Assembly: GCF_963676735.2 (NCBI RefSeq)
Contig: NZ_OY781464.1
Location: 4,260,476-4,324,475 of the forward strand
Length of the DNA: 64,000 bases
Source: an uncultured Draconibacterium sp.
GTDB lineage: Bacteria; Bacteroidota; Bacteroidia; Bacteroidales; Prolixibacteraceae
Direction of reading: 5' to 3'
The translations under genes and the position numbers were made by a program. The notes under the pieces were generated by a model. The model was not told where the DNA came from. It searched no databases and was given only the letters and a program-made list of their open reading frames with translations. This document shows, in pieces, positions 1 through 64,000 of this stretch. The first letter of the stretch is position 1; each line of letters opens with the position of its first letter.

Positions 1-3000
1 TTTTCAACGGCCTGATTGTATTCGTCATGTTTTAAAACAGTGAGCTTAATCCGGTCGGTTACTTCAAAGCCACTTTCCTTCCGCAGGTTCTGTATTTTAT
101 TAATAAACTCGCGGGCAATTCCTTCCTGTTTCAACTCTTCCGAAACATTTATATCCAGGGCAATAGTCATCTGACCTTCAGTGGCTACGGTCCATCCCGG
201 AATATCTTCGGTTTGAATTTCAACATCGTCTAACGACAACATAATCTTTTCATCACCCAATGTTAACTCATATTCTCCGGTACTTTCAAAAGCCGAAATC
301 GCGGTCTGATCCAACTGATTTACCGCCCCGGCAATTTGTTTCATCATTTTACCGTATTTCGGGCCAAGTGCTTTAAAATTCGGTTTAATTTTCTTTTTAA
401 TCACTCCGGCCGTATCGGTTAAGAACTCCACTTCTTTAACGTTAACTTCTGCTAAAATGATATTTGAAACTGCTTCAAATTGCTCTTTAAAATGCGGATT
501 TAATACCGGCACCATAATTTTACCTAAGGGCTGGCGTACTTTCAGCTTCTCTTTTCGGCGCAGGGCCAAAATCATTGATGAAGCTTTTTGCGCTATGGCC
601 ATTTTTTCTTCCAGGTCTTTGTCAATTAAGTTATTATCGTAAACCGGGAAATTATCGAGATGTACACTCAGGTCGCTTGCCTTTCCGGTAACTTTATTTA
701 AATCGTTGAAAAGCAAGTCGGCGTAAAATGGTGCGATTGGCGCCATTAATTTTGCAACAGCTTCCAAGCAAGTGTAAAGCGTTTGGTAAGCCGAAACTTT
801 ATCTGTAGAATACTCTCCACCCCAGTAGCGTTTACGGCTTAGGCGAACAAACCAGTTACTCAGGTTTTCGCTTACAAATTCCGAAATAGCACGGCCTGCG
901 CGGGTTGGTTCATAGTTTTCGTAGCTTTCGCCAACCTCTTTTATCAGCGAGTTCAGCAAGGAAATAATCCAGCGGTCAATCTCAGGACGTTTCTCAACGG
1001 GGATTTCTTCTTCGGCATATTTAAAGCCATCAACATTGGCATACAATGCGAAGAAATTGTAAGTATTATAAAGTGTTCCGAAGAACTTACGTTTTACTTC
1101 TTCCACCCCGTCGATATCAAATTTAAGGTTATCCCAGGGTTGCGCATTGGTAATCATGTACCAGCGCAGTGGGTCGGAGCCATATTTATCAATGGTATCA
1201 AACGGATCGACAGCGTTACCCAAGCGTTTCGACATTTTCACGCCGTTTTTGTCGAGTACCAAACCGTTTGAAATAATATTTTTAAATGCTACCGATTCAT
1301 CAATCATGGTGGCAATGGCATGCAGGGTAAAGAACCAACCACGGGTTTGGTCTACACCTTCGGCAATAAAATCGGCCGGGAACACATCTTTAAACTTGTC
1401 CTTCCATTGGAAAGGATAGTGGCGCTGCGCGTAAGGCATGGCACCCGAGTCGAACCAAACATCAATAAGATCGGCTTCGCGCTCCATTTTTTGCCCTGAT
1501 GGAGACACCAGAATAATATTATCGACATGCGATTTATGCAGGTCAACCCGGTTGTAATTATCTTTGCTGTAATCGCCAACTTTAAATTCGGCAAAGGGAT
1601 TTTCCGACATAAATCCGGCTTCAACCGCTTTGTCTATTTCGGCCATTAATTCTTCCATCGACCCGATACAAATCTCTTCTGATCCATCTTCTGTTCTCCA
1701 GATTGGCAGCGGTGTGCCCCAAAAACGCGAACGGCTAAGGTTCCAGTCCACCAGGTTCTCCAGCCAATTGCCAAAACGCCCGGTTCCGGTTGATTTGGGT
1801 TTCCAGTTGATGGTGTTGTTTAAGGCCACCATTTTATCTTTAACGGCTGTTGATTTTATAAACCACGAGTCGAGCGGGTAATACAATACCGGTTTATCGG
1901 TTCGCCAGCAGTGCGGATAACTATGCACATGCTTTTCAATTTTGAAAGCTTTGTTCTGCTGTTTCAACATTACTGCAATGTCAACATCAACGGTAGCAGC
2001 ATCTTCTTCCAGCTTGTCGTCGTATTCGTTTTTCACCGAACGGCCGGCAAAATCATGATAGGTTTCAGTATTTACATACTTTTCTACAAACTCAGGATCA
2101 AGATCGATGGTTGGATAAAATCGTCCTTTCCGATCAACCAGTGCCTGGCGTTTTCCTTCGGTATCAACCACCACCAGTGGCGAAATGCCGTGTTGTTTGG
2201 CCACGCGGTCATCGTCGGCACCAAAAGTAGGTGCAATGTGTACGATTCCGGTACCGTCCTCAATGGTTACAAAGTCGCCGGTAATTACTTCAAAAGCTTT
2301 GCCCTCGGGCCTTACCCAATCTATCAGTTGTTCGTATTGCACACCTTTTAACCGCTCGCCGGTGTATTCGGCCAATACTTTAAAAGGTATTTTTTTATCA
2401 CCGGGTTTATAATCTTCCAGGGCCAGCCCTGCATTTTTCGAATTGAAATAAACCGGGAAAAGGTCTTTTGCCAAAATTAAAGTAACAGGATCGCCGGTGT
2501 ATGGATTAAACGACTGAACTTTTACATAGTTGATGTTCGGTCCCACACAAAGTGCCGTGTTCGATGGCAATGTCCATGGCGTGGTTGTCCATGCCAGGAA
2601 ATACAAATCGGTTTCAACTCCTTCAAAAAGGAATTCCGATTTTTCGTTGCGCAAAGCCTTAAACTGGGCAATTGCTGTGGTGTCTTTAACATCGCGGTAG
2701 CAACCCGGCTGGTTCAGCTCGTGCGAGCTTAAACCTGTTCCGGCAGCCGGCGAGTAGGGCTGAATGGTGTAGCCTTTATACAACAATCCTTTTTGGTAGA
2801 TTTGTTTCAGCAACCACCATACCGATTCAATGTATTGGTTGTCGTAGGTTACATACGGATCGTCCATATTTACCCAGTACCCCATTTTTCGGGTCAGCTC
2901 TTCCCACTCGCGGGTGTATTTCATCACCTCTTTGCGGCAGGCATCGCTGTATTCTTCAACGGTAATTTTCTTACCTATATCATCTTTTGTAATGTTCAGC

Positions 3001-3302
3001 GCTTTTTCAACGCTTAATTCCACCGGCAAACCGTGTGTGTCCCAACCGGCTTTACGGTGCACACGAAAACCTTTCATGGTTTTGTAACGGCAGAAAATAT
3101 CTTTAATGGCACGCGCCATCACGTGGTGAATACCGGGCATTCCGTTTGCCGATGGCGGTCCTTCGTAAAATACAAATGTTTCTTGTCCTTCGCGGGTTGA
3201 AATACTTTTATGAAAAGTATCGTCATTTTCCCAACGTTCAAGTACGTCCTTGTTTATCTGTGCTAAATCTAACTGCTTATATTCCTGAAATTTATTACTC
3301 AT
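1..3302 (-). CDS. ileS: Isoleucyl-tRNA synthetase (IleRS2-type); 3' end runs off the window
   Basis: Manual minus-strand translation from ATG at 3302 gives MSNKFQEYKQLDL...FYEGPPSANGMPGIHHVMARAIKDIFCRYKTMKG (HIGH-type motif) and KMSKRLGNAVDPF near 1200-1250. Absent from the ORF track because there is no stop inside the window. Confidence 0.97.
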   Translation of the reverse strand, partial: MSNKFQEYKQLDLAQINKDVLERWENDDTFHKSISTREGQETFVFYEGPPSANGMPGIHHVMARAIKDIFCRYKTMKGFRVHRKAGWDTHGLPVELSVEKALNITKDDIGKKITVEEYSDACRKEVMKYTREWEELTRKMGYWVNMDDPYVTYDNQYIESVWWLLKQIYQKGLLYKGYTIQPYSPAAGTGLSSHELNQPGCYRDVKDTTAIAQFKALRNEKSEFLFEGVETDLYFLAWTTTPWTLPSNTALCVGPNINYVKVQSFNPYTGDPVTLILAKDLFPVYFNSKNAGLALEDYKPGDKKIPFKVLAEYTGERLKGVQYEQLIDWVRPEGKAFEVITGDFVTIEDGTGIVHIAPTFGADDDRVAKQHGISPLVVVDTEGKRQALVDRKGRFYPTIDLDPEFVEKYVNTETYHDFAGRSVKNEYDDKLEEDAATVDVDIAVMLKQQNKAFKIEKHVHSYPHCWRTDKPVLYYPLDSWFIKSTAVKDKMVALNNTINWKPKSTGTGRFGNWLENLVDWNLSRSRFWGTPLPIWRTEDGSEEICIGSMEELMAEIDKAVEAGFMSENPFAEFKVGDYSKDNYNRVDLHKSHVDNIILVSPSGQKMEREADLIDVWFDSGAMPYAQRHYPFQWKDKFKDVFPADFIAEGVDQTRGWFFTLHAIATMIDESVAFKNIISNGLVLDKNGVKMSKRLGNAVDPFDTIDKYGSDPLRWYMITNAQPWDNLKFDIDGVEEVKRKFFGTLYNTYNFFALYANVDGFKYAEEEIPVEKRPEIDRWIISLLNSLIKEVGESYENYEPTRAGRAISEFVSENLSNWFVRLSRKRYWGGEYSTDKVSAYQTLYTCLEAVAKLMAPIAPFYADLLFNDLNKVTGKASDLSVHLDNFPVYDNNLIDKDLEEKMAIAQKASSMILALRRKEKLKVRQPLGKIMVPVLNPHFKEQFEAVSNIILAEVNVKEVEFLTDTAGVIKKKIKPNFKALGPKYGKMMKQIAGAVNQLDQTAISAFESTGEYELTLGDEKIMLSLDDVEIQTEDIPGWTVATEGQMTIALDINVSEELKQEGIAREFINKIQNLRKESGFEVTDRIKLTVLKHDEYNQAVE

Positions 3303-3339
3303 AAGAACACCTTATAATCCACTGATTTTAAAAAACATG

Positions 3340-3347
3340 CAAATATA
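3340..3347 (-). promoter_or_regulatory. Bacteroidota sigma-A -7 element (TATATTTG) upstream of ileS
   Basis: Matches TAnnTTTG 38 bp upstream of the ATG; no clear -33 TTTG seen. Confidence 0.5.
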
Positions 3348-3486
3348 GAAAAATTTTGATGGGTGGCGAGGATGATTCCGACCTTAATTAAAACGGACTA
3401 AAAAGCTAATATCAACTAATTTACCTTACAGCCCAACGCTTTTTATAAGTTGCTTACACAGTTGTTTAAATTACTGACTAATAGCG

Positions 3487-3624
3487 TCCTGTTAACTTTT
3501 ATGGCGTCCTGTACCATTTGCATCACATCCTGTTACCTTTTTTTCTAATCCTGTTAAGTTTTTGGGCGTCCTGTTAAACAGGATTCAGGATTTTTGTAAC
3601 AGGATAGGAGAAATGGGTACAGGG
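3487..3624. repeat. Periodic TCCTGT array: 5 direct and 3 inverted copies at 20-21 bp spacing
   Basis: TCCTGT at 3487, 3507, 3528, 3549, 3569; ACAGGA/ACAGGG at 3578, 3599, 3619; central palindrome TCCTGT-TAA-ACAGGA at 3569-3583. Confidence 0.85.
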
Positions 3625-3787
3625 AGGCGCATCCAATTACTGAGGCAACCCCCTCATATCCTTCCAACTTTAAATTCCTACACCAAGTTTAATAAATGTT
3701 TCAGACAGAAAATACTTTTTCCTATAGCTGAAAAAGTATTCAAAAAAGCCACCGCTGACGATAAAAAGCTAAACATAAATTCGTTGT

Positions 3788-3883
3788 ATTGAAAAAACGA
3801 AAAGGTTATTTTTTGATCCCGATAAATCGGGAGTTTCTTTTGATCGTATGCAAAAGGTACTGCCCGTCTGGCATGAAGACAAA
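3788..3883. repeat. Dispersed ~95-bp structured repeat, copy 1
   Basis: ATTGAAAAAACGaAAAGGTTATTTTTTGA...CTTTTGATCGtATGCAAAAGgtACTGCCCGTCTGGCATGAAGACAAA aligns with 8936-9026. Confidence 0.9.
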
Positions 3884-3974
3884 TTCACCCGTATTAATTA
3901 ACTAATACGATTTGTGGTTCTGTTTAAATACAACTCTATACTTGTAACTTACTTTAACCAACTTCAAATCAAAT

Positions 3975-4014
3975 AAAGAAAAAGCCGCTTTACCGGGAAA
4001 GATAAAGCGGCTTT
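3975..4014 (-). terminator. Rho-independent terminator downstream of the 4193-4507 gene
   Basis: 12-bp stem AAAGCCGCTTTA/TAAAGCGGCTTT followed by a U-rich run on the minus strand. Confidence 0.7.
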
Positions 4015-4192
4015 GGTGGAATACCTTATGAAGATGCCCGATTAAAACCGGGTCTTACTATTTTTTGCAATCTATAGCGAAGCTAAGCAGCCGTTTTGCA
4101 TCCCTTTGGGAAATCGGGCGTAACAAAACACCGAACTTAGTTTCTCGAGAAACTGTATTCTCTTACCACAGATCCGTTTTTTAATGCTTTTA

Positions 4193-4507
4193 TTAATTCA
4201 GGTCGAGAACCGAATTAAATTCACCCTCAACAATACCGTTTGGAGCAGTACTGTCGGCTTCAGTTTCGTTTTCCCAAACCGAACCATCAATTAAATATTT
4301 AAACTGGTAGGCTTTACCGGTTTCAAGGTTCAGCGTTTGTGTAAAATCACCACTTTTCAGTTTTTTCATTGGCTCAACTTCTTCACTCCAGCCGTTAAAT
4401 TCTCCAACAATTTTAACAGTTTCGGCGTTTGGCGCATCAGCTTTGGCCACACGGAAAGAAACTTTACACTCGGGTTTACTTTTCAAATATTGTTTTTTAA
4501 TACTCAT
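4193..4507 (-). CDS. Stand-alone isoamylase early-set / glycogen-binding (CBM48/AMPK-beta-like) domain protein
   Basis: VKIVGEFNGWSEEVEPMKKLKSGDFTQTLNLETGKAYQFKYLIDGSVWEND-like signature (GxFNxW...YQFKYLIDG.W). Confidence 0.85.
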   Translation of the reverse strand: MSIKKQYLKSKPECKVSFRVAKADAPNAETVKIVGEFNGWSEEVEPMKKLKSGDFTQTLNLETGKAYQFKYLIDGSVWENETEADSTAPNGIVEGEFNSVLDLN

Positions 4508-4909
4508 AATTCAATTTTTTATGAAACAGAATCTGCCAGCGGAAATGCAGGTAAGAAAAAATCAGGAAGAATTCGCATCCGGCGCCTGACGAGAATTCAA
4601 AATTCATTTAACTACCAAACAAAGCCGATTAAGCGATCTGAATCGTTTTTGTTATTAATTTCAAATTTTGTTTTAGCTCTTACTGGTTTGGATTTGAACG
4701 TTTATCAATTTGTAAATCAAATATATGGCATTAACATTAATTAACACCTTGATGAGAATTTATTTAGCCGGAGATTTAACACACTGATAAAATTAAAAAC
4801 TCTAAGTATCTTCTTGTAAATCAGACGCATTGGGACAAACCTCAACGTTTACAGGCTCTGTTGTACGCTATATCTGTTAAAAATAGCGGTAGTTAAAACT
4901 AAGCAAATG

Positions 4910-5704
4910 CTAGCTTTTCGCGCGCAATAAATTAACTTTTTGCATGAATGTTTTTACACGCGCCGAATCAATCGTGTTTTGCCATTGCCCATTGCACTTA
5001 AACGACGACCCTACTATAAAAGCATCAGCATAGGGCCAGTAATCTTCAATATTTTTGCTATCCAATCCGGAGCCAATAATAAGGGGAAGCTTTGTACTTT
5101 CCTTTACCTCCACAACATCATCAAGCGAGGCCTGCATTCCTGTTGCATTTCCGGTAACAATTACACCATCGCTAAGGAAAAATTCGGCTGCCCGAGCCAT
5201 TTCAGCAACCGACACATCAGCAGAAACTGCATGGGAAGAGTGTTTCTTTTTTATATCGGTCCATATTTTTATGTTTCCGGCTCCAATTTTCTTACGGTAC
5301 CGCAACAGTTCTCCGGCATCGCTGTTCATCATTCCTTCATCGGCGAGGTGCCCAAAAACAAAACCTTCGGCACGAATAAAATCAAGTCCAGCCGCCATGG
5401 CTACTGCCAGTGCCTGTTTATTTGCGCCGGCCAGAATTTGTATTCCCAATGGCAATCCAACTTCCTGTTTAATTTTTTGGGCAACCACTGTCATGCTTGC
5501 AACAATTTCGGGCCCAACAGTACGATTCAGGTACGGCCGATCATGCATATTCTCAATCATAATGGCAGCCACTCCACCCTTTGCCAATTTTCTGGCATCT
5601 TCTACAGCGTCATTAATTATTACGTTTATTGCCACGCTGTTTTTGGGTGTTCCGGGCAGGGCAGCCACATGCACCATCCCTATTATTGTTTTATTCAATT
5701 GCAT
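4910..5704 (-). CDS. BtpA/SgcQ family TIM-barrel protein
   Basis: IIGMVHVAALPGTP, IMIENMHDRPY, FIRAEGFVF, DIKKKHSSH, DGVIVTG, IVGSSFK motifs. Confidence 0.9.
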   Translation of the reverse strand: MQLNKTIIGMVHVAALPGTPKNSVAINVIINDAVEDARKLAKGGVAAIMIENMHDRPYLNRTVGPEIVASMTVVAQKIKQEVGLPLGIQILAGANKQALAVAMAAGLDFIRAEGFVFGHLADEGMMNSDAGELLRYRKKIGAGNIKIWTDIKKKHSSHAVSADVSVAEMARAAEFFLSDGVIVTGNATGMQASLDDVVEVKESTKLPLIIGSGLDSKNIEDYWPYADAFIVGSSFKCNGQWQNTIDSARVKTFMQKVNLLRAKS

Positions 5705-5839
5705 TGTTGATGTGTTTTATGCTTATAAAGTTAAATGAAAACAACGAACTTATTTCAAGGCCATTAAAAAGAAAGTTGACTTCTTTTTGTTTGCGGCAGA
5801 ATTTGTACTTTTACGCTTACAACCTAAATCAATATTTTA

Positions 5840-6553
5840 ATGAGAAACTTAAACCTTCTGATTACCATTATTACTGTACTCGTTTTTTGGGGTTGTTCGA
5901 GGCCCCAACAAAAATCTGTTAACACCTTATCGAAAAAAGAAATTTCTGATGGATGGCAGCTCTTGTTTGACGGGGAAACCTTGAGCGAATGGAAAATGTT
6001 TAATGGTGGTGCAGTTTCGGGCTGGAAAATCGTTGATGGAGTTTTGCATAACTCGGGCCAGGGTTCCGATCATGGTGGCGATATTATTACCAAAAAACAA
6101 TATGCCGATTTTGAATTGTACCTGGAGTGGAAAATAGCTCCCGAAAGCAATTCGGGTATTTTTTATCGCGTACAAGAGGGGCTTACCGATGCCATATACG
6201 AAACGGGCCCGGAATACCAGCTACTGGATGACAAAGGCTGGTCAAGCCCCCTTGAAGCCAACCAGTATTCGGGAGCCAATTACGGTATGAATGCTCCCGA
6301 AAATGCCCGGGTAAAACCAACAGGCGAATGGAATACAACACGAATTATTGTGAACAAGGCACATGTTGAGCATTGGCTTAACACTACTAAAGTGGTGGAA
6401 TATGAACTGTGGACTGACGATTGGGCAAAGAACAAGGCACAAGGCAAATGGGCCGAAACCCCTCACTATGGTATGGCTAAAACAGGCCATATCGGGTTGC
6501 AGGACCACGGAGGATTAACCATGTTCAGAAATATAAAAATTAAAGAACTCTAA
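5840..6553 (+). CDS. DUF1080 / 3-keto-disaccharide hydrolase family lipoprotein
   Basis: Lipobox FWGC; GWQLLFDGETL, DFELYLEWK, NSGIFYR, GPEYQLLDD, GEWN, GHIGLQDHG motifs. Confidence 0.9.
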   Translation: MRNLNLLITIITVLVFWGCSRPQQKSVNTLSKKEISDGWQLLFDGETLSEWKMFNGGAVSGWKIVDGVLHNSGQGSDHGGDIITKKQYADFELYLEWKIAPESNSGIFYRVQEGLTDAIYETGPEYQLLDDKGWSSPLEANQYSGANYGMNAPENARVKPTGEWNTTRIIVNKAHVEHWLNTTKVVEYELWTDDWAKNKAQGKWAETPHYGMAKTGHIGLQDHGGLTMFRNIKIKEL

Positions 6554-6609
6554 CGCAAACTCCATTCCGTTCCGAAGAAACATCAGCCAAGTGGTTTGCC
6601 AATAAAAAT

Positions 6610-6617
6610 TATCTTTG
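6610..6617 (+). promoter_or_regulatory. -7 element TATCTTTG upstream of the CPBP gene
   Basis: Matches TAnnTTTG 19 bp before ATG 6636. Confidence 0.55.
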
Positions 6618-6635
6618 CCCAAAACATTTTCGAAA

Positions 6636-7565
6636 ATGGAAATTACGGCATTCAGAGACTTGAGACCCTTCTCTCAATTGGTTTTTACCGCTTTTATTGT
6701 TATGGTCAGCGTTATGATATTTTTTATTTTATCGCTTGTTGTGGCCATTCCCATCTGGGGTCTGAGTACGGTATTACACCTGCCCGAAGTAAATGCTGCA
6801 ACTCCTCAAAAAATCATCAGGCTCTATAAATTTATTCAGGTAGTGCAGGCTATTGGCTTCTTTATTGTTCCTCCCTTTGTTTTAGGCTACCTATTCCATG
6901 GCAAGTCAAACGATTACCTGTATCTCAACAAATCTTTTCGGTCGCAAAATGTAGTCCTGATTATTGTTCTGATGTTTATTGTGGCCCCGTTTATTAACCT
7001 CGTTGGCGAACTAAACAACAATATGCGCTTTCCTGCATGGCTTTCGGGAGTAGAAAACTGGATGCGCAATGCAGAGGAACACGCTGCAGAAATAACCAAT
7101 GCATTTTTAGCTGTAAAAAATATTAGCGGACTTGCATTTAACCTATTTATGATTGCCTTGTTACCTGCACTTGGCGAAGAGCTCCTGTTTCGGGGTGTTA
7201 TTCAGAAAATTTTTAGCAAAATAACACGCAGTCACCATTGGGGAATATGGATTTCGGCTATACTTTTCAGTGCCCTGCACATGCAGTTTTTTGGATTTGT
7301 TCCGCGTGTGTTACTCGGTGCATTATTTGGCTACCTCCTGGTATGGAGCGGATCGATGTGGCTTCCTATTCTTGCTCATTTCCTGAACAATGCCATTGCC
7401 GTAATTGCAATTTACCTGATTAACAAACAAACAATTACGCCCAACTATGAAAACATAGGTTCTACAGCCGACAGCTACTATATGGCGGGCATTAGCCTGG
7501 CACTAACTATTGTGTTTTTGCTGATGATAAGAAAACAGAATAAGGGAAAAACAATTCCTGTTTAA
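6636..7565 (+). CDS. CPBP (Abi/CAAX) family intramembrane glutamic endopeptidase
   Basis: Multiple TM helices; LGEELLFRG, FSALH, AHFLNN motifs. Start moved from TTG 6615 to ATG 6636 because the promoter element overlaps 6615. Confidence 0.9.
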   Translation: MEITAFRDLRPFSQLVFTAFIVMVSVMIFFILSLVVAIPIWGLSTVLHLPEVNAATPQKIIRLYKFIQVVQAIGFFIVPPFVLGYLFHGKSNDYLYLNKSFRSQNVVLIIVLMFIVAPFINLVGELNNNMRFPAWLSGVENWMRNAEEHAAEITNAFLAVKNISGLAFNLFMIALLPALGEELLFRGVIQKIFSKITRSHHWGIWISAILFSALHMQFFGFVPRVLLGALFGYLLVWSGSMWLPILAHFLNNAIAVIAIYLINKQTITPNYENIGSTADSYYMAGISLALTIVFLLMIRKQNKGKTIPV

Positions 7566-7625
7566 AAAAACAATTCCAAACCAGAAGTACTGATTTGGAA
7601 TTGACTACTTATAATTAGTTGTTGT

Positions 7626-8363
7626 TTATGCAAACTCAAACAATAAGTCGGTTTGCATTTCTTCGGCATTCATTTTTTTCTTTTCGTTACGGCGGAACAC
7701 ATAAACAATACCATACTCCTGGGCCAATTGACGTTTAACTTTTGGCGATTCAGCCTCAATACCCTCTTCTATTTCGGTCCACAGTTTACTGATGAAATCA
7801 TTGGTTGTTTTTCGCAGGTTCTGCATTTTTTCAAACGATCGCAGCGTATTTCTTTTTAAGGTTTGCTGAAATACCGAAGCATCATGCAGCTCTTGCACCT
7901 TAAATTTCACCAATGCAATTGATGGGTTATAGATAGCACTTCCACCGTTCTGCATCCTTTTTTGTTCGCCTTCCACCATAATTTTTCCCCATTTCAATAC
8001 TTCTTCCTCGGTATTTAATGGTGGAACTTTACCCTCAAACGAAGCCAGATCTTCGTAAAACTTAATTCCTCCGTTGATCTCGCCGCGCTCTGATGCAAAT
8101 AACAAAACCTGAGTAAAATGCGAAACATACATTTTAGCCCGGTCAAAAGCCTCTTTGTAATCTTTTATATTTTCAGCCTGAAGTCGAGTGTCTAACTCGT
8201 ATTGTGTAAGATGATTCTCGAAATTATTCTTTACATTCTGCAGTTGTTCTACCGAATGATTTGAAAATGCCAGCTTGCGCTCATTCTTAATCACCTTGCC
8301 AAGCGCTGCATTTAGTGCGCGCATTCTGGCTTTATCCGTTGTTGGTAAACGTCTGTATGGCAT
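7626..8363 (-). CDS. Conserved hypothetical alpha-helical protein (MPYRRLP family)
   Basis: 245-aa ORF with ATG. The N-terminus MPYRRLPTTDKARMRAL resembles an uncharacterised Bacteroidota family (from recall, not a search). Confidence 0.8.
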   Translation of the reverse strand: MPYRRLPTTDKARMRALNAALGKVIKNERKLAFSNHSVEQLQNVKNNFENHLTQYELDTRLQAENIKDYKEAFDRAKMYVSHFTQVLLFASERGEINGGIKFYEDLASFEGKVPPLNTEEEVLKWGKIMVEGEQKRMQNGGSAIYNPSIALVKFKVQELHDASVFQQTLKRNTLRSFEKMQNLRKTTNDFISKLWTEIEEGIEAESPKVKRQLAQEYGIVYVFRRNEKKKMNAEEMQTDLLFEFA

Positions 8364-8647
8364 AATTATCCTTTGTGTTTATGCGAAGTTATTGATTGTG
8401 CACGGAGAATAGATGTGTTCGCCCCTGCACTTATGCACATCTATATGTTTATTATTGTAAAAAACGGAAGGTGGTTTTTAGCGAACAGCCATATTTTGAC
8501 ACCTTTCAGTGGCCCTATTCGCAAGAAGTTAACAGGATTAGAAACAAGAAAAGTAACGTTTATTGAAGTTCAATAATAACAATGAAAGCGAAATTCCTGT
8601 CAACTTTTTCCTGCCGGAGGCCTTCATTTTTGACTTAATACAAAGAT

Positions 8648-8766
8648 GAAGCACGAGGAAGGCATTTCCGAGCTCAAGGCTGCTTTTAATCTTCACCTTA
8701 CATTTTCATAAAACCTTAGCTCGGCCGGGTGATCTCCTCATACTTCGGAGCTTCCCGCTCTCCCTA
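8648..8766 (-). ncRNA. Candidate rod-shaped structured RNA (6S-like?)
   Basis: Minus strand: GAAGUAUGAGGAG pairs fully with UUCCUCGUGCUUC (3 G-U pairs); CCGAGCU-AAGG pairs with CCUU-G-AGCUCGG; 5' hairpin GAGC-GGGAA-GCUC. Confidence 0.45.
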
Positions 8767-8935
8767 AAGTTTTATTTCAATTCCAGGCAAAAATTAAATG
8801 AGGCCATTCCACTATTGAAACATTGGCAAAGAGAATTGAATGTAAAATAATCTTTATCTGCTTATTAGCAGTTCACACTTAAATGAATACTTGTGCGGGC
8901 TCGTCAAAAATCCGTCAGGCGGGCTAACCCGCTTC

Positions 8936-9026
8936 ATTGAAAAAACGCAAAGGTTATTTTTTGACAAGATTTTTGGTTCCTTTTGATCGAATGCAAAAGA
9001 AACTGCCCGTCTGGCATGAAGACAAA
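8936..9026. repeat. Dispersed ~95-bp structured repeat, copy 2
   Basis: Same orientation and near-identical flanking blocks as 3788-3883; the 25-nt block ACTGCCCGTCTGGCATGAAGACAAA is identical. Confidence 0.9.
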
Positions 9027-9078
9027 GCTACAGAACTAAACTATAGTTCTCTGGTACAGAGAAATGCAGCCCAAAAAC

Positions 9079-9112
9079 AAAAAAGCCTCCCCGAAAACTG
9101 AGAAGGCTTTTT
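9079..9112 (-). terminator. Rho-independent terminator of the sdh operon
   Basis: AAAAGCCT/AGGCTTTT stem with U-tract on the minus strand, just after the sdhB stop. Confidence 0.7.
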
Positions 9113-9133
9113 AACTTTATAGCGTTAATTTTT

Positions 9134-9895
9134 TTATTCGCTAACACGCGCACACAAGTATTCGCGATTCAAACGTGCTATGTTTGTAATAGAAATACTC
9201 TTCGGGCACTCGGCCTCGCAGGCCTGCGTATTGGTACATCCACCAAAACCGAGCTCATCCATTTTAGCAACCATGTTTTTGGCACGGCTGGCAGCTTCAA
9301 CTTTACCTTGTGGCAACTTGGCCAGGTGCGAAACTTTTGCCGAAACAAACAACATAGCTGAAGCGTTTTTACAAGCTGCAACACATGCTCCACAACCAAT
9401 ACAAGCTGCAGCATCCATAGCCTCTTCAGAGTCTTCTTTTGGCACAGGAATAGTGTTGGCATCAGGAACACCTCCGGTATTTACCGACACAAATCCACCA
9501 GCCTGAAGAATTTTCTCGAAAGCGGTACGGTCAACTACCAGGTCTTTAATTACCGGGAATGCACGTGCACGCCAGGGCTCAATAACAATGGTTTCACCAT
9601 CCTTGAACTTACGCATGTGCAACTGGCAGGTAGTAACCTCGGTGTCTGGTCCGTGCGGACGTCCGTTAATATATAAACTACAAGTACCGCAGATACCTTC
9701 GCGGCAATCGTGGTCGAAAGCAATTGGGTCAATTCCTTCTTCAATAAGCTGGAAATTCAGGATATCCATCATTTCAAGGAAAGAAGACCCGGTTGAGATA
9801 TTTTCGATTGTATAAGTTTCGAATTTACCTTTTGATTTGGCATTCTTTTGACGCCAAACTTTTATTTTGAGTTTTTTTAGAATTTTGTCAGCCAT
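9134..9895 (-). CDS. sdhB: Succinate dehydrogenase/fumarate reductase Fe-S subunit
   Basis: [13 protein letters not shown] [2Fe-2S] motif; CIGCGAC and [13 protein letters not shown] clusters. Confidence 0.96.
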
Positions 9896-9938
9896 TTTAT
9901 TCTAGATTTTTAGATTTTTAGATATGAGTAATGAGACT

Positions 9939-10298
9939 TTAGTCGTGATTAATTAATGATTGTTTAAAACCAAAAATCATCTTTTGAATTTCATTCAGGT
10001 TATAATCAAATTCTTCGAATTTGTCTTGAGAAAGAAACTCTAAATCAAGACTTAAAATCACTAAAGTTTCCAGTTCAAACGCACTGCCATTGGCAATATC
10101 CAGAAAACGACTTAATTCCTTATCGCTATTCCTTCCACAGCCTTCAGCAATATTTGCAGGAATTGAAACGGCAGCTCTCCTCATCTGAGAAGTTATACCA
10201 AAAAGTTCATCTTGAGGAAATGTGTGAGTTGCTTTATAAATCTCTTTTACAAGAACTCTTCCCTTTTGCCAAACTTTCAATTCTTTAAACTGATGCAT
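9939..10298 (-). CDS. Four-helix bundle protein (23S rRNA intervening-sequence protein family)
   Basis: FKELKVWQK, FPQDELFGITSQMRRAAVSIPANIAEGCGR, FLDIANGSAFELET. Confidence 0.93.
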   Translation of the reverse strand: MHQFKELKVWQKGRVLVKEIYKATHTFPQDELFGITSQMRRAAVSIPANIAEGCGRNSDKELSRFLDIANGSAFELETLVILSLDLEFLSQDKFEEFDYNLNEIQKMIFGFKQSLINHD

Positions 10299-10371
10299 CG
10301 TCTTTGTTTTTAATGATTCTCGATCTTTCTTTTTCTCAATACTAATTACTTACTACTCTGTACTAACTTAA

Positions 10372-12312
10372 TTATTTGTAACTCCGCTGAGTCAGTTTCA
10401 CATTCTCAAATACCAAATCTTCTTTATGCATATCCGGCTCAGTGCCCTCTCCTTTGTACTCCCAGCACGATACGTACGTGAATTTTTCATCATTACGTTT
10501 TGCTTCGCCTTCTTCGGTAGCCGACTCTTCGCGGAAGTGTCCACCACACGATTCGTTTCTGTCGAGTGCATCGCGAGCCATTAACTCACCAATATCGAAG
10601 AAATCGGCAACACGACCGGCTTTCTCCAACTCAGGATTAAGGTTATCCAATTCACCAGGAATACGAACATCTTTCCAGAATTCTTCGCGAATTTCCTTAA
10701 TCATCTCAATCGCCTTTTTCAAACCTTCAGCATTACGGGCCATACCAACATAATCCCACATTACTTGTCCAAGTTTTTTGTGGAAATAGTCAACCGGTTT
10801 CGAACCTTTAATGTTGTATAGTTTCTCGATACGATCTTTAACCTCTTTTTCAACTTCAGCAAACTCAGGAGCATTTGTATCAGCCATCGGCGTCATAATT
10901 TCATCGGCCAGGTAATCACCAATAGTGTATGGTAATACAAAATATCCATCGGCTAAACCTTGCATCAGTGCCGAAGCACCCAAACGGTTAGCGCCGTGGT
11001 CTGAGAAGTTTGCTTCACCAATCGAATACAATCCGGGAACAGTTGTCATCAGGTTGTAATCAACCCAGGTACCACCCATCGAGTAGTGAATTGCCGGGTA
11101 AATCATCATTGGTTCGGTATACGGATCAACATCGGTAATTTTTTCGTACATCTGGAAAAGGTTTCCATAACGTGCTTCAATTACACTCTTACCTAAGCGC
11201 TCAATCGAGTATTTAAAGTCGAGGAACACTGCTTTTCCTTCAGCGTTTACACCAAATCCAGCATCGCAACGTTCTTTTGCCGCACGCGACGCAACATCGC
11301 GAGGTACAAGGTTACCGTACGAAGGATACCTTCTTTCCAGGTAAAAATCGCGATCTTCATCAGCGATATCGTTCGGATGAAGTTCACCTTTCTGTAATTT
11401 TACTGCATCTTCTTTTTTCTTCGGAACCCAAACACGACCATCGTTACGCAACGACTCCGACATCAAAGTCAGTTTTGATTGCTGATCGCCATGAACAGGA
11501 ATACAAGTTGGGTGAATCTGTACGAAACATGGGTTCGACATAAAAGCACCACGTTTGTAACACTGCCATGCGGCCGATCCGTTACTTCCCATTGCGTTGG
11601 TTGACAGGAAGAATACGTTTCCGTAACCACCTGTTGCCACAACAACGGCATGTGCACCAAAACGTTTAATCTCGCCGGAAACAAGGTCGCGGGCAATAAT
11701 ACCACGTGCTTTTCCGTCGATTTTTACCAAATCCAGCATTTCGTGGCGGTTGTACATTTCAACGGCACCTTTCGAAATCTGACGGTTCAACGCCTGGTAA
11801 GCACCAATAAGCAACTGCTGACCGGTTTGCCCACGTGCGTAGAACGTACGGCTAACCAATACACCACCAAACGAACGGTTATCTAACAAACCTCCGTATT
11901 CGCGCCCAAAAGGTACGCCTTGCGCCACACACTGGTCGATAATATTTGGTGAAACTTCGGCCAAACGGTAAACGTTGGCTTCGCGTGCACGGTAGTCACC
12001 ACCTTTAATGGTATCGTAAAACAAACGGTAAACCGAGTCGTTATCGTTTTGATAGTTTTTTGCCGCATTAATACCACCCTGTGCCGCAATTGAGTGTGCA
12101 CGTCGCGGGCTATCCTGGTAACAAAATGCTTTAACTTTATATCCTAATTCGGCCAGCGAAGCAGCTGCAGAAGCACCACCTAAACCGGTACCTACCACAA
12201 TAATTTCTAATTTACGTTTGTTAGCCGGGCTTACTACTTTAATGGCTGCTTTGTGTTTATTCCACTTTTCAGCCAGTGGCCCTTCAGGTATCTTGTTATC
12301 TAAAATGCTCAT
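10372..12312 (-). CDS. sdhA: Succinate dehydrogenase/fumarate reductase flavoprotein subunit
   Basis: [15 protein letters not shown] motif, [33 protein letters not shown]. Confidence 0.97.
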
Positions 12313-12326
12313 AATTTTTTCCTTTC

Positions 12327-13010
12327 TTATTTATACAATCCTAACATAAAATAAAGTGGAATAACGGCGTAACCCACAGCAATAAGAATTGCGTAAATCT
12401 TACCAACAACTTTCCAGCGGTTTAACCAATGCTTGTTGTTTAAACCCAGCGTTTGAAAAGCCGACCAAAAACCATGTGATAAGTGAACTCCCAGTAAACC
12501 TCCTGCAATAATATACAGGATACTTAGCGGAATACTGTTGATAAATGCCGCTGAAACCAATGTATAGGCATCGTGCATGTGTACACCATGAATTTCCACT
12601 TCGCCAACATCGCCGGTAATTTTCATTTTTACATAAAAATTAACCAGGTGTATGGCCAAAAACACCAAAACCAAAGCACCCAAAACCAACATGTTACGCG
12701 ATGCCCATGTGCTGGCGCCACTCATGTTCTTTTTAGCATACCTTACCGGACGTGCTTTCCAGTTTTGAAATTCAAGGAAAAATGACCAAACAATGTGAAT
12801 AATGAAACCCAATCCAAGAATCGGCTCCATAATTTTAATCAAAGGGTTTGTTACCATAAAATGAGCCCCTTGATTGTACAATTCACCACTGTTATCGAAA
12901 ATCAGTAATAAGTTGATGCTCAAATGGACAGCAATAAATACCATCAGAAATAATCCCGACAGACTCATCACAAACTTTCTTCCAATTGAGGCTGTTAAAA
13001 ATTTGCTCAT
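12327..13010 (-). CDS. sdhC: Succinate dehydrogenase/fumarate reductase cytochrome b subunit
   Basis: [15 protein letters not shown], five TM segments with His ligands ([19 protein letters not shown]); first gene of the operon. Confidence 0.93.
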
Positions 13011-13058
13011 AATCTATTTTTTATTTTGGTTGTTTTTTGAATTAAGTTCAAAGCAGCA

Positions 13059-13090
13059 CAAATGTAGACGAACGCAAATATTCTTGCAAA
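13059..13090 (-). promoter_or_regulatory. sdhCAB promoter (-7 TACATTTG, -33 TTTG)
   Basis: CAAATGTA at 13059-13066 and CAAA at 13087-13090 with a 20-bp spacer match the TTTG-N19-21-TAnnTTTG consensus. Confidence 0.65.
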
Positions 13091-13303
13091 AAAGGAGTTC
13101 TAAATTAGCTAATTTAAAACGATTCTACAACTGATTTAATTCTGGGGTAACAAAGCAGGAAAGCACAGCGAACAGGGAATGTTTAGTTACCCTTAAGAAA
13201 GGCCTGACACAAGGGGTTTGGACTGAACAAAAAAATCATGATTCCCGGAAATTACCAACAGGAATAAAAGAAGTACAAATATTTGGCTAACTCTTCCTCG
13301 TTC

Positions 13304-13320
13304 TCCCGATAAAATCGGGA
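13304..13320. repeat. Short palindrome TCCCGAT-AAA-ATCGGGA (also at 3817-3832)
   Basis: Perfect 7-bp stem; a near-identical copy lies within repeat copy 1. Confidence 0.7.
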
Positions 13321-13454
13321 CAAGCACTCTCTTTGTAAAGAAGGATGATTGGGTCGAAGGCACAATCAGGGTGAGTCAATCGATTTTGAACCAGCTATTA
13401 CTATTGATTTTCAAGAAACATAAACAAAAAAAATACCAGACGGAAGTATGTTGC

Positions 13455-14351
13455 CTACAGTGCTTTAAAGGCACTATTCCACTCGCGCAAAGTAAACTGG
13501 TCGGTAAGGGCAACCAATTCGGTGGGATGAAAGGCATCTTCCACTTCAACAATATTTATCGAATCGAAACTGCATTGAACGGCTGCCGATTTATTTCCTT
13601 CGAGTTTAACAAAACCTTTTATCCGGTAGGCTTTTGGCGCCCATTCTTTTAAAAATTGCTGAAGGGCTTGTTGTGAAACAGCCCGGGCACTTTTTATTAC
13701 CATGGAGTTAACATCGGGCCGTGCCATGGGCTTTACATCACCAAAATAAAATTTAGTAAGCGCCGTGTTACCCAACTCAAAATCAATGTTGCAAAAACTG
13801 GCGTGTTTAATTTCGGTGAACGGATTTATTTTTTTTATTTCCTGATCGATACCGGTCAGATTTTCCTGCACTAAATCGGTTTTGTTTACCACTGTGATAT
13901 CGGCCATTCGAATTTGGTGCAAAACACGTTGTTTCATCACGCCCAATTTCGAGAAATTAAGCGCATCAACCACACACCAGTTGGAAGCCTGGTATATTTT
14001 CTCTGAAAGTTTTCCGGCAGAAACAATTTCTGCAATAGTAGTGGTGTCGGATAATCCCGAAGCTTCAATAATGATACTATCAGGATGGTATTCGTCAATA
14101 AATTTTTCGAGCGATTTTACAAAATCACCCAACAAACAAACACAAAATACCGATCCGTTATTAATTTCCAGCAGGTTAAAATCTTCGCCCGATTTTTGCA
14201 GTTCGGCACCATCAATGTTTGATGGAGCAAACTCGTTTTGGATAATCCCGATTTTTTTTTGCGCAGCATATTGTTTTATAATGCGTTTCAGAAAGGTTGT
14301 TTTGCCACTTCCCAAAAATCCGGAAATAATATGGAACGGTATTTTGTTCAT
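13455..14351 (-). CDS. CobW/COG0523 family G3E GTPase (metallochaperone-like)
   Basis: IISGFLGSGKTT Walker A, IIQNEF, IIIEASGL, VVDA, NKTD; C-terminal CobW_C-like RIKGFV. Confidence 0.88.
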   Translation of the reverse strand: MNKIPFHIISGFLGSGKTTFLKRIIKQYAAQKKIGIIQNEFAPSNIDGAELQKSGEDFNLLEINNGSVFCVCLLGDFVKSLEKFIDEYHPDSIIIEASGLSDTTTIAEIVSAGKLSEKIYQASNWCVVDALNFSKLGVMKQRVLHQIRMADITVVNKTDLVQENLTGIDQEIKKINPFTEIKHASFCNIDFELGNTALTKFYFGDVKPMARPDVNSMVIKSARAVSQQALQQFLKEWAPKAYRIKGFVKLEGNKSAAVQCSFDSINIVEVEDAFHPTELVALTDQFTLREWNSAFKAL

Positions 14352-14360
14352 TCGCTAATT

Positions 14361-15716
14361 CTATTTACTGTCTATACTTTCCTGAATAGCTTTTACCAGC
14401 TCTTTTTCAGGCGGAATCTGCGAAACAAAAGCTACTTTCCCGTCAATACAGATGGTAGGAATATTTTTTACCCCCAGGGCAGCCATGTATTTCAATCCTT
14501 CTTCGTTTTTAATCGAGTGCTCAAACCAATCCACCTGCCCTTCGCTGAATTTTCCGGCAGCAACTTTTACGGCATTCACCATATACTGGCAGGGTGCACA
14601 CGAACCCGAGTCGAGAGTAATTACCTCAACCACCGTTTTCTTTGTTGAATAATCTTTCAGTTCAACCTGGCCAATTTCAACAGCTTTTTTATCCATTGCC
14701 CGCACCACATCTTGCTTGTACGGATCAAAAACCAATTCGGTAACTGCTTTTAGGTTGGCAACAGGTGTTTCCATAGGCAGGTCGCAGCCCGGAGCCAGGA
14801 TAAATCCTTTTTTTCCTCCAAGGTCGAGACACTCCAGGGCATCGCGACGCGAATCGTCTTCGTCGCCCATTAGCAGCACAACAGTAAGTTTCATGTTTCC
14901 GCCAAAGCTAATGCCTTTGTCAAGCGCAATGTCTTTTACAAAATCAAGCGGTATATTTTCGTCAATCGAAACATTGTCAGGTTTACAATCGCACATGGCC
15001 TCGATGTTTTGCTGGGCGTGGCCGCAAACAAAGAACGAGCTAAGTTTTTCGCGCTCTCTAACGTAGTCGAAAATGCTTGTACAGTAAGGCGAAACAAAGG
15101 TTTCAAAAGTCATTGGGTCAATCTGGCTGGTCATTGGGTCAACCACGGCAATAATATCGCAACCGGCATCCAACAGGTATTCCGACATTTTTATACCCAC
15201 CTGGGTACAAAATTCCATCACCTCGTTTACTTCGTCTGGAGCCTCAAAAAGTTTCATAAAAATATCGGTTCCCAGCAAGTGTAAGGCAAGGGTAAATGGC
15301 CCGGTAATTAAGCCATACAATGCAAGATCGGGATATTTTTCGCGCAATGCTTTTGTGGCATCAACGGCAACCGGTATGCGTCCGTCGGTAATTTTGGGTA
15401 ATTTTAAATCGGCAATTGTTTTTCCGTTTGCTAGCGGATGCGAAACCACTGCCGGAGGATTATTGGAAGCCCACTTTAATTCGCAGCCCAAAATTTCAGC
15501 TTCAATCTGCAAATCAAAAACCACCGGTACACCATCGGGTTGGTACTCCTCAACGGACCGGCTCACGCCTTTAACCACCTCATCGGCTGATTTTAGATAG
15601 CTTATGGCATCAACACCCGTTAAATGCCCACCATGAACACCTACAAACGGTACCCACGGAACACGTTCTACTTCTTTTAAAGCAAACGCCTGTTTAATTA
15701 GTTCTAATCCCTTCAT
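14361..15716 (-). CDS. Uroporphyrinogen decarboxylase/MtaA-family methyltransferase fused to a C-terminal thioredoxin-like domain
   Basis: PWVPFVG, DLQIEAEILGC, GPFTLA, VDP, FILAPGCD; C-terminal SCAPCQ (CxxC) and NIPTICIDG. Confidence 0.85.
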   Translation of the reverse strand: MKGLELIKQAFALKEVERVPWVPFVGVHGGHLTGVDAISYLKSADEVVKGVSRSVEEYQPDGVPVVFDLQIEAEILGCELKWASNNPPAVVSHPLANGKTIADLKLPKITDGRIPVAVDATKALREKYPDLALYGLITGPFTLALHLLGTDIFMKLFEAPDEVNEVMEFCTQVGIKMSEYLLDAGCDIIAVVDPMTSQIDPMTFETFVSPYCTSIFDYVREREKLSSFFVCGHAQQNIEAMCDCKPDNVSIDENIPLDFVKDIALDKGISFGGNMKLTVVLLMGDEDDSRRDALECLDLGGKKGFILAPGCDLPMETPVANLKAVTELVFDPYKQDVVRAMDKKAVEIGQVELKDYSTKKTVVEVITLDSGSCAPCQYMVNAVKVAAGKFSEGQVDWFEHSIKNEEGLKYMAALGVKNIPTICIDGKVAFVSQIPPEKELVKAIQESIDSK

Positions 15717-15906
15717 ATTTATTGTTTTGAATTTCTATTTTTTGTGTTGACTCTTTTTACTTTTCTACCGGTTTTAAGCGTGTACTTTCCCCATTTCAGA
15801 AAACCCCGGCTTTCCAATCAACTTAATTACAATAATTTATGTGATTTTATTGCTACTGCAAGCTAAAGCGGCAAACTGCTAAAAAGCTTACAAGCTAAAA
15901 CCTAAC

Positions 15907-16575
15907 TTACGCTACTTCAGTATTTAGGTATTCAACCAGCCCCTGCGGATCAGCCGAATAGGCATCTGCTCCAATTTTATCGCAGAAATCTTTTGTTACA
16001 GGCGCTCCACCAACGGCAACCTTAGTACCCGGAAGTTCATCTTTGATTGCTTTGGTAATTTTTTCCATGTTTACCATTGTAGTTGTAAGCAGCGCCGACA
16101 AACCAACAAAGGCATTTTCGTGTTCTTTTGCAGCGGCAATAAACTGGTCGGCTTTAACATCGGTACCCAGGTCAACCACTTTGTAGCCGTTACCTTCAAC
16201 CATCATCGATACCAGGTTTTTACCAATGTCGTGCAAATCTCCTTCAACCGTACCAATAATAAAGGTTCCTTTTTGTTTTACATCGCCCGATGCAAAAAAC
16301 GGTTTCAGGTGCACCATAGCTGTACTCATGGCTTTTGCCGACATTAATACCTGGGGTACAAATATTTTGTTTTCTCTGAATTTTATGCCAACCTTTTCCA
16401 TTCCAACCATTAATCCCTGGGTAAGAATATCTTGTGCACTAACCCCCTCGGCAATAGCTTGCGCGGTTAACTCATCAGCTCCATCCTGTCCTTTCATTTG
16501 CGGAGGAAACGGTGCCGCTTTATTTATTTTTCCAAACTCTATACAGTCTGCAATTTTTGCTAATAGTTCACTCAT
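15907..16575 (-). CDS. Corrinoid (B12-binding) protein, MttC/MtbC-like
   Basis: FVPQVLMSAKAM cap domain, GTVEGDLHDIGKNLV (DxHxxG), GLSALLTTTM, VGGAP. Confidence 0.92.
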   Translation of the reverse strand: MSELLAKIADCIEFGKINKAAPFPPQMKGQDGADELTAQAIAEGVSAQDILTQGLMVGMEKVGIKFRENKIFVPQVLMSAKAMSTAMVHLKPFFASGDVKQKGTFIIGTVEGDLHDIGKNLVSMMVEGNGYKVVDLGTDVKADQFIAAAKEHENAFVGLSALLTTTMVNMEKITKAIKDELPGTKVAVGGAPVTKDFCDKIGADAYSADPQGLVEYLNTEVA

Positions 16576-16722
16576 GGTTATTTATTGATTTTTAATTGAT
16601 TATGATACCGTCAAAAGTATGACACCCATGAAACTGAAAAAATAGTATTTTTTTAGAAAAAGATGGAAAATATTACTTTTACCGCCTAGTGTTTAGTAAT
16701 TTTATCCTGTTATTTAGTCAGA

Positions 16723-17589
16723 TTGTCAATGATTCGCAGAATTCGCTACTTTGAGATTCCCCGCCCCCTGGTAAACGAACAGCGCCGCAATCCATTGGTA
16801 TTGGATTTGTTTTTAACCGAAACCGGAGAGATTGAGGTGGAGCAGGGAACCATCTGGGGCTCGGCTACTGATATAGAAAAATACCTGTTGGTTTTCTGCA
16901 CACGGGGCAGTGGTTTTGTGCAAATAGATAATGAACAGGCATCGGTTAAGACCGATCAGTTTTTTATCATTCCAAAGGGCATGGCTTTTAAATATTATTC
17001 GGAACAAAACACCAGCACACGCTTTTTGCTGGCCTATTTTGAAGGCTGGAAAGCCCTCAGATTAGGAAAAGAATTTGCCTTGGTGCGCAACCTCGTTCCA
17101 TCGGTAAACAATATGGTTGCCAACCGCGAGATGCTTTTTGATGAAATTTTTAACAACCTGTCGAAAGGTTATCACGATGAGAACCTGGAGTACATTAATT
17201 TTTGTTTTGGACACCTGCTGGCTACGTTTATTTATGCCAGCCGCACTGAGGAAGAGGTGCAGGAAGAAACCAACCCGGTAGTTCGTCGTGCTGTAAACTA
17301 CCTGGGTAAAAATTTGGGAGAAAAATTAACTTTACAAAAACTGGCTGATGAAATGGGCTATTCGCCAACCTATTTATCCACCTTGTTTAAAAAGGAAACC
17401 AACTATTCGCCAATCAGCTATTTCTCGCACCTAAAAATTTTAAAAGCCTGCGAATACCTCGACTATACCAATTTAAAAGTAAAGCAAATATCTTTTCACC
17501 TGGGTTACACCGACCCGTACTATTTTACAAAAGATTTTAAGAAAAAGATGGGTATGTCTCCGCGTGCCTACCGCAACAGGGTTGTATAA
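16723..17589 (+). CDS. AraC family transcriptional regulator
   Basis: C-terminal double HTH: LTLQKLADEMGYSPTYLSTLFKK...VKQISFHLGYTDPYYFTKDFKKKMGMSPRAYR; divergent from the corrinoid operon. Confidence 0.93.
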   Translation: MSMIRRIRYFEIPRPLVNEQRRNPLVLDLFLTETGEIEVEQGTIWGSATDIEKYLLVFCTRGSGFVQIDNEQASVKTDQFFIIPKGMAFKYYSEQNTSTRFLLAYFEGWKALRLGKEFALVRNLVPSVNNMVANREMLFDEIFNNLSKGYHDENLEYINFCFGHLLATFIYASRTEEEVQEETNPVVRRAVNYLGKNLGEKLTLQKLADEMGYSPTYLSTLFKKETNYSPISYFSHLKILKACEYLDYTNLKVKQISFHLGYTDPYYFTKDFKKKMGMSPRAYRNRVV

Positions 17590-17633
17590 GCCCAAACATC
17601 ACCTTCCGTTTTTAATGCTTAATTAACCCGAAA

Positions 17634-20600
17634 TTATTTTCGAGGTATGTTTTTTATATTTGAATGCTTTTCAAGCTCCTGCTCGAACTTTAAGATTACA
17701 TCAACCCCCGATTCCTTAGAATTACCACTTTGCAAACGCAAAAACAACTTGTCGTTAATTTCGTATTCAATAGTTACGGTTTCGGGGGTAATTTCGTCGC
17801 CACTAACTTCGCCAAAACCACGTTGGTAGATTACAAAAATATCGTTGGTAATGTATTTCCCCACAACAAAAGCAGCACTCTGCCAGTTTTCTGTTGTTGT
17901 AATTTCAATCATATCCAGGTTTAACTGCGAGCCAATGGTTTTACTCAACTGCGAAGAAATCATACTGGCAACGGCATTTGAACCAATAGAGTTAATCAAG
18001 CCATTGTTTCCGCCGTAGCCAATCTCGTCGCTTGTTGCACCAAAAACCAGCACCGAAATTCCGTCCGTTTCCGAAATTTCCACATCGTCAAGCATAAACC
18101 TTATTTCCGGATCCGACATTTCACCGGTAATCAGCATCTCGAGGTAACGTTTTTCTTTATCGCTTCCACGGTAAACGTATTCGGCCTCAATATTTAAAGT
18201 CGGATCAAAATCTTCGCCCCCTTGAAAATTGATCTCACTTTCCTTGATGTTGAGTTTTCGGCCATACAAAATATATTGTCCGCGTACCACTTTTACATTT
18301 CCGAACAATTCGAAATACGGACCATTTTTTACAATTTCAACTTCGCCGTTAAGTTCGGCCCTGATGTCGTTACTTCTTATCCAGGTATTTCTCGGAATTT
18401 CAACTTGCAAGCGACCCGTTAGATTGTTTACCCATGCTGTTTCTTTTTTATTTTTTGCTTTTGCCACAACCTGTCCAGCCAAGGTATTTTGTAACGAATC
18501 ATCGGGCTTTTCGAGGGCCTGAACCAGCAGCGGAACATCAAGTTCTGTTTCACCTTTGGAGTCTTTCATAAACGCGGGAAGATACAAGTCGGAGCGTAAA
18601 ACTTTTATATTCCCGCCAAACTCTGGCTTATTTCTCTCAGAGCGAACAAAAGTATTGGCATCTACCAGAATTTCGTAATTGCGGTGTTTGGCCAGGAAGA
18701 AATTTTTTGCATCAAGCTCTAAGGAAGAACTGTTTATTTCGCCGGTAACAATGGTGGAGTCGAATTCAAGTTCACCGAAAACCGAAATCAGGCCGTTCTT
18801 TTGTTTTACCAGCAAAGTATCTATTTCAATTTTGTTTCCATAAAAGCTAAGCGCTCCAAAAATATCATTATAATAAAGTCCAATATTTTCATTTAAATAA
18901 GTCCCGTTCGACAAATGCATTTCCCCAAATATCAATGGGTTATCGAGATCCCCTTTTGTTTGAATATCAACTTCCAGAATCCCTTTTATACTGTCGTTAG
19001 GAGTGTAAGTTTTCACCATTTTCCGAAGATCAACCGAATCAATGCGGAATGTTCCGTCAAAAGTTTCCGGCGGACTAAAGTTTAACTGCAACGAATCGAG
19101 ACTAAGATTAAAGGCCGCCACAACTTTTGCAAAAAACAGTTCGCCCAACTCTGGCATGGTAAGCTCTAAGGCTCCCTGTTTATCCGCGTAAGCAAAACTG
19201 GCATGAAAAGGATTTAGGGCATAATTACCAAAACGGGGACGAGCAACATCGAGCTTCCCTTCAATTGTTGGGTTGTGCGACCTGCCACGAAGCTCAAAAT
19301 TGGAATTAAGAATTCCTTCAAGCTGATACTCTTCGCCCAAATATTTATTAAGTTCCCGCAAGTCGAGTTCACTTATTTCAACTTTAAAATTACTGGTATC
19401 AGCCGCTGACACCAATCCATTGGCGGCAAAAGAAAACTGTTCCTGATTTCGGTCTTTAAGAACCAGGTTCGAGATTTCCAGAAAGCGGTTGTTGAAAATG
19501 CTTGCCGTCATGGTATCGGGAAGAAAAATATCAGCCCATTGCGAGTTTACCTCCAATGCCGACAATTCAAGCAGGGTGGTATCTCCGGCTTCAATAACGC
19601 TGTTAAAACGGGCTTTCAGCACATCATTCCAGGCAAGTTCACCCAGCACATTCATTTGTTCACCATCAAAAGTATAATCCACCGCAAACGTATCTAAAAT
19701 AATTGTTCCGGTTTTTACCTGCAGGGCCTCTGCGTTAACAGCAACCTTATACGAGTCGTTAAAAACATTAACCTTATAATTTGCCTTTGTTTTGCCCAGG
19801 TCAACTGCGTAAGCATTTACATTGTGCACATCGAGTGTTCCGGCTATTTCCAGGTCGTTAAACGACCCATGCAAGGTTGCCGTTGTATATGCCGAGTCAA
19901 AAGTTAGGGGAAGCTCCACCAGCGAATCGAGAAATCCAGGCGTTTCGGCAGAAGCTAAAAATCTGGCATTTAGCTGCATCGAATCGAGCATTAGCTGTCC
20001 ACTTCCGTTTAGCAAAATACCCGGTGCAAAGGCCTGCAGCGTATCAAACTTTAGCTGTTGCCTGTTTGTGTTTGCCAGAGCAAGCAAACTATCTACCTCA
20101 AAGTTATAAATTGTACTACTGCCCAGGTTAAGGTTAATTGCTGCTTGTATTTTTTTCGGGTCAAAACCTTTTCCTGTTGCGTATATCTTACCATTCAAAA
20201 TTGTTTGTTCCAAATCGGTCACAAAACGGTGTAGCTCCAGGTTTTTAGCATTAATATTTACATTGTATTCTGGTTGTCCTGAAAAATCCAGGCCGCCAGC
20301 CAAAGCAACTTCTCCATAATCAGATTGAGCCAAAACAATAGCATTTACACTATCATCCGCATAAACCCCTTTTAGGTCAACTAATTTCAGGTTAATAGTG
20401 TTGTAAACCGAGTTATAAAACTGACCTTCAATTTTGGCTTCTGATTTTATATTTTTTAAATTATCGCCATTTATTTTCAATTCACCATTAACAAGTAACT
20501 GCGCTGTACCTAAGCTTATCCAGTGGTTAATATTTACATTCCCTATCTTAAGTTGCGCCCGGTATGGTACTGCTGCGTTTGGCAGCTGCAAATGGCTAAA

Positions 20601-21512
20601 CGCACCTAAGGCTAGGGTTGCATCAATTGTTTCGTCGCTATTTTGCAACAAAATGTTGGCAACCAACGAATCGTTAACTGCAGAAAAACTGGCCTTAATG
20701 GCTGGCGAACACAGCAATTTAAACGACGGAACAAACAAGGAAAAATCCTCTTTATCAACTTTTCCAGCCGTTATTGCCCCTTCAAAATTAGCTGCTGAAA
20801 AATAACTCCCGTTAAAATCGATGCCCGAGTTACCTGCCAAAATAAACAGGCTGTCAACCTTAATCTCTTCCTGGCCAATAAAACATTTTCCACTCAGCTG
20901 TTTTAATTTAAAATCAGGATTTCGGGTTGCGCAGGCAAAACTTTTTAGCGCTATATTTATATCACCCGAACTGTACTTTCCATCTGCCAGCAAATTGATA
21001 TCCTTCACGCCCGAAGGCATTGCCTCTGACAAGGCTGTAATTGCCAACTCTCCATGTTTAATCACCACATTTTTTACATCAATCGTAAGGCGAAAAGGTT
21101 TGGGTTTACGCTCCGTATTGTCGCTGTTGCCGGGAATCAAAGTTGCAATATTCCATAAGCTATCGGTGTTTTGCCACAAGTTAAAATAGGGATCTTTTAA
21201 CTCCAATGAATCAATACTTACAGTTGCATTTAAAAGGGGTTTTAAGTTGTAGTTTACTTTTAAGCTGCCAAACGAGGCCAGCAGCGAATCGCCATCGCGA
21301 AGCTCTACATCAGCTAATAACAGGTGATTATAAAAATTGCCTTGAAGTTCGCCAATTGAAAAATTTAAATCCAGCTTATTTTCTACCAGTTGTATCACTT
21401 TAGATTTTACCTTACCTCTAAAAAACGATGTTTGCGTTAACAGCAACACGGCAACCAACAGCAGAAAAATAACCGCCAGCACTATTGCTGCATATTTTAA
21501 CAATTTCCTCAT
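17634..21512 (-). CDS. tamB: Translocation and assembly module TamB-like protein
   Basis: N-terminal membrane anchor, long beta-rich body, DUF490-like C-terminus (GQYILYGRKLNIKESEINFQG...DPTLNIEAEY). Confidence 0.85.
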   Translation of the reverse strand: MRKLLKYAAIVLAVIFLLLVAVLLLTQTSFFRGKVKSKVIQLVENKLDLNFSIGELQGNFYNHLLLADVELRDGDSLLASFGSLKVNYNLKPLLNATVSIDSLELKDPYFNLWQNTDSLWNIATLIPGNSDNTERKPKPFRLTIDVKNVVIKHGELAITALSEAMPSGVKDINLLADGKYSSGDINIALKSFACATRNPDFKLKQLSGKCFIGQEEIKVDSLFILAGNSGIDFNGSYFSAANFEGAITAGKVDKEDFSLFVPSFKLLCSPAIKASFSAVNDSLVANILLQNSDETIDATLALGAFSHLQLPNAAVPYRAQLKIGNVNINHWISLGTAQLLVNGELKINGDNLKNIKSEAKIEGQFYNSVYNTINLKLVDLKGVYADDSVNAIVLAQSDYGEVALAGGLDFSGQPEYNVNINAKNLELHRFVTDLEQTILNGKIYATGKGFDPKKIQAAINLNLGSSTIYNFEVDSLLALANTNRQQLKFDTLQAFAPGILLNGSGQLMLDSMQLNARFLASAETPGFLDSLVELPLTFDSAYTTATLHGSFNDLEIAGTLDVHNVNAYAVDLGKTKANYKVNVFNDSYKVAVNAEALQVKTGTIILDTFAVDYTFDGEQMNVLGELAWNDVLKARFNSVIEAGDTTLLELSALEVNSQWADIFLPDTMTASIFNNRFLEISNLVLKDRNQEQFSFAANGLVSAADTSNFKVEISELDLRELNKYLGEEYQLEGILNSNFELRGRSHNPTIEGKLDVARPRFGNYALNPFHASFAYADKQGALELTMPELGELFFAKVVAAFNLSLDSLQLNFSPPETFDGTFRIDSVDLRKMVKTYTPNDSIKGILEVDIQTKGDLDNPLIFGEMHLSNGTYLNENIGLYYNDIFGALSFYGNKIEIDTLLVKQKNGLISVFGELEFDSTIVTGEINSSSLELDAKNFFLAKHRNYEILVDANTFVRSERNKPEFGGNIKVLRSDLYLPAFMKDSKGETELDVPLLVQALEKPDDSLQNTLAGQVVAKAKNKKETAWVNNLTGRLQVEIPRNTWIRSNDIRAELNGEVEIVKNGPYFELFGNVKVVRGQYILYGRKLNIKESEINFQGGEDFDPTLNIEAEYVYRGSDKEKRYLEMLITGEMSDPEIRFMLDDVEISETDGISVLVFGATSDEIGYGGNNGLINSIGSNAVASMISSQLSKTIGSQLNLDMIEITTTENWQSAAFVVGKYITNDIFVIYQRGFGEVSGDEITPETVTIEYEINDKLFLRLQSGNSKESGVDVILKFEQELEKHSNIKNIPRK

Positions 21513-21515
21513 TTC

Positions 21516-23336
21516 TTAGAATGTATGACCAATATTAAAATGTAGTTGCCACTTATTTTCCGAATCAAACACAGGTCGGGCCACATCAATACCTGCCGGG
21601 CCAATTGGTGTTTTTAATCGCAATCCCAGTCCTGCAGCGTATCGTAAGTCGGTAATATGGTAGTTAAAACTTTTCTCCCAAACATTTCCGGCATCCATAA
21701 AAACATTAAATTTCAATTTTCGGGCAACATCAAAACGAAACTCTGCCGAAGCTTCCAGCAAACTGTTTCCACCAATAGGCACGCCATTTTCGTTACGCGG
21801 TCCCAGGTCGCTTCTCGACCAGCCCCTAACCGAATGGCTACCACCTGCAAAGAACTTTTCTTCTACCGGGATAAAATCGGCATCGTCGGTTCGTTTTATA
21901 CCTCCCATTTTACCCTTCAGCGCCAATACCAAACCACGCCTCAAACCAAAATAGGTTTTTACTTCGCTTAAGATTCGGTAAAATGGTATTTCTTTGCCTA
22001 ACATCAAGCCATTTGTTTTTATATTTAGCGAAACGGCGTAGCCCTGTACCGGATCTAAAATTGGGTCGGCATTGTTATAAATACCCCCCAGAACTATTCC
22101 TGTTTTTTTGTAAATCGTCTCATCATAATCAACCGTTTCGTTGGCTACAAAAGCGGTGGTATCCAATTCCACATCCTCAAAAACATAACCTATTGATGTA
22201 TTTAACTCCTTTGAGAAACTTTGCAAAAATGTAATGTTTGTACCTATTTTCTGAAGCTTATAACCCGGTTCATTCTCCTCCTGAATAAATGGATGAACGG
22301 TAAGCGTGTTCATGGGGAAGAGAAACGAGGGCTGCGAAAATTTCAGGTAAATATTGTAGGGTTCCAGCCCCGAGTGTTTTGCATACAAATTTAATCTGCC
22401 AGTATGGGTTAAAAACCCCAGGTACTGCACATCGGTAAAAGCACGTAATTTATCTTCGCGTCCATAACCGGCCCCAAAACGTACCGACCAGCGCGGTGCC
22501 TCGCGTATTTGAATGTACATGGGAATGGTATCGGGTTGCTCATCTCCAATATTTGCACGAACTGAGGCTACCCTGTAGTTACCCTGGTTGTAAATTTGTT
22601 TTTGCGTTTGGTCAATTTTCTTTTTGCTCCAAACCTCTCCCTCATGATAATCGATTTGACGAAGAATATTTTTTGAAGGCACCCGGCTATTGCCAACAAT
22701 GTTAGTTGAGCCAAAATAAGCCAAAGGCCCCCGGGTAACCTGCCACATTATGGCAGTGGTATTTAAAATGGTATCAACCTGCAAATGATGATTAACTCTT
22801 GTGTAGGGGTAACCATAATCGTAAAAAGCTTCGGCAATAAGTAATTGGTCATTGGTAATGTCCTCGTCGCGAAAAGTTTTGTCGTTATTTGCCTGAGTTT
22901 GCAAAAGTAATTTTTTTTGGTCTTGCAAACGCATCACCTCATCCAACTGGTAAAGGCTATCTACCTGATACGAAATTTCCGAGATAGTTACAGGCTCACC
23001 TTCATCAATAAATATAGTTAATACAACTTTGTTTTTTTTTGTTAGTTCAACCTGTGGTTCATTAAAGCGCACATCCAAATACCCCTGTTTCTGATAAAAA
23101 ACTGTTAGCCGTTTTACATCTTCATTATAAAGCGATCTTGAATAATAAACCGGCTCCTTACCAAAAATCTTTTGTTTTACCCAGGAACTCGATTCCAGTG
23201 CCACCTCTTCTTTTAAATGGTAGGTTTGTATGTGCTTATTTCCACGAAACTTTACTGTGCGTACCTGCAGGTTCTCCTGAGCCCAGCCCAATGCAGAACC
23301 AAAAACGAACAGTATAACCAACACAATTGCCTTCAA
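21516..23336 (-). CDS. Omp85 family TamA/BamA-like outer membrane protein with ~3 POTRA domains
   Basis: FFAGGSHSVRGW, GGNSLLEASAEFRF, FMDAGNVW, terminal IGHTF; TTG start; upstream of tamB. Confidence 0.88.
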   Translation of the reverse strand: MKAIVLVILFVFGSALGWAQENLQVRTVKFRGNKHIQTYHLKEEVALESSSWVKQKIFGKEPVYYSRSLYNEDVKRLTVFYQKQGYLDVRFNEPQVELTKKNKVVLTIFIDEGEPVTISEISYQVDSLYQLDEVMRLQDQKKLLLQTQANNDKTFRDEDITNDQLLIAEAFYDYGYPYTRVNHHLQVDTILNTTAIMWQVTRGPLAYFGSTNIVGNSRVPSKNILRQIDYHEGEVWSKKKIDQTQKQIYNQGNYRVASVRANIGDEQPDTIPMYIQIREAPRWSVRFGAGYGREDKLRAFTDVQYLGFLTHTGRLNLYAKHSGLEPYNIYLKFSQPSFLFPMNTLTVHPFIQEENEPGYKLQKIGTNITFLQSFSKELNTSIGYVFEDVELDTTAFVANETVDYDETIYKKTGIVLGGIYNNADPILDPVQGYAVSLNIKTNGLMLGKEIPFYRILSEVKTYFGLRRGLVLALKGKMGGIKRTDDADFIPVEEKFFAGGSHSVRGWSRSDLGPRNENGVPIGGNSLLEASAEFRFDVARKLKFNVFMDAGNVWEKSFNYHITDLRYAAGLGLRLKTPIGPAGIDVARPVFDSENKWQLHFNIGHTF

Positions 23337-23358
23337 CCAGATATATTTTAGTGGTAAT

Positions 23359-23366
23359 CAAAGATA
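23359..23366 (-). promoter_or_regulatory. -7 element TATCTTTG of the tamA-like/tamB operon
   Basis: CAAAGATA on the plus strand, 23 bp upstream of the start. Confidence 0.5.
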
Positions 23367-23535
23367 AAATAAGGCACTATCTAATAAAAATTTATTGGTA
23401 AAAGTTTCAGGTAATTTTTAGGATCGATTAGAAAGGAACAGCCACATCTCTGCAGATAATAGAATGCGCTGCACACCTCGTTTTGCGAAAAAGACTACAA
23501 ATTTTAACTTTAACCAAAACTAAATCTGAACCGAC

Positions 23536-24894
23536 ATGACTACACCCTTTTTAATCTTCATTGTAATTTCAGCAGTGGCTTTGCTGCTTTTTATGGTGCT
23601 AAAACTAAAAATCTCAGCTTTTATTTCGCTACTTATTACGGCTATTTACGTGGGAATTATTGCCGGAATGCCGCTAAAAGAAGTTACCAAAGCCATTCAG
23701 GATGGTATGGCAGGCACGCTGGGTTTTGTAGCAACCGTTGTTGGCCTGGGAGCCATTTTTGGGCAAATGCTGGAAAGCTCGGGTGGGGCAGAATCGCTGG
23801 CGCATTACCTAATAAAAAAATTTGGCACCGACAAAGCTTCGTGGGCCATGGTTATTACCGGTTTTATAATTGCCATACCAGTTTTTTTGGATGTAGGTTT
23901 TATTATTCTGGTACCCATAATTTACGCCCTTTCGCGCGATACCAAACGCTCGCTTTTGTATTACGGAATACCTTTGCTGGCCGGATTGGCTGTTACCCAT
24001 AGTTTTATTCCGCCCACACCCGGACCGGTGGCTGTTGCCGATATTATCAACGTTCAACTGGGATGGGTGATCTTTTTCGGAATTATTTTGGGTTTCCCAA
24101 CCGCTGTAATTGCTGGCCCAATATGGGGTAAATACATAGCAAAAAAGATTCACCTCTCGCCCCCTGCTGAATTTGAAGTAAGCAAGGAAAAAACCTACGA
24201 CGAAAATAACCTGCCCTCTTTCAGAATGATTGCTTTGATAATAGCTATTCCCCTGCTGTTAATACTGGTAAATACCTTTACCGGCCTTGCTGTTAAAAAA
24301 GAATTTATTGGCCAATCGATTTATACAGATGCACTGGAATTTATTGGCCACCCTTTTTGTGCACTAATTATTGCCACATTAATTGCTACCTACTTTTTGT
24401 GTTTAAAACGGGGCATAGACAAGCAAAAAGTGTTAGAACTTTCTACCAAAGCTTTGGGCCCGGCAGGTATTATTATTTTAATTACCGGAGCCGGTGGAGT
24501 TTTAAAACAAATTCTGGTTGATAGCGGTATTGGAAAAATAATGGCCGAGGGAATGGCCAACTCTGCACTTCCGCCCATTTTACTGGCCTGGCTGTTGGCT
24601 GCTGTTGTGCGTGTAACGCAAGGTTCGGCAACGGTTGCAATGATTACCGCCGCAGGTATTATTGCCCCCGTGCTGAGTGAATTTGGCCTGAGCGCCCCCC
24701 ACCGTGCATTAGTGGTTTTATCGATTGCTTCGGGTGCTACTTTACTTTCACATGTTAACGACAGTGGCTTTTGGCTGGTAGGCAAATATTTTGGAATGAA
24801 CGAAAAACAAACCCTGCAAAGCTGGACGGTTATGGAATCGATAATTGCAGTTTGCGGGCTTGCTTTTACTATGCTGGCCAGTCTGTTCTTTTAA
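23536..24894 (+). CDS. GntP family gluconate:H+ symporter
   Basis: GMAGTLG, LGAIFGQMLESSGGAESLA, PPTPGP, RVTQGSATVA, SHVNDSGFWLV. Confidence 0.93.
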   Translation: MTTPFLIFIVISAVALLLFMVLKLKISAFISLLITAIYVGIIAGMPLKEVTKAIQDGMAGTLGFVATVVGLGAIFGQMLESSGGAESLAHYLIKKFGTDKASWAMVITGFIIAIPVFLDVGFIILVPIIYALSRDTKRSLLYYGIPLLAGLAVTHSFIPPTPGPVAVADIINVQLGWVIFFGIILGFPTAVIAGPIWGKYIAKKIHLSPPAEFEVSKEKTYDENNLPSFRMIALIIAIPLLLILVNTFTGLAVKKEFIGQSIYTDALEFIGHPFCALIIATLIATYFLCLKRGIDKQKVLELSTKALGPAGIIILITGAGGVLKQILVDSGIGKIMAEGMANSALPPILLAWLLAAVVRVTQGSATVAMITAAGIIAPVLSEFGLSAPHRALVVLSIASGATLLSHVNDSGFWLVGKYFGMNEKQTLQSWTVMESIIAVCGLAFTMLASLFF

Positions 24895-25001
24895 CAACTG
24901 CCGCTGCACTCCAAAATATAAAAAAGGATACCACGAGCTGATTAAAGCAGATTGCTATTTATTTCGCAATAGTTTTTGCTGAATTTTTCTATTTTCACTT
25001 C

Positions 25002-25454
25002 ATGACTTTTACGTTTAAACATTTTTCCGAACTCACCACCACCGAATTATACAATATTTTAAAGCTTCGGGCTGAAATTTTTGTAGTGGAACAGGATTGC
25101 GTGTATAACGACCTTGATGAATTGGATAAAGATGCCATCCATCAATTTCTGGAAAAAGATGGACAAATTATAGCCTACTCGCGTCTTCTAAAACCGGGAA
25201 CGCGTTTTAATGATTACTCTGTTGGGCGCGTTGTGGTAAAAGAATCGGAACGCGGAACAGGATTGGGAATACGGATGATGGAAGAGGCCAAAACTTACAT
25301 TTTAAAAACTTGGAAGCCCGGGAAAATAAAAATAAGTGCACAAAAATACTTGCGTAAATTTTACGAAGACCTCGGATTTAAAGTTGTTACCAACGAATAC
25401 CTCGAGGACGGAATACCACATTACGGTATGCTGTTTGAAAACCAGGCAGACTAA
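25002..25454 (+). CDS. elaA: ElaA-like GNAT N-acetyltransferase
   Basis: FSELTTTELYNILKLRAEIFVVEQDC, GRVVV, RGTGLG, ISAQKYLRKFYEDLGF, YLEDGIPH. Confidence 0.9.
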   Translation: MTFTFKHFSELTTTELYNILKLRAEIFVVEQDCVYNDLDELDKDAIHQFLEKDGQIIAYSRLLKPGTRFNDYSVGRVVVKESERGTGLGIRMMEEAKTYILKTWKPGKIKISAQKYLRKFYEDLGFKVVTNEYLEDGIPHYGMLFENQAD

Positions 25455-25456
25455 AC

Positions 25457-26194
25457 ATGCAAAAATTTATAATTCTCCTTTTGCTTTTTCTTTCCTCTTC
25501 GGCTTTTTCAGCTAAAAAAGATAGTATTGTTGAGCGCATTTTTAATGAAATATACAACCAACATTACTCACAAGCAGAAAAAATGCTTCGCTCTAACCAA
25601 GAAAACATTGACTCTGTTTTTTTCGTCGTTCTTTCTGTGGATCTGAGCTACTGGAAAAATGTTACCGGAACCAACACGCCCGATTATCAATCTTTTGAAA
25701 ATCACATACAAGATCTTTCGCCAATAAACCCAGCATCAACAACACATCAGGCAATTCGGATGGTTACTTTGTCGTATCAGCTGCGTTACGAGCTCAAACG
25801 TTTTAAACTCATGAAAGCAATTTCAACGCGGCAGGAAACAAAGGAACTTTTCACTTCATTTAAAACAAACGTAAAGCTACCTCCCGAGCAGTTGGAACTT
25901 TTCCAATTGTATTCCGCCTTATTTAAATATTTCGATAATTACCTGAAACCTTTTTTCATTTCGCGAAAAAAAGAAAATTGCAGCGCAGCATTAGCAACCA
26001 TGACGCGCTTGTTCCAATCGGAAAATCGAATTTCGAAAACACTGGTTGCTTATTTTTTGGGGAAAACCTGGTTGAAATACGAAAACGAGCCGATTAAAGC
26101 TTATCCTTATTTTGTTTGGCTAAACAAAAACTACCCTGACAACCAAAAATTTTACGACTTACTTCAAACTTGCAACAACCAGTTAAACCAATAA
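25457..26194 (+). CDS. Exported alpha-helical hypothetical protein (TPR-like), paralog A
   Basis: Signal peptide ending SAFS; aligns with the downstream ORF. Confidence 0.8.
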   Translation: MQKFIILLLLFLSSSAFSAKKDSIVERIFNEIYNQHYSQAEKMLRSNQENIDSVFFVVLSVDLSYWKNVTGTNTPDYQSFENHIQDLSPINPASTTHQAIRMVTLSYQLRYELKRFKLMKAISTRQETKELFTSFKTNVKLPPEQLELFQLYSALFKYFDNYLKPFFISRKKENCSAALATMTRLFQSENRISKTLVAYFLGKTWLKYENEPIKAYPYFVWLNKNYPDNQKFYDLLQTCNNQLNQ

Positions 26195-26274
26195 TTCAGG
26201 CATTTCATGAAATTTTTTTGGCATCGCGAAGTTTTCAACTAATAAACTATTTATTTTACAAAAAAAATTCAGCG

Positions 26275-27015
26275 ATGATAGAGCGACTTATAGTTACTTT
26301 TTTATTAGTTACTTCCGTAAGTTTTGCCGCCAATGCAATGAATAACGATAGCATTGCAAGCCGCATATTTACCTTAATTTACGACCAAAACCTTAGCGAA
26401 GCAGAACACACCTACACCACCCAAAAAAATGAGTTGAGCGAGTTTTACAAAACTTTCCTCAATCTCGACCTGCACTGGTGGAAATACCGAACAACCTACT
26501 CAAAAGAAAACTCACGCAAACTTGATGAGCTGATCGAGGCATCAATACTTCCCGAAACCAATACTTACGAAAAAAAAATGCGGCAAATAATCGTTCGCTC
26601 TTACCAGTTGCGCTTCGAAAAAAAGAAATTCAACATTTTCGGAATGTTATCTGCCCGTTCAAATATCAGAGACCTGATTAAAGAAATTGAAAGTGAAAAT
26701 CCTCCATTCTCGGGTGACGAGCAAAAGCTTTTTGAAAGCTATGTAATTATGTATCAATACATTGAGAATATTAACTTTTTTGCTAATGCAAAAAAATCGG
26801 AAGCCCGCAAAAAAAAGTTACAGCGAATGGAAAAATTTGCCGCCGAAGACAATGTAATTTTAAATACAGTGGCTCATTTCTTTTTGGCGCGCATGTATCA
26901 GAAAATTGAAGATGAACCGGCAATAGGATTAAACCACTTTAAAATACTTACCACAAAATACCCAAGCAATAAAACCTTTGCCGAATACCAGGCCGAATGC
27001 GAAGAAAAGATCTAA
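26275..27015 (+). CDS. Exported alpha-helical hypothetical protein (TPR-like), paralog B
   Basis: Start re-placed at ATG 26275 (MIERLIVTFLLVTSVSFAANA signal peptide); shares DSI..RIF..IY.Q, SYQLR.E.K.F and YP.N..F with paralog A. Confidence 0.8.
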   Translation: MIERLIVTFLLVTSVSFAANAMNNDSIASRIFTLIYDQNLSEAEHTYTTQKNELSEFYKTFLNLDLHWWKYRTTYSKENSRKLDELIEASILPETNTYEKKMRQIIVRSYQLRFEKKKFNIFGMLSARSNIRDLIKEIESENPPFSGDEQKLFESYVIMYQYIENINFFANAKKSEARKKKLQRMEKFAAEDNVILNTVAHFFLARMYQKIEDEPAIGLNHFKILTTKYPSNKTFAEYQAECEEKI

Positions 27016-27428
27016 GGAAATAACTCGTGCTGTGCATAATTTCGATGAAAAGTTCGCTGTCTGCAACGCGGGCAAATTGCCCTTTTTAAACGATGAATAT
27101 TAGTAAGTTTCAGGCGTGTTTTACAATCTTTGCAACGAAACTCGCTTTTATGAACAATTTTATCCTCATCATAAACACAAACTTCAACTTTATCGTAAAG
27201 TGTTTTGCATTGGGGGCATTTATAAATCTGAAAACCGGCCTTTAGGTGCAAACCAGTTTGCTGTTGTGCCAGTTTACAAAGCAGGTTATGCGTTTTGTAA
27301 TGAAAAATACGGGTTTGCTGCTTTAGGTAATCGCTAACCAGCTGTGAATGCACCTGAAAACCATGTCCCTGATTAAAGCTTTCTGAAAAGCCACAATGAT
27401 CACATCGGTATGAATAGGCATGCCCCAT
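27012..27428 (-). CDS. Small multi-zinc-ribbon hypothetical protein
   Basis: Four CxxC pairs: CDHC, CPQC, CKDC, CPRC. Confidence 0.75.
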   Translation of the reverse strand: MGHAYSYRCDHCGFSESFNQGHGFQVHSQLVSDYLKQQTRIFHYKTHNLLCKLAQQQTGLHLKAGFQIYKCPQCKTLYDKVEVCVYDEDKIVHKSEFRCKDCKTRLKLTNIHRLKRAICPRCRQRTFHRNYAQHELFP

Positions 27429-27552
27429 GGTTTAAATTTAGGTATTTTCATTGGGCTTATAAATGTTGTAAAGTATACTGCGTTAAAAAACTCACCGGCT
27501 CAAACATTTTTTAAGTTCATCTGTATTAATGTCATACATAAATTAAATAACC

Positions 27553-28113
27553 ATGAAAATTACTTTTTTTGCCACCTTATTATTTGCGCTTACTCTGAAC
27601 AGTTTTGCACAAGAATTGAACCTTGGCGATACAGCACCTGAATTTTCAGCCTTAGCTGACGATGGTTCGATGTGGAATGCAAAAGATTACCTGGGCAGCA
27701 AATTTATTGTGGTTTATTTTTATCCGGCAGCAATGACCGGAGGCTGCACCAAACAAGCATGTGCTTACCGCGATTTAAAAAATGATATCGATAAAGCCGA
27801 TGCCCTGGTAGTTGGCGTAAGTGGCGACAATATTGATGGCTTGAAGCTATTTAAAAAAGTACACGAACTAAATTTCCCGTTGTTATCAGACGAAAATGGT
27901 GAAATAGCCAAAAAATTTGGTGTTCCGATACGCGATGGAGGAAGTATTACTCGAGAAATTGATGGGCAAAACATTGAACTTTTCAGAAGCAATACACCTT
28001 CGCGCTGGACATTTATTATCGACAAAAAAGGCAGCATTGTTTACAAGAATACTGCTGTTGATGCCAGTAACGATTCCAGCGAAATTTTAGAGTTTATCAA
28101 AAACAATTCTTAA
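27553..28113 (+). CDS. bcp: Peroxiredoxin (BCP/PrxQ type) with signal peptide
   Basis: FYPAAMTGGCTKQAC (PxxxTxxC...C), VVGVSGD, FPLLSD, RWTFIIDKKG. Confidence 0.88.
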   Translation: MKITFFATLLFALTLNSFAQELNLGDTAPEFSALADDGSMWNAKDYLGSKFIVVYFYPAAMTGGCTKQACAYRDLKNDIDKADALVVGVSGDNIDGLKLFKKVHELNFPLLSDENGEIAKKFGVPIRDGGSITREIDGQNIELFRSNTPSRWTFIIDKKGSIVYKNTAVDASNDSSEILEFIKNNS

Positions 28114-28146
28114 ATTGCGCCCATACGAACCCATAAATTAAAGAAA

Positions 28147-28536
28147 ATGAAAAGATTGTGTACGCTTTTTGCACTGGTTTTTGTTTTCTCCCTTACAGTT
28201 CCAAAATCTTCTTCAGCACAAGTTAAGCAAACCGAAACTTACGACGTTACCATTAAATTTGGTAACGATGTTGTTTCATTTACTCTTAACTCCGGAGTTG
28301 AAAGTATAAAAATTTCTCCATCGGGTAATTACCTGAAAATCCTTACTTTCCAGCTTGATGCTGATGATCCGTTATTAAACCTGGCCATGCCTTATGCCGT
28401 GGTTAAAATATCGTTAAACGCCGATATTGATGGCGATGGAAAAACAGACTTAAGTTTAAAAGATAAACGGGCAGTTATTACGCCCAGCGGAAATGTAAAA
28501 CTGGTTTATCATTACAACGGAAATAAAAAAGAATAA
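28147..28536 (+). CDS. Small exported hypothetical protein
   Basis: Signal peptide ending SSSA-Q; contains DIDGDGKTD. Confidence 0.75.
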   Translation: MKRLCTLFALVFVFSLTVPKSSSAQVKQTETYDVTIKFGNDVVSFTLNSGVESIKISPSGNYLKILTFQLDADDPLLNLAMPYAVVKISLNADIDGDGKTDLSLKDKRAVITPSGNVKLVYHYNGNKKE

Positions 28537-28540
28537 CTTA

Positions 28541-28565
28541 AAGGAGCAAGATTGCTCCTTTTTTT
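28541..28565 (+). terminator. Rho-independent terminator
   Basis: AAGGAGCAA-GA-TTGCTCCTT followed by a T run. Confidence 0.85.
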
Positions 28566-28588
28566 GTTCGTCACATGGGCATAAAAAT

Positions 28589-28596
28589 TATCTTTG
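28589..28596 (+). promoter_or_regulatory. mfd -7 element TATCTTTG
   Basis: TAnnTTTG with TTTG at 28563-28566; supports a start at TTG 28612 rather than 28594. Confidence 0.6.
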
Positions 28597-28611
28597 CCCA
28601 AAATTGTAGTT

Positions 28612-31600
28612 TTGGAAACATCCAGGTTTCTAAAATATTTTGAGGGGCATCAATTATTTTCGCAGGCAATAAAAAAAGCCACGGCCCCCCCGGGTGAAAA
28701 AATTCACCTGCATGGGCTTATTGGCTCTTCCAAAACCATCCTACTCTCCCAACTCTTTCAACAGGTTCAAAAAAATTCTGTTGTACTACTCAACGATCGT
28801 GAGGAAGCTGCCTATTTTTTCGACGACCTGAATAACCTTGGGCTGACAGAAAACACGCTCTTTTTCCCGTCGTCGTACAAACGCTCTGTGCAGTACGATA
28901 ATCCTGAGCAAGAGAACGTGGTGCAACGCACCGAAGTATTAAACCTGTTGGCAGGACAGGAGCAGCCTTATCTTATTATTACCTACCCCGAAGCACTTAT
29001 CGAAAAAGTGATTTCGAACGAAAACCTGGAAAGCAACACGCTACAAATAAAAAACGGCGATAAAATCTCTATCGATTTCATCAACGAATTTTTATATGAA
29101 TATGGTTTTGAGCGGGTTGACTTTGTTTACGAACCCGGCCAGTTTTCAATTCGTGGAAGTATTGTCGATATCTTTTCCTTTTCACATGAAGACCCCTATC
29201 GCCTTGATTTTTTTGGCGAAGAAATTGATTCTATCCGTAGTTTCGACATCGAAAACCAGCTTTCAAAAGAACGGTTTAAGCAAATTACCATTGTTCCAAA
29301 TATTCAAAACAATAGCCTTGAAGGGAACCGAATATCGTTTATTGATTTTGCAGGAACGGAATGCCTGTGGTTTGGAAACAGCCTGAATCTTTTTTCTGAT
29401 CGGCTTGCAGAACTTCACCGGCAAACTATTATTTCGCGCGAAGATGAGGCCATTGCCGACCAGCTGCTTACTGCCAACGAACTGGAAACTCAACTAAATG
29501 CAAAAACTGTATTTGATTTTGGCAACGACCTGGCCTTTCCTGCTGAAAATAAAATTGATTTTGCCACTTCGAACCAACCGGTATTCAATAAAAATTTCGA
29601 ACTGCTGGGTTCGAACCTCACCGAACACCGGAATAATGGCTACGAGATTTTTATTCTCTCTAACCAGGAAAAGCAGATTGAACGCCTGCAATCGATTTTT
29701 GCCGATACCGATATTAAGCTAAGCTTTAATGCTGTAAACTTTGTGTTACACGAAGGATTTATCGACCACGAGTTAAAGGCGTGTTTTTACACCGACCACC
29801 AGATTTTTGAACGCTACCACCGGTTTAAACTTAAAAACCGAAAAGCACAACGCGAAGCCATTTCGTTAAAAGAACTGAACAAGCTGCATCCGGGCGATTA
29901 TGTGGTGCACATCGACCATGGAATTGGGAAATTTGCAGGGTTGGCGCGTACTGAAGTGAACGGAAAAATGCAGGAAGCTATCCGCCTGGTATACAAAGAC
30001 AACGATTCGCTACTGGTAAGTATTCACTCCTTACACCGCATATCGAAATACAAAGGCAAAGACGGTGGCGAGCCCAAAATTAACAAACTGGGTACCGGTG
30101 CGTGGCAAAAAATGAAAAACCGCACCAAATCAAAAGTAAAAGACATTGCCAAAGAGTTAATTGCTTTGTATGCCAAACGTCGGGCCGAAAAAGGATATGC
30201 TTTCTCGCACGACTCGTATTTACAAACCGAACTGGAAGCTTCTTTTATTTACGAAGACACGCCTGACCAGGAAAAATCGACTGCGGCAGTTAAAGCAGAT
30301 ATGGAAAAAACAATTCCGATGGACCGACTGGTGTGTGGCGATGTGGGCTTCGGGAAAACAGAAATTGCCATACGGGCGGCTTTTAAAGCTGTTACCGATA
30401 GTAAACAAGTGGCAGTATTGGTTCCCACCACCATTCTTGCATTTCAACATTTTAAAACATTTACCGAACGTCTGGCCGATTTTCCGGTTAAAATAGAATA
30501 TGTTAGCCGCTTAAAATCAACTGCGCAAATAAAAGCGGCATTGCGCGATGTTGCCGATGGAAAAACCGATATTATAATTGGAACACACCGTTTGGTTAGT
30601 AAAGACGTAAAATTTAAAGACCTTGGCTTATTAATTATCGACGAGGAGCAAAAGTTTGGTGTATCGGTTAAAGAAAAACTAAAACAGTTTAAGGTAAACG
30701 TTGATACCTTAACACTTACGGCAACTCCAATTCCGCGTACCTTACAATTCTCGCTGATGGGTGCCCGCGATTTATCGATTATTCAAACGCCACCCCCCAA
30801 CCGTTACCCCATTGTTACCGAAGTGCATGGCTTTAACGAACAAATGATAAAAGAGGCCATTTTATACGAAATGGACCGAAACGGGCAGGTATTCTTCATT
30901 CATAACCGCGTTCAAAATATTTATGAAGTTGAAGCAACCATAAAACGAATCGTTCCGGGTGTGAAAACGGTTGTTGGCCACGGGCAAATGGAAGGACCAA
31001 AGCTTGAAAAAGTAATGCTCGATTTTATAAATGGTAAATTTGATGTGCTCATTGCCACCACAATTATTGAATCGGGACTTGACATTCCGAATGCCAATAC
31101 AATAATTATTAACCAGGCGCAAAACTTTGGGTTAAGCGATTTACACCAGTTGCGCGGACGTGTTGGCCGGTCGAATAAAAAAGCTTTTTGCTATTTAATT
31201 GCCCCACCGCTGTCAACAGTGAGTCCCGAAGCTCGGCGCAGGCTACAAGCTATTGAGCAGTTTTCGGAATTGGGCAGCGGTTTTAACATTGCCATGCAAG
31301 ACCTTGATATTCGTGGGGCCGGAAATATGCTGGGAGCCGAGCAAAGTGGCTTTATTGCCGACATTGGTTTTGAAACCTACCACCGCATATTAAACGAGGC
31401 CATTCAGGAATTGAAACAAGATGAATTTAAAGACCTTTTTGCTGCAGAAGACCAAGGCCAGTCGCAAGCCTTCCTGAAACTAAAATACGTTAACGACTGT
31501 ACCATCGACACCGACATGGAATTACTTTTTCCAGCCGACTATATTCCGGGCAACTCAGAGCGAATGATGCTGTACCGCGAACTGGATAACATTGAAAGCC

Positions 31601-31953
31601 AGGAAGAACTCGACCGCTTTACCAAAGGCCTTGAAGACCGGTTTGGCCAGCTGCCGCGCGAAAGCCGCGAATTAATCGATATCCTTCCCCTACGCTGGAA
31701 AGCCATTAATTTAAGCATGGAAAAAATCATCCTGAAAAACAAAAAAATGATTTGCTACTTTGTGGCCGACCAAAAATCGTCGTTTTACCAATCGGGCGAT
31801 TTTATAAAAATTGTACAGTACGTACAAAAAGGAAAAACAAAAGGCCGGATGAAAGAAACCAAAGGAAAACTAACCTTGAGTTTTTCGAACGTACCAAATG
31901 TGGAAACTGCCGATTATATTTTGAAAGAGATTGAAGCCGAAGTAAAAAGTTAA
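28612..31953 (+). CDS. mfd: Transcription-repair coupling factor
   Basis: UvrB-like N-terminus, CarD/RID (PGDYVVHIDHGIGKF), DRLVCGDVGFGKTE, DEEQ, TATPIPRTL, QLRGRVGR, TRCF C-terminus. Confidence 0.97.
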   Translation: METSRFLKYFEGHQLFSQAIKKATAPPGEKIHLHGLIGSSKTILLSQLFQQVQKNSVVLLNDREEAAYFFDDLNNLGLTENTLFFPSSYKRSVQYDNPEQENVVQRTEVLNLLAGQEQPYLIITYPEALIEKVISNENLESNTLQIKNGDKISIDFINEFLYEYGFERVDFVYEPGQFSIRGSIVDIFSFSHEDPYRLDFFGEEIDSIRSFDIENQLSKERFKQITIVPNIQNNSLEGNRISFIDFAGTECLWFGNSLNLFSDRLAELHRQTIISREDEAIADQLLTANELETQLNAKTVFDFGNDLAFPAENKIDFATSNQPVFNKNFELLGSNLTEHRNNGYEIFILSNQEKQIERLQSIFADTDIKLSFNAVNFVLHEGFIDHELKACFYTDHQIFERYHRFKLKNRKAQREAISLKELNKLHPGDYVVHIDHGIGKFAGLARTEVNGKMQEAIRLVYKDNDSLLVSIHSLHRISKYKGKDGGEPKINKLGTGAWQKMKNRTKSKVKDIAKELIALYAKRRAEKGYAFSHDSYLQTELEASFIYEDTPDQEKSTAAVKADMEKTIPMDRLVCGDVGFGKTEIAIRAAFKAVTDSKQVAVLVPTTILAFQHFKTFTERLADFPVKIEYVSRLKSTAQIKAALRDVADGKTDIIIGTHRLVSKDVKFKDLGLLIIDEEQKFGVSVKEKLKQFKVNVDTLTLTATPIPRTLQFSLMGARDLSIIQTPPPNRYPIVTEVHGFNEQMIKEAILYEMDRNGQVFFIHNRVQNIYEVEATIKRIVPGVKTVVGHGQMEGPKLEKVMLDFINGKFDVLIATTIIESGLDIPNANTIIINQAQNFGLSDLHQLRGRVGRSNKKAFCYLIAPPLSTVSPEARRRLQAIEQFSELGSGFNIAMQDLDIRGAGNMLGAEQSGFIADIGFETYHRILNEAIQELKQDEFKDLFAAEDQGQSQAFLKLKYVNDCTIDTDMELLFPADYIPGNSERMMLYRELDNIESQEELDRFTKGLEDRFGQLPRESRELIDILPLRWKAINLSMEKIILKNKKMICYFVADQKSSFYQSGDFIKIVQYVQKGKTKGRMKETKGKLTLSFSNVPNVETADYILKEIEAEVKS

Positions 31954-32115
31954 GGCGCTGTGCTTTCAATCCGCCTTTAAGCGTTAAAACCCAATCAATT
32001 CTGCACCAATTGTAAATGCGATTAAAAAAAAATACCGATATTGGCGTACAAAGGCAACCAAATCATTTGAAGCAACATCTGTAATAATAACTCAGAAAAA
32101 TTTAAAATCAGGAAT

Positions 32116-32832
32116 ATGAATAAAATGAAAAACCTTGGAAAAATTCTGACAATAGTTGCACTTGCTACAGCGCTGTTTGCCTGTAGCGACGACGATGGCG
32201 GAGAACCATTTGAAATTATTGGTGATGTGTTTGTAATAAAACGTACCATGGATGACGAGGTTAAGTACGCCAATTCGTACGCAGCATGGGGCAACCAACC
32301 TATGAGCATGGCAAAAGTAACTACTCCCCTAGGAGCAGAAATTACCTTAAGCCCGGCTTCTGAAAATTCGTATACCTACGCCAAAGAACCAACAACAAGC
32401 GACTACAGCACCGCCTGGCCGGTTGAAGACAACTACCAGTTTTTGGTTATTAACGAAGACATTACACACCAGGCAGTTGATTTACTGGATTTTGATGATA
32501 TTGAATTTTCAACCATTTCTTCCACCGGTTTTGTAGGTACTGATTTAAGTGTAGAGTGGGAAAGCAATCCATTGGCCGAAGCTTATATGATCCGGCTCTA
32601 CAATTCAAACAAACAAATTGCATTTCATAGCCAAACCTTACCCACACAAATGACCCGCCTTGACTTTGGCCCTGGTACAGCATCCGGTTCGTGGAGCGAA
32701 ACTCCGGAAGCTGGCAAGGTTTATACGCTGGAGTTGCTAACTTTTAGGTTTGAAGATGATGCAACCAGCAGCGATGCAGCTTTTCATATTCAGGAAATTG
32801 CCATAACCGAAACAGAAGTTACCTGGCAGTAA
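32116..32832 (+). CDS. Acidic surface lipoprotein, paralog A
   Basis: Lipobox LFAC followed by SDDD (acidic surface-export-like signal); aligns with 33034-33747. Confidence 0.82.
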   Translation: MNKMKNLGKILTIVALATALFACSDDDGGEPFEIIGDVFVIKRTMDDEVKYANSYAAWGNQPMSMAKVTTPLGAEITLSPASENSYTYAKEPTTSDYSTAWPVEDNYQFLVINEDITHQAVDLLDFDDIEFSTISSTGFVGTDLSVEWESNPLAEAYMIRLYNSNKQIAFHSQTLPTQMTRLDFGPGTASGSWSETPEAGKVYTLELLTFRFEDDATSSDAAFHIQEIAITETEVTWQ

Positions 32833-32850
32833 AAAAATATTCAACAAGAG

Positions 32851-32878
32851 AACCGCCTGAGTTTCAGGCGGTTTTTTT
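32851..32878 (+). terminator. Rho-independent terminator
   Basis: AACCGCCTGA-GTT-TCAGGCGGTT plus T run. Confidence 0.88.
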
Positions 32879-33033
32879 ATGTCCAAAAGTAAGGCCGGTT
32901 GCTGTTATCCTGTCGGCGCCTATTTTTATTACTGCCAAAAGCAACTTTAAGGCCGGTAGTTGCATCCATCATGAGTAAACATTTAACGTAGGGAATCAGA
33001 AACTGATTCTGTATAATAAAAAAAAACAAAGTG

Positions 33034-33747
33034 ATGAACATTCAGAAAATTGGAAAACTGCTGGTTATTTTATTTATAGTAACCGGCTTTGCGGCATGCA
33101 ACGACGACGAAACAGAGAATTTTGAATTAATCGGTGAGGTTTTAACTACCAAACGTACAATTAACGGAGAAGACAAATACGCCCAAACCTACTACGCGTA
33201 TGCTAACCAGGGCATGGACTCGGCCGTAGTTATTCTTCCCAACGGCACAAACGTTGCACTTTCCTCCGGGGGCTCGCAAAATCTTACCTACATGAAAGAA
33301 CCTTCAATGGAAGATTATTCGGCCTTTGCTGCCGGAGCCGGAAATTATGAATTTGTGGTTAAATCAAACGACCTTGAATACACTGCAACAGAAAACCACG
33401 TATTTACCGACATTAGCATTCCAACTATTGATTCGGTTGGCTTAGACTACGCAAACCAGCTGGTTGGTGTAGCCTGGGAAAATTACGAAGATGCCGACAC
33501 CTATGTTGTACGACTATTTGATGAAGACCGAGAAACCGTTTTTATTAGTTATTACTTTGCCGACACAGCATACGAAATTACCCTCGACAGCAGCACTGGC
33601 TCGTGGCAAAAAACATTACAAGACGGCTCAACCTACACAATAGAGGTGCAGGCCATGATATTTGACGAGGAAGCTACTGACTCCGATTATTATTTTCACA
33701 TTCAATCCATTGCAATTGGATCAGAAGAATTTATTTGGCAAGAATAA
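33034..33747 (+). CDS. Acidic surface lipoprotein, paralog B
   Basis: Lipobox FAAC followed by NDDE; shares FE.IG.V...KRT, Y.KEP...DYS and FHIQ.IAI...W with paralog A. Confidence 0.82.
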   Translation: MNIQKIGKLLVILFIVTGFAACNDDETENFELIGEVLTTKRTINGEDKYAQTYYAYANQGMDSAVVILPNGTNVALSSGGSQNLTYMKEPSMEDYSAFAAGAGNYEFVVKSNDLEYTATENHVFTDISIPTIDSVGLDYANQLVGVAWENYEDADTYVVRLFDEDRETVFISYYFADTAYEITLDSSTGSWQKTLQDGSTYTIEVQAMIFDEEATDSDYYFHIQSIAIGSEEFIWQE

Positions 33748-33768
33748 ATTAAATTCACCACCGCATAC

Positions 33769-33797
33769 AACCGCTTGAATATCAGGCGGTTTTTTTA
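33769..33797 (+). terminator. Rho-independent terminator (homologous to 32851-32878)
   Basis: AACCGCTTGA-ATA-TCAGGCGGTT plus T run. Confidence 0.85.
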
Positions 33798-33812
33798 TAC
33801 CACAAATCATAC

Positions 33813-33937
33813 TACTATATTTATAGTATTTTTTCTATTAAAATAGTTTTATTTCTAAATAATTAGTACTATGTTTGTAGTATAAATATTTTTAGTATGA
33901 TTTTTGTACTCGGCACTTACTACTAAAAATCTTAGTA
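33813..33937. promoter_or_regulatory. Putative BlaI-family operator array (TACTA-N6/7-TAGTA) overlapping the -7 element
   Basis: Boxes at 33813-33828, 33853-33868 (1 mismatch), 33867-33882 (contains TATGTTTG) and 33921-33937. Confidence 0.7.
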
Positions 33938-33946
33938 CTGTATAAA

Positions 33947-34324
33947 ATGAAAACACTAACAAAAGCGGAAGAACAAGTGATGCAAATCCTTTGGGATTTG
34001 AAAGAGGGAGTTGTAAAACAAGTTGTTGAAGGCTTTGGAGAAAGCAAACCCGCCTACACCACCGTTGCAACGGTTTTAAATGTATTGGAAAAAAAGGGTT
34101 TTGTTTCGCGACGAAAAATTGGAAATACGAATCTTTTTTCGCCCGCAGTTAGTAAAACCGAATATACCAAAGTTCAGTTCTCTTCGCTTCTTAAAAACTA
34201 CTTTAACGGTTCGTTTCCTAAAATGGCAACATTTTTTGCCCGCGAAAATAACCTGGGAATGGAAGAATTGGAAGAGATGCTTAAGCTTACCGAGAATGAA
34301 TTAAACAAAGAGAACAAAAAATAG
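33947..34324 (+). CDS. BlaI/MecI/CopY family repressor
   Basis: LTKAEEQVMQILW, AYTTVATVLNVLEKKGFV, LLKNYFNGS. Confidence 0.93.
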   Translation: MKTLTKAEEQVMQILWDLKEGVVKQVVEGFGESKPAYTTVATVLNVLEKKGFVSRRKIGNTNLFSPAVSKTEYTKVQFSSLLKNYFNGSFPKMATFFARENNLGMEELEEMLKLTENELNKENKK

Positions 34325-34326
34325 CC

Positions 34327-36003
34327 ATGGAAACTTTATTACAATATCTACTGAATTCATCAGCCGGAATTGCCTTGTTTTTTATGGTATACTGGCTGTT
34401 TTTGCGGCACGAAACCTTCCATGCCGCTAACCGCTGGTTTTTGGTAGCATCACTTTTTCTGGCCATTATGCTCCCATTAATTCCTGTTCAATACGATGTT
34501 TTAATTGAAGCACAAAATCAAAAAACAGCCACCCGCACAATTAGCGACACCTTTAAAAATATACCGGTTTTTGCGGCTACCGATGAAGCAACCAGCCATT
34601 TTGGTTGGCAGCAGGCCATACTACTTGTTTACCTTACCGGAGCTGCCATATTCTTTATTCGCTTACTTACCCAAACTCTTGTGCTTATTCATTTAATGAT
34701 GAAATACCGTGTAAAATCGTTTAACGGTGTTCGCATTGTTGAAAACGAAAAATACGGACTCCCCTTTTCATTTTTTAATATCGTATTTCTAAATCCGAAG
34801 TTTCACACACAGGACGACCTGCCGGAAATTCTGGCTCACGAAAAAGTGCACATTCGTGAGAATCACTGGTTCGACCTGCTTCTTATAGAACTGTTAACAG
34901 TCATCTTTTGGTTCAACCCATTTATTTGGTTGTTTGAACGAGCAATTAAACAAAACCATGAGTACCTGGCCGACAAAGGTGTCCTTGCGCAGGGACACAC
35001 TGTAGGCCGCTACCAGGCTTTATTAGTAAACCAGCTAATGGGCATGCAAATTATTGGCATTACCAATAACCTGAATTTTGCCCTTAGCACAAATCGATTA
35101 AAAATGATGACGAAAAAGAAAACATCAGCCCGCCGGCTGATAAAATTAACCTGGGCATTGCCCGCTCTTGCGCTATTGTTGTTCGCTTTTGCCGAACCGC
35201 AATACACCTACAAGAATGCTGAACTAATAGGAAACAAAACCGTTGCAACCGAAACGAAATCGGAGAAAGAACTTACTATTGTTGGTAAAGTTGTTTCGAA
35301 AGAAACGGGTGACGTAATTCCCGGAGCTTCAATAGTTATTAAAGGCTCAACGGTGGGTTGCGTGTCAGACCGCGATGGAACTTTTACGCTTGTTGATACA
35401 AATCCAACGGTAAAAGCTGATGGTAGTTTGAGTACCGAAGTTGTGGTTTCGTTTGTTGGCCTAAAAACCATTGTGAATTCAATTTCGGCCTCCGGGTCGG
35501 CGATAAACAAAGCCAAACATACCTTTCAGATGGAAGAGGCTGTTCAAATGATTTACAACCGAGCGTACACTGGTGAACAGTTAGTTCCTCCACCACCACC
35601 GCCACCGCCTGCAAATAAAAACAAAACTGAAAAAATCGTTAAGAAAGGCGACAAAAGTGCAAACGTTCCTCCTCCACCACCGCCTGCAACAGGCGAAAAA
35701 GAAGTGTTTTTTATTGTAGAAGACATGCCGAAATACCCCGGAGGATTCGAGGCATTGAGTAACTACATTGAGAAAATGCAAAAGAAAATTGCTGTTCAGA
35801 AAAAAGTTAGCGGCAAAGCCAAAGTAAGCTTTACCGTATCAACATCAGGCAAAGTAACCGATATTAAAGTGGTTGAAAAAGATAACGACATGGCAGCCAA
35901 AGGAGCTTATATGCTTGCCAATGAAATGCAGAACTGGACTCCCGGTTACCAGCGCGGAAAAGCCGTTTCAGTTAAATATGTTTTACCTGTAGAATTTAAA
36001 TAA
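34327..36003 (+). CDS. BlaR1/M56 peptidase fused to a carboxypeptidase-regulatory-like domain, Pro-rich linker and TonB C-terminal domain
   Basis: ILAHEKVH (HExxH), FWFNPFIW, HEYLADK; IPGASIVIKG; two poly-Pro tracts; VEDMPKYPGG...WTPGYQRGKAVSVKYVLPVEF. Confidence 0.9.
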   Translation: METLLQYLLNSSAGIALFFMVYWLFLRHETFHAANRWFLVASLFLAIMLPLIPVQYDVLIEAQNQKTATRTISDTFKNIPVFAATDEATSHFGWQQAILLVYLTGAAIFFIRLLTQTLVLIHLMMKYRVKSFNGVRIVENEKYGLPFSFFNIVFLNPKFHTQDDLPEILAHEKVHIRENHWFDLLLIELLTVIFWFNPFIWLFERAIKQNHEYLADKGVLAQGHTVGRYQALLVNQLMGMQIIGITNNLNFALSTNRLKMMTKKKTSARRLIKLTWALPALALLLFAFAEPQYTYKNAELIGNKTVATETKSEKELTIVGKVVSKETGDVIPGASIVIKGSTVGCVSDRDGTFTLVDTNPTVKADGSLSTEVVVSFVGLKTIVNSISASGSAINKAKHTFQMEEAVQMIYNRAYTGEQLVPPPPPPPPANKNKTEKIVKKGDKSANVPPPPPPATGEKEVFFIVEDMPKYPGGFEALSNYIEKMQKKIAVQKKVSGKAKVSFTVSTSGKVTDIKVVEKDNDMAAKGAYMLANEMQNWTPGYQRGKAVSVKYVLPVEFK

Positions 36004-36028
36004 ACAGAAAATTATAAAAATTACGGTT

Positions 36029-36060
36029 CACCCGTTGACTTTTGTCATCGGGTGTTTTTT
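36029..36060 (+). terminator. Rho-independent terminator
   Basis: CACCCGTTGAC-TTTT-GTCATCGGGTG plus T run. Confidence 0.8.
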
Positions 36061-36125
36061 GTTCCTGAATCTTTGTGCCTTAACGCCTTTGTGGTTAATT
36101 TTATTCTTTTTAAAAGTAGCAGGCC

Positions 36126-36695
36126 ATGAAATCATTGTACTTCAAAACCGCAAAAGACTGGGAAACCTGGTTGGTCCAAAACCACCAAAAAGAATCGGAG
36201 ATAAAACTTATCTATTATAAAAAGCACACGAAAAAACCTTGTATTACCTACGACGAGTCGGTAAAAATTGCCCTCTGCTACGGTTGGATAGATAGCCTGG
36301 TTAACCGCATTGATGAGGAGTGTTACACCCGAAAATTCAGTGTACGAAAATCAAACAGTGTTTGGTCGGAATTGAATAAAAAACGGGTAGCAGAACTCAT
36401 CGATGCTGGTAAAATGCAAGCTGCCGGAATGCGTCTGGTTGACATTGCCAAACAAAACGGAAAATGGGATGAAGTAATTGAACCACCCAAAACCAATCTC
36501 GAAATTTCAGCGGACTTTAAAGCTGCACTTGATGAAAATGCAAAAGCACAACGCTTTTTCAAAAGCCTTACCAAAGCCCAAAAAAATCAATTTATCAAAT
36601 GGATTAATGTGGCGAAGCGCCAAGGGACAAAAGAAAAACGGATTCAGGAATCTATTGAATTGCTGGCTAATAAAAAGACGTTAGGATTAAAGTAA
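36126..36695 (+). CDS. YdeI/OmpD-associated family protein
   Basis: W..WL..NH, ALCYGWIDS, SVWSELNK..V..LI..GKMQAAG, WINVAKR..TKEKRI. Confidence 0.9.
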   Translation: MKSLYFKTAKDWETWLVQNHQKESEIKLIYYKKHTKKPCITYDESVKIALCYGWIDSLVNRIDEECYTRKFSVRKSNSVWSELNKKRVAELIDAGKMQAAGMRLVDIAKQNGKWDEVIEPPKTNLEISADFKAALDENAKAQRFFKSLTKAQKNQFIKWINVAKRQGTKEKRIQESIELLANKKTLGLK

Positions 36696-36704
36696 GACCG
36701 CTAT

Positions 36705-36740
36705 AAAAAACGAAAGGCCGGTTCAATAACCAGCCCTTTC
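36705..36740. terminator. Probable bidirectional terminator between convergent genes
   Basis: Imperfect stem GAAAGGCCGGTT/AACCAGCCCTTTC with a flanking A run. Confidence 0.5.
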
Positions 36741-36855
36741 TCAATCAACCTAAACCTAAACTAAACCAAAAACCAAACCATCTTATGGTATGTAAATCTT
36801 TATGAAGAAAGATTTGTAACAGTAGAACACAAGTAGTAAAAAAAGGTTTACCGAA

Positions 36856-37791
36856 CTATCGTTTTTTTTCAATTTCCTTTTTCAACAGAAACTCTAAAGG
36901 AATATTAAGGCGTTTTTTCCAGGCCTCCTCAGAATGATTCTCGCCTTCGAATTTCATTGTTAACCAATTAGAATGGTCATATCCATTTTGCAGCATAAGG
37001 CTATCGGCTATTTTTTGGTAAGGCTCGTAATAGGCATCCAGTGTTTCTGTTCCAAAATCGAAATAAATTTTATGAGCTTTGGCTTCCGGCAAGTTCGCTG
37101 CCATGTATTCCTTAAACTTTCCGGGAATCGGATTATTATCATCATTAAAAATCCCTATCCAGTGCGTAGAAAGGCAGGCTGCACCTCCAAAAACATCCGG
37201 GTATTCGCAAATGGCATACATCGAAATTAGCCCGCCCATGCTCGATCCGGCCACAAAAGTCTCCTCGCGGTTTGCCCTGGTTGAATACTTTGCGTCAACA
37301 AATGGCTTAAGCTCTTTAACCAAAAACTTCAGATAGTTGTCTGATTGTACCTCAACCGCAAAAAGCTCTTTGTGCGTAAGTAAAGAATCGCGGTAGGCTT
37401 CATCAAGCATTTCAAAGGGCTTTTGCGGAAAATACTCGGAGTGACGTCTCTCGTTATTCCAAATACCAACCACTATTGTTTCGCGAATTTTCCCGCTTTT
37501 TAACAAGGCAGTCATTGCATCATCAACACCCCAGTCTTGTTTATTCCAGGTTTTTGTAGAGTCGAACAGCATTTGCCCATCGTGCATATATAAAACCGCA
37601 TACATTTTTTTGTCAGAGTATCCCTGGGGTAACCAAACATCAACATTTCGGGGCTTTACAAAGTCCGAACCGAAGTTCTCAATTCGTTCAACCCTTCCAC
37701 TGCTAACGCTCACTGCCGACTCCATTTGTGTATTCTCTGTACATGAAACAATTGCAACTACCGCAATGATTAGGTAAATAATATTTTTCAT
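36856..37791 (-). CDS. Alpha/beta-hydrolase-fold esterase, lipoprotein
   Basis: Start re-placed at ATG 37791 (MKNIIYLIIAVVAIVSC lipobox); YMHDGQMLFD, GSSMGG nucleophile elbow, GENHSE. Confidence 0.88.
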   Translation of the reverse strand: MKNIIYLIIAVVAIVSCTENTQMESAVSVSSGRVERIENFGSDFVKPRNVDVWLPQGYSDKKMYAVLYMHDGQMLFDSTKTWNKQDWGVDDAMTALLKSGKIRETIVVGIWNNERRHSEYFPQKPFEMLDEAYRDSLLTHKELFAVEVQSDNYLKFLVKELKPFVDAKYSTRANREETFVAGSSMGGLISMYAICEYPDVFGGAACLSTHWIGIFNDDNNPIPGKFKEYMAANLPEAKAHKIYFDFGTETLDAYYEPYQKIADSLMLQNGYDHSNWLTMKFEGENHSEEAWKKRLNIPLEFLLKKEIEKKR

Positions 37792-37843
37792 TTTCTTGTT
37801 TAGTTCTACCGGGAACAAACAGCTTAAGTCTGGTTGTTTCGCA

Positions 37844-39703
37844 CTATTCCATTTTCAAAATAAACGATTCTAATCCGGCAAGTCCGATGTTAATAAAACC
37901 GGTGCCATCTTTTATTTCCAATTTATTTATTTCATCCGAAAGCTGATCAGAAAGCTTGTACGAACCATCTTTTAAATCCATTTGTGTAATAGTTTCTGCA
38001 TCCAATTTTAGCTGAAACTTCTGTTCTTTTTCTTCGAAATTACAGACAATAATTAAGCGATCGTTGCCATTCCAGCGCACAAACGAGAAAACTTTGTTGG
38101 TGTAGTTTTCGGTATTTTGACGATTGTAGGTATGAATGTCTTTGTAAGCGCCCATTAATGCCGAAGAATGTGCAGAGAAACTCAACAGGGCTTTGTAAAA
38201 GGTATGTAACGCTTTTTCCTCCTGTGTAGATTGGCCTCCATCAAATTTGCCATTGTTCATCCAACGCTGGTGGGCAGGTACGCCGCAATAATCAAAAATC
38301 GAAGTACGTGTTTCGTCGCCAAAGCCCATATCCCCATCGCCGGGTTCACCAACATTCTGCCCAAAATACAGCATCGTTGGCGAGGTGCTTAAACAGGTTG
38401 AGACCACCATGGCCGGCTTTCCTTTTTGGGCGCTTCCGGCAAATCCCTTGCTGGCAATACGTTGTTCGTCGTGATTTTCCAAAAAATGCAACATGTGGTG
38501 CTCAATATCTTCCAACCCATTGTATATCGCAGGTAAATTATCGGTACTTCCATGGCCTTGCATAATGTGCTTCAGGGTGTCGTACAGCTCCACTTTATCG
38601 TACAAATAATCCATTTTCCCTTTATGAATATAATCGCGGTAAAGGCTGGGATTGTATACTTCGGCTAACAAGAAAACCTCGGGATTTTTCATTTTTAAAG
38701 CCGAGTTCATGTAACTCCAAAACTCCACCGGTACCATTTCTGCCATGTCGAATCGAAAGCCATCAACACCTTTATTGAGCCAATACATGGCAATATCCAG
38801 AAATTTTTTCCAGGAGTCCGGCACATCCTTATCAAACCAAAACTCAAAATGTTCGGTATAATCTTTTTTCTCAAAACCCTCGGGAAGGGTATCAAAATCG
38901 AAAGTGCCGTCGGGCCGCACCCCGTAATTTACTTTAACGGTTTCGTACCAATCATAAAAATGGGGCTGTGCCAAACGCGAGCCGTTACCCGTCCATTTCG
39001 CAGGATTTTCATCAAATTTGCCATCTGCCAACGGATGCTTCTCGCCTCCAAGCGGCTGATAAGCATTTAAACTTTCAGGCACTTTAAAAGCTTCGCCGGG
39101 TATGTAATAAAAATTATTATTTCGTTTGTATTCTGCCGAAGTATCGTCATGTTTACCAAAATCGTGCACGCCTTCGGGTTTTGAAATTGAGTGATAATTG
39201 CGCGCTACATGATTTGGTACAATATCAATAATCACTTTCATTCCGTGTTGGTGGGTACGGGCAATCAGTGCTTCAAATTCTTCCAAACGTTTTTCCGGGT
39301 CTTCTGCCAAATCAGGATTTACATTGTAATAATCTTTTACTGCATAGGGCGATCCGGCGCGGCCTTTAACCACATCAGGGTCGTCATTCGAAATGCCGTA
39401 ATTGCTATAATCGGTAATTACACAGTGATGCGGAACACCGGTGTACCAGATATGGGTTATTCCCATTGCTTTTAGCGAATCCAGTGCTAAGTTGGTAAAA
39501 TCGTTAAATTTCCCAACACCATTTTCTTCAATGGTGCCCCAGGGTTTATTGGTGGTGTTTGTATTTCCAAACAAGCGGGTAAATACCTGATAAACTACAA
39601 ATTTTCCTTCTGTTGATTCGGGTTGTTTTTGCACCTGTTTTTTGGAGGGCTGACAGGCGAATAGAATTAGGCTTATTAAAAAGAAAGAAAGAATATTTTT
39701 CAT
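37844..39703 (-). CDS. GH13 alpha-amylase family lipoprotein
   Basis: Start re-placed at ATG 39703 (lipobox LFAC); DIVPNH, DGFRFDMAE, LAEVY, FLENHDE catalytic regions. Confidence 0.92.
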   Translation of the reverse strand: MKNILSFFLISLILFACQPSKKQVQKQPESTEGKFVVYQVFTRLFGNTNTTNKPWGTIEENGVGKFNDFTNLALDSLKAMGITHIWYTGVPHHCVITDYSNYGISNDDPDVVKGRAGSPYAVKDYYNVNPDLAEDPEKRLEEFEALIARTHQHGMKVIIDIVPNHVARNYHSISKPEGVHDFGKHDDTSAEYKRNNNFYYIPGEAFKVPESLNAYQPLGGEKHPLADGKFDENPAKWTGNGSRLAQPHFYDWYETVKVNYGVRPDGTFDFDTLPEGFEKKDYTEHFEFWFDKDVPDSWKKFLDIAMYWLNKGVDGFRFDMAEMVPVEFWSYMNSALKMKNPEVFLLAEVYNPSLYRDYIHKGKMDYLYDKVELYDTLKHIMQGHGSTDNLPAIYNGLEDIEHHMLHFLENHDEQRIASKGFAGSAQKGKPAMVVSTCLSTSPTMLYFGQNVGEPGDGDMGFGDETRTSIFDYCGVPAHQRWMNNGKFDGGQSTQEEKALHTFYKALLSFSAHSSALMGAYKDIHTYNRQNTENYTNKVFSFVRWNGNDRLIIVCNFEEKEQKFQLKLDAETITQMDLKDGSYKLSDQLSDEINKLEIKDGTGFINIGLAGLESFILKME

Positions 39704-39788
39704 CGGTTTTATGATTTTTTGATAATGCGGCGCATGAAACGGCATTTTTTCATAAAACTTTAGTGGATGCGCCTTTCATTAATTGAAA

Positions 39789-39830
39789 GCCCGGAGCGCT
39801 GCCCCAGGCTATAATCTGCCCCCTCAGGGC
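39789..39830. repeat. REP-like GC-rich double-hairpin remnant
   Basis: GCCCGGAGCGCTGCCCCAGGCT...GCCCCCTCAGGGC between two PUL genes; single copy in the window. Confidence 0.35.
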
Positions 39831-39836
39831 AATTTC

Positions 39837-41675
39837 TTATTTGCTTAACTCTACAATAACTGCTGATTTTGCAGGAACCACAACTTCCGAAATATCAGAA
39901 AGTGCTTTACCCGAAATAATTTCTTTCCCGGAGGTGTAGCCATCAATTACTTCGCTGAAGCGGGCGGTTTTAATAGTTTTGGCTTCTTCGTTTTTATTCA
40001 GAATAACCATAACCGCCTCGTCGTTGGTGTAACGGAAATAGGTGTAAGTGGCATCTTCAGGAACAAAGTGCATCAGTTTTCCTTTGTGAATTACAGAAGC
40101 TGTTTTCCGCCAATTCTGTATAGTGGAAACATACTTTTTCATATCTTTTGCCGCATTGCTCAGGCCTTCTCCGGTAAAGGCATTAACGTTGTCGCCTTCC
40201 CATCCACCGGGAAAGTCCGCGCGGATATCGCCATGCTCGCTTCCATCGTGGCGCATCAGGTTTTCTGTTCCGTAATAAATTTGCGGGATACCACGTGTTG
40301 TTAAAAAGAAAGCTACTCCCATTTTATGCAAATCAACGTCTTCGCCAACCTGCACATAAAACCGCGACATATCGTGGTTATCCGGGAAAATGGTTAAATC
40401 CTCCGGTGCCGGATACTGAAAATCGTTGGCTAGTGCTTCGTAGATTTGAATTAATCCGCCGCCCCAGCTTTCTTCGTTTTTTAAGCCTTCAGCAACAGCA
40501 CTTTGTAGCGGAAAGTCCATCATACTTGGGGCATAATTTTTATATCCGTCGGCATTGTATTTCCCTAATTGCCAATACGAAACAATGGCGGGATTAAGAC
40601 TCCATTCTTCGCCAACAATATTAAAATTTGGGTATTCTTCCAGCAATTCTTTTGTCCAGTCGGCCATCATATTTTTATCGGGATAAGGCCACGTATCTTG
40701 TCTAATCCCCTCTAATCCAACATACTCTACCCACCAAACGCTGTTCTGAATAAGGTATTTTGATAAAAACGGATTACGCTGATTCATATCGGGCATAGCC
40801 GTCACAAACCACCCGTCAACCATACCTTTTACATCAGCAGCTGAAGCGTGCGGATCCTGGTTTACCGTTCGGCGATGATTGGTAATTTTTATATCAGGAT
40901 AGTTGTTTATCCAGTCTTTTGACGGCATGTCGTTCATCCACCAATGCTCTGAACCACAGTGATTAAAAATCAGGTCCATGATTAGTTTCATTCCCCGCTT
41001 ATCTAATTCTTCGTTCAGTTCGCGGTATTCATCGTTAGTTCCGTAACGGCGGTCAACCTGGTAAAAATCGGTACAGGCGTAGCCATGGTACGACGATTCG
41101 GGCATATCGTTTTCTAGCACAGGGTTAAGCCAGACAGCTGTAAATCCCATTTCCTGCAAATAATCCAGCGAATTTATTATACCACGCAAGTCGCCACCAT
41201 GGCGGCCGTAATTGTAATCGCGGTCCAGACCTTCTTTCATGCCCTCTACTTCGTCGTTGCTGGTATCGCCATTCACAAAGCGGTCGGGTGTAATCAGGTA
41301 AATTACATCGGAAGAATTAAAACCTACCCGACTGGCAGAACCAGCTTCACGTTCCCACAATTCGTAGTTGTAGGTATCAACTACATTATTTCCGTTTTTA
41401 AACTGAATATCGAAACTTCCGGGTTTAACCTCCTTGCAAAGTTTCAAATCAACAAAAAGGTAATTCGGGTTTTCAACTTTTGTTATCGAAACAATTTCAA
41501 CACCCTCATAGTTAATCACCACATCGGTTTTAGAGATGTCTTCACCATAAACCATCAATTGCAGGTCTGGCGATTTCATTCCGGCCCACCAGTTTGGTGG
41601 TTCAACACGACTAACCTCCTGTGCGGTAACATTCAGCGAAAGAAGTATAATTAATAGGCTTATTAGATTTTTCAT
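39837..41675 (-). CDS. susA: GH13 neopullulanase/cyclomaltodextrinase (SusA-like)
   Basis: RVEPPNWWAGM N-domain, YLITPDRFVNGD, YHGYA, GIRQDTWPY, VGEEW, FPDNHDM. Confidence 0.9.
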   Translation of the reverse strand: MKNLISLLIILLSLNVTAQEVSRVEPPNWWAGMKSPDLQLMVYGEDISKTDVVINYEGVEIVSITKVENPNYLFVDLKLCKEVKPGSFDIQFKNGNNVVDTYNYELWEREAGSASRVGFNSSDVIYLITPDRFVNGDTSNDEVEGMKEGLDRDYNYGRHGGDLRGIINSLDYLQEMGFTAVWLNPVLENDMPESSYHGYACTDFYQVDRRYGTNDEYRELNEELDKRGMKLIMDLIFNHCGSEHWWMNDMPSKDWINNYPDIKITNHRRTVNQDPHASAADVKGMVDGWFVTAMPDMNQRNPFLSKYLIQNSVWWVEYVGLEGIRQDTWPYPDKNMMADWTKELLEEYPNFNIVGEEWSLNPAIVSYWQLGKYNADGYKNYAPSMMDFPLQSAVAEGLKNEESWGGGLIQIYEALANDFQYPAPEDLTIFPDNHDMSRFYVQVGEDVDLHKMGVAFFLTTRGIPQIYYGTENLMRHDGSEHGDIRADFPGGWEGDNVNAFTGEGLSNAAKDMKKYVSTIQNWRKTASVIHKGKLMHFVPEDATYTYFRYTNDEAVMVILNKNEEAKTIKTARFSEVIDGYTSGKEIISGKALSDISEVVVPAKSAVIVELSK

Positions 41676-44008
41676 TTGAGTTGAGTTTTGATTGTTTTCA
41701 AATTTTTGATTTCAACCGAAGAATTGCCGGCAATCTCATATTCTTTATCCCATACCGTTGTCTTTATTCCAACGCCTGAATGGTTAATTACGCTAAACAA
41801 TCCCCGTTCTTTTTTCACCTCGAGGTGAGCACCGCCAAAATCAATACGAAAACCGTATGATCTCCACGACTCGGGTAAAAACGGATTAAAAGTAAGCTTT
41901 CCATTTACCACGCGCATGCCTCCAAATGCCATTACAAACGACATCCAGGTTCCGCCCATGCTTGTTATGTGCAGTCCATCTTCGGTATCATTGTTATAAT
42001 CATCCAAATCGAGCCGCGAGGTGCGCAGGTACATTTCGTAAGCTTTATCCTGGTAGCCAATTTTTGCGGCCAAAATAGAGTGTACACAGGGAGAGAGCGA
42101 TGACTCGTGAACCGTTAAAGGCTCGTAAAAATCGAAATGCTTTTTCAGTTCTTCGGTTGTAAAATCCTCCTGAAACAGGTACAGGCTTTGTAAAGTATCG
42201 GCTTGCTTAATGTAGGGCGAACGCAAAATACGATCCCACGACCAGTTTTGATTAATGGGCAGGTCTTCAGCTGCAAGTTCGGCTACCGGTTTTAAGTCTT
42301 TGTCAAGAAAACCGTCTTGCTGCAGGAAAATACCCCTTTCCTCATCTCTGGGGAAATACATTTTATCAATAATATCAGTCCAATGCGCTGTTTCCTGCAA
42401 TTCATTAAACTTCCATTTTTTTACCATCTCTTCGTATAAATACGGAAATTCGGTTTTCAGGTAGTCAATAACTTCAAGGGTGTATTTTAAAGTCCACACA
42501 GCCATGTAACTGGTATGGAAATTATTGTTTACGTTATTTTCGTACTCGTTGGGGCCGGTAACGCCCAGCATAACATATTTTTGCTTTGCGGTTGACCAGT
42601 TTACCCGTTGACTCCAAAAGCGGCTAATTCCGAGCAATACTTCAAAGCCAAGCGGTGCCAGGTATTCTTTGTCGCCGGTGTAATTAATATAGTCGTAAAT
42701 GGCATAAGCAATGGCCCCGTTACGGTGAATTTCTTCAAATGTAATTTCCCATTCGTTGTGGCATTCTTCGCCATTAATGGTGACCATTGGGTACAGGGCT
42801 GCTCCATTTTTAAAGCCAAGTTTTTCAGCATTTTCAATGGCCTTCTGCAAGTGCTTGTGCCGGTATACCAACAGGTTTCGTGAAACTTTTTGTGGTGCCG
42901 TGCTCAAATAAAATGGCAAGCAGTAAGCTTCGGTGTCCCAATAGGTTACACCACCATATTTTTCGCCGGTAAAACCTTTTGGTCCAATATTCAGGCGTTC
43001 GTCTTCGCCCGAGTAGGTTTGGTTTAACTGAAAAATATTGAAGCGAATGCCCTGCTGAGCCGCCACATCGCCTTCAATTTTAATATCGCTGGTTGCCCAT
43101 TTCTGTAACCAACGTTTTTTATGTGTTTCAAACAGTAAATCGAATCCGGCCTCAACAGCAATATCAATTGCTTCTTTGGCTTTTTCAGGAAGGTCTTCTT
43201 TGTTGTAGTAAAGGGAAGAAACAGTTGAAGAGATTTTCTCAACAACTATTTCATTACCCTTCTCTACTGAAACAACTTGCGTTGCCTCCACAAACTTCTC
43301 CCTTTCCCCATTCGTAATTTCTGTGTCTACTTTTTTTCCGTTTTTTAGCAGCTGAAACCACATTCCGGTACTTACCTGGAAGCCGGTTTTTAAGGTTTCA
43401 ACGGTAAGGTATGCTTCCGGGCCACCAACAGCGCGTGCCACTTCAATCCAAAATTTCTCATCGTAATTTGAATCCTCGTTTTCAACATCGCCATCCAGGT
43501 ATGGTGTTACCTTTATCTCACCTTCAAAATTAAGTGCTTTTATGGTGTACCTGATAGCCCCAATTTCGGTAGCAACAATACTTACAAAGCGGTGCGAACA
43601 TACTTCAACCTGGTTGCCGTTTTGCAATTCAGCAACAAAACTACGTGTTAACAGGCCGTGTTGCATATCCAGCTCGCGCTTAAACGAGTGGACTTTTGCT
43701 TTTGCCAGATCCAGTTCTTCGCCGTTAATGCTTACTCCAATTCCAATCCAATTGGTAGAGTTAATAATCTTGGCAAAGTACTCCGGATAACCATTCTTCC
43801 ACCAGCCTACCCGCGTTTTGTCGGGGTAGTAAATTCCGGCAACGTAGGTACCGTTTAAGGTATCGCCCGAATACTTTTCTTCGAAATTAGCACGCTGCCC
43901 CATTTTCCCGTTACCAATGCTAAACAGGCTTTCGGAAATTCGGTTATTTTCTGGAACAAATCCTTGTTCAACTATTTTCCAATCGTGATGAATAATATAA
44001 TTCTTCAT
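41672..44008 (-). CDS. GH65 maltose phosphorylase
   Basis: Start re-placed at ATG 44008; SESLFSIGNG, IGPKGFTGEKYGG, YWDTE, GPNEYE, KQAD, HESSLS motifs. Confidence 0.93.
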   Translation of the reverse strand: MKNYIIHHDWKIVEQGFVPENNRISESLFSIGNGKMGQRANFEEKYSGDTLNGTYVAGIYYPDKTRVGWWKNGYPEYFAKIINSTNWIGIGVSINGEELDLAKAKVHSFKRELDMQHGLLTRSFVAELQNGNQVEVCSHRFVSIVATEIGAIRYTIKALNFEGEIKVTPYLDGDVENEDSNYDEKFWIEVARAVGGPEAYLTVETLKTGFQVSTGMWFQLLKNGKKVDTEITNGEREKFVEATQVVSVEKGNEIVVEKISSTVSSLYYNKEDLPEKAKEAIDIAVEAGFDLLFETHKKRWLQKWATSDIKIEGDVAAQQGIRFNIFQLNQTYSGEDERLNIGPKGFTGEKYGGVTYWDTEAYCLPFYLSTAPQKVSRNLLVYRHKHLQKAIENAEKLGFKNGAALYPMVTINGEECHNEWEITFEEIHRNGAIAYAIYDYINYTGDKEYLAPLGFEVLLGISRFWSQRVNWSTAKQKYVMLGVTGPNEYENNVNNNFHTSYMAVWTLKYTLEVIDYLKTEFPYLYEEMVKKWKFNELQETAHWTDIIDKMYFPRDEERGIFLQQDGFLDKDLKPVAELAAEDLPINQNWSWDRILRSPYIKQADTLQSLYLFQEDFTTEELKKHFDFYEPLTVHESSLSPCVHSILAAKIGYQDKAYEMYLRTSRLDLDDYNNDTEDGLHITSMGGTWMSFVMAFGGMRVVNGKLTFNPFLPESWRSYGFRIDFGGAHLEVKKERGLFSVINHSGVGIKTTVWDKEYEIAGNSSVEIKNLKTIKTQLK

Positions 44009-44030
44009 CTTTACTAATCTTAATTCGTTT

Positions 44031-45374
44031 TTAATTTGTGGTTTTATCGTCAACATCAGTTACCCGGGTAACCAGGGCTGCTGCAATAAGAAAAGAAACA
44101 CCACTTGTTACAATGGCAAAAATCGGATTTCCGCCATAAAAGTGTTTTACAATTGGTCCACCAATAATGGCATTTACAATTTGCGGCAATACAATAAAAA
44201 AGTTAAATATTCCCATGTAAACACCCATTTTGCGCGGTGGAATCGATCCGGCTAAAATGGCATAGGGCATAGCCAAAATACTTGCCCATGCTATACCAAT
44301 GGCCATCATCGAAAGAATTAACCAGTTTTCGTTAGGCATAAAGTACATTGAAATAAAACCTAACCCACCAATAATTAGTGCTATAGCATGAGAACGTTTC
44401 CGCCCAACTTTATGCGCAATTGCCGGTAAAAAGAAAGCAAAAATGCCTGCAACCGCGTTATAAACACCAAACAAAATACCTACCCAGTCGCCGGCATCCT
44501 GAAATGCAGCACTGTGTGTATCGTCTATAGCTAAACCATAAACATGATGCGCAACTGCCGGAGTTGTAAATACCCACATACCAAATAAGCCAAACCAAGA
44601 GAAAAACTGTACACCACTTAACTGGCGCATTGTTTTTGGCATTTTGGCAAAGTCTGAAAATATTTCCAGGAGACTTGAACTTTCTTCCTCTGCTACCTCT
44701 TTTTCTCCGGAGAACTCTTGAAGTTCTTCAGGTGAATATTCCTTGGTTCCGATTACCGTAACCAAAATACTTGTTACTAACACACCGGCTCCAATTACAA
44801 AGGAAAGAAGCAGGTTTAGAGGAACCTCACCAGCTGCAGCCTGATTACTTAAGCCAAACCAATTGGTTAAAGCATAAGGCAACCACGATCCTACCACTGC
44901 ACCAATACTTATTAATACGGTTTGAATGCTAAATCCGAGTGTTCGCTGATCAGAAGGGAGCATATCGGCCACCAAAGCCCTGAAGGGCTCCATAGCCACA
45001 TTAAACGATGCATCCATTATCATCAGCATACCGGCTCCTACCCAAAGTGCAGGCATGAATGCGGTAAACATATCGGCGTTTGGCATAAGTATTAAACCAC
45101 ATGATGCCAGTAAGGCCCCGGTTAAAAAGAAAGGCCTGCGTCGCCCGAGACGCGTCCAGGTACGATCGCTGTAATGGCCAATTATTGGCTGAACAATTAA
45201 ACCGGTTAAGGGTGCAACTATCCAGAACCATCCGAGTTCATGAACATCGGCACCAAAAATCTGAAGTATGCGACTGGCGTTGGCATTTTGCAGGGCAAAG
45301 CCCATTTGAATGCCAAGAAAGCCAAAACTCATATTCCAAATTTGCCAAAAACTAAGCGTAGGTTTTTTGCGCAT
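44031..45374 (-). CDS. MFS maltose/sucrose (SLC45-like) transporter
   Basis: LSFWQIWNMSFGFLGIQ, SDRTWTRLGRRRPF, MEPFRALVAD, GVYMGIFNFFIVLPQ. Confidence 0.92.
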   Translation of the reverse strand: MRKKPTLSFWQIWNMSFGFLGIQMGFALQNANASRILQIFGADVHELGWFWIVAPLTGLIVQPIIGHYSDRTWTRLGRRRPFFLTGALLASCGLILMPNADMFTAFMPALWVGAGMLMIMDASFNVAMEPFRALVADMLPSDQRTLGFSIQTVLISIGAVVGSWLPYALTNWFGLSNQAAAGEVPLNLLLSFVIGAGVLVTSILVTVIGTKEYSPEELQEFSGEKEVAEEESSSLLEIFSDFAKMPKTMRQLSGVQFFSWFGLFGMWVFTTPAVAHHVYGLAIDDTHSAAFQDAGDWVGILFGVYNAVAGIFAFFLPAIAHKVGRKRSHAIALIIGGLGFISMYFMPNENWLILSMMAIGIAWASILAMPYAILAGSIPPRKMGVYMGIFNFFIVLPQIVNAIIGGPIVKHFYGGNPIFAIVTSGVSFLIAAALVTRVTDVDDKTTN

Positions 45375-45475
45375 AACATTTTTTTAAATTTCTAGCTAAG
45401 CTGTATATAAATGAAAACACAGCAAAAGAATTTTTGCTGTTAAACACGAAGTATGTACGAATTGATTTGCCTGCA

Positions 45476-45508
45476 CAAATATAAAACAGAATGCAAGAGA
45501 AATCCAAA
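45476..45508 (-). promoter_or_regulatory. Promoter of the MFS-GH65-GH13 operon
   Basis: -7 TATATTTG (45476-45483) and -33 TTTG (45505-45508), 21-bp spacer. Confidence 0.65.
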
Positions 45509-45564
45509 TCGGCCAGTGGCTGAACACTCGTAAACAAGGCCATTTCAGAAGAAAACAATCATTT

Positions 45565-45577
45565 CAAACGTTTGCGG
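45565..45577 (-). promoter_or_regulatory. LacI-type operator CCGCAAACGTTTG
   Basis: Identical 13-mer to 46839-46851 in the opposite orientation; AAACGTTT core typical of LacI-family sites. Confidence 0.7.
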
Positions 45578-45657
45578 AAACCTAAAACATATTGTATAAC
45601 ATATTTTACTTTGTCTTGTAATATTCTGCAAATTCGGACTCAGAAATAATCAGTTGG

Positions 45658-46674
45658 CTAAATAAGCGATGATCCCCGCACAATTAGGTTGGCATTTAAC
45701 ACATTGGTTTCAAAAGGGTAATCATCAACTTCGGCGGTTATTCGTTTTAGTAACATTTGGGTAGCTATTGTTCCCATTTCGTAACCATGTTGGTCGACAG
45801 AAGTTAGCGTCGGGTCGGTAATACCCGAGAAGCGCCCATCGGAAAAGCCTACCACAGCAATCTCATCGGGTATTTTATAACCTTTTTTCTGAATGGTTTG
45901 CATGGCGCCAATGGCAGTCAGATCGTTGGTAGCAAAAACGCCATCAAACTTCTTTTTCTGGTTTATAAGTTTCATAATGGCCATGCGTGCCTTTTCAAAC
46001 GAATCCGACTCGAGAATCAAATCTTCATCAACGGCAATACCAGCTTCTGCCAAAGCTTTTAAATACCCTTCTTTGCGTTGTTTACCAATTAATAACGACA
46101 TGGGTCCTCCGAGATGAACAATACGTTCGCGTCCGCTGTCGATAAGATGTTTGGTTGCCCTGTACGAGGCATCAAAATCATCGATAATAACCTGGTCGGC
46201 GATAAGGTCGGGTACAATCCGGTCGTAAAACACCATGGGTACATTATTATTGGCAAAATTATGCAGGTGCTTGTAACTGGTTGTTTCTTTTGATATAGAC
46301 ACCAAAACACCATCAACCCTACTGGCCAGCAAAGTTTTAGCATTGGCAACTTCGCGCTCGAAACGCTCGTTACTCTGGCATATAATTACATTAAACCCGG
46401 CATCGTAGGCCACATCCTCGATACCGCTAATTACCGACGAAAAGAAATAATGAACAATCTCGGGTATAATTACACCGATGGTATTGCTTCTTCTTTGCTT
46501 GAGGCTAAGCGCTACTGCATTGGGCTGGTAATTCATTTTTTCGGCCAGCTCGTTTACCGCCCGCTTTGTTTCTGCACTAATATCGGGATGATTTTTAAGT
46601 GCCCGCGATACGGTTGAGGCTGAAATATTCAGTTCACGAGCTAAGTCTTTTATTGTAACAAGTCCGCTTTTCAT
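45658..46674 (-). CDS. LacI family transcriptional regulator (MalR-like)
   Basis: VTIKDLARELNISASTVSRAL HTH, YQPNAVALSL hinge, sugar-binding domain. Confidence 0.95.
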   Translation of the reverse strand: MKSGLVTIKDLARELNISASTVSRALKNHPDISAETKRAVNELAEKMNYQPNAVALSLKQRRSNTIGVIIPEIVHYFFSSVISGIEDVAYDAGFNVIICQSNERFEREVANAKTLLASRVDGVLVSISKETTSYKHLHNFANNNVPMVFYDRIVPDLIADQVIIDDFDASYRATKHLIDSGRERIVHLGGPMSLLIGKQRKEGYLKALAEAGIAVDEDLILESDSFEKARMAIMKLINQKKKFDGVFATNDLTAIGAMQTIQKKGYKIPDEIAVVGFSDGRFSGITDPTLTSVDQHGYEMGTIATQMLLKRITAEVDDYPFETNVLNANLIVRGSSLI

Positions 46675-46838
46675 ATTATATAGAGAATTCCCCAGTGATT
46701 GTTTAATGGTTCAATTCTTTTATTGATGTAGGTTATGTACAAATGTAAGCATTTAGCCTCAATTGGCGCCCAAATTCTTTTGTAGAAATTGTCCGACCAG
46801 TAACTACCTGTTTTATAACATATTGGATGCAAACGACA

Positions 46839-46853
46839 CCGCAAACGTTTGCA
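46839..46853. promoter_or_regulatory. LacI-type operator upstream of susC
   Basis: Perfect palindrome GCAAACGTTTGC at 46841-46852; half-site TGCAAACG at 46828. Confidence 0.75.
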
Positions 46854-47024
46854 TAAAGGAGGATGTTAAAAAACGTAATTTATTCTTAACAATTATTATA
46901 CATTCGCTTCAGGAATTTAGCATTTGTTAAACACAAAGTCTCTGTAACGAATTGATTTATTGCCAACTAAATGAGTTAAGAGAATTTAACAAATAGAAAG
47001 ATTCATAAACTAATAACATGTAAA

Positions 47025-49973
47025 ATGAGGATTATTCGTAAAAACCTTAAAGTAGTCTTGTTTTTGGTTGCCCTGCTAAGCTTTAGCATTAGTTACGCGC
47101 AAGTAAAAACAGTTACAGGTAATGTTAGCGATGCCGGAAATGGCGAGCCCTTACCTGGTGTTACCATTGTAGTTAAAGGAACTACGCAAGGAACAATTAC
47201 CGATTTTGATGGAAATTACAGCATTAATGTTGAAGAAGGAGTAATACTTCTTTTTTCATACATTGGCTATAATCCACAGGAAGTAACCGTAAGCGCATCA
47301 AACCAGTTAAACATTCAACTAGAGCAATCTATGGAAAACCTCGACGAGGTGGTTGTAATTGGTTACGGCCAGGTTAAAAAAGAAGATGCCACCGGATCGG
47401 TTACTGCAGTTAGAGCTGAAGATTTTAACAAAGGAAATATTACTTCACCACAAGATTTGCTGGTTGGTAAAGCTTCCGGAGTTGTAATTACTTCTTCAGG
47501 TGGTGCCCCGGGTTCTGGTTCTCAAATCCGTATTCGTGGGGGCTCATCGCTAAACGCTTCAAACGATCCGCTGATTATTATCGACGGTATTCCAATCTCA
47601 AACAACGATGTATCAGGCGGAAGCAACTTCCTTGCCTTTGTAAACCCGAACGACATTGAGTCGATGAGTGTTTTAAAAGACGCTTCGGCAACTGCCATTT
47701 ACGGTTCGCGTGCATCAAACGGTGTAATTATTATTACCACCAAAAAAGGAAAAGCCGGAAGACCAACACAAATAAATGCTGATGTTAAAACATCTGTTTC
47801 AACACCTATAAAATTTGTTGATGTTTATTCGGGCGACGAGGTGAGACAAATTGCACACAGCAAACCCGAATTATACGCACCTGAAAGTTACGATATGTTG
47901 TGGAATGAAAATACCAACTGGCAAGATGAAATTTTCCGCACATCAGTTTCGCAAGAAAGCAATTTAAGCATTTCGGGTTCGATAAAAGATGTTCCTTATC
48001 GCGCATCAGTTGGACTGAACAACCAAAACGGTATTCTTAAAAACACTTCAATGAAAAGGCTTACCGGATCGTTAAGTGTTGACCCAATTCTATTGGATGG
48101 CGACCTAAGGGTTAACCTGAACCTAAAAGGAATGACAACTTCGAACAACTTTGGCGACACCGGAGCCATTGGCAGTGCCATTAGCATGGATCCAACCAAA
48201 CCGGTTAACGATGCGTCGCAAACAGGTTCTGGTGGTTATTTCCAGTGGGTAAATTATGGTGCCAGTTTGGGTACTCCTAACCCGGTTGAACAATTAATGG
48301 CTGTTGACAATAAATCAGATGTAAACCGAATTGTAGCCAATGCACAGTTCGATTATAAAATTCCTTTCGTTCCGGGTTTAAAAGCCAACTTAAACCTGGC
48401 TTCAGACTACTCGAAAGGAGAAGGATACAACAATCGTCCGACGACATCGCCACAAACCTTAACCGACAACCGCAACGGTAGGTTAAACGATTACGATGCA
48501 ACACATAAAAACAACCTGTTGGAGTTTTACTTAAACTACAATAGAGATTTGGAAAGCATTAACAGTAGAATTGATGCAACTGCAGGTTACTCGTGGCAAC
48601 ATTTTGAACGCGAAGAAAACAGCTTCACTACCAGTGCCGGAGACGATAACCAAAATGATGTTACAACAGCTTCATTTACCGAAAACTACCTGGTTTCATT
48701 CTTTGGTCGATTAAACTATACACTGGCCGAAAAATACCTGCTAACCTTTACTTTACGTAACGATGGCTCGTCGCGTTTTATTGACGATAATAAATGGGGA
48801 CTTTTCCCATCGGCAGCTTTAGCCTGGAAAATCAGCGACGAAAGCTTCCTGAAAGATTCAAAAACAGTTTCAGACCTGAAACTTCGATTGGGTTGGGGTA
48901 TTACCGGCCAACAGGATATTGGAAACGATTACCCGGCACAAGCTACTTATGTGCAGGCATCAGAAGGTTCGTATTACCAAATTGGCGGTGTGTTTATTCC
49001 AACACTTCGCCCAAGTGCCTACGATCCCGACATTAAATGGGAAGAAACAACCACTTATAATGCCGGTCTGGATTTTGGATTTTTTGACAATCAACTTTCA
49101 GGTTCGTTGGACGTATACTACCGCGAAACAAAAGACCTGTTAAACACGGTAACCATTCCTACCGGAAGCAACTTCTCGAACACCCTGCTTACCAACGTAG
49201 GTAGCCTCGAAAACAAAGGTGTTGAACTTTCGCTGGACTGGAGAGCGATTTCACAGAAAGATATGTCACTTAATGTTGGTTTTAACGTTTCGTACAACGA
49301 CAATGAAATTACCAAACTTAATTTTAACGACGATCCGAACTATAAAGTACTTTATGGCGGTGGTATGACAGGAACAATCCAGGTAACAACAATTGGTTAT
49401 CCGGGTTACTCATTCTACTTAAACCAGCAGGTTTACTATCCGAACGGAACACCTGTTGAAGGCATGTATGTTGATTTATCGGGCGAGGGAGGTACCGTAA
49501 ACGGCGATAACGACGATAAATACATCTACCACAATCCGGTAGCCGATGTACTAATGGGGCTTTCAGCAAGTTTCAGATACAAAAATTTTGATGCTTCATT
49601 CTCTTCACGCATCAGTTTAGGTAACTACGTATACAACCAGGTTGCAGCCGGTTCATCATACGACCAGATGTACCAGATCGGATACTGGAAAAATATGCCA
49701 ACCTATTTGAGCGAAACACAATTCGTAAAACGTCAGTTTACCAGCGACCACTTTGTAAGCAATGCTTCATTCTTTAAAATGGATAACATGAGCGTTGGTT
49801 ACACGCTTGAAGAACTGAATACTCGAATGATTCCACGCATCAGTTTTACTGTTCAAAACGTATTTACAATTACCGATTACGAGGGCCTGGATCCTGAAGT
49901 TTCAGGTGGTATTGATAACAATTTCTACCCACGTCCGCGTACTTTCATGCTGGGAATTGGATTCACTTACTAA
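47025..49973 (+). CDS. susC: SusC-like TonB-dependent transporter
   Basis: CarboxypepD_reg N-domain, DEVVVIGYG, IRIRGGSSL, LKDASATAIYGSRASNGVIIITTKKG, YPRPRTFMLG C-terminus. Confidence 0.96.
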   Translation: MRIIRKNLKVVLFLVALLSFSISYAQVKTVTGNVSDAGNGEPLPGVTIVVKGTTQGTITDFDGNYSINVEEGVILLFSYIGYNPQEVTVSASNQLNIQLEQSMENLDEVVVIGYGQVKKEDATGSVTAVRAEDFNKGNITSPQDLLVGKASGVVITSSGGAPGSGSQIRIRGGSSLNASNDPLIIIDGIPISNNDVSGGSNFLAFVNPNDIESMSVLKDASATAIYGSRASNGVIIITTKKGKAGRPTQINADVKTSVSTPIKFVDVYSGDEVRQIAHSKPELYAPESYDMLWNENTNWQDEIFRTSVSQESNLSISGSIKDVPYRASVGLNNQNGILKNTSMKRLTGSLSVDPILLDGDLRVNLNLKGMTTSNNFGDTGAIGSAISMDPTKPVNDASQTGSGGYFQWVNYGASLGTPNPVEQLMAVDNKSDVNRIVANAQFDYKIPFVPGLKANLNLASDYSKGEGYNNRPTTSPQTLTDNRNGRLNDYDATHKNNLLEFYLNYNRDLESINSRIDATAGYSWQHFEREENSFTTSAGDDNQNDVTTASFTENYLVSFFGRLNYTLAEKYLLTFTLRNDGSSRFIDDNKWGLFPSAALAWKISDESFLKDSKTVSDLKLRLGWGITGQQDIGNDYPAQATYVQASEGSYYQIGGVFIPTLRPSAYDPDIKWEETTTYNAGLDFGFFDNQLSGSLDVYYRETKDLLNTVTIPTGSNFSNTLLTNVGSLENKGVELSLDWRAISQKDMSLNVGFNVSYNDNEITKLNFNDDPNYKVLYGGGMTGTIQVTTIGYPGYSFYLNQQVYYPNGTPVEGMYVDLSGEGGTVNGDNDDKYIYHNPVADVLMGLSASFRYKNFDASFSSRISLGNYVYNQVAAGSSYDQMYQIGYWKNMPTYLSETQFVKRQFTSDHFVSNASFFKMDNMSVGYTLEELNTRMIPRISFTVQNVFTITDYEGLDPEVSGGIDNNFYPRPRTFMLGIGFTY

Positions 49974-49992
49974 CGCTTTAAAAGATTAAAAA

Positions 49993-51606
49993 ATGAATAA
50001 GTTAAAATCAATTTTTATCATATTTCTTTCAACACTGGTACTTACCGCATGTGTTGATGATTTGGATGTTACGCCACAAGATCCGGATGTGATTATGGCA
50101 GGTAACCTCGAAGACAATCCGGCATATATGGACCAGGTAATGGCAAAAGTTTATGCCAGCTTTATTATTGCCGGCCAGGGAGCTAACGGAGGATCGGATA
50201 TTAGTGCCTCTGACGAGAACTTTTTTACCACCATGCGTGCCCTTTGGAACCTACAGGAAATTACTACCGACGAGGCCATTTGCGCCTGGGGAGATATAGG
50301 TATTGCTGATTTGAATACCCAAACCTGGAGTCCGAGCAACCCCTTCTTAACCGCTCTTTACCAGCGTTTGGGCTTGAGTATTACCTATGCCAACGATTTA
50401 ATTAACCTGGTAAAAAACAGCGACGATGCAAAATTGCAACAATACCATGCTGAAGCCCGCTTTTTAAGAGCACTGGCCTACTACTGGTTTATGGATTTGT
50501 TTGGCAATCCACCGTTTACAACTGAAGAAGACGGAGTTGGTAAATTTTATCCGGAACAAATTCAACGTGCAGACCTATTCAACTACATTGTTTCAGAACT
50601 GAAGGAAATTGAAACCCTTCTTCCCGAGCCAGGAAATTCATACCCGCAGGCCGACAAAGGGGCAGCCTGGATGTTGTTGGCCAGAGTTTACCTGAATGCC
50701 GAAGTTTATACCGGAACTGCACACTGGGACGATTGTAAAACCTATTGCAACAAAGTAATTAACAGTGGTGCTTATGCCCTGGCTGCCGATTACAGACATA
50801 ATTTTACAGCCGACAACCACTACGGCAGCAACCCCGAAATGATTTTTGCATGGGAACAAGATGGCGAAAATGTACAAGGTTTTGTGGGAACTACTTTTAT
50901 TATTGAATCGAGTTCAGATGCCACCTATCTTCGTGCTGAAGATTACCATGGTTTAACATCGAATACCAACTGGAACGGAAACCGCGCCCGTAAAGACTTT
51001 ATGAATATTTTGGTGGATACATTGGCAACCTACGGCGGACCAATTGACATGACCGATGTTCATTTTGCACAATGCCCCGACCAGCGTGTTTACCTGAAAA
51101 TGAAAAGAAGCCTTGACATTCCAAGTGCCTCGTCAAGCGGCGATTATGGCGTTGGAAACTACAAGTTTACTGCACTAAACCTCGATGGTTCGCAACCGGC
51201 CAATTACAATGAAGCCTACGCTTGTACCGACTTCCCAATTTTCCGTTTGGCCGACGCATACCTTATGCGTGCCGAATCAGAATTTAACCTGGGTAACACC
51301 GGTGCAGCAGTTGCTGATATCAATGTAATCAGAGAACGTGCCTACGGCAATACCTCAGGCAACATTACTGCCGACGAGCTTACAGCACAATTTATACTAG
51401 ACGAGCGTGCCCGCGAGTTTTACTACGAAGCTCAGCGCCGTACCGACCTTGTTCGCTTTGGACAATTTACCAGCGGCTCGTACCACTGGCAATGGAAAGG
51501 TGGCGTTTACGACGGTGTTGCTACCAGCAGCCATCTGGATCTTTTCCCAATTCCGGGTGATGAAGTTGCTGCCAACAGTAACATACAGCAAAACTCAGGT
51601 TATTAA
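49993..51606 (+). CDS. susD: SusD-like glycan-binding lipoprotein
   Basis: Lipobox LTAC; EARFLRALAYY, RLADAYLMRAE, ERAREFYYEAQRRTDLVRF, QQNSGY end. Confidence 0.95.
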   Translation: MNKLKSIFIIFLSTLVLTACVDDLDVTPQDPDVIMAGNLEDNPAYMDQVMAKVYASFIIAGQGANGGSDISASDENFFTTMRALWNLQEITTDEAICAWGDIGIADLNTQTWSPSNPFLTALYQRLGLSITYANDLINLVKNSDDAKLQQYHAEARFLRALAYYWFMDLFGNPPFTTEEDGVGKFYPEQIQRADLFNYIVSELKEIETLLPEPGNSYPQADKGAAWMLLARVYLNAEVYTGTAHWDDCKTYCNKVINSGAYALAADYRHNFTADNHYGSNPEMIFAWEQDGENVQGFVGTTFIIESSSDATYLRAEDYHGLTSNTNWNGNRARKDFMNILVDTLATYGGPIDMTDVHFAQCPDQRVYLKMKRSLDIPSASSSGDYGVGNYKFTALNLDGSQPANYNEAYACTDFPIFRLADAYLMRAESEFNLGNTGAAVADINVIRERAYGNTSGNITADELTAQFILDERAREFYYEAQRRTDLVRFGQFTSGSYHWQWKGGVYDGVATSSHLDLFPIPGDEVAANSNIQQNSGY

Positions 51607-51625
51607 TCGTTAAATGCATTTAGAA

Positions 51626-52636
51626 ATGAAGAAATTACTTTATATAACATTTATTGGACTGCTGGGGCTGCTTTATTCTTGCGAAAAGGATGGAGATCAG
51701 ATCTTTATTGCTGACAATCCGGTGCCCCCGTCAATAGTTTCGATGCCCGATTTAACATTGGAAAGAAACAATGGTACTGACATTTTAGAATTTGCTATTT
51801 CGCCAGTAGATCCTGGCTTTGTAGCATCAGCCAAATACTTTTTAGAAGCCTGTGCCACAGGCGATAATTTTACAAAAGTTACCTCAATTGCCAGCAAAGA
51901 TTTAGGTGAAAACTTTGAAATCTCTGTAGCCGACCTTAACGGAATCCTCTTAAAAAGTTTTCCGGCAGATGAAACTTCATCGGTTGATTTTAGAGTTCGC
52001 GCACGTTTGGTAGTTGATGGCGGAACAGGAGCTCCCGGAACTTCAGATGACGAATTTGAATACACCTCGGCAACTGAAACGGCCAGTGTTACACTTTATG
52101 GTCTTCCGCGCTTAGACCTGGTAAATTCAGGAATCGATCAGAAAATTGAATCGTCACTGGGTAACGGCGAATATTTTGGTTACGTGAAACTGGATGCTGC
52201 CATGCCTTTTACCCTTCTTGATCCGGACGCAAACGTTTCGTACGGTGGAAGCGGTGGAACTTTAACAGTTAACGGCCCCGGAATTGCCGTTGACGGTAGT
52301 GGCTGGTATAAAATGTCGGCCAGTACCAACGATTTAACTTACTCTACCGATGCTTATATGATTGGACTGGTAGGTTCGGCAACACCAAATGGATGGGATA
52401 CTCCCGACCAAAAAATGGATTACGATGCACAGTCAGGAACGTGGAGCATTACAATTGATTTGGCCGATGGCGAAATTAAATTCCGCTTAAACGATGGATG
52501 GGCATGGAACCTTGGCGGCACCGTGGATAACTTAACCCAGGGTGGCGACAATATTCCTGTTACAGCAGGTAATTACACCATTACCTTAACAATCAACAGC
52601 GACGACACCGGTACTTGTACTATTGTTAAAAACTAA
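51626..52636 (+). CDS. SusE-like starch-binding lipoprotein
   Basis: Lipobox LYSC; SusE N-domain; GLVGSATPNGWD and KFRLNDGWAWNLGG CBM motifs. Confidence 0.88.
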   Translation: MKKLLYITFIGLLGLLYSCEKDGDQIFIADNPVPPSIVSMPDLTLERNNGTDILEFAISPVDPGFVASAKYFLEACATGDNFTKVTSIASKDLGENFEISVADLNGILLKSFPADETSSVDFRVRARLVVDGGTGAPGTSDDEFEYTSATETASVTLYGLPRLDLVNSGIDQKIESSLGNGEYFGYVKLDAAMPFTLLDPDANVSYGGSGGTLTVNGPGIAVDGSGWYKMSASTNDLTYSTDAYMIGLVGSATPNGWDTPDQKMDYDAQSGTWSITIDLADGEIKFRLNDGWAWNLGGTVDNLTQGGDNIPVTAGNYTITLTINSDDTGTCTIVKN

Positions 52637-52644
52637 AAAGACTG

Positions 52645-54492
52645 ATGAAAATGAAAAATAAAATGATATACAGGTTTATGATTCTTCTGGTAGCAGTTGC
52701 GGCACTATTTGCCGCCTGTACCGAAGAAACAGCTCACGTTCGCCTGGAGCCAACCTTATCAACAGCAAATACTTTGAACATTACATCCGACTCGGCAACC
52801 GTTGTTGGTTTTGTAATTGCCGAAGGCGATGGATTTACAGAGCGTGGTGTTTGTTACAGTACTACTGAAAATCCAACAATTGATAACGACAAAAAAGCTT
52901 ACACTGAAGATACACCTAACGCTACCTTTTATGTACGCTTATCGGGCTTAACTTATGCTACCAAATATTACGCTCGTGCTTATGCTACCGGAGAAGCCGG
53001 TACGGTATATGGCGAACAGGTTGAATTTACAACTCTTCCAGTGGTTCCGTTCCTAAGCACTGCTGCTATTACCGAAATTACCGGTAATTCGGCCATAGGT
53101 GGCGGAGAAGTTACCGGATCGGGTGGTGCCGATGTTACGGCCCGCGGTATTGTTTTTGGAACTGAAGCCAACCCTACAATTTCGGGTGACAAAACTGCCG
53201 ATGGCGATGGCGTTGGTACTTTCGAAAGTATGCTGGAAAACCTTAAAGGCAACACTACTTACTATGTTCGTGCTTATGCAAGCAACACTGCCGGTACGGG
53301 CTACGGCCCACAGGTAAGTTTTAAAACATTGGTTGACTTGCCAAAAGTAAGCACAACTGCAGTTACCGGTGTTACCAAAACTTCGGGTACTACAGGTGGT
53401 GCTGTTACCGATAATGGTGGTGACGATATTACTGCCTACGGTATTGTGTGGGGAATGAGTTCGGAACCTACAACTGCCGATAATGTTATTGATGCAACAA
53501 TGCCTCTTGATTCGTTTGTAATTGAAATTACAGGCCTTGAGAAATACACCGAATATTATGTACGTGCATTTGCTACAAACAGTGCGGGTACAGCTTATGG
53601 CGAAAACATCATGTTTACAACGCTTGCCGATATTCTTACCTGGAATCTTCCTGGAGATTATGTTGAAGCAAGCTACCCGGGATCGGGACTAACAAACTGG
53701 TCGCCAGATAATTCTCCACAAGTGATTAGTACCATCGAAAATCCGTCGAGCCTGGAAGGGTTTGTTTATTTTGCAAACGACAACAACCAATGGAAATTTG
53801 CAACACAGCCCAACTGGGACGGTCCAAACTACGGAGATGATGGCTCAGGTAATCTTGATGCCGGTGCAGATAACATTAATTCGCCAAAAGGTTTTTATAA
53901 AATTAATGCCGATGCAACCGCATTAACCTATACCGCAATTAAACAGGTTTGGGGTGTTATTGGTAGTGCCTCGCCAATGGGCTGGGACGATGAAACACCA
54001 CTGGTTTACTCGCCTGAGGCTGTAAAATGGCAAGGAGTACTTCACTTAACTGCTGCAGATATTAAGTTCCGTGCCAATCACGATTGGGGCTTTAACTATG
54101 GTAGCGATGCGGCTGATGGTACGCTTCAGCCGGGAGGTGAAAATATTCCGGTTGCAGTGGAAGCTGATTATGCCATTGAAATTGATTTTAGCACGCCAAA
54201 CGAATATAAATACAGCCTTAACCGCTGGGGATTAATTGGCGATGCAACACCTGGTGGCTGGAGCGACGATACCGATATGACCTGGGATGCTGACAATGGA
54301 GTATTCACTGTAACACTCGACCTTACTGCTGCTTCATTTAAGTTCCGTGCCAACGATGGTTGGGATTTAAATTATGGTGGCGATCTTAGTGCACTTTCTC
54401 CCGGTGGCGATAACATTTCGATTGCCGAAGCCGGAAACTACACCATTACTTTCGATCCCTGGGGATTGACTGCAACAGTTACTAAAAATTAA
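52645..54492 (+). CDS. SusF/SusE-like lipoprotein with three N-terminal FN3-like repeats and ~3 starch-binding modules
   Basis: Lipobox FAAC; three ...RG(I/V)...PT...YY(A/V)RA(Y/F)A....GT.YG....F.TL repeats; KFRANHDWGFNYG and KFRANDGWDLNYG. Confidence 0.88.
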   Translation: MKMKNKMIYRFMILLVAVAALFAACTEETAHVRLEPTLSTANTLNITSDSATVVGFVIAEGDGFTERGVCYSTTENPTIDNDKKAYTEDTPNATFYVRLSGLTYATKYYARAYATGEAGTVYGEQVEFTTLPVVPFLSTAAITEITGNSAIGGGEVTGSGGADVTARGIVFGTEANPTISGDKTADGDGVGTFESMLENLKGNTTYYVRAYASNTAGTGYGPQVSFKTLVDLPKVSTTAVTGVTKTSGTTGGAVTDNGGDDITAYGIVWGMSSEPTTADNVIDATMPLDSFVIEITGLEKYTEYYVRAFATNSAGTAYGENIMFTTLADILTWNLPGDYVEASYPGSGLTNWSPDNSPQVISTIENPSSLEGFVYFANDNNQWKFATQPNWDGPNYGDDGSGNLDAGADNINSPKGFYKINADATALTYTAIKQVWGVIGSASPMGWDDETPLVYSPEAVKWQGVLHLTAADIKFRANHDWGFNYGSDAADGTLQPGGENIPVAVEADYAIEIDFSTPNEYKYSLNRWGLIGDATPGGWSDDTDMTWDADNGVFTVTLDLTAASFKFRANDGWDLNYGGDLSALSPGGDNISIAEAGNYTITFDPWGLTATVTKN

Positions 54493-54510
54493 TTTGAAAA
54501 AATGATATCT

Positions 54511-54546
54511 CAGAAACCTCTTCGATTGCGGAGGGGTTTCTGTTTT
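54511..54546 (+). terminator. Rho-independent terminator after susF
   Basis: CAGAAACCTCTTCG-ATTG-CGGAGGGGTTTCTG plus T run. Confidence 0.75.
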
Positions 54547-54560
54547 TAAAAGCCAGAACA

Positions 54561-57278
54561 ATGAATCGTTTATTTTCCTTATTAATTGCATTATTTTTTG
54601 TGCACAACATTACGGCTCAAATTACTACCGTGCCCGAAAAACCTGTTGCCACAAAAGCGGTTACCATAACTTTTAACTCCGACGAAAGTAACCTGGATTA
54701 TTACACCGGCGAATTATACGCCCACACAGGCCTTATCACCGATAAAAGTTCATCAAGTACCGACTGGAAATATGTAATTGAATCGTGGGGAAATAACGCA
54801 ACACAACCAAAACTTACCAATAAAGGTAATGGCATTTACGAACTGGAAATCAGCCCCGACATCTTGTCTTACTATTCGGTTAGCGCCGGCGACGATGTGC
54901 TTAAACTGGCTTTTGTGTTCCGATCGGCCGATGCCAACCAACAAACTGAAAACCTTTATGTTGATGTGTACAAAGAGGGCTTGCACATTGATATTTCGAG
55001 CCCCTCACAGAATGCTGTTTTGCCGCTTGGCGATTCGGTAACCATTTCTGCAACCTCAACCTTAACAGCAAATTTAAAGCTGTTTATAAATGATAATGAA
55101 ATTAGTTCATCAAACGGAACAATTATTTCAACGCAATATATTTTTGAAAACCTGGGCCAGAACTGGATTATTGCTGAAGCAACTGCCGACTCAACTGTTC
55201 GTGATTCGGTTTTGGTTGATGTAAAAGATTTTAAACTTAGTAAACCCGAAACATATAAAAACGGCATAAACTACACTTCAAACACCTCAGCAGCCCTCGT
55301 GCTATGGGCGCCCCTAAAAACTTATGTGTATGTTATTGGCGACTTTAATAACTGGGAAAAATCGGATGATTACCTAATGAATAAAGACGGTAATTTCTTT
55401 TGGATTGATATTACAAACCTTACTGAAGGACAAGAATATGCCTTTCAATACAGTATTGACGGGAACATAACAATAGCTGACCCCTATGCCGAAAAAATAC
55501 TTGACCCCTGGAATGACAAATACATCGATGAAGCTGTTTATCCCAACCTGAAAGCCTACCCTGAAGGAAAAACAGAAGGTACAGTATCGGTACTGCAAAC
55601 GGCACAGTCCGAGTACCAGTGGGAAATTGAAGACTTTGAAATGCCTGCGAACGAAAAACTGATTATTTACGAACTTCTGATTCGTGATTTTACCAGCGAA
55701 CATACCTATGCGTCAGTAATTGAGCAACTGGATTACCTTGAAGATTTGAATATAAATGTTTTGGAACTAATGCCGGTAAACGAGTTTGATGCCAATAGTA
55801 GCTGGGGCTACAATCCCACCTTCTACTTTGCACCAGACAAGTATTATGGTCCAAAAAACGAGCTGAAACGCCTTGTTGACGAATGCCATAAACGCGGAAT
55901 TGCAGTGGTAATTGATATGGTTCTTAACCATAGCTGGGGAGGCAGCCCCTTTGTGGAAATGTACATTGACGACATGGAGAACAATCCTTGGTACAACGTT
56001 ACCTCTCCAAATCCGGTGTTTTCGTGGGGTTATGATTTTAACCACGAAAGCGATGCTACGAAAGCACTGGTAGACAGCGTAAATTCATTTTGGTTAAACG
56101 AATACAATGTTGACGGATTTCGGTTTGATTTTACCAAGGGCTTCACAAACACGCCGGGCGATGGCTCTGGTTACGACCAACCACGAATTAATATTCTGAA
56201 ACGCATGGCTACCGAAATTTGGAAACGCAATTCGGATGCCCTTGTTATTTTGGAGCACTTTGCCAGCAACACCGAAGAAATGACATTAGCCGATTTTGGC
56301 ATGATGGTTTGGGGCAATAAAAACCACGCCTACGGCGAAAATCTAATGGGCTACGGAGCCAGCCTTTACGATGCCGTGGCCGAAAATCGGGGTTGGGAAA
56401 AACCCCACCTGGTAACCTATATGGAAAGCCACGATGAAGAACGATTGATTTATAAAAGTGTAAACTTTGGAGCAACAAATGGCGATTATAACACAAAAAA
56501 TTTGGCAACAGCCCTTGAAAGACAAAAGTTAAATGCCTTGTTTTTTATTCCGCTTCCGGGGCCAAAAATGATTTGGCAGTTTGGCGAACTGGGTTACGAC
56601 TACTCCATAAACTACTGCCCCAACGGGAGCATAAGCGATGACTGCCGAACTGCTGAAAAACCCTTGGTTTGGGATTATACAAATGATACACAACGAACCG
56701 AACTGTTTCAGGTTATGGCCAAATTAAACGAATTAAAACAAACCTACGAGGAATTTGCACCAACTGAAACGGAATATGCATTGGCCAACCAGACCAAATG
56801 GTACAAACTAAGCAAGAATGGAAAACATGTTGTTGGTATCGGAAATTTTGATCTTGAGGAAAAAGAAATTGCCATAACTTTTCCCGAAGCCGGCAAATAC
56901 TACGAATTTTTCAGTGGCGATTCAGTTGTATTTAATTCAGCAAGTCAATCGTTTACCTTTCAACCCGGAGAATACCGAATGTATTCCACAACAAAGTTTC
57001 ACGATCCGGAAATAGAAACGGATTACACCCTGATTTCCTCGGCTGAAAACAAGCTGCAGATTTATCCCAATCCGGCTTCAGGCAGGTTAACCATAGCCTC
57101 TGCCCAGGAGCTTTCAGCGGTTCAGGTATTCTCGGCTGCCGGAATTCTAAGCTATCAATCAGACAAAATTAAGGGATATAAACTTGAGATTAATGTTCAG
57201 GACTTTAGTCCGGGTATCTATTTTGTTCGGGTGCTACAAAACGGAAATAGCTCAACACAAAAGGTGGTGATAAAATAA
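54561..57278 (+). CDS. T9SS-secreted GH13 alpha-amylase/pullulanase-like enzyme with CBM48-like domain and type-A CTD
   Basis: IYELLIRDF, SWGYNP, DGFRFDFTKG, ILEHF, YMESHDE; C-terminal LQIYPNPA...PGIYFVRV...KVVIK. Confidence 0.92.
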   Translation: MNRLFSLLIALFFVHNITAQITTVPEKPVATKAVTITFNSDESNLDYYTGELYAHTGLITDKSSSSTDWKYVIESWGNNATQPKLTNKGNGIYELEISPDILSYYSVSAGDDVLKLAFVFRSADANQQTENLYVDVYKEGLHIDISSPSQNAVLPLGDSVTISATSTLTANLKLFINDNEISSSNGTIISTQYIFENLGQNWIIAEATADSTVRDSVLVDVKDFKLSKPETYKNGINYTSNTSAALVLWAPLKTYVYVIGDFNNWEKSDDYLMNKDGNFFWIDITNLTEGQEYAFQYSIDGNITIADPYAEKILDPWNDKYIDEAVYPNLKAYPEGKTEGTVSVLQTAQSEYQWEIEDFEMPANEKLIIYELLIRDFTSEHTYASVIEQLDYLEDLNINVLELMPVNEFDANSSWGYNPTFYFAPDKYYGPKNELKRLVDECHKRGIAVVIDMVLNHSWGGSPFVEMYIDDMENNPWYNVTSPNPVFSWGYDFNHESDATKALVDSVNSFWLNEYNVDGFRFDFTKGFTNTPGDGSGYDQPRINILKRMATEIWKRNSDALVILEHFASNTEEMTLADFGMMVWGNKNHAYGENLMGYGASLYDAVAENRGWEKPHLVTYMESHDEERLIYKSVNFGATNGDYNTKNLATALERQKLNALFFIPLPGPKMIWQFGELGYDYSINYCPNGSISDDCRTAEKPLVWDYTNDTQRTELFQVMAKLNELKQTYEEFAPTETEYALANQTKWYKLSKNGKHVVGIGNFDLEEKEIAITFPEAGKYYEFFSGDSVVFNSASQSFTFQPGEYRMYSTTKFHDPEIETDYTLISSAENKLQIYPNPASGRLTIASAQELSAVQVFSAAGILSYQSDKIKGYKLEINVQDFSPGIYFVRVLQNGNSSTQKVVIK

Positions 57279-57335
57279 ACTTTAAACAAAGCCATTTGAA
57301 ATAAAAAAGGTAAGCATTAAGAATCGAGAAAGATT

Positions 57336-58271
57336 CTATTTCTGAGCCGTTGCTGAACGGCGGTTAAACAAATCAAAATCATAGCTAAACATGATTTCGT
57401 GTGTGCCGTTGCTAAAGGCATTTAGCTCTGTAATGGTTATGTCGTACGAATAGCCAATGGCCATTTTGGGTGTAGGTTTAAACTGGGTAATTATGCCGTA
57501 GGCAGCATCAAAGCGATACATGGCTCCCACCCAAAATTTATTTCTGAAGCCCCCCATAACTGTTAAATCAACTGAAACGGGAGCACCGGCAACATATTTA
57601 AGCATTCCGTTACCTTTTAGTTGAATGTCTTCGTTTAGTTCCAGTTTGTGCCCGGCAACAAAATAAATGTGCATTTGCTGGGTGTTAATATAGTCCGTGG
57701 TAACATCCTGGCGTGTAATTTTATTTTCTATCAGCCGGGGTACCGACAATCCAAAGTAGGTATCATCGGAAAACAGAAACATACCAATCCCCCCATTCGG
57801 GAGAAAGTTTTCGTAGATGTCGTTATCAAAAATAGGGTCAGGATCGATAGTAGCCAAATCAGTAAGGCTTGCCCTGTAAAAGCTTACTCCTCCTTTTAAG
57901 CCCAGACCGAGTTTAAAATCTTCGGTAACTCTAATAAAATACGAATAATCAGCATAAACACCGGTTTGACTTAGCGGGCCAATTTTATCGGACAGCACCG
58001 AAAATCCAAAACCAACATTTTTATCCTCAATAGAGGAATTGTAGGCAAAAGAGCGTGTAGATGGTGCCCCATCAAATGCCACCCACTGACTTCGTGCTAC
58101 CAGCAATGCATTCCCAACATCTTTTGAACCTGCAAAACCAGGGTTAATTACCAAAAGGTTATCCATATACTGCGTATACATCGGGTCCTGCTGGGCACTG
58201 GCATTACTACTTTGTAAAAGAATTACAAAAAGTAAATTTATATATGCTGCTATTTTTACAAATCTTCCCAT
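57336..58271 (-). CDS. PorP/SprF family T9SS outer-membrane protein
   Basis: AQQDPMYTQYMDNLLVINPGFAG, RSQWVAFDGAPST, GYSYD, GTHEIMFSY. Confidence 0.94.
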   Translation of the reverse strand: MGRFVKIAAYINLLFVILLQSSNASAQQDPMYTQYMDNLLVINPGFAGSKDVGNALLVARSQWVAFDGAPSTRSFAYNSSIEDKNVGFGFSVLSDKIGPLSQTGVYADYSYFIRVTEDFKLGLGLKGGVSFYRASLTDLATIDPDPIFDNDIYENFLPNGGIGMFLFSDDTYFGLSVPRLIENKITRQDVTTDYINTQQMHIYFVAGHKLELNEDIQLKGNGMLKYVAGAPVSVDLTVMGGFRNKFWVGAMYRFDAAYGIITQFKPTPKMAIGYSYDITITELNAFSNGTHEIMFSYDFDLFNRRSATAQK

Positions 58272-60275
58272 TTATCTGTCGATATATACCGAACCTGCTA
58301 TTGGTTGTTCGCCGTTTCCAAGGTCTAAAACATAAAAGTAAGTTCCGGTTGGTAAATCACTGTTTCCGCCTCCCTGGTTTGATTTTCCATCCCAAAACAC
58401 CGGAATGGTAGACAGGCCATAGTTCTGAGCTTCGTAAACTTTTTTGCCCCAACGATTAATAATAGTTATTGAATTGCCTTCAAACATTTCAATTCCCTGA
58501 ATCTCGAAAAAGTCGTTAATATTATCGCCATTAGGCGTAAATGCTTCGGGAATAAAAAAGTCGAGCGCCATCACATAAACGTAAACATGCGCATTGTCGC
58601 ATTTGGCAAAGTAGTTGCAAATCCTGTATTCAAACACATCACCGCCAAGAAAACCATCATCAGGCCGGTAAGTTACCGTTGCATCTTGATTAATGTTGGC
58701 TGTTCCGTTTACAGGATGTTGAACAATCTCTAAAGAAGCCGGATTGAGTTCACCTCCCTGCGGATCTTCATCGTTTGCCAGCACTGCAATGGTGATTGTT
58801 TTTTCGTAATTGGTTGTATCGTAAACATCGCGGGCTATTGGTGCAGAAATAAAACGGCTTACCACAACAGAGTCGATGGCCGCGCATCCATAAATATCGC
58901 TTACCTGCAAATAATAGGTTCCTGCCGAACTAATTTCGGGTGTAGCTGTATTCTGTCCGCCAACAAAAGTTCCGTTGCTGGTTGTCCAGTTGAATTCAAT
59001 TTGCTGACCACTGCTACCCATTCCGTTTAAAAGAGCAGTTGTTCCATCTTCAAGCATAAAGTCATCGCCGGCATCGGCACTAATCTCTGCTACCCCAATT
59101 TCAACCGTATCTTTACCCACAACCCCATCGGCATTGCTTACTGTTAATATAAACTCGGTGGTATTTCCCGGTGTAAATACGGGGTTTAGTTGTGTCGGAT
59201 CGTCAAGGTTTTCTATCGGGATCCACGAATAGATTAAACCGCTTGTGTCTGAAACTGTGGCCTGTAACTTAAACGGGCTACAACTTCCTGTCAAGGTATC
59301 TATTCCGGCTGAGAAAATAAGATCATATCCGGTTTTTAATATTCCTATTCTTTGCACTGCAGTATCGCTGGAACACCCGTTTCCATCTATGGCATATACT
59401 TGTAAAGTATAATCACCCGAGATACCATCCCAAACAATATCAGCCTCATTACTAAAATTACTTTCCAAATCTGCAGATGTTCCTTCCGGTGGATCAACCG
59501 ACCAGAAATACCTGGCTCCCTGCAAATTCCCGACAATCATGGCAACCTCATGTGTATAAACAGTATTACGCTCAAGTTTTAAATCACCCACATCAAAAGC
59601 CAGTTGTGGTTTTGGGTAGATGATTCGCGAATGTACATCCGGTGCGGATGTTGCAAGAGTGTTATTCTCATTATCAACTGCACCGGTTATTTCTACTTCA
59701 ACGGTATTGTTTAAGTCTGAATCAGCCGTAAACATTGCAGAAGAAATGGCTAAGGCCTGGTTGTCAAATTCAACTTGCTGCGCATACAAATTGCCATTAA
59801 CAAGAAAACTAACAGTTAAGGGATAGAAAAGCTCCTTAAGTGGCTCTCCATCAATATCACTGGCCACCAGCGAAAGGTTAAAATCATTTCCTGATGAATT
59901 AAAACAGTCGTTACTACTGGTTTCAAAAAAACGAATTGAACGGTTATTGGGAAGAATGGAAACGGCAAGTGCTTTCAGGTTTGTACACCCGGAGGCATCC
60001 GTTTCAACAACCGTTAAATAATACCTGCCAGCCTGAAGCCAATGCACTGTTATCTCATTTACATCGTTGGCGTCAGTAAAGTAACATTCTGTTGGGTCAG
60101 CAGGAATAGCGGGGTTGAGGCTTTTAAAAATCTCCCAATGGTATTCACTTCCGGGATGATTTACAACATGATGTGTTGTTTCGGCACCTTCGTATTCGAC
60201 AATATCCTGCTGGGCTGCCCCATTTAGGGCAGCCAGCAGGGTTAATATCATTATGAAAAATGCCTTAATTCTCAA
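58272..60275 (-). CDS. Exported multi-Ig/PKD-like protein with T9SS type-B (gliding motility-associated) CTD; putative anchor
   Basis: Signal peptide; cadherin/Big_9-like VLANDEDP...HPVNGT..TYRP; C-terminal FIPEAFTPNGDNINDFFEI...INRWG..VY...YFYVL. Confidence 0.9.
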   Translation of the reverse strand: MRIKAFFIMILTLLAALNGAAQQDIVEYEGAETTHHVVNHPGSEYHWEIFKSLNPAIPADPTECYFTDANDVNEITVHWLQAGRYYLTVVETDASGCTNLKALAVSILPNNRSIRFFETSSNDCFNSSGNDFNLSLVASDIDGEPLKELFYPLTVSFLVNGNLYAQQVEFDNQALAISSAMFTADSDLNNTVEVEITGAVDNENNTLATSAPDVHSRIIYPKPQLAFDVGDLKLERNTVYTHEVAMIVGNLQGARYFWSVDPPEGTSADLESNFSNEADIVWDGISGDYTLQVYAIDGNGCSSDTAVQRIGILKTGYDLIFSAGIDTLTGSCSPFKLQATVSDTSGLIYSWIPIENLDDPTQLNPVFTPGNTTEFILTVSNADGVVGKDTVEIGVAEISADAGDDFMLEDGTTALLNGMGSSGQQIEFNWTTSNGTFVGGQNTATPEISSAGTYYLQVSDIYGCAAIDSVVVSRFISAPIARDVYDTTNYEKTITIAVLANDEDPQGGELNPASLEIVQHPVNGTANINQDATVTYRPDDGFLGGDVFEYRICNYFAKCDNAHVYVYVMALDFFIPEAFTPNGDNINDFFEIQGIEMFEGNSITIINRWGKKVYEAQNYGLSTIPVFWDGKSNQGGGNSDLPTGTYFYVLDLGNGEQPIAGSVYIDR

Positions 60276-60304
60276 CTAAATAAGAATTTGGGTTAGAAAA
60301 TAGC

Positions 60305-60361
60305 GTGTCAACGATGACACACATTAAACATCTTACAAACCTGATAAAGATGATCTTTATC
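60305..60361 (-). other. Two intergenic stem-loops between the putative subunit and anchor genes
   Basis: GTGTCA-ACGA-TGACAC (60305-60320) and GATAAAGA-TGA-TCTTTATC (60343-60361). Confidence 0.6.
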
Positions 60362-60392
60362 CAGTCTGCATTACCAATTAGTTATGTGCTAA

Positions 60393-61208
60393 TTAGTTTG
60401 TACTAATTCCACTGGTATTTGGTCTGCCAACATCTGTTGCATCAACGTATGTACCATCTGCACCATTATCAGCAACACCGTTACTTGTTTCACCATTGGA
60501 AATTGTAGCTGTTCCGGTGTAGTCTTGTGCATCAACTGCAGAGCTGTTGTCATAAGTATTTGTGTTATCAACAACATAAGTAATTGTAACTGCAGCATTA
60601 TCTGTTACTGTAACGGTTCCGCCTGCGATAGAAGCATTGGCTGAAACTGAAACATTAGAAGCATCAAGACCAGTGAAAGCACCAAAATCTAAATCAATAT
60701 CAAAACTGTATCCTGTGTACGATGTACTGAAATCATAAGGAGTTACAGTAAATTCAATGGTTGCATTTCCGTGATCGTAATTTACAGTTGAAGGATCTGC
60801 CAGACTAACAACTACTGCACCATCGTAGCATTGCGTAGCGTTTGCTGCAATAATTTCCAGATAGAATGGACTTGCTGTAATTTGAACCGGAAGAACTTTT
60901 GTATTGGAACAGCCACCGCCATCTGTTTCGACTACTTGAACATAGTACCAGTCACCTACAGTTAATCCAGCGCCCCATGTAATGTCAGTAGTAGCCGAAG
61001 AAGCAGAAGCAACTGTAACACCAGCAGCTACGGTTGTAAGATCATCTTCCAGAACAGTCCAGGCTATTGTATTTGCTACATTTCCCGGTGTAATTGAATA
61101 CTCATGTGTTGCTCCGGGTGCCGGAGTTTCACCTGTACTTTGTGCAAAAACATTTGCACTAATTGCGGTTAAAAGAACCGCTGCGAAAAGAAAAATCAAC
61201 TTTTTCAT
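60393..61208 (-). CDS. Exported two-domain beta-rich hypothetical protein without recognisable T9SS CTD
   Basis: Start re-placed at ATG 61208 (MKKLIFLFAAVLLTAISANVFA signal peptide); PKD-like N-domain; ends GRPNTSGISTN. Confidence 0.85.
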   Translation of the reverse strand: MKKLIFLFAAVLLTAISANVFAQSTGETPAPGATHEYSITPGNVANTIAWTVLEDDLTTVAAGVTVASASSATTDITWGAGLTVGDWYYVQVVETDGGGCSNTKVLPVQITASPFYLEIIAANATQCYDGAVVVSLADPSTVNYDHGNATIEFTVTPYDFSTSYTGYSFDIDLDFGAFTGLDASNVSVSANASIAGGTVTVTDNAAVTITYVVDNTNTYDNSSAVDAQDYTGTATISNGETSNGVADNGADGTYVDATDVGRPNTSGISTN

Positions 61209-61259
61209 AATGATAAAATTTAAAGTATTAATAAATAAATTGTTGTTATTCAATATTTT

Positions 61260-64000
61260 CTAATTTGTGTTAATATCACTGGTATCTGGTACACCATCCA
61301 GGGTGACCGAATCGCTATTATTTGTTGTATTTATTTCATTTACGCCGCATGCATCACGCACATTAGTAATTGTTAATGTGTATGTTTTGCTTTGAGCTGT
61401 TTCGTTGTCGGCATCAAAGCTTACCTTTGTATTTCCGTTGGCACCAACATTGTTTCCACTTGCAACTACTGTAGCCCCTTCTGTTATTTCATAATCAAAA
61501 GTCCAGTCATCCGTACCCGAAAGTTTTGTAATGTTCCAGGTAACCGTGGTAGTTGAGCCGGTTTCGCCGCTTTGGCAACTATTACCGAGATCCTGGACTT
61601 CAACATCAATATCTTCTTCCGGAACAATTGTTACGTTTTGATTGCATGTTGCTGTATTTCCTGCTATGTCGGTTACCGTCCATGTTACTATTGTGGTTCC
61701 CAGCGGATAACTTGCGGGAGCGTTATTGTTAATTATGCCAACGCCGCAATTATCACTGCTTACCGGACTTCCAAGTGTTACGCCGGTTGCCACACATGAC
61801 CCTGCGTCAACACTTTCGTTAACATCTGCCGGACATGTAATCGTTGGATCTGTTACATCATCGATCACCACATTCTGGGTTTGTGTACTTGTATTTCCGT
61901 TGCCATCATCGTAAGTCCAGGTTACGACTGTGGTTCCCTGGGTAGTGATCGGTAAAGTAGTTGTAGTTGTTCCGGTAACTGTACCTGCACAATTATCTGT
62001 CGCAGTGGGTGCGGTTAAAGTGGTGACTTCGCACTCGGCTGTTATATCAGGCAAGGTTGCAATATCTGGTATCGGATCTTCTACATCTTCTACTGTAATT
62101 GTTATGGAGCCACAAGTTGGATCATCACATGAACTTCCTTCTCCTCTTGCGTAAAATGTTGTGGTAGTGGTAAGGTTATTTACCGTATAAGAATTTGTGG
62201 CTGTAGTACCATCTTGAGTTCCTCCACAACTACCGGTGTAAAAAACCCAATCGCTTGCATCATTTAAATCTCCTGAAATAGTAATGGTAACATCTGAGCC
62301 CGGACAAACAGTTGTTGAGGCAGCAGATAATACCGGAACATCAGCAGGAGTACATGGCGATGAAACATTAACAGCGTAGTCTTCCACTTCTCCCCACTGA
62401 AAGTCTCCGCAAGGTAAGGCACCTGTATCATCAGCATCACCCTGAAGCACAATTCTCATAGTAGTTAAACCTACACTGGCAGTTAAGGGTATGCTTATGG
62501 TTCCCGACATTGTACTATTCCCAGTGTAGCCACTTTCATACATCAATTCAGTACCTTCATCAAAGGTGCCATCCTGGTCAAGATCAATATAAACCTTGCA
62601 GTAACCTCCATATTCATCAGCTAAGAATTCATTTGCGACTGAAACAGCATAGTCCTGTCCAAGTATTACTTCCGCCGGAGTAACAGTACCTGTATAATCA
62701 GTATATCCTGATGTTTTTGAAACAGGAGAATTGTTGTTTATTCCTGCGAATGTTACGTTAGTAATTGACTCGTATAAATTAAATTCAGTTGAAGTAGCAG
62801 AACAGTAACACGAACTACTACCTGTTGTGAATGTCCAGGTACTTTCACCAGTGGCATCTCCACAAGCATTTTTAGGTACAACTTTCCAGTAATAAGTTGT
62901 GTTTGCTGCCAGGGTTCCGGTTGAATAACTGTTTGTGGCAACATTCGCTGTAACACTTCCAGGCAAACTACCTGCTCCAAAGTACACATCGTATGAAGTA
63001 GCATCTGCTACAACATCCCAAGAAACAGAACTAATAGCGCCATCACCTGCATAACACACATTTGTAGCTGCATTGGCCGGAGATGGATTTGCAGTTGTTG
63101 GCGGCACAGTGAGTATTGTAACATCTGCCTGGCCAGACATTAAGAGATCGCAATCCTCTGAAACATTGTGTCCGTTCACGGTGTAAGTACCTGCAACTGT
63201 TTGATTACCAAAACTTATTGCAGATCCTGTCCCTGAAACCACATCGCCGGTTGGTGAACCATCGAGGTATAATTCATAGTCAACTCCTGATTCTGAGTCA
63301 TCTAATCCTACAACAACGCCAGCTCCTCCCGAACAATAACTGCCTCCACCGGTAACATTTTGAACTGTTACATTACAAGCTGCGGTAATATTTAATGAAT
63401 AATCCTCTACCTCTCCATAATCGAAATCAAGACAAGGATTTGCACAAGAAGTCTCATTATAAATTAAACGTACTCTCAGCCTGGTAGAACCCAAAGCGGC
63501 ACCTGAAGGTACATTGAATGTATAGGTTTCTTGATTGTTCCCATTATTATCCAGGCCAAAATCGCAAACGATATTATCCCCTGCTTGAGTAAATTCTCCG
63601 TCCTGGTCCCAGTCTACCCAAACATGTATTCCATAGCTTGTATTGGAAAATACATCCACGGTTAAAGAAACTCCTGTTTCTCCCTGAACTAAATCAGTCG
63701 ATAAAACTGTAAAGTCGCCAAATCCACCTCCTGAAAAGCCTGTACCTGCAGAAGAATTATCAATACTACCTAACCTTACCCGATCAATATATCGTAAGTT
63801 ATTACTTACACTTGGCTCACAATAACTAACATCACCGGTAGCAAAACTCCAGATAGCACAACCATTTGCATTTCCATTTGCATTATAGGGTACAATCCGC
63901 CAGTAATAATCGGTAAGAAAATCAAGATCTGAAGATGGGGTATAAGAGGTTACGTTGCCTAAATCTGTACCATTTTCAATGTTGGTAGCTCCGGCATCTG
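61260..64000 (-). CDS. Large adhesin-like protein (at least 2 GEVED, FN3-like, Ig-like and HYR-like domains); 5' end outside the window
   Basis: Manual translation shows the frame stays open from 63659 to the window edge; GEVEDY twice, YYW(K/R)(V/I)VP FN3-like segments, ATDNC/SSDNC HYR-like repeats; ends GVPDTSDINTN. Confidence 0.9.
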   Translation of the reverse strand, partial: DAGATNIENGTDLGNVTSYTPSSDLDFLTDYYWRIVPYNANGNANGCAIWSFATGDVSYCEPSVSNNLRYIDRVRLGSIDNSSAGTGFSGGGFGDFTVLSTDLVQGETGVSLTVDVFSNTSYGIHVWVDWDQDGEFTQAGDNIVCDFGLDNNGNNQETYTFNVPSGAALGSTRLRVRLIYNETSCANPCLDFDYGEVEDYSLNITAACNVTVQNVTGGGSYCSGGAGVVVGLDDSESGVDYELYLDGSPTGDVVSGTGSAISFGNQTVAGTYTVNGHNVSEDCDLLMSGQADVTILTVPPTTANPSPANAATNVCYAGDGAISSVSWDVVADATSYDVYFGAGSLPGSVTANVATNSYSTGTLAANTTYYWKVVPKNACGDATGESTWTFTTGSSSCYCSATSTEFNLYESITNVTFAGINNNSPVSKTSGYTDYTGTVTPAEVILGQDYAVSVANEFLADEYGGYCKVYIDLDQDGTFDEGTELMYESGYTGNSTMSGTISIPLTASVGLTTMRIVLQGDADDTGALPCGDFQWGEVEDYAVNVSSPCTPADVPVLSAASTTVCPGSDVTITISGDLNDASDWVFYTGSCGGTQDGTTATNSYTVNNLTTTTTFYARGEGSSCDDPTCGSITITVEDVEDPIPDIATLPDITAECEVTTLTAPTATDNCAGTVTGTTTTTLPITTQGTTVVTWTYDDGNGNTSTQTQNVVIDDVTDPTITCPADVNESVDAGSCVATGVTLGSPVSSDNCGVGIINNNAPASYPLGTTIVTWTVTDIAGNTATCNQNVTIVPEEDIDVEVQDLGNSCQSGETGSTTTVTWNITKLSGTDDWTFDYEITEGATVVASGNNVGANGNTKVSFDADNETAQSKTYTLTITNVRDACGVNEINTTNNSDSVTLDGVPDTSDINTN

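Follow-up and report, generated by a model that had tools for sequence, protein, structure and literature searches.

Organization of the locus

Type IX secretion system (T9SS) substrates are defined by their C-terminal domains (CTDs). A 64,000-nt stretch of DNA from an uncultured Draconibacterium sp. (the window; source genome size, 5.3 Mb) contains a locus in which exported proteins lacking such a domain are encoded next to one that has it, an arrangement that bears on how CTD-less proteins might reach the Bacteroidota surface. Four genes, all oriented on the minus strand, follow each other in the order adhesin, 271-aa exported protein, 667-aa type-B-CTD protein and PorP/SprF barrel. Gene order, strand and sizes had been predicted from the sequence and were borne out when the locus was read anew. 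Its features are as follows.

61260 to >64000, minus strand: tip adhesin gene; two GEVED domains, Ig_7, HYR-like and HYR domains, no T9SS CTD
61263-61637, minus strand: conserved C-terminal module of the tip, about 125 aa, proposed to act in docking; DLGNSCQSGETGSTTT.TW...NNSD..T..GVP.T..I..N, then stop
61263-61292, minus strand: tip tail VPDTSDINTN and stop
60393-61208, minus strand: 271-aa exported "major" subunit; SPI signal peptide, N-terminal Ig-like domain, second beta-sandwich, tail
60864-61139, minus strand: N-domain of the 271-aa protein, a proposed acceptor, beginning with invariant QSTGxxPAPGATHxY
60396-60425, minus strand: major-subunit tail RPNTSGISTN and stop; R, P, T, I and N invariant
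60303-60322, minus strand: terminator-like hairpin within the 117 nt that separate subunit gene and anchor gene
58272-60275, minus strand: anchor, 667 aa; N-terminal Ig-like domains, Big_9/cadherin-like domains, type-B CTD
59946-60212, minus strand: first domain of the anchor, proposed acceptor of the subunit tail
59586-59627, minus strand: internal tail-like junction of the anchor, RIIYPKPQLAFDVG
58275-58553, minus strand: type-B CTD (CHU_C / TIGR04131), anchor residues 575-665
57336-58271, minus strand: outer-membrane barrel of the PorP/SprF family (PF11751, 1.4e-74; TIGR03519, 256.6 bits)

The operon comprises these four genes and is flanked by PadR-PspC-DUF4252 and, at the opposite end, by a starch PUL. 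The adhesin ORF extends beyond the window to about position 64,794, so that its 5' end lies some 790 nt outside; the encoded protein is about 1,126-1,168 aa long, the annotated product (P0133) being 1,126 aa. The adhesin, subunit and anchor ORFs share one reading frame, and the PorP start codon abuts the stop codon of the anchor gene. Searches against Pfam and NCBIfam confirmed that a T9SS CTD is present in the third protein only (PF13585, 2.3e-25; TIGR04131, 50.2 bits for a cut-off of 35). The adhesin and the 271-aa protein match no CTD model at E <= 0.01, and the latter matches no Pfam family at this threshold. The SprA component of the T9SS translocon is encoded elsewhere in the genome (TIGR04189, 2,723 bits, C1:3351170-3358453), as are further members of a set of 8 PorP paralogues.

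The signal peptides of the locus end in ...NVFAQ, ...VVAQ and ...GAAQ, and none has a lipobox cysteine, in agreement with their original assignment as non-lipoprotein signals. The 271-aa protein had also been thought to resemble the entire N-terminal half of the anchor. The resemblance is genuine but confined to one N-terminal domain of about 90 aa, which matches two copies of an Ig-like domain in the anchor (BLASTP E = 2e-6 and 5e-4; profile E = 4e-7) and identifies them as its homologues.

A conserved tail at the end of the CTD-less proteins

The adhesin and the 271-aa protein terminate in DGVPDTSDINTN and VGRPNTSGISTN, respectively, each immediately followed by a stop codon. Both of these near-identical tails, already noticed in the original prediction, are indeed present, and nowhere else in the genome does an ORF terminate like this. 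A looser version of the pattern was found in 93 of 121 full-length family representatives, as opposed to 9 of the 4,189 other genome ORFs of at least 150 aa on which it was scored. The five invariant residues of the subunit tail are preserved in 20 homologues that are 54-77% identical. Throughout the homologues and the 189 clusters that make up the 271-aa protein family, the tail is nearly invariant and strictly terminal. All tails contain the core P-x-T-x-x-I. On the adhesin side, the C-terminal module of about 125 aa is common to adhesins whose passengers are unrelated (GEVED, Gly_rich_2, MBG_2, PA14 or LamG). This conservation supports the notion, advanced earlier, that the tail is a functional element rather than a chance resemblance.

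Two familiar types of C-terminal signal were considered and discarded. Tip tails can read LPxTG, as in a sortase signal, but the motif lacks a hydrophobic segment behind it, has no sortase gene in its vicinity and, in fused homologues, lies inside the protein. An outer-membrane-protein beta-signal was rejected since the tails end in N or D and not in an aromatic residue.

Tail type predicts the next gene

About 45 related loci, mostly from Prolixibacteraceae, were found to encode, in this order, a variable tip adhesin, one to five small tail-bearing proteins, a CTD-B protein and PorP. The CTD-B gene lies downstream in every locus for which the sequence extends far enough, with PorP directly after it in all of these except L054; the synteny expected of homologues was thus observed. 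Conservation of this layout upholds the proposals that the four genes form one functional unit and that they specify a tip adhesin, intermediate subunits, a T9SS type-B base and its PorP. The same layout, with tail variants of its own, occurs in two other families of the same order. It is not a general trait of PorP loci: no match was found among 400 genomes sampled across the phylum, and the PorP loci sampled in other classes encode a single giant CTD-B protein where cargo is present. The same holds for the other cargo-bearing PorP loci examined in the source genome, so that the arrangement described here fits a split version of that design.

Within one locus all tails are of one flavour, either PNTSxI, MPxIxGF or RPxI..P. 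Moreover, the tail of the tip predicts which gene comes next. An additional minor subunit of about 255 aa is encoded next in 21 of the 22 loci whose tip ends in TGEIIPD, and in none of the 13 loci whose tips have other tails (Fisher 9e-9). The rule, stated beforehand, held on six new loci. Part of the association could stem from shared descent; arguing against this source is a near-isogenic pair of loci (L067 and L069) whose tip modules are 80% identical, yet which differ both in the tail and in the presence of the minor gene.

The original prediction cast the 271-aa protein as a repeating shaft subunit. This part was not supported. The occurrence of one to five distinct small subunit genes per locus, together with fused double modules, suggests that fibre length is encoded by the genes and not reached by open-ended homopolymerization. 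A fibre would probably contain one or a few copies of the 271-aa subunit rather than a long homopolymer.

Junctions in fused homologues and structural models

In double-module proteins encoded at loci of this sort, one of them 573 aa long, the internal junction runs ...IIYAIPSTQNITFG-EGETATSA.NPLQNSRHRYTV.... Here the tail motif, cut at the same point eight residues past its proline, gives way to the next module's N-terminal "GET...THxY" segment. The internal domain junction of the anchor is of the same form; AF2 models it as RIIY(strand)-PKP-QLAF(strand), leading from the last strand of one domain into the initial strand of the N-like domain behind it. Those leading strands are absent from the AF2-modelled N-domain of the 271-aa protein. 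The position of the tail would therefore correspond to that of the first strand of the next domain, both in fused homologues and in the anchor, which fits a donor-strand logic. In the tail, the conserved T and I stand three residues apart and enclose a conserved G, a spacing unlike the alternation of hydrophobic residues in classical donor strands.

The AF2 monomer of the 271-aa protein (pLDDT 85.8) has two confidently predicted domains and a tail in the form of a loose coil (pLDDT 71-77). Foldseek comparison of this model with the PDB returned, as its best 50 hits, generic tandem Ig proteins (TM <= 0.33) and no FimA/Mfa chain. Docking was modelled with AlphaFold as a single-chain pseudo-multimer, by translating window positions 59286-61640 (minus strand) through the stop codons, read as G, thereby joining the tip C-module to the subunit and to anchor residues 1-330. 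The paired alignment came from nine other loci in which the subunit and anchor are also in frame. In the resulting model (pTM 0.44) the subunit and anchor were folded, whereas the tip module, for which there were no alignment rows, was unfolded and its tail unstructured. The subunit tail formed only a two-residue bridge, and neither tail was docked with confidence.

A proposed split, modular fibre on a T9SS anchor

We postulate that the locus specifies a modular, T9SS-anchored surface fibre or adhesin, split into several polypeptides, in which each protein would attach, by its C-terminal tail, to the N-terminal Ig-like domain of whatever the following gene encodes. We put the chances of this reading at about even. 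All four proteins would reach the periplasm through ordinary signal peptides. The 667-aa protein, as type-B-CTD cargo, would be exported by the SprA translocon and stay bound to its own PorP/SprF barrel. The tails of the adhesin and the 271-aa protein (P-x-T-S-x-I-x-T-N) would engage the N-terminal Ig-like domain of the following product, producing a chain in which tip adhesin, 271-aa subunit, anchor and PorP succeed one another as their genes do, with tail flavour setting the order of assembly. Such a fibre would work in the manner of a giant adhesin of the SprB type divided into interchangeable parts, the tail being the counterpart of the linker and first beta-strand that run into the next domain in uncut relatives. 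Given this correspondence, the joint is most likely a strand addition or complementation in trans. The domain content, the synteny, the conserved tails, the rule linking tail to next gene and the fused homologues are observations; that docking takes place, what kind of structure it has and that the CTD-less parts are exported together with the anchor we infer.

A genuine pilus is one alternative. Here the 271-aa protein would form, head to tail, a long homopolymeric shaft by donor-strand complementation, capped by the adhesin, with the CTD-B protein terminating and anchoring the polymer. A bolder reading is a new pilus class, in which Sec-exported Ig-like subunits are linked by C-terminal donor strands, ordered by a tail code and assembled with no chaperone, usher, sortase or maturation protease. 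The T9SS would then carry the whole fibre across the outer membrane because only the base subunit bears a type-B CTD. We regard such a homopolymer as unlikely, and the new class as equally so. The tip-shaft-base gene logic does resemble that of pili. Self-binding is also conceivable, as the subunit tail RPNTSGISTN fits the consensus of the preceding tails, P[ND]TS.I.T[DN], which are presumably bound by the subunit's own N-domain. In L059, L067 and L069, however, the major tail is RPHTTTI while the preceding tails are still PNTS or PATS, and the two therefore seem not to share one pocket. Many relatives, but not all of them, have strong hairpins at the same spot behind the subunit gene, and these would lower the expression of anchor and PorP relative to the subunit; yet a hairpin also follows the tip gene, so that the subunit would not be raised over the tip. 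The genetically encoded length suggested by multiple small genes and double modules, the absence from the locus of genes for a chaperone, an usher, a protease or a sortase, and AF2 models showing no open groove being filled, all speak against a homopolymeric shaft.

Alternatively, the tail might be a trans-acting sorting signal read by one common receptor (for example PorP itself, a T9SS component or an anchor domain close to the CTD), with each CTD-less protein being exported or anchored on its own and no chain being formed. The core shared by all tails and their occurrence only beside a CTD-B/PorP pair are in line with this explanation. It appears improbable: the flavour of a tail varies with its position and follows which gene comes next, not which anchor or PorP is present, and in fused proteins the motif is internal, straight before the next module, where it cannot serve as a terminal signal. 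Finally, the tail might be a functionless linker left over from gene fission, with the adhesin and the 271-aa protein independent of the anchor and either periplasmic or released. The motif does look like ordinary Ig-domain junctions of Bacteroidota adhesins (V.V.P.P....I), for example RIIYPKPQLAF in the anchor, and AF2 models give no docking. A leftover, however, would hardly be expected to keep R, P, T, I and N invariant at a fixed protein end in divergent homologues and 189 clusters, to adopt flavours specific to locus and position, or to remain in strict synteny with CTD-B/PorP; we consider this explanation very improbable.

Relationship to known surface structures

The likeness to type V pili (FimA/Mfa1, with anchor FimB/Mfa2 and tips FimC-E/Mfa3-5), invoked in the original prediction, applies to function: both have a tip-shaft-anchor operon in a Bacteroidota host, and in both a subunit is proposed to engage its successor through its C-terminal strand. 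It does not extend to the proteins themselves. Type V pilins are lipoproteins matured by gingipains and have the FimA/Mfa fold, whereas the base here is a T9SS cargo, the lipoprotein signal is missing, and the 271-aa protein has neither a fold match among the best 50 hits nor a Pfam match (E <= 0.01) to the FimA/Mfa family. With chaperone-usher pili the proposed fibre shares an ordered assembly of Ig-like subunits set by a short terminal strand and a tip adhesin with a variable binding domain. It differs from them in that the proposed strand is C-terminal instead of N-terminal, in that the conserved tail residues lack hydrophobic alternation, and in that export would run via the T9SS; no match to a PapD-like chaperone or an usher was found among the four operon genes. 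Judging from the sequences, the locus is neither a type V nor a chaperone-usher pilus.

In the literature searched, we found no description of a T9SS-linked pilus or donor-strand fibre or of tail-linked assembly, nor any account of how CTD-less proteins might pass the outer membrane together with T9SS cargo. These loci offer a compact, testable case for CTD-less proteins at the Bacteroidota surface: a tail of about 10 residues appears to hand CTD-less adhesins over to a CTD-bearing anchor, subunit order would be fixed by a tail code that can be read, and the tip gene is exchanged in cassette fashion at a constant place in the chromosome. If true, the split-fibre model would widen T9SS cargo to non-covalent multi-protein assemblies, account for a class of exported "hypothetical" proteins of Prolixibacteraceae from sea and sediment, and yield a small peptide-domain pair of possible use in surface display.

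The closest parallel is with pairs of type-B-CTD cargo and PorP-like carrier such as SprB-SprF, from the sprCDBF operon of F. johnsoniae, and PG1035-PorP of P. gingivalis (PMC9143113, PMC12618676, PMC12635249). As in SprB-SprF, a type-B CTD protein is encoded directly upstream of its own PorP/SprF paralogue in a genome with the SprA translocon; additional CTD-less genes lie upstream in the operon, as is the case for sprC and sprD, and the product, here predicted from the genes, consists of Ig-like domains strung into a filament at the cell surface. Unlike in SprB, passenger and stalk are separate CTD-less polypeptides, which would be joined by their C-terminal tails. A further difference concerns the carrier. 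The CxC motif in SprF's periplasmic C-terminal tail forms a disulfide with GldK and is needed for coupling to the track, not for carrier function (PMC12635249). The PorP of the window has 0 cysteines and hence no CxC tail linking it to GldK. Among the PorP partners of related loci, 18 of 21 are without cysteine in the mature protein, and no CxC motif was found in the set. With such a carrier, the fibre would probably be a static adhesin, for which track-driven movement is not expected.

Organization of the locus

Window positions 57336-64000 (the window being C1:4260476-4324475 of the genome) are occupied by four minus-strand ORFs. The original prediction that the four genes are co-oriented and that the third alone specifies a CTD proved correct.

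Products of the four ORFs, in gene order
Tip adhesin: minus strand, extending past the window, its frame continuing without a stop to ~64,794 in window coordinates; ~1,126-1,168 aa; GEVED (two), Ig_7, HYR-like and HYR domains (Pfam); no CTD by Pfam
271-aa protein: ORF with ATG at 61208, minus strand; zero matches in Pfam or NCBIfam
667-aa anchor: minus strand; Big_9/cadherin-like domains and type-B CTD (PF13585, 2.3e-25; TIGR04131)
PorP/SprF: 57336-58271, minus strand (1.4e-74); start adjoins the anchor stop codon

The genome encodes SprA and eight PorP paralogues, and the anchor with its PorP counts as a regular representative of the type-B CTD/PorP class. The operon is bordered upstream by PadR-PspC-DUF4252 and downstream by a convergent starch PUL (window 49993-57278, plus strand) comprising SusD, SusE, a SusF-like protein and a GH13 amylase (CBM48, type-A T9SS CTD), which Draconibacterium relatives also retain. 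At window 58272-61640 (minus strand) the adhesin, 286-codon subunit and anchor ORFs share one frame, separated by stop codons alone. Subunit and anchor lie in one frame in about one third of related loci, as expected by chance; the shared frame served solely to make a fusion for modelling.

Distribution and conserved gene order

Homologues of the 271-aa protein number 166 (word-indexed; 250-309 aa), with Draconibacterium and Mariniphaga as named sources, and the family accounts for 189 clusters (50% identity) out of 1.84 billion representatives. Nearly all are annotated as "hypothetical"; a single record bears the name "pilus assembly protein", with no model to support it. Relatives were identified by profile in 26 of 61 genomes within the same taxonomic family, compared with 2 of 200 elsewhere in the order and none of 400 sampled across the phylum. 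Comparison of about 50 loci revealed a constant plan.

Gene order in related loci
First: optional large variable adhesin, ~320-3,246 aa
After the adhesin: one to five small SPI-exported proteins, 230-400 aa
After the small proteins: type-B-CTD protein, 468 to >3,000 aa
Last, after the CTD-B protein: PorP/SprF

The CTD-B gene is found in every locus where the fetched sequence reaches it, and PorP comes next in all except one; thus the synteny check suggested with the original prediction upheld the association of the tail-bearing family with these two genes. At the other PorP loci examined that have a cargo, both in this genome and in other classes, the cargo is a single giant CTD-B protein; two such polypeptides of this genome, of 2,869 aa and 4,096 aa (C1:995308-1017000 and C1:5100-18400), are each followed by their own PorP paralogue. 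Split and unsplit designs therefore coexist.

In many genera a gene for a ~660-680-aa protein, absent from the window operon, directly follows PorP (L018, L025, L026, L033, L037, L057, L058); the L037 product, with PD40, CarboxypepD_reg and OmpA domains, resembles PorE. A 251-aa response-regulator-like protein (MxRTVIIDDD...KYKEELLDKLLHNRL), probably of LytTR type, is encoded upstream of the tip gene in several genera (L014, L017, L018, L020, L033, L057) and may be a dedicated regulator of the operon.

Terminal tails follow gene order

The similar C-terminal tails predicted for the first two proteins are both present (VPDTSDINTN in the tip, RPNTSGISTN in the 271-aa protein), and no other ORF in the genome ends in this manner. 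A loose version of the pattern matched 93 of 121 full-length family representatives versus 9 of 4,189 other ORFs of this genome. Among 20 homologues of the 271-aa protein (54-77% identical), both ends of the mature chain are near-invariant: QSTGxxPAPGATHxY at the start and V[AS]RP[NH]T[ST]GIxTN at the C-terminus, the protein always ending exactly there. Every protein upstream of the anchor carries a tail in the ~50 loci read, with one flavour per locus: PNTSxIxT[DN], MPxIxGFxG or RPxI..P.

Within the PNTS group, the tail depends on gene position. The product of the gene directly before the anchor (the "major" subunit) ends in [KV][AS]RPxT..I..., and the ~255-aa "minor" proteins end in N.IPNTSxI.TD. 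A minor gene comes after TGEIIPD-type tips in 21 of 22 loci, and the lone exception (L051) is partly masked in sequence; tips with a window-like tail are directly followed by a major-type gene (13/13). Tip tail and presence of a minor gene are strongly associated (Fisher, 9e-9), and the rule, applied in advance to six tips known by sequence alone, fitted the gene content in all six. Shared descent alone is disfavoured as the explanation, since L067 and L069, close relatives (80% identity in tip modules, 66% in majors, 71% in anchors), differ both in tail type and in presence of the minor gene. Tails are also order-specific in five loci of the second flavour (L021, L027, L029, L031, L032), three of which show G[AST]F[NS]. 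followed by G.MGGV and then [GN]F.G. before the anchor; these patterns suggest an independent tail code in this subgroup.

Tails resemble severed domain junctions

The AF2 model of the 271-aa protein (pLDDT 85.8) consists of two beta-sandwich domains with the tail as coil; its best 50 Foldseek matches in the PDB were generic tandem Ig proteins. Its proposed likeness to the N-terminal half of the anchor holds for one ~90-aa N-terminal domain, present twice in the anchor, and does not extend to the whole half. At the internal junction of the anchor in its AF2 model, the final strand of one domain (VHSRIIY) leads through a proline linker (PKP) into the opening strands of the N-like domain that follows (QLAF, DLKLE and TVYTHEVAMIV, with DVG and RN between them). 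The tails share this form (ATDV-GRP-NTSGI-STN at the C-terminus). The 271-aa N-domain begins just nine residues ahead of its THEY strand and thus lacks the leading strands.

Five natural double-module proteins (551-619 aa) contain the internal junction IIYAIPSTQNITFG-EGETATSA.NPLQNSRHRYTV. This junction repeats the tail motif, again with eight residues past the proline, and continues into a segment like the next protein's mature N-terminus (QSTGETPAPGATHEY), "GET" included. Their homologues in two family genomes lie in loci crowded with tail-bearing proteins. Together, the double-module and anchor junctions make the split genes look like a module chain cut just past the following domain's first strand.

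A proposed chain anchored to PorP

The reading with the most support is a chain, joined head to tail and collinear with gene order. Each tail would dock onto the N-domain of the next protein, and the type-B CTD of the anchor would attach the chain to PorP. A model of a tip module-subunit-anchor fusion, with uncleaved signal peptides as linkers and the tip module unfolded without alignment rows, had a pTM of 0.44 and no docked tail. SprA exports type-B cargo and a PorP-like carrier retains it (PMC9143113, PMC12618676, PMC12635249); of the proposed mechanism, established knowledge covers this final step only. The CTD-less parts would need to exit the periplasm attached to the anchor, a joint passage for which the literature searched offered no precedent.

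The original prediction had cast the 271-aa protein as the repeating subunit of a homopolymeric shaft. Hairpins located 3' of the major gene are compatible with such a polymer and also with the collinear chain. A homopolymer is possible but not favoured, given that subunit genes vary from one to five between loci, that fused double-module proteins exist and that changes in the major tail (RPHTTTI) have no counterpart in the preceding tails. Membership of the tail-bearing proteins in known pilin families was rejected, as they lack the defining features tested for type V pilins and likewise those tested for chaperone-usher pilins. The literature searched contained no description of multi-subunit fibres that are anchored by the T9SS and connected through terminal tails. 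That the system constitutes a true new pilus class seems unlikely.

For the collinear chain, a static rather than a gliding adhesin is expected, because PorP partners in related loci have no CxC tail; the window PorP/SprF has zero cysteines and a very short C-tail. In SprF the CxC tail is required for track coupling, not for carrier function (PMC12635249). PorP-like proteins of other classes (L078, L080, L083) end in CxC motifs, as SprF does.

A variable, cassette-like tip gene

A ~125-aa tip-tail module is joined to unrelated passengers (GEVED, Gly_rich_2, MBG_2, PA14, LamG). In Draconibacterium the operon keeps a constant chromosomal position, preceded by a conserved leader that resembles a promoter, and the tip gene varies, as though it were an exchangeable cassette behind a fixed promoter. 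The leader is ~330 nt long and precedes the hypervariable tip gene; it is conserved between genomes (L001, L034, L038, L047, L056) and in this genome lies beyond the window end (C1:4325270-4325630). It contains TGTTAATT..TTTA and GTAACAAGTTGTAATTGTTATATTTGA (Bacteroidota -7-like TAnnTTTG), with GTAAGAGTAAAAGAATTGTG immediately before the start. At locus L036 there are two complete tandem operons whose tips differ.
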